Shown: positions 1 through 34,473 of the stretch, one piece after another | Layout of the letters: every line of letters starts with the position of its first letter | How positions within the stretch are numbered: the first letter of the stretch is position 1 | Origin: Oopsacas minuta | Taxonomy: Eukaryota > Animalia > Porifera | Length of the DNA stretch: 34,473 nucleotides | Direction: 5' to 3' | Assembly: GCA_024704765.1 (NCBI GenBank) | Contig: JAKMXF010000074.1 | Coordinates: forward strand, 1-34,473 | Translations under genes and position numbers: made by a program | The notes under the pieces: generated by a model | What the model was told of the DNA's origin: nothing | What the model saw: the letters and a program-made list of their open reading frames with translations, nothing else | Databases searched by the model: none

Positions 1-292
1 TACTAAAACTTGGTGGATATTCCTTGGCGTATCGCCGAGTAATGAGCGGATTTTGATGTATGCTCTTTGTTCAAGTAGAAATTCATTAGATTTTGAAACC
101 ATAAATTCCTCTGTGGTTGCTATAACCTATCTTCAAAAGGGTGTATCTCAAAAAATATCAAATCAATTTCCACAAAGTATAGTGTCCTAAATAGACGAAA
201 ATCTAAGCTATAAATTAGATGCAAATAGTAAATACATGTGGTTAAACAATGATAGCAATAGCTAGGGTTACGAACTACTTGAAATCCCTTTG
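1..292 (-). mobile_element. 5' end of a mariner-like transposon (runs off the left edge of the window)
   Basis: Minus-strand ATG at 102 gives MVSKSNEFLLEQRAYIKIRSLLGDTPRNIHQVLV, resembling mariner transposase N-termini (EQRAxIK...IH..L). A TA followed by CAAAGGGATTTCAAGTAGTTCG (292 downward) resembles a mariner TIR. The second TIR is outside the window. Confidence 0.5.
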
Positions 293-1397
293 TACGTATA
301 GTATATGATTTTGTAGGTAGAGTAAAAGTATTTATGAACAAAGGTAATAAGGGAGAATTTCCGCCTGTTGTCAAGATTCAAGAATGCTTTGATGTTCGTT
401 GATCTAATAATCAAATCTTGCAGACTTATCTATATATCCAACGCTAGGGGACGTAAGACCCCACTTTGCAATGATTCCGCTGTGGCATAAAATCCCAACC
501 ATTTACTCTTCTCCAAATGGTGTTCATCAATCTTATAGATTGTAACCGTAGTGTTAGATACAGTTATGTAATGGTAATGCCAGAAATTATGACTATCTGA
601 GAATCAAAATTTATACAATACCAGAATACGTAGTGTGAAATATCCTAATACAATTTTTGAAATCAAGAGTAGTCTTCCAACTGTTCCAGAGACTATAAGG
701 ATAGTCCTCAAAATATCACAGATCTAGAGTGAATAACGAAATATAGAATATTGTAGATTGGATGAATATGTACTCGACACGATACAGCAGCGTTTCCCAA
801 TTTTAGAACAGAGAACAACAGGATCACAGATAAAACAAAACAGATAGGTCCTATCATAGGCGTAGAATTAGCCAAAGTGGGGAGCCGATACCCGTCACTT
901 GTATCCAGTTTCCTTATAAAGAATGGATTGTATTATCATACTTTCCTTCTTTCATATAAATATTTACTTAGTTTCTTGAAATTATCATACACGTTTACCT
1001 ATAAGCAACTATAATACAAACTTAGGCTGCATTTCCATATATTCTCAATTTCAGCCTCAAAGTTACTTAACAGTTCCATATTTTGTTATATTAAAAATAT
1101 CTGTTCGTACCACAGTACTGAATATAAACTGGAATTTCCCTATGAATATCCATTATTATCATTTACCAATTAGCTGAAGCCCGAACCACCGCCCTACTTA
1201 ATCGTCTGCAAGAATGCAATTATTCTACGCATATTTGTTCAATTTCTAACTGATTCTAGGTATACTCGTACTGTAGAGTACACTGTCTATATACCGTCGC
1301 TAATTAGAACAACATGTTCCAATAGTTAAATATTTCGTTCGGATTAGTGAAATGCATTGAAACATTACTATAGGAGCTAGAAGCACATATTTGAAAA

Positions 1398-1931
1398 TTG
1401 AAAGTTGTACAAACGATGAAAAAAATTAAGAGTGTCAAGGGAGGTGTTAGTGTCCCCCTTGGCCTAACAGCTGACACAAACGGAGAAGTGTTAGTTGCAG
1501 ATAATAAAGATAATATAATTGTGGTATTCAGCTCTGATTTAGAATATATTAAAGAAATAGGAAATAGCAAACTCAGACACCCGCGTGACGTCAAAATAAA
1601 TAATAATAAGATATTTGTAGCAGACAAGAATGAGATAAATAATATCCACATATTCTCTAAATCAGGTGATTTGTTGAAAAGTTTCATAAAATTAGAACAT
1701 GGAGTAGGATCTATTTTTATGTGTTTTGATATAAATAATAATATTATAATTAGTGATTATTTTGGGAAATTAATTAATAAATTTACTAAAGATGGACAGC
1801 TGATACACAAAATTAAATGTAATAATCCTACTGGAATAGTTGTTAATGATAACTTTGATATTATTAGTGCTAGTAGTGATGATGATGTAATAAATATATA
1901 TTACCATAGTTCACTCTTTTTATATTCATAA
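1398..1931 (+). CDS. NHL-repeat (beta-propeller) protein, C-terminal part or 5'-truncated ORF
   Basis: Repeated NHL-like units: PLGLTADTNGEVLVAD, HPRDVKINNNKIFVAD, FMCFDINNNIIISD, NPTGIVVNDNFDII. An in-frame TGA at 1392-1394 bounds the ORF, so it is a terminal exon or a truncated copy. Confidence 0.75.
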   Translation: MKVVQTMKKIKSVKGGVSVPLGLTADTNGEVLVADNKDNIIVVFSSDLEYIKEIGNSKLRHPRDVKINNNKIFVADKNEINNIHIFSKSGDLLKSFIKLEHGVGSIFMCFDINNNIIISDYFGKLINKFTKDGQLIHKIKCNNPTGIVVNDNFDIISASSDDDVINIYYHSSLFLYS

Positions 1932-2781
1932 TTACGGTGTTGCCCCGGATTTGTGGCCCCTCGGGTAAGGAGTCCACATTTAGGATATGTTCGCCTTCCT
2001 CCCATGATTCCCCTACACCCTAAACATCAGAAATCAGCTATACTATCCCACACTCGAATCTTCAGGGAGGACTCACACAATTACTTATATTTTGTATTAG
2101 CTCTATGGGACTGTAACGAATCCAATGGTGGGCCTTATGCCTCCTCCCCCGGCAGGTCGGTTAGGAAATTCCTTACCCTAGTGCTACAATAGGTGCCAGG
2201 CCATCTATTCTTGCGAATGAAAACAATTACATTTCTAAACGTTTCAAATATAAAATGGCATAATATATTTACATATTATTGAATATGCCACGATTTACTT
2301 TGTTGCCTTACCCAGTAGAGTCTTCACCCTGAATTGATATTTGTGTTCCTCAAATACATAATACATGTACAAGGATTATCAGAAAACAATCATAGGCGAC
2401 ATTCACTCAGGCCTTATCTTTCCAGTTATCTGTTGCATTCGTGTTTCCTAGTGATTTGTGGTTGAGATAGTCAATAATGCGATATAGTATGATACATCGT
2501 AGTACAAGTAGCACTACCAACTATCAAGCAATATGTCTTGACAAGCCAAGAGGAATCATTGGGGTGCCATGCACCCCCGACACCCCACAAGTCATATGAA
2601 TCGGTGAAACGAATATACAAACAGACAACATTTGATATAATAAATAGATTTGATAAAGAATTAATTTCGAATTATCTAAATTAGATAATATAATATATAT
2701 ATAATACCAATCCTATTGTGTTCACGGGATTGAAATATTCGAATTTTCGAATTAAAATCTAATAAAAAGAGCTAGCTAAAT

Positions 2782-5700
2782 CTAGAACTTGATTAGTTTA
2801 ATAGAGAATAGCTGCTCCACAACACTAGTATCCGCCATAGTACTAATGTCTCCTAGCTCGTGATCATTCCTAGCAATCTTCCGAAGAACTCTACGCATTA
2901 TCTTCCCGGAGCGAGTCTTGGGGAGGCTAGGAGCCTCATGGATTACGTCAGGAGCAGCAAATTTACCGATTTTCTCACGAACTTCAGGAGATAGATTGAT
3001 AATACTTATTTCTCACAAAATTGTTCGATAATAATTTCATAATCCGTTCAGATAAAACTCCTCTCCCGTTTTAATGAAGTGATTCTTTAACCATTTTGCT
3101 TTAAAGTAATTCATTTACTCTGCTTACAATAAATAACGCTTAAAAGGAAATGAAATCGGGTCCCGAGCACTTGGTTATAACTAGAGTGTATTGTATATAA
3201 CTACGTATATAGTTTTTTTAGTTATTATTGTACATCGAATGGATAGAATGAGAGACCAAAATTGTAGATTCATTACACCACATTTGTTAATTAAATGAGA
3301 GGTTATATCCTTAAGATAATTCAATTTAATAATGTGGATTGTCGGGAATTTAATCCCAAATTTTAGGAAATAAGAAATAGCTTAGAAAATATGTATTATT
3401 TAACAATGTATACGTACCTAGTTCTATAAGTTGTTCAGCAAGCTGTAAGGTAAACTCAGCTCCCTATTTAGAGAGATAGGTTTCATTAAAATGTATAGAA
3501 TGGGACTGATAGAGTAGTTGTAGATATGCACTCATTATCGAGAGATTATGTGATGCTATATTCGTATTAAACAGGATATACTATAGTAGACATCCTCTTG
3601 GAATGATAATTAGCATCATGAATGAAATATCAAACTCGAACTCACTTGTCTCAGAGTTACAAAACAGTAAACACTCTCTCCTTTCACCTCGTGTATTCCG
3701 CTTACCTACACACAGAGGAAACTAACCGAATTACGTACACCTTATCCAAATATGTTTCCTATACAATTAGTACAGGAATAGAAAACGGATTGGAGAAATG
3801 CGTACTAACTGAGTTCTACTATTGTTTAATATTAAATCTGGACAAACAGACAAATCATTGAAAAACAGTTGTAATCGGGCTATTTTAATTACCGGATATT
3901 TTGTCCTAGAAAAAGCGATATGGTTTTATAGAAATTCATTCCTCATGTAAAGAAACGGTCCAAAACCGATTTCGACTGTATAATAACATGGCTTACTCAC
4001 TACAGCAGCTTCTACAATATCAACATGTTGAACCAGTGCAGATTCTAATTCAGCTGTTCCTAATCTGTGTCCAGCCACATTCAATATGTCATCTGTCCTA
4101 CCTGTCAACCAGTAGTACCCCTCTTTGTCTCTGTAGCAACCTAGTCTTTGTTGAATAAATAATGACAGAATTTACAAAGATTACGTAATGAGTAATACCA
4201 TCTCCAGTCAAGTAGCAGCCAGGAAACTTTTCGAAGTAAGTAGACTCAAATCTTTTATGATCTCCATACACAGTCTTCATCATGCCAGGCCATGGATTCT
4301 TGATAACCTAACAGACTCACTGAGTTAAACTATTATATAGAATACTTATTCTAGTATCACTTACCAAATATCCCCCTCCCTCTCCCTCTATCTCCTTACC
4401 TTCTTCGTTAAATATAGCTGGAACAATCCCAAAGAATGGGAATGTCTATAAAGCATGTAATTAAGAATTAAACTCTATACGATAAATATATAGTATCAAT
4501 AAACAGGAATTCTTACAGCCGATCCTGGTTTCTGAGGAGTACATCCTGGTAGAGGTGTGATCATTTGTCCTCCCTATAGTATAAGTTAACCGGTAATATT
4601 TCACAGTTACAACAATGGCTTACTAAACATACGATGTCTCCGAGAAGGCCGAAGCTATATTCTCATTTGTAACTAAGCCTCTAAATAAATGCAAAATTCT
4701 TGTAATTTCAAGATATGAAGTATCCGTTGCGACAACTTATTAAGTTCAAACGGCCATCCTTCGTTTCGTTTAGGCGCGATTTATGCGATGATGTCAGCAT
4801 TGATTTACCTAGAGTATGATCTTTATACGTAATATTATATACAAAGACTATGTTCTATCAACTTTCTTGATGGAGATGTTCGAATTCAAAATTATTAAAA
4901 TATATAAGTTTACAAACGTTTATTAACATATTTAATTATAGATTGTATCAAAATTATTGGGATACCGACATTTTGATACAGTTTAAAAAGGACAACGTCA
5001 AAGTCAAAGAGTGCTTGCAGCCCCTATACAACCGCTCAGTCTTGTTGAACTCGAGGTTCCAATGGAATACAGAAGTAGAGCTAAAGGAGAGATGTTTCTA
5101 CTCCACGATTCGGGCCAGAATCCAGATCCAGGAAGAATTCTAATTTTTTGAATCTATCAAAATATTGAGATTTAAAATGTTCACAACCAGCGTTGTAATG
5201 TGCCATCTGCTGTCGAGCTGTCACATTTAAGACAGCTCTTAGCTCCAGCTCCCAACAGGTGTAGTTAATCCACGCACTACTCGGTGGGCCGAACCCCTTA
5301 CTAGATGGCTATTTCTTAACTAGAGTAGGAAGGGTTTCATACAGGATTTGCATGCAAGGGGGGAAGTTTGGAATATGTAAATTTTTAAGGTGGCCAGCTA
5401 CTAAATCACATCTCTTCACTTTATCCATCAAGTGAAATTTATTATTGCGTTTTATTGTAAAGAAGGTTACTTCTGTGATACTTGATTGATCATGAAATTA
5501 CCTGCTGGATGTGTAGCTATACAGTGGGTAAGCGTGTATCACTATGGCACAGAGAAGCCTGCTGAAACGTTAAGTGGTGAAGAATGTAACGTTTGGAACA
5601 GTAAACCAAGACGTATTGTTGTTTAGATGAATTTGATAGTAATCAGTGTATTTGGTAGGTTTGCTGTTTCTTTATTTATTTTAAATAAATTTATTAAAAC

Positions 5701-8700
5701 ATATTTGTTTAAATGGTTTTTCGAGGGGGGGGCCACTTGAAAGCTCAGGGGGGCACTTGCCACCCCTACAACCCCTGCATGAAACCCTACTAGGGTATTC
5801 GTTCTTCTTCCAAACAAGATGCGGATCACACATACAAAAGAATATGGGAACAAGTGATTGCTCTGTCCTCATGCAGATTCTTTGAAAATGCTTCAATGAA
5901 TAGTTTTCAGTAATACTGACAACGCTTTGAAGCGAATGTTTGAATTCGTTCATATAATTCACAATCATAATGAATACAAGGTCGATAATCGGAGGGAGAC
6001 ACTGTGTATAAGACTGATATGAGATTTCTGTACAATATTAGTACGACTTTTGCTTACAGTGACATTTTTGACAATTGAATACAGTAACTGCTTATATATC
6101 AACCTTGTTTATATTTTCAATATTTAATTAACTGATCAAGGATTTTAGTAGAAAATTAATCAATGTACCTGTAACTTAGAATTAAACATATTAAAATTGA
6201 CACAGATATCTCTCTCATTAATACCATTGTGTAACACAAATATTTGTTTATGGATATGACATAATCTCCATTTATATTCGAGTTTTGAGGTAAATCAAAT
6301 AATTTGGAGATGACATCTTTCCTAAACTTCTGAGATAGATATTATTAAATTATAGCAACCTATGACTTAGACATATTTGAACTAGTCAAATAACTAAATA
6401 GCAATGCAGTGGTTGGCAAACTTTTTCTCTAATTCCCCCTGTTTTCCAACACTCCCCTTATCAAATCTGTGCATTAAAACGTTAAGATGATACATGTTCA
6501 GAATCAGATTTCTTCATTAGGGTAATGAATTTGCTTGTACTTGTGAGAACCTTGTTTGACCAGTTCTGTGGGAACCAGTTTCACCAATACTAATAATGTC
6601 TGTATTAGAGATGTGACCGACCTATGATAGTATATAGATTGGGTGGATATGCTCTAGGAATAAACCCTAAGTACCTTATTCTCTAAAATTCCAAAACTAT
6701 TAGATATGATGTCATATCATAGAATTATCATATTTTTAGAAGTTAAGATAGAAATACCCCTAACAAAAAGATATGATTAATTTGAAATACAATTGTGGAA
6801 GTTAACATCATATACAAAGTATGCTCAAGCAGCAAGCACTGCACGTTTGTATTACTGATACCAATGCTGCTCAAGAAAACATATATAGAGCAATCATTGG
6901 TGAATTGTTCAAGGAAAGAACAATGCTGATAGAGCTACTCTTTACAATAATCTTCATTTGTTTTGTGGGAGGGGTGTTCTACATAATTCAAATACAAAAC
7001 GATTTGATAAAACACCCCCGTCATTCTGAGACACAAAATGAGAACTCATTTCTTAAAGAGTTTTTTATTCAACAAATGAAGCGCACTAATACACCTACAA
7101 GAGAGGAACCTGTAAACAAATATTCTACTAATGAAAATGCTACGGATATGTCCGGACAAGCCCAAAATCAACAATTTTCTCCTCCATGCGGGTCAAGTTT
7201 GAATACATGTCCAATTCCCCCTAAACAACCTGAAGACCCTTTTGCAAGCTTACCTTATTCACCCTCATTTGTAAACCCAAGCCCCTTTGATCACAAATAT
7301 CCACAAAAGCATGAGCTAAGTCGTCCAGAAACGAAAATAAAATGGAATCCATATTCTTCAACTGCTGATGAACAAGATTCGAATAAAGGGTCAAAGTTTT
7401 CACAATTTTCAAGTATCTTCGGTAAAGTGTTGACTTCTATCAATAAAGTTACATCGAGCGATAAAAAAGATCAACAACAAGAAAGCTTCGAAGAGAAGTA
7501 TGTATCAGGTCTCCTGAAACGTTCAACATACCTTGAAAATGTAAATACACTGAAGGTATACAAACTGAATCTGAAAAAAATATGTTGCGATACAAGTACC
7601 CAGCTTAGAAAGTTTGAATTCGGCAGTTCCAATTTGAAGAAGTTGAATGATAAGGTTATAATGATAGTAGGTGCTACAGGTTCTGGGAAAACAACACTCA
7701 TAAACACCATGATTAACTATGTGTTGGGTGTTCAGTATGAAGATAAATTCAGGTTCAGATTAGTGACCGATGATACACAAGACGAGATAAGTCAAGCACA
7801 TAGCCAAACTACTTGGATCACTGCATACACTATTCACCATCAAAAAGGATTCAAAGTTGATTACACTTTGACTATAATCGATACACCGGGTTTCGGAGAC
7901 ACTGGAGGAATCAGGAGGGATGCAGAGATTACGAAACAGATTCACAATTTCTTCACTACCCATGGGAAGAAAGGGATAGACCATATTGATGTTGTTGGGT
8001 TTGTTGTTCAATCGGCTCTTCCTCGCCTTACCTTTACTCAAAAGTATATATTTGATCAAATTCTGTCACTCTTTGGGAAAGATATCGGGGAGAACATTTA
8101 TCTAATGCTCACATTCGCAGATGGTAAAGATCCACAGGTCCTGAATGGTATAAAAGAAGCTCATATGCCATTTAAGGAATACTTCAAGTTCAATAACTCC
8201 GTCATTTTCGATGATGTATCAGAAGATGAATTCGCTTCAATGTTCTGGCAGATGGGCATGAAAAGTTTCGAAAACTTTTTTTGTCATTTCTCAAGAATCA
8301 AATCTAAATCACTGACACAAACTAGGGCAGTTCTTGAAGAGAGGGAACGAATTGAAACCAAGGTTGAAGGCTTACAATTTGAAGTCAAACGTGGTCTAAA
8401 CAAGTTAGAGCAACTCAAGCATGAGGTGGAGGTTGTATTACAACATGAAGCAGATCTTGATCGTAACAAGGATTTCACATACACTGTGAATGAAGATATA
8501 ATCGTTAAACAGACGTTGAAACCGAATACCTATGTGACGAATTGTATCATATGTAATTTCACCTGCCATAATCCTTGTGGAATCCCTAATGATGGAGAGA
8601 AGTATAATTGTAGTGCGATGGATGGGGGCGGGAAAAGTAACGCTAAATGCAGAGTATGTACTAAAGGATGTTCCTGGGAACAGCATAAAAACATGCAGTA

Positions 8701-10385
8701 CTATTTCACTACTAATAGAAACACTGTGACCAAAACTTCAGATGACCTGAAAAAGAGGTATCAAGATGCAACTGGTAAAGTCAAATCAGCCAATCAGATA
8801 ATTTTGGAAATGGTGAACGAATTTGAAGCTGTCCAAGTAGTGATACTAGGTATAACAGAAGTATTACGTAAAAGCATTAACAAACTGAACGAGATAGCCT
8901 TGAAGCCTAATCCCTTATCTGCTGCTGAATACATTAGTATCTTGATTGAGTCAGAGAAATCTTCTGCTGAACCAGGATGGCAAGATCGCGTAGAACATCT
9001 AAATGGAGTAAAGGTGAAGATAGAGAGTTTGGCTGCAATTGAAAAGCAAGGATTTGACCCATTTGAAGAATATAAACGTAAAATTCAAGAGGAAAGGAAT
9101 AACACAGAAGGAGTGTGGTGTGCAGTTGCTGGGTATCTCCAAAAGATACAATATTGGAAAGTGTAGATATATATTTAGCGTTTAGCTTTGTTTGTGTGTT
9201 CTTATATTCCCAACCATATGTTTTAGTGCATATGTGCTTGATTGAGTAATTTAGTAACTAATGATAGCTGCTTGCTAATTTTTGTGAATTTTTAGCACGG
9301 CCCCGAAGGCGGGGAGATGCTGATTTATCCGAGGATTTCACCTAGGACATAGGACATACTACCTATGGAAGATAGGGGCCGTTAAACGTTACATAAGGCA
9401 GAACTGCTGTAGGAGAACGGTTCTACAATATAAAATTTGAAAATCAAAGAATTAACATTTTGATCACGGATTATGTAAACTCTGATGCCATGATTAAAAT
9501 TGAGCCAAAATGAAATGAAAGATGGCCGTTTGACATATTTAGTGATCATAATGTGCGGATTCCTAACGCTATGATATTTTGGCGAATGTTACCTTAACTG
9601 GGCATGTTTCATATTGCCTGGACAATTTGCAAATAGTCCAGCGTAAGGTTTGGAAAACCTACAAGTCCCAATCACTTTGTATATTGCATCAAAACTAGTA
9701 ATCCGCGATAAATACGGAAACTAGAAAAGTTATATTTCCATATACTCCCTTAAGCCCTCACTGTTTCGGTCTGCCACCATGTATCCACAATAGAGCACCT
9801 CCTGTCTCCCACTATATTGTAGTACCAGATCCAAGTTTGAGGGTTGATGGGTTCACCCGCAGTTCCCAATATTTTCAGGCTTTCTCTTGAGTAGCTGGTA
9901 TATAGCATAAGTGTAAAGATATTGATGAACATATTTCATAATGATGTACAGCAGTGGAACCGCATATTAGTAAAAAGTAGAATTATCCCTGCTAATACGC
10001 GAATTTTGCTATTATGCACAATTACCATTAATACTATACAAAACTGCACTCCATGTCCATGAAAAAAGTAGCTAATAGGCGGTTTCCATTTTACCATAAC
10101 AGTCACATACTCACCTTTTAACAAGCTCGTCTCCAAACTTCATCAACATACGTATTACAGTAGGAGCTGTGTAGAATTTGCTAACTTTATAAGTATCAAT
10201 CATTTGCCAGAATCTACCAGCATCTGGGTATGTAGGAATACCTTCAAACTAATTAAATAAGATAAATATGATAATTGTATGAGAGAGTATATGTATTTTC
10301 CTATATCGTAGTTAACAGAAGGATATGTTATTCCCTATATTATATACGCAGATCATCTTCCGCTATTATTTTAATACAAAGTGGA

Positions 10386-10421
<36 letters not shown>

Positions 10422-13400
10422 AATTGAGTTTTTAAAATATAACTTACAATAACACTGGTAGCCCCAGAAGCAAGAGGACCGTATGTGACGGAAGAGTGAC
10501 CTGTTACCCACCCTATATCCGCTGTGCAGAAGAATACCTCTGGAGCATGATAGTCAAATACATATCTGTACAGATTTTGTCATGTATGATAAATGTTACT
10601 TATATAATATGTGTCATGAACCGTATTAAAGATGCACGGATTCAGGGCCTAGGTTAAGGGTATACTCAAGCAGTAGCTCTTTCGATAACCTTTTAATAAT
10701 TATTTAGGCTCTTAGCTAACCAAACGCGACTAAATCGTCTCCAAGAATTTCCACTAAACTACATTTCGAGACCCGAGGCGGATAGGACCGATTACGAAAA
10801 CAATTTCGAGTTGTATTTATAGGAAAGTTCCTCTTGAAACTTTCGAGCCAAATGATCATAAATATGTAATACAAAAATGAATAGTATAAAGAATACACCT
10901 GAATGCAGTAGATATATAAAGCATATAACCTCCGTGCGTGTGTATTACTCCTTTAGGCTTACCAGTAGATCCGCTATTGATAATAATTATAATACATTAA
11001 ATTGAGCATCATATTCTATAGTGTTAGTATATTTACCTAGTGTATAACATGTATAATTCAGTTTCAGCATCTACCCATTCTGGCTCACACGAATCAGCTG
11101 ATGTACTCATCAACTCTGTCCATTCTAACCAGCTGACTGTCTATAATTACACTTAATTTATTTGAGTAATATTTATACATAAATACCATATTTTCTGAGA
11201 TAAGTGCCCAGCGCTTATTCAAGAATTTATGTTATCTAAATATTAAAGCAAGAAATATGAATATTGATAATTCAAATTTTAAAATCTATACCATTAAAAC
11301 GCAATTAATCTGTATGTATTGATGAAACTTGAAGTCCCCAGGGCTGTTTGAGGCGCTTAGTGCCGAGTATATCCGGTCGCGTAGCGACCAAAAGTAAGAA
11401 GTTTAGCTGTTTAAGAGAGCTTATCTGAGGTGCTAAGCTGTCGTACAGCGACCTAGCAAGCGAAGCACGCTAGTAATATATTATATTCTGATTGTAGTAA
11501 AATATGTTTGCAGTCAAATTCCCATTTAGATCACCTGAGTGAACATACAACTATGCGGGTAGTAATTCATGTCCTCGTGAAGCGACGCGACAAAGCAAGC
11601 AAAGCACGCTAGTTTACGTAAAACCAAACAATAGAAATAGCCAACAAAGAGGAAAACAAGGAGATAATTACTTGGCTGACAGCTGTTTTAGGTTTGAATT
11701 CTGAGCTAGGATCTTCCTCATTAATCTTCTTTTTCATATTTCTGAATAGAATACAGCTCTTGGGGAGAAATCCTCTATGTATGATTGAAAAATAATATTG
11801 AAAATAGGAGGTTATAATGAAACTGGAATTCAGTATATCAAGCACTAGCCTGGATGAATTAAAAGAAAGCTTTCTGCAAAACTCAACAAAATGATGACAA
11901 GTTTCACTTTTCTAATCACATAATCATTATACCATTTTAGCTAGATAATGTCTCAATATATGGTAATTAATTGTTAGCATTTCAATACTTTTCAAATTAC
12001 CTAAATTAACTGAGTTCTGTAAATAATAGAATTACAGTCGCGGTCGCTTATTATGAACTAAGTCGGTGGTCACAATAAAGTGATTCCCATAGGATTTGTA
12101 TAAATCAAGTTCGCTTAATATGAGGTCTCTTTATTATAAACAAGATTTTTGGCCTAATGGGGTTCACAATAAGTGACCATGACCGTATTTGAAGTATACA
12201 AAGACTGGTCTCTACTATCATATTTTTAAGTTAGCTAATAATATCTCACTTAGTTTCGCACAACAGGAGTGCATCATCTGCTATTTCCTCTAGCTTGATG
12301 AACTTATTGCCTCGATATACTCCATCTATGTGTGTATATATATAAGACAATAAATATTCCAGGTACTTGAGCGTTAATAAGTATAAACACCTACCTGCCG
12401 TTATTATGAGGGTACATTTAGAATCTATTATACGAACAGCTAGAGAGTTAGCAGAAAATCCGGCAAACTATTTAGAAATAGAAATAAAGAAATAGATAAT
12501 ATAAAACTCGATGTTAATACGCTATAAATAAGTTCAAACTGCCATCCTTCATATTGTTTAAGCTCATCATACAAGATGCAACAATGTTGCGTCTTGTATG
12601 GTAGGCTTAGTTGCAATTTATCCAATGGCATTATAAGCATTTATACAACTGGGGCATTTCCCGAAAACATTGGAGGCTTATTTTTTATTTATGAGATTTA
12701 TAAAACTGGATTCTTATTTTTTACTATGATTCGGCAGCATGTATGGTCATATTATAAGAGGCCATGGAGTAGCGTATGCATTGGCAGGAAAGTTTAACGT
12801 TGACACTTATCATAAACAGATGAACTCACCACAATAGAGTGAATAGCCCCAACTCTAGCACAAGCTAGCATAGCTACTACAAGCTCTACTATCATTGGTA
12901 AGTATATTCCAATTCTATCTCCTTTCTTTACACCTAAAGGGATAAATTGGTATAATATTTAGTATCTGATAGAGTCTATAATGAAGTAATAGAGGTATTG
13001 TCTTATTTGAACCTACATCTGGTTTTTGGTTTGGGGGAGCGTGATCCTGAATAAATACTTAAAGGGATAATTGAGTGCTTTAATTAATTAAAAGTATTTT
13101 CGGTTTTCAGAGCAAAAAATAATTGTTAATTAAACTAAATTTTGCTCTGTTCACTTGCGAACGAATTCAGTTCCTATTACTCTTTATCAGAAGTTCTCCA
13201 CGAATATGATTATGGCCAATTGGCTACCTTGAAACTTGTCATACAGTAGAACTCGAATTGGACGTACTCCTCGGGAAACAAAAATTACTACATGCTAACC
13301 AAAGTACGTCTCATACGAATATTCTTCCTATACAATTACTGTAGAACTCGGTTAATACTTATTCGGCCTAAGACGTACTTTCGGTTTGTACTTACTTTTC

Positions 13401-14177
13401 TCAAAAACGGATTTTCAATTTTGTATAGGAAGAATATTCGGATAAGAATTACGTCATATCCGACTTCTGCTATATATACGTGTATATACTACTTATGAAT
13501 AACATACCCAGGTTCTTGAGACAGTTTGAGAATTTACACACTTCATTCAGTAGCTGTTGATAAGTGTATTGGCTATTATCAGCTGGATCATTACCCTCCC
13601 TACAGAGAATTAATACTCAAACACAGGGTGATAGCAAGCTAATTAAACAAATCAGGTTTAGCCGGCCATCAGTTATTTCTATAAATATAAAGTCAAATAT
13701 GTCAAATTATAAGATCCCCATTTCCGTATGTCCTCAAGGCTCAAGCAGTGACTTTCATACATCAGACTACAATATTTCAGTTATTCGACCTAACTTGAAA
13801 TTCAAATACGAATGTGTTCGGATAACCTAGGGTACTGTGTCTAGTTAAGCTATAAAACTAACCAGTAGAATGCGATAACATCTCCTTTCCCATCCCTCAC
13901 GTGTCTATCCAGGCAATTGTAACATATGTTAGTAACAGCTCCTTTAAACCACTCAACAAATATACCTCCCTTGTTTACATCAAAATTATACTTCAGTACA
14001 CTCCCCTCTTTCCATCTCTGTTTCCAGTAGAACTGGTCTGCTATTTCTGACCAGAACTTTGTAGGTTCTTCTATTGAACGTTTGTACATGTGTCTGTACT
14101 CCTCCATGCTTTGTGTGTGACTCCTGAGTTACCTCGGAAGAGGGAGAGTACACTTCTCCTGTTATGTGTGAAGCCAT
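2782..14177 (-). CDS. ACSS2: Acetyl-CoA synthetase (ACSS2-like), 18 exons; 649 aa from ATG 14107, about 673 aa if the upstream frameshift is repaired
   Basis: Exons (minus): 14177/14107-13863, 13599-13508, 12933-12830, 12467-12395, 12325-12250, 11774-11672, 11140-11037, 10973-10899, 10565-10448, 10248-10115, 9894-9762, 4573-4517, 4445-4365, 4307-4199, 4140-4001, 3705-3646, 3463-3418, 2981-2782. All introns are GT..AG with matching phases. Motifs: [60 protein letters not shown]. Confidence 0.95.
4993..5250 (+). pseudogene. Degenerate Mutator-like (MULE) transposase fragment inside ACSS2 intron 11
   Basis: Frame reads ...[33 protein letters not shown], followed after disruption by TFKTA. This resembles the MULE pattern GExFLLxDSG...RILIF...DGTFKxxP. 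Confidence 0.55.
5331..5788. mobile_element. Putative hAT-like MITE, old
   Basis: Left end AGGGTTTCATACAGG and right end CCTGCATGAAACCCT are near-perfect inverted repeats, with GC-rich subterminal motifs. No TSD could be recognised. Confidence 0.4.
6923..9166 (+). CDS. Intronless septin/AIG1-like P-loop GTPase with N-terminal transmembrane anchor, Cys/His-rich region and coiled coils, nested antisense in ACSS2 intron 11
   Basis: Long ORF from 6821 (781 aa). The likely start is ATG 6923, followed by the hydrophobic segment [19 protein letters not shown]1 GATGSGKT, G3 DTPGFG, G4-like TFAD. Cys cluster [12 protein letters not shown]...C...[13 protein letters not shown], flanked by heptad-rich helices. 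Confidence 0.85.
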   Translation: MLIELLFTIIFICFVGGVFYIIQIQNDLIKHPRHSETQNENSFLKEFFIQQMKRTNTPTREEPVNKYSTNENATDMSGQAQNQQFSPPCGSSLNTCPIPPKQPEDPFASLPYSPSFVNPSPFDHKYPQKHELSRPETKIKWNPYSSTADEQDSNKGSKFSQFSSIFGKVLTSINKVTSSDKKDQQQESFEEKYVSGLLKRSTYLENVNTLKVYKLNLKKICCDTSTQLRKFEFGSSNLKKLNDKVIMIVGATGSGKTTLINTMINYVLGVQYEDKFRFRLVTDDTQDEISQAHSQTTWITAYTIHHQKGFKVDYTLTIIDTPGFGDTGGIRRDAEITKQIHNFFTTHGKKGIDHIDVVGFVVQSALPRLTFTQKYIFDQILSLFGKDIGENIYLMLTFADGKDPQVLNGIKEAHMPFKEYFKFNNSVIFDDVSEDEFASMFWQMGMKSFENFFCHFSRIKSKSLTQTRAVLEERERIETKVEGLQFEVKRGLNKLEQLKHEVEVVLQHEADLDRNKDFTYTVNEDIIVKQTLKPNTYVTNCIICNFTCHNPCGIPNDGEKYNCSAMDGGGKSNAKCRVCTKGCSWEQHKNMQYYFTTNRNTVTKTSDDLKKRYQDATGKVKSANQIILEMVNEFEAVQVVILGITEVLRKSINKLNEIALKPNPLSAAEYISILIESEKSSAEPGWQDRVEHLNGVKVKIESLAAIEKQGFDPFEEYKRKIQEERNNTEGVWCAVAGYLQKIQYWKV
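10389..10419. repeat. (CA)n microsatellite in an ACSS2 intron
   Basis: About 15 AC units read directly from the sequence. Confidence 0.95.
11345..11613 (+). mobile_element. Two Helitron-like 3' termini in an ACSS2 intron
   Basis: GC-rich hairpin GGTCGC-GTA-GCGACC, then GCAAGCGAAGCACG-CTAG|T (CTAG at 11470-11473) and GCAAGCAAAGCACG-CTAG|T (CTAG at 11609-11612). Confidence 0.45.
12035..12185. mobile_element. 151 bp pogo/Tigger-like MITE
   Basis: TA-CAGTCGCGGTCGCTTATTATGAAC ... GTTCACAATAAGTGACCATGACCG-TA: imperfect ~24 bp TIRs with TA flanks. Confidence 0.65.
13244..13472. mobile_element. Diverged Tigger-like MITE of about 230 bp
   Basis: TA-CAGTAGAACTCGAATTGGACGT versus the right-end reverse complement TAGCAGAAGTCGGATATGACGT, with TA flanks. 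Confidence 0.5.
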
Positions 14178-14619
14178 CACAATTCTCAAATACAGTATTT
14201 TAAGCATTATAATTGTATATCTTCTTGCCATTTTGTACTTGAGCAGTACCAATGCAGGTAATTACCTCTAAAGACAACCCTTTCGGTGAGAAGCAATAGC
14301 GTCGTACATTTTTGCCGCCTAAAAGCCTCAATTCAGGGCAGTGACCTGGAAAAACCATTAATTAATGCTCTGGATACTGTATAAGTTAAAATGAAAGAGT
14401 GCATTTCGCCAGAATTGGCATGATCTCGACCTATGAGCATTTTGATAGATCTTAAAAAGTGAACCCCGAAATATGGCTTATTGTATTTGTAATGAGGTAT
14501 GTCATGCTTTAAATGGCCCCAGACCAGTTATGGCATGACAGATCTACTTTCATTATTGACATAATTTTTAATGCTCTGTAAATTTTTTCTATTATAGAGA
14601 GATTTCACCAAGACACAAA

Positions 14620-15236
14620 CTTCGAAATAGTGCTAAGGATGGAAGAAAGGGCGATAAATTTCGAATGAGGTATCTTGGGCCATATGATTTTCCAGGATTT
14701 GGGAAAGGGAGTCTTCAAGCTTCGCAATCTTGTGACCAGCATTGTCCTAAAGAAGAGTCAGAATATCACCCGTCTAAAGCTATACCACAAGAAAAATGTT
14801 AAATGCTCACTACCTTTACAGGAGCTGTACAGAATGAGAAATTCATAATTTCGTGTAAGAATTTCCTTTTAATTAATGTTAGTTGTTGGAAAATTATATT
14901 ATTTTGGACAATTGACAATAATCTTAATATTATTTTGGCTATAATATCCTATCTATTATTATAACCAATTTGAATTTATGGATACTTTCTTTTTCAGACT
15001 AAATCTCGTCATTTGGGCACAAATATAGAAACCAAACCCAAATTGTAAAACCTGGTAAAGAACCATTTTGGGAAGGATCTCAAAGAAGCACCTTATACCT
15101 CAGTTGATAGTAATGAGAGCTCAAGTAACTACTTTACTATCTCCATCCGTTTATGTTCCTAATCTGCAGAAAATATTATATACAATATCCATACGAAATT
15201 GTATATATTTCTGAACTTTGCAAATGTTGAATACTA

Positions 15237-15285
<49 letters not shown>

Positions 15286-15930
15286 TATTATTATTAACTA
15301 AAGAGTAAATGTATAAGATTTACTAGTAGGTAGACAACAACAAAATTATGTTTCGTCAGCTCATCAGTACAAACACAGCAACAGTACCAAATTAACTGAT
15401 TGCTGCTAATCTATTATTATTATTGTATTTTAGATTTATCTCCCCTATTAATTTCTTTATTAGGAGTCCATACATGATATAACGTCATCCAATCCACCTT
15501 CACACCATCTCCATTCTGGGCATACAGTCTAAATCTTAATCCAGATAATGAGCTGGAATTACTTACGGACTTTGGTTAACAGATAAACACATTGTTGTAA
15601 CTCAAAAATTGCAATACAGCAACATCCAAATTCTAATTGACTTGAAGAACCCCTCATTCTATCTGAAAAGCTTGTGTTTAAGTCACCTTCAATTTAATTT
15701 GTCCAGACAGTCAACCTAGGTAAGACACATTGGGCATGTGTTTCAACTTTCAAGCTTCAATTGTAGATGTTTATTATAGCATTCCAACATGCTCTCTTGG
15801 TTCGTTATCCCTGAGGAAACAGGTAGCCGGATATTAGGAAAACCTGGTTTTGAATTACATTTGTTGAAACAAAGACAATCAGGGGATCAGATTGTGGAGT
15901 GTTTTCTATAGCCTTTGTTAAGGCATTGAC
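14620..15930 (+). pseudogene. Remnant of a Gypsy-type-integrase (Ginger1-like) element: integrase C-terminus plus Ulp1-like cysteine protease
   Basis: 14620-14800 reads LRNSAKDGRKGDKFRMRYLGPY / QDLGKGVFKL...NITRLKLY (GPY/F region). 15573-15930 reads WLTDKHI...FVQTVNLGKTHWACVST...GSDCGVFSIAF (Ulp1 HW and DCG motifs). Both carry stops and frameshifts. Confidence 0.6.
15239..15296. repeat. (TTA)n microsatellite
   Basis: About 19 TTA units with one interruption. Confidence 0.95.
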
Positions 15931-16204
15931 CCACTTGCATGTTCCTTTGAATAAACAGGAATGAGGACGTATCTGCATTGCTGCCTAGTACAGGGTGTAT
16001 CATATGTCTTGGCGGGTATGAATTCATAATGTATAAAGTTGATTTAACCAAACCACAATTTATTATTGAATTATATTTGTCTTACACTTAACTACGAAGT
16101 CTATCTATTAAAATACACCTCTTTATAAATACTTTCACTTTGATTTGTATTTTTAACTCATTTTTTGTATTTCTCTTATCTTTTTGAAATATGAATGTCA
16201 AAGA

Positions 16205-16528
16205 TGTTTGTAACATCACTACACGTCTTGGCTAAGATATTATCTCGATAGTAGGCTCCATTTATCGTTTGTTTTTGGAGGAATGATGTGTAATTCTGAG
16301 AGAGCCCTGTGAGACATCATACCCCAGACTTGTATTTTTGTGGGAAATTTCATCTGAACGATTGGTTCAATGTTATTTGAATTCCGAGCCCAGATACGAT
16401 CGTTTTGACGATTTGGCATGGAGAATACTTGGAAAGGTGATTCATCTGACGACAACACCTTTTTCCAGTCACCAATTGTCCAATTTATGTGATCTTTAGC
16501 GAACTGGAGGCGTTTATCCTTCATTTTC
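16205..16528 (-). repeat. Inverted copy of an internal transposase segment (matches about 16887-17212)
   Basis: The minus ORF 16240-16524 and plus ORF 16891-17175 encode near-identical peptides (MKDK.LQFAKDHI.WTIGDWKKVLSSDESPF...). The DNA match extends to TACAAACA. Confidence 0.95.
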
Positions 16529-16539
16529 TGTCATGGGTT

Positions 16540-17587
16540 GTCCATTCGCCTGGAAGCAATTGCATGTTGAAAACTGGAATTGAGCAGAAGATTGTCGCTT
16601 CAAGGCTAGGTGTCGGTTTGAGGTCGATACAAAGGTGGTGGCATAACGAGAAACATGGAAAAGACCAAATACTAAACTCCGTCCTGGTAGGATTCCAACC
16701 ATGAAAAAGGTCTGCAAGATAGCCATCTCAAAATCTCTAGGGAAGAGGGGGAAGTCAACACGTAAACTTGCACGTATTCTCAATGGTAAGGGATATTCTA
16801 TCTCGCATTCAAGTATATATCGCTATTTGACCAATTCTTTGGGAGTAAAATCATTCAAACTCCCTAAAATACCTCGATTGACACATTAAAATGAAGGATA
16901 AACACCTCCAGTTCGCTAAAGATCACATAAAATGGACAATTGGTGACTGGAAAAAGGTGTTGTCGTCAGATGAATCACCTTTCCAAGTATTCTCCATACC
17001 AAATCGTCAAAACGATCGTATCTGGGCTCGGAATTCAAATAACATTGAACCTATCGTTCAGATGAAAATTTCCCACAAAAATCCAAGTCTGGGGTATGAT
17101 GTCTCACAGGGCTCTCTCAGAATTACACATCATTCCTCCGAAACAAATGACAAATGGAGCCCACTATCGAGATAATATCTTAGCCAAGACGTGTAGTGAT
17201 GCTACAAACAGAACTGCAAATACAGGTTCTATTCTGGAGAGATCAATGCTTGCTGACATGTCTGATTTGCTATTCATGCAGGATGGTGCCCCTCATCACA
17301 CTTCGAACTTGAAACAGAGATGGTGTGTAGAACACTTTCCTCGGTTTTGGAAGAAGGTTGAGTGGCCTGGTAACTCGCCACATTTAAACCCGATTGAAAA
17401 CCTCTGGTCAATATTGAAAGATCGTGTTGGACAAATGGCAAATGCTACTAAGCTGGAAGACTTAATTCTACAAGTCAAATCCGCATGGACTGATATAGAC
17501 CCTGATATTCTATAAAATTTAGTTTGTAGTATGCCAATTAGGATACAACTTGTATTAGATAGGAATGGTGGTTATATTGGCAAATAA
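16540..17587 (+). pseudogene. Tc1-like transposase pseudogene
   Basis: HTH region (IVASRLGVGLRSIQRW; STRKLAR...SHSSIYRYL), VLSSDES, FMQDGAPHH, SPHLNPIENLWS. Several frameshifts and a premature TAA at 17513-17515 precede the conserved tail SMPIRIQLVLDRNGGYIGK*. Confidence 0.9.
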
Positions 17588-17939
17588 TTGGGACAAATAC
17601 TCGATAACGGAAAATTCTATTCACATTTTACTGACCCGCCAAGACATATGATACACCCTGTACAATTGAATCTGACACTGTTTCCACCTTCAAACAAAGC
17701 CACTGAAGGAAGTGCACTAACAGGTGGCAGAGGAAGATAATAGTTTGTTAACACTGATAGTCAAGCTACGAGTAGAAATTAGTATTTTGTACAGTACTTT
17801 TATCACTTCTTTTCATATTAGTGTATCTCTCCTAATTAACAAGAAATTTAGTAATCATGAATTAGAAATAATGTAGATGTAGTTATTTTCCATGTTTAGG
17901 GATAGGACTGGGAACCCGGGAGGAAAGTGTTACTTCTAG

Positions 17940-18472
17940 GTACATAAAGTAAACAAAGTTCAAAATTGTGGTTGTAAACATGCTTTCAATGGTTATACTG
18001 AGATAATCGAGCATGCTGAGTCCGAATATGATATTGTAAACAGCATTTATATTATTAAATCTCAATTGTTGTTTGTCTGTTTGTATGTCCGTTGATATGT
18101 AAATATGTTGTTGTTGTTAAGAATACGCCTGCTCTCAACGGCTACAAAGGGTTGATCTTACAAAATAATTCAATAATATCTATGCGGAAAATTATATCTA
18201 GGACCCTATATTTAGTATTTTAAGAACTTATTATATCAGTCTAGTGTATTTTGATTTTGATTAGTTTCAAACAGGGTCCCAGAAATAATGCTAGGACCCT
18301 AGGGCACTGAGAATAACACCTCTTTATATGCCATATAAGTATATTTGTGAATTACATTGTTCTAAATATATCTATATTATAACTCTTAAAGGGCCCGTCA
18401 ATTTGGAGAATAATGGATACCTTGAGGCGGAATGCGCCGAGTTCATCGCGAAGCGACGAGCCAAAGGCTCGT
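17940..18472 (+). mobile_element. Partial copy of the Helitron-like family seen at 33.3-34.0 kb, with about 340 bp of extra sequence inserted
   Basis: Shares the GCTGAGTCCGAATATG unit, ATTATTAAATCTCAATTGTTGTTTGTCTGTTTGT, and the terminal GAGGCG.AATGCGCCGAGTTCATCGCGAAGCGACGAGCCAAAGGCTCGT with the 33.9-34.0 kb copy. Confidence 0.7.
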
Positions 18473-18589
18473 TTATATATATATATATATATATTGCGCA
18501 ATTACCTTATTGTTAAAATATCCTAATAAAATATATATAGGATGTATACGTCATTTAAGGATATATGAAACATCTATTAAATACAGAGT

Positions 18590-20293
18590 TTATTTTTTGA
18601 AGAAACTAGCCATGAACTTGTGTACCTCAACAACAACAGAATTGCACTGAATCATTCTCAGTGAGTTACAAAGTTTCTTATAGGTAGCATTATCATCTTG
18701 GTTCCTCCAAGCTACTATCATTTTAACTTTAACTTCCTGTAACCCATCTCTCTCCCAATCATACTCAATCTCACTAATCTTACCTTCCTTCAGACCCAGC
18801 TGTCTAGCTAAGAATTTCCATTCACTCTTCTGTAAACCTTCACTTACGATACAGCCCAACTCCCCAATTTCATTACCGATATCCTCATCCAAGCAGGAAA
18901 CCAAATTCGGATCAATGCTGCAATTGATAATTTTCCTTGGTAAATAATCGCTATGTATATCAACATAGTTGAATGGGTTCTTCATGCCAGGACGGAGCTT
19001 GATCTCTCTCATTCTACAGAATACTTTCGTAAAATCTGGAGATCTCAGGCTGAACCTTAAGTGGGCTGGAGAATCAGGAATTTCTTTGAAATAATAAATT
19101 TCATTTCCATTGATAGGGCTAGGAAATAATCTTTCAGGAGTGTAACTCATGTAACAATCATGAATAACTATTGGTATTAGTTTCTTTGTAAACTTAGGAT
19201 TCAATAAGTTGGAATACACTACGCTACCAGAGAAGAAGAGAGTACGATTATCATGACTAATCGGCTGGTTCTGTCCGTCTGTCATTAGTGCTTTTAGTAT
19301 GGGAGACCCTACTATCATAGTGTAATCACAGTTCTCAATACAATTCACAATCCATTGGTTGAGTGACAGATCACCTTGAATGAAATACAGATCACTCTCA
19401 ACTACAAATCCCATCTGATATAGGATGTCTGTAAGTCTGAAGAGGTAAGGGTCTCCCTCTGAGTATCCCTCGTGAGCACACAGTATAAATACAGATACCT
19501 CTTTGTGTAGAGGAGATGGAATAGCTAGTTCAAGGTCTGGTACTGGCTCGAACTGCGGGAATTTCAATATTTTAGATAAACGATCGATGTATTTCGGACT
19601 TCCGACTTTAGAATTTGATTTGTTAAACTTGGTTTGATTGAACTGTAACCTTAGAGACTCCATTGACTCTACCATACTGTAATTAAGCTTACAGCTGCTT
19701 ACCAGCTGTTTACTCAGATGTTCTGTCCACCAAGACACCTCTCCATGATACGAGCCATATCCATACTCTGTAGAGAAGCACAGTATGTAATCTCCCCCTG
19801 ATATATTCCCCAATGTATCCATAACGTAATCTCTCTCAGGTCCATACATGTGTGTGCATTCAAATAAAAACATTTTAGGTATGCCTACTAGTAAGTCATT
19901 AATGTCCTGTATCAACTGTACTATGCTGGTTACACCCCATGGCATTATGAAGTTGTTGTCAATAATGAAACCGGTGTAGTAGAAAATAAACCAGTCTACT
20001 CTCTGTTTATCTAGTTGGAATATTTCTATCTCTCTAGGCAATTGAGTGAGAAGCTTATCAGCTCTGCTTCCGTCAAAGTTTACGATATTTTCATCAGTAT
20101 TAGTCGTGTCTATCTGTCTTACTGTGAAGCCGAGTGAATGTAGAGACGAGGTAATACATTTAATATTAGCCTTGTTTGGGATAATCTCATTAGCTCCGTC
20201 AATACGATAGATACCCTCCGTTAGGACTGAGAACCCTTTAAAGTCGCTACCATCCCCCAAATCACTTAGATAGAAACTCTGTAGCATTTCCAT
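18590..20293 (-). CDS. Intronless caspase-fold (probably inactive) + SEFIR + C-terminal DEATH domain protein, 567 aa
   Basis: aa ~20-247 carry caspase-fold motifs (LHSLGFTV, FYYTGF, LVGIPKMFLFEC, DYILCFSTEYGYGSY..SWW, SPKYIDRLSKILKF). aa ~265-430 are SEFIR-like (VFILCA, ILYQMGFVVESDLY, WIVNCIENCDYTMIVGS, KLIPIV). aa ~468-560 are DEATH-like (EWKFLARQLGL...ISEIEYD...MIVAWRNQDDNATYKKLCNSL). Confidence 0.8.
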   Translation of the reverse strand: MEMLQSFYLSDLGDGSDFKGFSVLTEGIYRIDGANEIIPNKANIKCITSSLHSLGFTVRQIDTTNTDENIVNFDGSRADKLLTQLPREIEIFQLDKQRVDWFIFYYTGFIIDNNFIMPWGVTSIVQLIQDINDLLVGIPKMFLFECTHMYGPERDYVMDTLGNISGGDYILCFSTEYGYGSYHGEVSWWTEHLSKQLVSSCKLNYSMVESMESLRLQFNQTKFNKSNSKVGSPKYIDRLSKILKFPQFEPVPDLELAIPSPLHKEVSVFILCAHEGYSEGDPYLFRLTDILYQMGFVVESDLYFIQGDLSLNQWIVNCIENCDYTMIVGSPILKALMTDGQNQPISHDNRTLFFSGSVVYSNLLNPKFTKKLIPIVIHDCYMSYTPERLFPSPINGNEIYYFKEIPDSPAHLRFSLRSPDFTKVFCRMREIKLRPGMKNPFNYVDIHSDYLPRKIINCSIDPNLVSCLDEDIGNEIGELGCIVSEGLQKSEWKFLARQLGLKEGKISEIEYDWERDGLQEVKVKMIVAWRNQDDNATYKKLCNSLRMIQCNSVVVEVHKFMASFFKK

Positions 20294-20761
20294 TAGAATT
20301 GTTATTAGATAAATCTCTGTTTATTATTATATACTGAATATTCTAAGAATTTATCCCTTCCATATTATATGACATCATAATTATATGTTGTGCAACCACT
20401 GTGAAGAAGTCTCAATTAAGTAATAAGAAATTAAAATAGTCTGGATCAGATTACAACCAATGGGTTTATCTAAAGCTTATGGATTATATGTTTAATAAGT
20501 GCCGTTTCGCTTGCTTGCGCTGCTTGACTTGCAAACACTGTGTTTACATGAGACTGGGCACTTCATACCTCGAATTTAGTAAAGTATAAAATTGCAAAAT
20601 GAATTAATAAATATATCTCTCAATTATTTGTTAAGTTTTAAATTTACATATAAGAAAGTTGATAAAGCGAAATTCGGATTGAGCGTACTCAAATACACAT
20701 GTATAGCTGTTAAGAGCAATCTCTAAGTATATTTCGATATTTCAATTATTTGTTTACTCTA

Positions 20762-21675
20762 CAGTCAAGGGACAAAAGTATTCGACCACACAAATATATT
20801 GTCATAAATTGTATACTCTTTCCCGCTCCTATATATTGTGTAGTCTATATTCGTAGCTGCAATCTAGTAATTTCCATAGAATAACATATGTTTTTCAAGA
20901 ATTTCAAAAAAATATTTTCGATTTACACTTTCTGAAGGTGTTAATTATGAATAATTATTAGATAATTATTGATAATCAAATATGTGGTAATTCAAAGCCT
21001 ATTAAGAATCTATAATTTCTGACTCGATATTTGAATTCTACGTAGGCGAGTTACCCCAGATTGAAATTTCCAATCGAATTGAACAACTTTTACTAAAGTT
21101 ATAGAAGAATTTCAATTTGTCCCACTTGTGCCACTTTTTGAAAAAGTAGCACAGGTGGCAGGAAAAAGCGCCACTACAAGGAAATCAACTAGGGTTAGGA
21201 GGAATAAGTCAAAGTACTATTTTCGAATGATATGACTATGCTAACCCTTGAATTACAAAATAACTTCTTGGTAGCGGCCACTTGTGCCACCTTGGGCAAA
21301 AGGTGGCACAAATGGCACAAATTGAAATTCATCTATAACTCTGGTAAAAATTGTTCAATCCGATTGGAAATTTCAATCTGGGGTAACTCGCCTACGTAGA
21401 ATTCAAATATCAAGTCAGAAATTATAGATTCTTAATAGGCTTTGAATTACCACATATTTGATTATCAATAATTATCTAATAATTATTCATAATTAACACC
21501 TTCAGAAAGTGTAAATCGAAAATATTTTTTTGAAATTCTTGAAAAACATATGTTATTCTATGGAAATTACTAGATTGCAGCTACGAATATAGACTACACA
21601 ATATATAGGAGCGGGAAAGAGTATACAATTTATGACAATATATTTGTGTGGTCGAATACTTTTGTCCCTTTACTG
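20762..21675. mobile_element. 914 bp foldback-type non-autonomous element with ~400 bp inverted arms and Tc1/pogo-like ends
   Basis: TA|CAGTCAAGGGACAAAAGTATTCGACCAC ... GTGGTCGAATACTTTTGTCCCTTTACTG|TA. Arms 20762-~21160 and ~21279-21675 are near-identical reverse complements, with a ~120 bp spacer and no ORF. Confidence 0.9.
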
Positions 21676-21678
21676 TAT

Positions 21679-21838
21679 ATTCATAAAAACAAATAAATTC
21701 ACATATGATTAATTCGAAAGTGTGAAAATCGGAATCAGCATACTTGATTACCCCAATGTAATTGTTTACTTTCCAATAGTGTCAACAGAAGGATATGTTA
21801 TTCTCTATATTATATACGCAGATCTTCTTCCCTATTAT
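21679..21838 (-). mobile_element. Fragment(s) of Helitron-like repeats
   Basis: 21679-21745 is the reverse complement of 33474-33540. 21784-21838 matches 10314-10369, and on the minus strand contains A|TCTGCGTATATAATATAG, resembling a Helitron 5' end. Confidence 0.5.
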
Positions 21839-22481
21839 GTAAATCCTGATAAATTGAACTTACACAATTAGAGTATATTTCTTACATCGTATTTAAACAC
21901 TCTTATATTACAGAAAAATTTATTGATTTTATTCTAAAGTTATAATTGAGAATACTCAGAGTACATAATCCTTTCATTATTGATTAAGGAAGATAGTCCT
22001 AAAATTAATCAATTACTTTGATCTCGAAAAACTTCCCATAGCTTAGTTGGCTTTTGATAGATTATATTGGACATAGAGCTAGTGGTGTTTTAGTTCCTCC
22101 GTAATTAACCCTACAGCAAAATTTCCAAACAAACTTATTGGATATAGTGTTAATCACAGATCCACAGTCCTACAAAACATTCGATTTTAATTGAAGAACC
22201 AAAATTGTCAAATCCTAAATCCTAAAATGCAAGAACATTTGTTCAATACAAAAACGATATTCTACTTAAGAATACGAATCCACCTACCACATATGTATCT
22301 AGCTTCATTGTATGAAATTTCGTTAGAAATTAATGAATTTGAGTTATTCCAAAACAATAGTGACCTTACCAAAGTGTGCTAAATAAATAAGCCCGCCCAC
22401 AATCTACAATACGGAAATTGTATCTGAACATTTCTAAAACAGAAAATCCTACATATATTGTGGTACTATATATAATGATTG

Positions 22482-25400
22482 CTAATAAGCTAAACCTATC
22501 CGTTTAGAATTATCTGTACCCTTACCTCTCCTCTTCCTCTTCCTTCTGGAACTACGTATAGACCCTGTCATGGCATTAGCTAGTGAGGAACACACTCTAC
22601 TCAATCTTTGACTGTTAGCTATGCTGTCTGTAGATGAAATCTGATTGATCAGCTGATTGGTTTCTTCATAATAAACATCTGATAATTCATTTGTATCTTT
22701 AGCTAAGAGCTGACAATAAGGCAATACTAGAGCTAGGACAGTCTGACAATAGTTAGTATTTTCTATAGAACATACTGTAGATAGTTTAGCTGTGTAGAAT
22801 GTATGGAGTTGGTTAATAAAAGTATGTAGGAATGGAGTAGAATTAGAAGATAGGAGAATACACTGTAATATCTCTTCACATTTTCTGGTTTGAAATTTGT
22901 AGCTATTGGTATTAATTGCTTGTATCAGAGTTGGTATTAGATTGCAGGTTATGAGAGGAGCAAACTCAATAAGTTTCAAGAAAGGTAGATTCCACTGATA
23001 ACCGTGTTTCTTCTCTGCGAAATAATTCAAACATTCTGCCACAATATCAGTTAACTCAGCAGAACATTCTGCAAGCATATCACTTCTTCTCATTGCTTTA
23101 AGGATAATACCAACTCCGCTGGTGAGTAGCTTAGCTAGTACCAAGCTAGGAGCAGATACAGCTAGATGGAATTCTCTCTTAAGAACAACACACATGAACT
23201 CTGTACTAACATCTAACTTGCATTTAGATGTACACAATTTCTTAGAGAATAGAGATACTAGTTTAGAATAGAATTCCTCAAGTTTGTCATAATTCGATGA
23301 GAGGATGAGACATTCAGAAGCAGGTACCACGAGGTAGATCAACAGAGGACTGTCTGTCTGTTTCTCAATATACATTTGTATCAAGGATAGCACCCGAATA
23401 CGGAAATGGATATGAGATACGTCTCTATCTCTCTCCAATCTCTTCGGATTATCATTTTTCTTCTGACGAAACAACTCAGAGAGAGCAATGTCAATTCCTT
23501 TCAATCTTTCCTCATCTTCATCCATGTCAAGTGATTCAGCATCTGATCCCTGCTCTACTTCACCCAGAGCTTCCATTACATTCTTTTTAAACAGAAGGTC
23601 CCGCATCTCTACACTCATGTTTGTATTGTTATCTGTATCTTCGCTATCAGATTCTAGAGATTCAGAATTATTCGAATCTTTGTTAGAATCTGTATTTTCA
23701 TCGTCTTGTATCTGTTCTGTGTCAAACGCAGCATCAATTAGCAGGAAGATAGCATCACGTGTTACCTGTGGTATCATGCTACGGAACAATGTATCCGCAA
23801 TAGTACGAGACAGATGTGTGTTGTGTGAGAGAGTATTGATAATAATCTCTGTTAAACTACTCGTGTGGTCATTAGAGATTGTATTATAACTCAGTAGTAG
23901 TGTGTGCAGACTGTTCTTTGTGTTATTACTAGGATCTGTGAGTAGCAGTAGAGAGTAATAGTGAATACAAGAGAGTAGGTTAGATTGATATTTACTCACT
24001 TCTCCTGCTTCTAACTCTCTCTCCAGCTCCATAGTGAGAGGGTACACTGATTTGAGCAAATCTATCATCTCAGTATCTGTAGTGCCTGAGTACAGAGTGA
24101 TGTAATTAGGTCTGTCAAGCATTGACAGAGTCCATTTGACTGCAAATCCTAATTGTGAGAAGTAAGCTAGTTTTCTAGTATCCTCAGACAGAAACTCCGT
24201 TAAGAATAGAAATAGGACTTCTCTACATCTAGCTCTTACATCCTGATGCAGCTCTATCTCTAACTCTATCCTAGCAGGATAAAATGATTTATTGCTTTTG
24301 TGTAGAACAAAGAATGAGTGAGTTGTAAGAAATTTAATGATAGCCTCTTCAGTGAGTGACGTCATGTAATCTCCCTTCAGTTTACACAACTGCAGAACCA
24401 GGGATAGTGTGTAGTCCTGTGAGGCTAGGAGTGGAGTGCGTAACTCAGAGAGCCGTGAAGATACAGGAGGGTAAGGGATGAGAATATTTCCTTTAAGAAA
24501 ATACTCAAACAGAGATTGAATGAATATACGTGTATCTTCACTTCTAAGAGAAATATCAGTGCTCTCTGCTTGCTGATACTCCTTATAGAGAAGTGATGTA
24601 TTCTGAGGTGACAATAAGCACAGTTCTAATGATATAATAGTTATAGGAGATATCAGTCTGTTGTGAATAAGATAGAATATCTTATTTAGAGTGTTAATAC
24701 ATTTCGTGTGTAAGTGCTCTTTGTCTGTCTGAACAGCTGATCTGAATAGTAACACTATTGAGGGGGAGAGGATTGAAAATATGTGTGAAATAGGAGGATT
24801 ACATTTTACTGAGTAATAGAATAAATCAAATGTCATACACTTCCGTTTAAGATTCATTTCAAACATCCCTTCTTCTACCAAGATCTTCCAGAAAGAGTGG
24901 AACATTTCTGTTGTCAAGAAATACTCAATAGAGAGAGTGATACAGGGGTGAAGATACATACCAGTTACTGATTGTAGGATTATATCAGTTATAGCAGAGA
25001 GATGCTCTTCTGAATTTAATGGGGATATATGTATACACGAATTAACCAGTTTGTTAGCATGTTTAACGCTAGAATAATTAATACAAATAGAGAATAGAAT
25101 AGCTAGCTTCTCAGGACTACACTCTTGTATATTTGAGCTGCCCAGCTCTGTCATAACCAATGAGAGGACTAGTTTAATTTCTTGTTGTGTAAGACAAGAT
25201 ATCAGATCTGTGATGAGTTGTGCACACGCTATTTTTAGATAGGGATTCCGCGTGAATAGAGGAAAGAGTAGTTTTAATACTTGCGTCTTGAGGTTAGAAT
25301 CTGTATCAGTGAAACTAACACACCGAGATATAGCAGAGATAGCTAGCAGCTTTCCCACCTTGTAACCCTTAGCTTCACTGCTCTTTGCATTAGGTGGAGT

Positions 25401-25688
25401 AATCAGATGTTTATCTATCATAGCATATACTTCATGAGGTTTGATCGTGTCTACAGAGTCTAGGACACAGGCTAGAGTTGTGGTGTAGCCATGTAAAGTT
25501 GGTGAGTGGTATGCTGAGAGACCTTTTATAAGCCGCTGGAGACTGTACTCAAATGCTGTCATGTTCCTGTAAGTCGTAGACTGAGCAGAGTCAGATTGTA
25601 AGAAGTAGATTAGGTTTTCGACACCTTCCCTCCTGCAATCTTCATTTTTAGAACAGAGGTGCTCGAAATGGTCGAAAATGTTTGACAT
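22482..25688 (-). CDS. MYBBP1A: Myb-binding protein 1A / Pol5 (DNA polymerase phi family) nucleolar protein, intronless, 1068 aa
   Basis: YSLQRLIKGL...GYTTTLACVL near the N-terminus, an acidic D/E/S tract followed by DEERLKGIDIALSELFRQKK, then HFRIRVLSLIQMY, and a basic C-terminal NLS (RRKRKRRGK). These match the MYBBP1A/Pol5 layout. Confidence 0.85.
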   Translation of the reverse strand: MSNIFDHFEHLCSKNEDCRREGVENLIYFLQSDSAQSTTYRNMTAFEYSLQRLIKGLSAYHSPTLHGYTTTLACVLDSVDTIKPHEVYAMIDKHLITPPNAKSSEAKGYKVGKLLAISAISRCVSFTDTDSNLKTQVLKLLFPLFTRNPYLKIACAQLITDLISCLTQQEIKLVLSLVMTELGSSNIQECSPEKLAILFSICINYSSVKHANKLVNSCIHISPLNSEEHLSAITDIILQSVTGMYLHPCITLSIEYFLTTEMFHSFWKILVEEGMFEMNLKRKCMTFDLFYYSVKCNPPISHIFSILSPSIVLLFRSAVQTDKEHLHTKCINTLNKIFYLIHNRLISPITIISLELCLLSPQNTSLLYKEYQQAESTDISLRSEDTRIFIQSLFEYFLKGNILIPYPPVSSRLSELRTPLLASQDYTLSLVLQLCKLKGDYMTSLTEEAIIKFLTTHSFFVLHKSNKSFYPARIELEIELHQDVRARCREVLFLFLTEFLSEDTRKLAYFSQLGFAVKWTLSMLDRPNYITLYSGTTDTEMIDLLKSVYPLTMELERELEAGEVSKYQSNLLSCIHYYSLLLLTDPSNNTKNSLHTLLLSYNTISNDHTSSLTEIIINTLSHNTHLSRTIADTLFRSMIPQVTRDAIFLLIDAAFDTEQIQDDENTDSNKDSNNSESLESDSEDTDNNTNMSVEMRDLLFKKNVMEALGEVEQGSDAESLDMDEDEERLKGIDIALSELFRQKKNDNPKRLERDRDVSHIHFRIRVLSLIQMYIEKQTDSPLLIYLVVPASECLILSSNYDKLEEFYSKLVSLFSKKLCTSKCKLDVSTEFMCVVLKREFHLAVSAPSLVLAKLLTSGVGIILKAMRRSDMLAECSAELTDIVAECLNYFAEKKHGYQWNLPFLKLIEFAPLITCNLIPTLIQAINTNSYKFQTRKCEEILQCILLSSNSTPFLHTFINQLHTFYTAKLSTVCSIENTNYCQTVLALVLPYCQLLAKDTNELSDVYYEETNQLINQISSTDSIANSQRLSRVCSSLANAMTGSIRSSRRKRKRRGKGTDNSKRIGLAY

Positions 25689-26395
25689 ACAAAAATATAT
25701 ATTAGTCTTCTAGCAAGGAAGAATTGATAAAATGATTATATGATGAAATCAAAACAAATGCCAACTTTTGGGTGAATATGGAAATTGCAAAAAATGTCCA
25801 GTCGATAGACTTGTAGTGCAGCTAGGGTAATTTGTTTTGTTCTTTTCAGGGAGGCAGGCCCCCCTGACCCCTGTGTAGATACGGCAATGCATCAGACCCT
25901 CGACTGATTTTGGGATCCTGGATCTTATACATATTTAGTGTTAAATACGAATATGAGATTTGAAAATGTCAAAATTGGTATCTACCTATCCTGACAAAAG
26001 TTAAATATAATTTGGATGGTTATGGTTCTGAGAAGTTCTAGTCTTGGACGAAAATTCATACCTATGACGAAATTATGACTTAATTGTCACCTTTTGGGAT
26101 TTTCGAAAATCACAATACTTACCACTGCTCAGCCGATATACATGATAGACTCAATATGCCAAATGTTCTGAAGTCATAATTTTGGCCAAATGCAAAATTA
26201 TCATGCGCTTATTACGTCATTATGTGTTTCGGTCCTGGAACTTATTGATTATTTACAGGGTCTTGGCCCCCATCCAGAACTTGTTGCACACTGGATTGAA
26301 TTTATGCCCCCCCACAAATTTCAAAGCCACACGACGCCACTGATTAGAGCGAAGAAAAGTTATTCAGGAGGTATTACAAGAAACAAATAAGTTAT

Positions 26396-26553
26396 ATATA
26401 GCTCAACTATACTATAGTACAGTTTTTGTGTATTAGCTTTTCTATGTTCGAGGAAAGGCCATTTGTTAGGCCTAATGAAAGTCACCTTTTTGGAATAAGG
26501 GTATGGGGTTTAGTATTACAAAAAACTGTACTACACTAAAGTTGAGCTATATA
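26396..26553. repeat. Imperfect inverted repeat, possibly a small MITE, directly abutting the Ginger2 element
   Basis: TATAGCTCAACTATACTATAGTACAGTTTTT versus AAAAACTGTACTACACTAAAGTTGAGCTATA, with a ~90 bp spacer. Confidence 0.5.
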
Positions 26554-27651
26554 TGTTACAGTCAATGTGTAAAATCAGTCAATTTACAAATTGATTGAAA
26601 TTTCCAGTCAATTTGTAAATTAACTGATTCACTTAGGCAATTTACAAATTGACTAGAATATTCAGCCAATTTACAAATTGATTGAATCATTGGTCGGCTT
26701 TTTTGACAGATTGACTGAAACGTATTACGAATTTAATTAATTGATATCAATATCCACTAAAAGCATGTGATTACAGCATACTGACTAAATAGTTCATATA
26801 TCGTTCCCATTCAGATCTTGTTGGGGCAGGTCATGCTCGCGTGACACTTGCTATTACATTTAAGTCCAGCCTTGAAACATTTACATTTGTTTGATTTACA
26901 TTGTTTGCCACTTTGTGTACAGTTACACTTGGCAAACCCTTGTCCACCACACTTAGACCCTTGTTGAACAGCTTGTCGTAGGCCTATTTCTTTGTCTGTG
27001 GTGAAATCGTTCGCACTGTGTAGCGGATGGGGACACAAATCAAACCGATTTCGGCTGTAAGATCCTTTCAGGATTCCTGTACGGACTGCTATACGGTACA
27101 TGTCATTTTCATTTCTTTCCAGAATTACACCTATTATGTTTCGAGGATGACCTCTATTTGTTCACATACCTGCCAAGGATATAGTACTGCCTGTTGGACT
27201 TCTTTGCGGTGTCAGATGCAACTTTGACCTCTTCAAGCAACAAAAAATACTCGTGTTTGGTCATCAATAATGATTTGGCATCGGAGCTTTTTCGTTTCAA
27301 CATCTCCTCACGGAAAGACTGTTCCTAGTGTCCGACATATTTTAGAGTTATGAGGGTGTTCATATTACCTTGCCTTTTATACTCCAGAATATTTCACGTC
27401 GATAGATGCTTCCCTTTGATATGTTGTTATCGAGGATACACTACTTTGAGTCAGGTTTCTCTTATACATTTTCAATTGTTAAGTTGAGTAGACGAATATG
27501 TTTTGGAATAACAATAATTGCAAGATTTCCCATTTATTCACTACTTTGATGATTTGTAATTCGTAATATGTTTCCAGTCAATCTGTCAAAATAACCGACC
27601 AATGATTCAGTCAATTTGTAAATTGACTGAGTTTACACATTGACTGTAACA
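26554..27651 (-). mobile_element. Internally deleted Ginger2-type (KRBA2/SCAND3-like) DNA transposon, 1098 bp
   Basis: TATA|TGTTACAGTCAATGTGTAAA ... TTTACACATTGACTGTAACA|TATA, i.e. TGT...ACA ends with a 4 bp TSD. The minus strand has an N-terminal piece (LLMTKHEYF...KSNRQYYILGR|gtatgt) joined to the C-terminus RGHPRNIIGVI...YSRNRFDLC...GQGFAKCNC..QCKSNKCKCFKAGLKCNSKCH. The DDE core is absent. Confidence 0.85.
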
Positions 27652-27974
27652 TATATAAGGAATCTGTACTAGAAATATGACATAAATAGAGATCTATAAA
27701 TTTTACAAAATGATTACAATAGGTGAAGAGTCACAACACAACAAATGGTGGCAAAGAACTTTAACTTTCTTAAACAAGACTTGTCCCTTCAGTAAATGTC
27801 ATTATTAGAATATAAATACTCGATTACCTCTGACAATGAATGATTTGAAACGAAACTTCAAGGGACAGTCGTAGCGTGTCAAAATCCTGGCCGAGACCCG
27901 GCCCTGATATACCAGATCTTGGAACACCACAAAATATTAATAGATAATTAAATAATAATTAAACTACAAAAGGC

Positions 27975-30029
27975 TTAACGAGAGTCTCCATCCCATAAGG
28001 TAGATCTAGAGTGAGGTTGGTGGTAACTATCTTGTACAACCATCCTAAATATCAAGTAGCCAGTTGTTAAGACGCGGTTTGTTAAATCTGTATCCTCACC
28101 TCCCCATTTATCTTGGAATTTCAAGGAATCCATTCCACCCAAAATTATCCAGTCAGACTTGTATAAACTAAATAATCCATATCCATAAATTGAGAGATTT
28201 CCTTGCAGTTGACCCGGTGTGCGTGGTCTAAATCTTGGGATCAGATAGAATATTATTGGAGCAAACCCTGAGTATCCCTGGAAAGTATGTTTACGGATAT
28301 CGTCGAGGATATGTGAAGGGTTATAGATAAAGAGATCAGTAGTGTATATGATATCATCTGAACTCTTAACACTGTCTATACCTAAATTAATAGCACCTGT
28401 TTTCGTCCAGGGTCCTACAATGTCGATTACAGTCTAGTGTTTTAGTCTACTCTGACGTAGCAATGTGGTAACATTAAACTGAGGGATCACGTAATTGACG
28501 ATAATCACACCAAAATTCTCATCCCCGGTTTCATCATACACTTGTTCCATATTCTGAACAAATTCTCTCAACATTTGTGGCAGGTTCCTGTGAGTTACAA
28601 GAATGTGTACAAATTTATCTCTTCGAATCTTCATATTTGTTGGATGACAAAACTGAGATTGAGGATAATCTTTGTGTCCAAGCACTACGTAATGAGAGAG
28701 AAGATACTCCTTCGATGAATTTAATGCAAATGTAACCATAACTTCAATTAGATAGAGATCTCCATTATCATTGTCGTGTAGTCTTTCCATGTTCATGAGA
28801 CGAGAGAGATGAACAGCTGGATATGCGCCAGATATGCTTTCTATAAATAGACCAATAATATTCTCCTTCAATTTTTTACCTATAACTGCATTGAAAACTA
28901 TTTGATCAGCCTTTCTGAACAAAGTAGAGTGAAGAGTTTTAGCAGGATAGGACCTGATTAGTTTCAGAGCTGCATCTATACGTGGTATAGCTGGTTTGTA
29001 GTCACATGAGGCAAATACAGAACTTGTTCCAAATTGGCTAAGATCAATAGGAGGGATAGAAAATAATGTGTTCCTTTCATCAAAAGGGTGGAATTGATCA
29101 ATCAGCCATGAGCTAGGAGTGTGTAATGGTAAAGGTAATGGATTATACGTCTCAGGGACAATTCTAACTGTGTCATTCACGAAAGGAAAGAGACAATCAG
29201 AATCTATATATTTGTAGTCAGTAGACTGCCGTTTCCATCTAACTTCTATTACTCCAGCTTGTTCGCTAGCATAAATAAATTCAATGTACTGCTTCATTTC
29301 AGATTTCAGATAAGCATAGAAGTACCTAACTTCTTCTATTATAGTAGATTTACATTTGACTGCATTAGAAGGTAGTGTATCAGGCGATATCCATAACTCT
29401 ATTGATCCTACGTATTTCACTTCAAAGGAATATTTCCCATATTCTCGAGTGAGTATGTAACCAAATATTCTTCCACCGGTACGTTCTGTTGCTTGTATTT
29501 TGTTCAGCGAGGTTGTGAAATATTTCTTCCAAGGGTTGTAGGGGTATTCGAGTTTAGACTTCAGGAAATCAATCGAGTCGGTAAACATATCCATCCATAT
29601 GTATACATTCAGAGAACCTCTTTTTAAGTTTGCAAATAATTCATTGTTCATATCATTGCTGTATAGTGCATCTGGATTTGTAAAATTTGATGGGAACTGA
29701 TATGCGTTGGATATTCTCACAATCATATTTCTTAATAAAGGAAGATTCAAATCGAAATCAATCCTATTTTGCTCTTCCGAATAGGTTTTGGTCACATTTC
29801 TTTCTTTGTTGGATGAATATGTTGATGATTCGAATTTGGGAGAAGTGTAAGAAATGTAATCAGAGTTCACTTCGATTCTTTCTATATCTGTTTCGAAGTA
29901 GTTTATTCCGAATTTAGTTATTATCAAGTAGGACAAGACACATAAACAAATTATCTTAATACTAGTACTGCTTATTAACCTTCTTGACAAATAACTCAAC
30001 TGTTGTTTTGTTGGAACAATTGCCATCAT
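27975..30029 (-). CDS. B4GALNT3/4-like: Beta-1,4-N-acetylgalactosaminyltransferase 3/4-like (TM + PA14 + glycosyltransferase), interrupted by one in-frame TAG at 28434-28436
   Basis: Type II TM anchor and PA14-like GRIFGYI...IELWIS...EVRWKR, then VHILV...FVQNMEQVYDETGDENFGVII. After the TAG the same frame stays open for 152 codons: ...DIRKH...GFAPI...GYGLFSLYKSDW...GGM...KWGGEDTDL.NRV...HQPHSR...*. Confidence 0.85.
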
Positions 30030-30469
30030 GACCTTTTCAATTTCTTAGCACCAGATGCTTAAGGTAGTAACGTAGTACTTATTTTTTAGACCCTTCAATC
30101 AAAGTTTTGAACTCTAATTTGGTATATACATTATAATTTAATGTAGAACATACCAAGTACATTTCATACTTGTAATCTTTGAGCTGTAAAGTGCATATGT
30201 GTATTGTTGAGATATATCGAATTTCCAATTTGCATAGCGGTTGAAGATCCAATATAGGAAATACAATAATGGCTTAACCATGTACGGTAGCGATCTATAA
30301 GGCAATTACAATCTATTTATTATAAGAAAAATATGCATATTTTACGATATTGTTGAACTTGTACTATCAATCTCTGCGTGAAAATATCAGCTTATCATAG
30401 ATCCTTCCACAATTTAGGATCGGAAGGCCGTGCATAATGTCAGCCCAGATCGGGATCGTGATATGGTCA

Positions 30470-30599
30470 CAGGGTTGCCGTGGGAATGGGAATTGTGATT
30501 ATCCTTTGGGAATCCAATGGGAATTCTGAAATTCCATATGAAATCCTGTGTGAATGGGATGAGAAAGGGAATTGAAATTCCTTTCCTACGGCAACCCTG
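30470..30599. mobile_element. 130 bp hAT-like MITE
   Basis: CAGGGTTGCCGTGGGAATGGGAATT ... AATTCCTTTCCTACGGCAACCCTG, with internal GGGAAT motifs. No 8 bp TSD is visible. Confidence 0.55.
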
Positions 30600-30864
30600 G
30601 CATATAGATCTTTTCATTGAGGATTGTATATGCCCTACACTGAACCCTCATGTATATAGGAAATTGATATATCTCAACTTTTTCATATCATAGCGGAGTC
30701 AGGGTCATATGGGCCCCTTTGGTCGCCAATACGGAGATTCGAGTTACTTATTGTCCTTCCTTCAGAATTAGATACATCACAATTCAGATGAGAGGAAGAT
30801 TTCTAGGCGGTTTTACTTGAAATTTGTGCAAATCGTAACAAATTGATTTCCACTGACATGAAAT

Positions 30865-31640
30865 ATCTTAAAATGCTGGATAACTGTTGTTCTCAGTCAT
30901 GGGGGACGTGACAGGATGTACGAGTATTTCATGAGCCACAACTATCACATGTTTCGTGCAGTAATTGTCCTCTTTGTACGCCTCTGCGCCATTTGCCAAG
31001 CCAACAAGGGCAGGAAATCTACACTGAAAGTCATCCACTGACCTATCATATCTGAGAATGTTGGGCTGCCTGGGCAGGCTCACCTTGTGGATATACAGAC
31101 ATACCCACACGGACTATCAGCACATCCTCAACTATCAGGACTGCTTCAGCAAGTTTGTCATCCTCAGGCCTCTCAAGTCCAAGCGAGCGGTAGAGGTAGC
31201 TGAACATCTGGTGCAGATCTTCTGTGAGCATGGCCCGCCACACATCTTGCACGGATAATGGGAGAGAGTTCGTTAACAAGCATCTATTCACTGCCGTGCG
31301 CAGACTCTGGACAAGTACACACCTTGTACAGGGGAGGCCAAGACATTCACAGGATCAGGGAAGTGTGGAGCGAGCTAATGGTGATTTCAAGAAGCAATTA
31401 TTCGCCCATCTCATGGATGCGGGTAAAGAGACCAATGAGTGGGCAAGTGAGTTACAATTTGTTCAGTATAGTAAAAATAACGCATACCACTCGGGTATTA
31501 AGGCGACACCCTTCTCTGTACACTTTGAGAGAACGCCACCGGATCTCAGTGTGGATATGCTACTGCCAAGCGAGGTACTTAACACCCTTAATGATGATGA
31601 CCAGCTGGAACATGCGCTAGCTACCAGACAGGTTACTGAG
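30865..31640 (+). pseudogene. Ginger2/KRBA2-like integrase pseudogene (zinc finger + rve core)
   Basis: Joining frames gives HGGRDRM...CAICQ, GQAHLVDIQ, ILNYQDCFSKFVILRPLKSKRAVEVA, GPPHILH/DNGREF, GRPRHSQDQGSVERANG, QYSKNNAYHSGIKATPF. There is a stop and several frameshifts; no TIRs were recognised. Confidence 0.85.
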
Positions 31641-32959
31641 AATATTTCTAACATATTAATCCGTAGCTTTCAGGATACAGAATTACAGACAATACGTTCA
31701 CATAATGTGGTATTTCAGTTATTTGATATCTACCTTCTTGCATGGAACTATGCCATACTTGCCAACTGTCCTGTTTTAGCGAAATAATGTGCTTTGGTTT
31801 TTCCCTATAAACCAATTTCGTCTCTGTTACCATCAAGTAGTAGAAATAATTTCAATATTTAATCAGGCTTAATATATGTAAATAGTTTATGTATTGGATA
31901 GTCAGATCTTTGAGTTACAGCGTATACTGTTAATTAATAAATACAGTGGTACCCTACCTGTCAGTTAGGAGAGCTTATTTCGGAACAACGGGTGGTTAAA
32001 TGACGGCTATTACTGCAATACTCAATCTTTAATATAACAAATTTATACAAACATATACTCGCCAAAAGGTCTCAAGGTATATTTCGCGAATTATGTCTCC
32101 TTTCAGGATCATTGAATTATTTCAATCAATGAGGCGTGCCAATTTTTACTTAATTGTTTAAAAATTATTCAGTGATAACTTCTTAGTAAAATAAGTTAAA
32201 TAACCATGAGCTACACAGTGACTACAGTTCAGGGTCGTAACCAGAAGGTATTGTTAGGGGTAGCTTGGAAACATCACTCTTTTCATATCATTTTGGCATA
32301 GATGCTAGTAACCAGTTTGAGTGAGTAAACTCTTGTAGTTTTGCTTTGTTTTTATGATTACAATTGAAGTGAACAATATTTAATCGATCAAAGGATATAA
32401 TTCATGTAGATAGTATATCAGTGAGCATTTCTGATCTAGTACTGCTCATGAATAAATTATTCATTAACATGAAACTTCGAGCGGAACGAGCAAAAAATTC
32501 TATATTAGACTCTGTTCATAGTATATTAATTGAAGGTTTTTAAATTTGCAATATATAATTCATGCCGTAGGAGACGGTCCGGACCAACATTTGGTCTACT
32601 ATTACAAATAGTATTAGCCAACTGGATCAAATTTTGGTGGCTACATACATTTCGTATAGGTCAACCTGACCAATAGAAAATTAATGAAACCACACATCTA
32701 CGACAAATATCCATGGGGAATTAAGTAAAGAACTCAAAATTCCAAAATAATTTGAGATAGATATCGCACAGCAAAAGATACGTTAGATGGTGGCCAAATT
32801 TTATATGGGGGTTAAAATATCTCCAGGAGGGGCTGAGTCCCCCTGGCCTGCAGTTAAGTCTACAGACTATTTCAAATAATTCGCATTGCTCTTAATAGTT
32901 AGCAATATTAGGCACAACTAATCCTATTGAACCAGAACCTGTTGAAGATAATTTAAAGT

Positions 32960-33260
32960 GAGAGAGAAGATAAAACTACATCTTTATAGTTAATATAATG
33001 TTTGAAAGAAAGAGAAAGCGCATTATTGAGAGAGTTAGATACAATTGTAACTTGTTATCAACCTTATAAGGTGAATTGAAGGATACAAACGAGAGGATTC
33101 TAGCTCTAAAGAATTTGAAACTGCAGAATGAGAAGAAATGAATACAGAACTTGAAAATATTGAGATTCCTAAACAACCAAAAATGATTAGCTTCATATGT
33201 GACAACAAATTGTTAGTCAAAGGAAACAATTGGTAATTGGTAAAGTTGGTAAGAGAATTT
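32960..33260 (+). pseudogene. Degenerate coiled-coil N-terminal fragment of a coiled-coil + NHL-type protein family
   Basis: Broken frames read CLKERESALLRELDTIV...EMNTELENIEIPKQPKMISFICDNKLLV, a pattern I recall from N-termini of coiled-coil/NHL proteins. Multiple stops and frameshifts. Confidence 0.4.
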
Positions 33261-33322
33261 GTATAAATAAGGCTTTTAAATCAATTCTTTAACAAAACTT
33301 CACACGTTTTTACAAGGAATAA

Positions 33323-34007
33323 TCTATATTATTAAATCTTAATGATTGTTTGTCCGTTGTCAATGAAAGGATTTATGGTATGCAATTTTGAAATTGTCGC
33401 AAAACTATGTATTAATCGTGTTTATCAAGGAAGTAAATAGAATTCAATAAAACGTCACTAAATATATCAAACATGCTGAATCCGATTTTCACACTTTTGG
33501 ATTAATCATATGTAATTTTATTTGTTGTTTTTATGAATATAAAGTAAACAAATTATCCAAATCTCAAAATACACGAACAGGCTTGCTCTAAACGGCTACA
33601 TAGGGGTAACTAAGTACGCTGAATCCGAATTTCGCATTTTCAAGTTTCTCATATGTAAATTTTTTGTTTTTTTATGAATATAAAGTAAACAAATTTCAAA
33701 ATTGTTGTAGAATCATATTGTCAACGACTATACTGAGGTAATCGAGTATGCTGAGTCCGAATATGGTATTGTAAACAATATATCGTGAATATTTGTTTAC
33801 TTTCAGGTACATAAAGTAACAAATTTCAAAATTGAGGTAAAATCATATTTTCAAAGACCATACTGGGGTACTCAAGTATGCTGAGTCTGAATATTGTAAA
33901 CAACAATATTATTAAATCTCAATTGTTGTTTGTCTGTTTGTTTGTCCATTGAATACCTCGAGGCGCAATGCGCCGAGTTCATCGCGAAGCGACGAGCCAA
34001 AGGCTCG
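33323..34007 (+). mobile_element. Non-autonomous Helitron-like element (~685 bp) with internal ~130-143 bp tandem repeats
   Basis: 5' end A|TCTATATTATTAAATCT followed by GTTTGTCC. Four GCTGA(A/G)TC(C/T)GA units at 33474, 33617, 33749 and 33879. 3' GC-rich hairpins end in CTCG|T, placing the element between A and T with no TSD. Confidence 0.6.
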
Positions 34008-34120
34008 TATTAATCATATTTTAATGATGTAATTTTTTCAAAACCGATAAATACATTATGTATTTTTCTTTCATCAAGCTATTTTGGACTACTTAATTAC
34101 GTATTTTGATTGGAAAGATA

Positions 34121-34271
34121 CAGTGCAATCTCGATTATCCGAAGTTGATTAAATTTATTTCGAACTTCAATCATCCTAAAATGCCCCTGGTCCCAGTCCC
34201 CATTCCACGACCTCGGTTATCCGGACGCTTTTTACCAGTCCCAAAGAGTTCGGATAATCGAGGTTGTATTG
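34121..34271. mobile_element. 151 bp Tigger/pogo-like MITE
   Basis: TA|CAGTGCAATCTCGATTATCCGAA ... TTCGGATAATCGAGGTTGTATTG|TA. Confidence 0.8.
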
Positions 34272-34291
34272 TAAACGAATTCATGCATCAG

Positions 34292-34473
34292 TATATAAAT
34301 ATCATGTATTATATAAATATCATGTATTATATAAATATCATGTATTATATAAATATCATGTATTATATAAATATCATGTATTAGATAAATATCATGTATT
34401 ATATAAATATCATGTATTATATAAATATCATGTATTATATAAATATCATGTATTATATAAATATCATGTATTA
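34292..34473. repeat. 18 bp minisatellite (TATATAAATATCATGTAT)n, at least 10 copies, runs off the window
   Basis: Direct tandem copies; one copy has an A>G variant near 34383. Confidence 0.95.

Follow-up and report, generated by a model that had tools for sequence, protein, structure and literature searches.

A predicted pseudo-caspase–SEFIR–Death protein encoded by a single exon in the sponge Oopsacas minuta

The window discussed here is a 34,473-nucleotide stretch of DNA from Oopsacas minuta. On its minus strand, at 18590..20293, lies a single-exon open reading frame (ORF; P0001) with an ATG start that encodes 567 aa followed by a stop codon. From N- to C-terminus, the protein consists of a caspase-like domain without catalytic residues, referred to below as a “pseudo-caspase”, a SEFIR domain, and a Death domain. 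A first-pass annotation had described three signalling domains in series within one exon, and this description matches the ORF listing as well as the Pfam, profile, and fold evidence. The gene is flanked on either side by high-copy repeats, and a Tc1 fragment adjoins it.

Five cluster representatives are full length and share 65–79% identity with the 567-aa protein. The six orthologs retain all three domains together with the dead-site features, and these divergent sequences, which come from different assemblies, have an intact frame of equal length with a conserved start. A DNA_pol_phi neighbour is common to the window and to loci L001, L003, and L004 (three of the five fetched loci, or four of six with the window counted), and Aa_trans lies upstream at the same three loci. 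A full-length AlphaFold model built from six sequences was poor (pLDDT 45) and serves only to assess the Death domain and coarse caspase matches.

Two features lie outside the three domains. Upstream of the caspase fold, a regular-expression search of the six-sequence alignment picks out the motif [DE]L[GE]D-G at aa 11–15 (20249..20263, minus strand), where S10, L12, D14, and G15 are invariant; speculatively, it resembles a caspase cleavage site. The second feature is a linker at aa 441–480 (18854..18973, minus strand), which is partly conserved in the alignment (D445, P452, R453, C458, D461, and P462), has a median dN/dS of 0.11, and is modelled by AlphaFold with low confidence.

The pseudo-caspase domain occupies aa ~17–250 (19544..20245, minus strand) and holds both the large- and the small-subunit region on a single chain. 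Pfam searches of the whole protein at E values up to 10 found the Death domain alone, and the caspase match required a separate scan. When the N-terminal part was scanned by itself, all six orthologs scored above the gathering score for Peptidase_C14 (PF00656), the best match having an E value of 1.3e-5 and 23.2 bits versus a cut-off of 21.4. At the level of fold, the ESM Atlas model of the domain has TM scores of 0.69–0.74 to caspase clusters, and even the poor AF2 model matches structures of caspase-2, -3, -6, -7, -8, and -9. HMMER alignments were obtained to caspase-6 and caspase-3 from the PDB, caspase-6 being the best match. In the alignment to caspase-6 (4hva_A), LVGIPKMFLFECTH lies opposite LVGKPKIFIIQACRG, and PKYIDRLSKILKF lies opposite the caspase C-terminal strand, in agreement with the earlier claim that the fold runs through to this strand. 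The same annotation had called the YYxGH motif paracaspase-type. We rejected a paracaspase-type reading of the domain: it is animal-caspase-like, with the small-subunit SWW motif and caspase-6 as its best match.

Three lines of comparison show that this caspase fold lacks the catalytic His/Cys dyad and has a remodelled substrate pocket. First, the counterpart of the caspase QACR motif is ECTH (aa 145–148; 19850..19861, minus strand), as read from the translation and the HMMER alignment to 4hva_A. Thr147 takes the position of the catalytic Cys, Cys146 that of the preceding Ala, and Glu145 that of the S1 Gln; the earlier placement of Thr147 at the catalytic position, with a Cys one residue before it, is thereby borne out. 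ECTH is invariant in all six sequences, with ECTHM or ECTHL opposite QACRG. Second, the six-sequence alignment contains no conserved His in aa 95–147. A strand predicted at aa 101–109 ends in YYTGF (aa 105–109 of the translation; 19967..19981, minus strand), which corresponds to the end of the strand preceding the catalytic His in caspases, and T107, G108, and F109 are invariant. Aa 15–150, the large-subunit half, found no caspase in a profile search of the PDB, so the lost His is placed by secondary-structure position rather than by residue-level structural alignment, with two options: Thr107 (YTG as SHG) or Phe109 (YYTGF as YSGHG). The loss of the His claimed by the first-pass annotation thus stands, and its replacement by Phe109 is one of two possible registers. 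Third, two residues of the S1 pocket are replaced in the caspase-6 alignment, Gln by Glu145 and Arg by His183. The invariant His183 (19745..19747, minus strand) lies opposite the small-subunit Arg of caspase-6 (HMMER, ‘gyssyhgev..sww’ versus ‘GYYSHRETVNGSWY’), which in caspases binds the P1 Asp of the substrate. The position presumed to correspond to the large-subunit S1 Arg varies among the six sequences (R, H, H, H, H, and Y, in our reading of the alignment). There is also no conserved intersubunit cleavage Asp in the alignment; YVMD is present in the window protein and is not kept in the others.

The middle of the protein, aa ~263–440 (18974..19507, minus strand), is a divergent SEFIR domain with a conserved NP[FY] at its C-terminal end. 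The first-pass annotation had put this assignment forward as open to refutation, and it is now confirmed by profile-profile comparison and predicted fold. Several searches returned little: Pfam SEFIR (PF08357) was not matched at E values up to 10 by either the whole protein or the isolated domain; TIR_2 was matched by the isolated domain in only one of the six orthologs (E = 0.004); the SEFIR domain by itself gave only chance-level matches in a profile search of the PDB; and a word-indexed search with the SEFIR-domain alignment found nothing at E ≤ 10 among proteins of 118–376 aa. Comparison by hhalign with an alignment of Pfam-SEFIR-positive sponge proteins gave a probability of 88.6 and an E value of 2.6e-6 over 136 columns. 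The score of 45.5 is about 12 SD above that of column shuffles (14.5 ± 2.6, maximum 22.2), and none of 200 shuffles reached half the real score. The AF2 model of the domain (pLDDT 70.6, pTM 0.74) is nearest to signalling SEFIR domains, the best TM scores being those to the IL-17RA SEFIR (4nux) and the IL-17RA/RB/ACT1 assembly (9ot1), and matches also include IL17RD, IL17RA, ILCR-2, and TRAF3IP2. TM scores range from 0.56 to 0.63 across IL-17RA/RD/RC, ILCR-2, TRAF3IP2, 4nux, and 9ot1 (IL-17RA, 0.58–0.63; Act1/TRAF3IP2, 0.58–0.59; 9ot1, 0.56–0.62), compared with 0.43–0.52 for TIR domains. Because the multiple alignment behind the model included SEFIR homologues, the model is not fully independent evidence. 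In the ESM Atlas, the middle part has a TM score of 0.6 to SEFIR/TIR clusters.

The C-terminal Death domain (aa 481–560; 18614..18853, minus strand) is RIPK1/FADD-like. It matches Pfam Death (PF00531) over aa 485–557 with an E value of 2e-9 and 37.9 bits, versus a gathering score of 22.6, and its PDB matches include the RIPK1 Death domain (E = 6.6e-10) as well as those of FADD and Fas. In the AF2 model, its helices span aa 476–566 with pLDDT values of 75–88, in keeping with the six-helix bundle of Death domains, and TM scores to RIPK1/FADD Death domain structures are 0.73–0.86. According to PDB titles, the Death domains of RIPK1/FADD form filaments (9v9e, 9kv7, and 9ncq), and SEFIR domains form a helical signalling assembly (9ot1).

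All three domains are under strong purifying selection. Where dS is measurable, dN/dS between orthologs is about 0.07–0.10 overall, far below the value near 1 that the first-pass annotation had named, together with a lack of transcription, as a refutation, and omega is 0.06–0.08 for each of the three domains, with a median of about 0.08 for the pseudo-caspase part (aa 1–250). Most dS values are saturated, and dN ranges from 0.05 to 0.27. A step in coverage coincides with the ORF in one sequencing run of unspecified library kind, a hint that the ORF may be transcribed. Four runs from a single sample carry the identical sequence, and another run, whose label names a different organism, has a slightly diverged copy.

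The C-terminal portion of the protein has stand-alone relatives. By hhalign, aa 256–567 are collinear with the SEFIR-Death proteins P0012 and P0040 over 267 columns (E = 6e-10). P0012 is a 333-aa protein from Oscarella pearsei, known from a transcriptome-only record, with SEFIR followed by Death according to Pfam; P0040 has 371 aa. An initial hhalign comparison of the full-length alignment with P0012 recovered the Death domain only, and the SEFIR kinship emerged with the SEFIR family alignment. Since the C-terminal 312 aa are homologous to stand-alone sponge SEFIR-Death adaptors, the new element is the N-terminal pseudo-caspase. Outside one protein cluster, an exhaustive sequence search found no caspase-SEFIR-Death architecture, and no description of the combination was found in the literature or databases searched; the earlier remark that this domain order is uncatalogued therefore holds, the architecture having been found only in one narrow cluster.

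We somewhat favour the reading that the protein is a non-catalytic signalling adaptor of three modules, in which a caspase domain has been fused ahead of an existing sponge SEFIR-Death adaptor. Under this proposal, a caspase domain would have joined the N-terminus of the adaptor and, either then or beforehand, would have lost the His/Cys dyad together with the pocket that binds Asp. The SEFIR domain may enter SEFIR-SEFIR assemblies that start from a receptor or sensor with a SEFIR domain of its own, and the RIPK1/FADD-like Death domain may polymerise with other death-domain proteins. The pseudo-caspases clustered in this way would pair with a real caspase, in the style of cFLIP and caspase-8, and its activation would be either promoted or restrained. 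The partners it binds, the sense of the regulation, and its setting in immunity or cell death are all inferred. On this analysis, the protein is probably a scaffold that would, after the fashion of cFLIP, tie caspase regulation to SEFIR and death-domain assemblies. A stronger version, tentative and rather doubtful as it stands, is that in glass sponges SEFIR input is wired to the caspase machinery through this one polypeptide, the clustered pseudo-caspase templating or gating a real caspase.

An alternative that we consider unlikely is that the pseudo-caspase serves only for self-association, as a structural element, or as a decoy substrate, aiding SEFIR-Death oligomerisation without pairing directly with an active caspase. 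Such a modest role would suit the SEFIR-Death core of other sponges, which is present, and presumably works, without a pseudo-caspase; it would also suit the retention of the last strand, the dimerisation element of caspase folds, and with the motif at aa 11–15 the protein might be cleaved by caspases instead of partnering them. However, the pseudo-caspase is as constrained as the other domains and its remodelled ECTH loop is invariant, a degree of constraint beyond the needs of a plain dimerisation handle.

It is less probable still that the SEFIR domain is a nucleotide hydrolase and the protein an effector, with the Death and pseudo-caspase domains serving regulation or recruitment. Bacterial SEFIR/TIR defence proteins and SARM1-type TIRs provide a precedent for nucleotide hydrolysis by such domains. 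The fold search also returns TIRs of the NADase type (SPARTA, TIR-STING, AbTir, and SARM1/TIR-1), and language-model neighbours include bacterial caspase+TIR proteins for the whole protein (0.86, a lead only) and bacterial SEFIR/TIR proteins for the middle part. By contrast, the SEFIR model is nearer to signalling SEFIRs than to enzymatic TIRs, and the nearest kin by sequence are animal SEFIR-Death adaptors. We know of no animal SEFIR domain with demonstrated catalysis.

We also assign a very low probability to the caspase-like domain still cleaving proteins by way of a non-canonical nucleophile or base, i.e., Cys146 or Thr147 with His148, H183, or H192. All five residues are invariant in the six sequences and the old active-site loop is perfectly kept, and the invariant Cys146-Thr147-His148 could have residual, unconventional activity. 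Against this, the caspase-6 alignment places Cys146 out of catalytic register, opposite the residue before the catalytic Cys, so that its side chain, on a beta-strand, should face away from the active site; moreover, the canonical His position is without a His, two aligned S1-pocket residues are changed, and the presumed large-subunit S1 Arg position is variable. Finally, a decaying or chance fusion without function (a pseudogene, a read-through of two genes, or an assembly artefact), to which the repeats and the Tc1 fragment beside the gene might point, is effectively refuted by the selection analysis, and the equal-length intact frames of six divergent sequences from different assemblies, the shared DNA_pol_phi neighbour, the saturated dS, and the recurrence of the sequence across runs all speak against it.

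If the favoured adaptor reading is correct, its interest is comparative and evolutionary, and the taxonomic range is narrow. Innate immunity and cell death in animals are built on three mainstays: SEFIR/IL-17-type signalling, death-domain assemblies, and caspases. To our knowledge, the three are linked in studied animals only via several separate proteins. One conserved protein that joins them all, with its caspase part a pseudo-enzyme, offers a handle on how pathways merged in an early-branching lineage. Should the direct wiring of SEFIR input to caspases also prove true, it would constitute a receptor-to-caspase shortcut without a bilaterian counterpart and would place the coupling of SEFIR signalling to cell death early in the evolution of animals.

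Several known systems share parts of this architecture. The closest are the stand-alone sponge adaptors, which, like the window protein, have F, D, W, R, and G residues and a terminal NP[FY] in their SEFIR domain. Unlike it, P0012 and P0040 have their first residue just a few positions ahead of the SEFIR strand and lack a caspase domain; identity to the window protein is only about 20%, and the window protein exceeds the two-domain adaptors of about 330–370 aa by its 255-aa N-terminal pseudo-caspase. For a placozoan protein of SEFIR+DD type, a role as a CIKS/MyD88-like adaptor has been discussed (PMC6321704).

Bacterial proteins combining Peptidase_C14 with TIR_2 (ESM Atlas, 346–416 aa) likewise carry both fold types in one chain, and their clusters are the nearest by language-model features (0.81–0.86, a lead only). 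They have no Death domain, and the likeness, at the level of fold, is one of analogy rather than membership. Each of the three domains of the window protein matches animal families best, and horizontal transfer from bacteria was rejected on the grounds that every domain is animal-like and that the gene has eukaryotic surroundings, with DNA_pol_phi adjoining in four of six loci. The proposed SEFIR-to-caspase wiring, if true, would nonetheless echo the caspase+TIR pairings of bacterial conflict systems.

Among animal proteins, the MALT1 paracaspase is likewise an immune signalling protein in which a Death domain and a caspase fold share one chain. MALT1 has the order Death-Ig-caspase-like and an intact His/Cys dyad, whereas the window protein has the reverse order, with Death at the C-terminus, lacks the dyad, has no Pfam match to an Ig domain, and aligns with true caspases. 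Act1 (CIKS/TRAF3IP2) is, like the window protein, a cytosolic SEFIR adaptor, and the SEFIR model superposes on TRAF3IP2. Death and caspase domains are both absent from Act1. Conversely, Pfam finds no U-box or other Act1 domain in the window protein, and the six-sequence alignment contains no conserved TRAF6 or TRAF2 motifs (PxExx[Ar/Ac] and [PSAT]x[QE]E), so any downstream logic would be unlike that of Act1.

The most instructive comparison is with cFLIP, which also has a caspase fold that lacks the catalytic Cys and is under selection. By language-model features, one of the nearest clusters is a cFLIP cluster (score 0.79); this is no more than a lead and does not imply orthology at the sequence level. 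cFLIP is recruited by two N-terminal DEDs and pairs with active caspases (caspase-8) within a death-fold assembly. The window protein differs in that its caspase fold starts near residue 17, with no DED detected by Pfam at E values up to 10, and its recruitment modules, SEFIR and Death, are C-terminal. Among the few pseudo-caspase regulators, SEFIR and Death in place of DEDs would represent a new recruitment logic.

The caspase-SEFIR-Death architecture of the window protein is new and conserved. A word-indexed search returned five cluster representatives, all full length (565–570 aa, 65–79% identity), with seven additional members within 90% of these representatives. When 1.84 billion representatives were scanned exhaustively with phmmer, the full protein turned up in exactly one cluster; all other matches had their best stretch on the Death-domain region (aa 451–558). 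Full-text literature searches found neither SEFIR combined with a pseudo-caspase or Peptidase_C14 nor a caspase-SEFIR architecture, and for SEFIR in hexactinellids they returned nothing except a domain count table. Thus, among the representatives scanned and the literature searched, the architecture is as uncatalogued as the first-pass annotation had proposed, and the overall reading of that annotation is supported, with refinements. The O. minuta genome paper reports a high gene density and 1.59 introns per gene; it mentions neither caspases nor death domains nor SEFIR (PMC10280926).

The ORF listing gives an ATG-initiated, uninterrupted ORF of 567 aa at 18590–20293 (−), reproducing the coordinates, strand, length and intact frame originally assigned to it. 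Translation places the two motifs singled out earlier at their reported sites (YYTGF, aa 105–109; ECTH, aa 145–148). The surrounding DNA is AT-rich (GC ~35%), and the window has other long single-exon eukaryotic genes. Immediately upstream on the same strand is a single-exon DNA_pol_phi/MYBBP1A-like gene (22482–25688 (−), 1068 aa). Other features are a single-exon P-loop GTPase with septin/AIG1-like matches (6821–9166 (+), 781 aa), a short ORF with an NHL repeat (1398–1931 (+)), and, ~1 kb downstream of the window-protein gene, a transposon remnant (17096–17515 (+)), a 139-aa ORF that matches the C-terminal part of the DDE_3 (Tc1/mariner-type) transposase. Rfam had no match in the whole window. 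Of the five fetched loci, three (L001, L003 and L004) keep the order Aa_trans, DNA_pol_phi, window-protein gene and share the DNA_pol_phi neighbor with the window. At one locus, the intergenic space measures just 544 nt, too short to accommodate a large upstream exon. Beyond DNA_pol_phi, a 531-aa ORF at 28434–30029 (−), which has no Pfam match at E ≤ 0.01, occupies the Aa_trans position of the three related loci. Both gene flanks are very high-copy repeats (18018–18494 and 20562–21833), with many variant contigs, internal joints, and a summed contig word depth of 1e4–6e5, compared with ~70–280 for unique sequence. In a run labeled as a different organism, where one contig links 20408 to 21864 through 272 other letters, the upstream repeat block is therefore missing or not the same.

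The gene is under strong constraint. By the Nei-Gojobori method, dN is 0.05–0.27, and most pairs are saturated at synonymous sites; in pairs with measurable dS, omega is 0.07–0.10 overall, far from the value near 1 that, together with absent transcription, the first-pass annotation had named as refuting its reading. By domain, median omega is 0.077 (pseudo-caspase), 0.067 (SEFIR) and 0.060 (Death). Together with the conserved full-length orthologs, these low values indicate that the gene is functional and that all three domains are constrained. Five public runs, of unrecorded library kinds, contain the window sequence. Depth is even and DNA-like in run X2 (70–87); in run X1, unique pieces vary in depth (17–186). 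In run X4, a 1739-nt contig on 18611–20336 has a depth of 284, and adjacent unique pieces 27–103; this step spans the ORF plus 43 nt upstream, the pattern expected of a transcript. Contig depth from runs of unrecorded kind does not prove transcription, which this step only suggests.

Pfam Peptidase_C14 matches isolated aa 1–255 in all six orthologs (best E 1.3e-5). For the window protein, the scan of aa 1–255 alone gives E 6.2e-5 and 23.2 bits (cut-off 21.4), with aa 41–219 on profile positions 23–212 of 233. An ESM Atlas model of this stretch matches caspase-2/-8/-10 and bacterial caspase clusters (TM 0.69–0.74, ~215 residues), and dozens of caspase structures also come up in a search with the full-length AlphaFold model, poor as it is. 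HMMER alignment to caspase-6 sets LVGIPKMFLFECTH opposite LVGKPKIFIIQACRG, which places Glu145 at the pocket Gln, Cys146 at the Ala, Thr147 at the catalytic Cys and His148 at the Arg. It also sets GYSSYHGEV--SWWTEHL opposite GYYSHRETVNGSWYIQDL, so that His183 replaces the small-subunit Arg, and PKYIDRLSKILKF opposite the last caspase strand. Residues 101–109, which terminate in YYTGF, are predicted to form the strand preceding the catalytic His in caspases. In the six-sequence alignment, aa 95–147 contain no conserved His and the intersubunit linker no conserved Asp. The conserved His and Cys residues of the domain are C146, H148, C172, H183, H192 and C201, the last being Q in one ortholog. 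The large-subunit half alone matches no PDB caspase, so the register of the lost His is either Thr107 or Phe109. By every sequence criterion, the domain is a pseudo-enzyme. The first-pass annotation was therefore right about the caspase fold and the dead site, but its paracaspase-type reading is set aside: the caspase-6 alignments make the domain animal-caspase type. All six orthologs conserve a [DE]L[GE]D-G motif (aa 11–15, 20249–20263 (−)) just ahead of the fold. Its shape resembles that of a caspase cleavage site (DxxD|G); it could be a site of N-peptide removal, or chance.

The Pfam SEFIR model does not detect a SEFIR domain in the window protein or its orthologs, and the only Pfam match to the middle region is TIR_2 (E 0.004, one of six orthologs). 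The SEFIR identity proposed at the outset is instead established by four other lines of evidence. An ESM Atlas model of aa 255–470 matches SEFIR/TIR clusters (TM 0.53–0.61), one of which is IL-17R-like and from arthropods. The death-domain matches of the exhaustive search yielded P0012 from Oscarella pearsei (333 aa), in which a Pfam SEFIR domain (aa 27–149, E 8e-10) precedes a Death domain; its relatives P0039–P0043 are all Pfam SEFIR positive. A profile of the SEFIR regions of this group (A4) matches that of the window family's middle region (A2) over 136 columns (probability 88.6, E 2.6e-6, score 45.5), far above 200 column-shuffled A2 controls (14.5 ± 2.6, maximum 22.2) and the reversed alignment (14.0). 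Aligned jointly with MAFFT, the two groups stay collinear up to the end of the SEFIR domain and have invariant residues in common, among them a terminal NP[FY] motif. AlphaFold on this 12-sequence alignment gives a SEFIR/TIR-type beta-alpha-beta layout (pLDDT 70.6, pTM 0.74), a model partly dependent on the SEFIR assignment because its input held SEFIR homologues. Its best TM-scores are to SEFIR structures: 0.58/0.57 to IL-17RA (4nux), 0.56–0.62 to the IL-17RA/RB/ACT1 assembly (9ot1), and 0.56–0.63 across IL-17RD, IL-17RA, C. elegans ILCR-2, TRAF3IP2 and IL-17RC. The P0039–P0043 set also has SEFIR-only relatives of ~200–220 aa, whose SEFIR domain is very similar and which carry the C-terminal QNPYKPP tail as well; this suggests either a small family with an optional Death domain or truncation of some gene models.

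The Death domain, also called correctly from the start, is matched by Pfam on aa 485–557 (E 2e-9, 37.9 bits, cut-off 22.6). The nearest solved sequences are RIPK1 death domains (E 1e-7 with the single sequence, 6.6e-10 with a six-sequence profile), with which it shares a motif (EIEYDWERDGLQE / EIDHDYERDGLKE); FADD and Fas come next. This domain is the sole confident part of the full-length AlphaFold model (pLDDT 75–88), with a TM of 0.73–0.86 to RIPK1/FADD death domains.

SEFIR domains signal via homotypic assembly, death domains of the RIPK1/FADD type form filaments, in line with PDB entry titles, and pseudo-caspases such as cFLIP work by pairing with real caspases. PDB entry 9ot1 is titled as a helical IL-17RA/RB/ACT1 assembly. 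We infer that the window protein is a scaffold: SEFIR and Death, as two polymerizing modules, would gather pseudo-caspase domains, which may then promote or restrain a partner caspase. Alternatively, the pseudo-caspase domain may be a mere oligomerization handle or decoy substrate. A less likely alternative would be an unconventional activity, for which the invariance of the C146-T147-H148 triplet speaks. The SEFIR domain is unlikely to be enzymatic in the manner of bacterial SEFIR/TIR systems, given that its model reaches a TM of only 0.43–0.52 to enzymatic TIRs (SPARTA, TIR-STING, SARM1/TIR-1 and PycTIR). No TRAF motif is conserved in the six-sequence alignment, making Act1-like TRAF6 coupling unlikely for the proposed scaffold. 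The window protein ties three signaling systems together, and its taxonomic range is narrow.

In language-model features of the whole protein, offered as a lead only, the nearest large clusters are bacterial caspase+TIR proteins (score 0.81–0.86); this resemblance is analogy, not homology. SEFIR+DD proteins are known in placozoans (PMC6321704). The window family's whole C-terminal 312 aa (profile A7) matches full-length P0012 and the second stand-alone sponge adaptor, P0040 (profile A8), in one collinear alignment over SEFIR, linker and Death (267 columns, probability 96.6, E 6e-10). Both adaptors start a few residues ahead of the first SEFIR strand and therefore have no caspase domain. Judged from these sequences, the simplest history would be that a caspase domain joined the front of a pre-existing SEFIR-Death adaptor. 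The window protein and the two adaptors thus have the same SEFIR-linker-Death order, whereas only the window protein has an N-terminal caspase domain.
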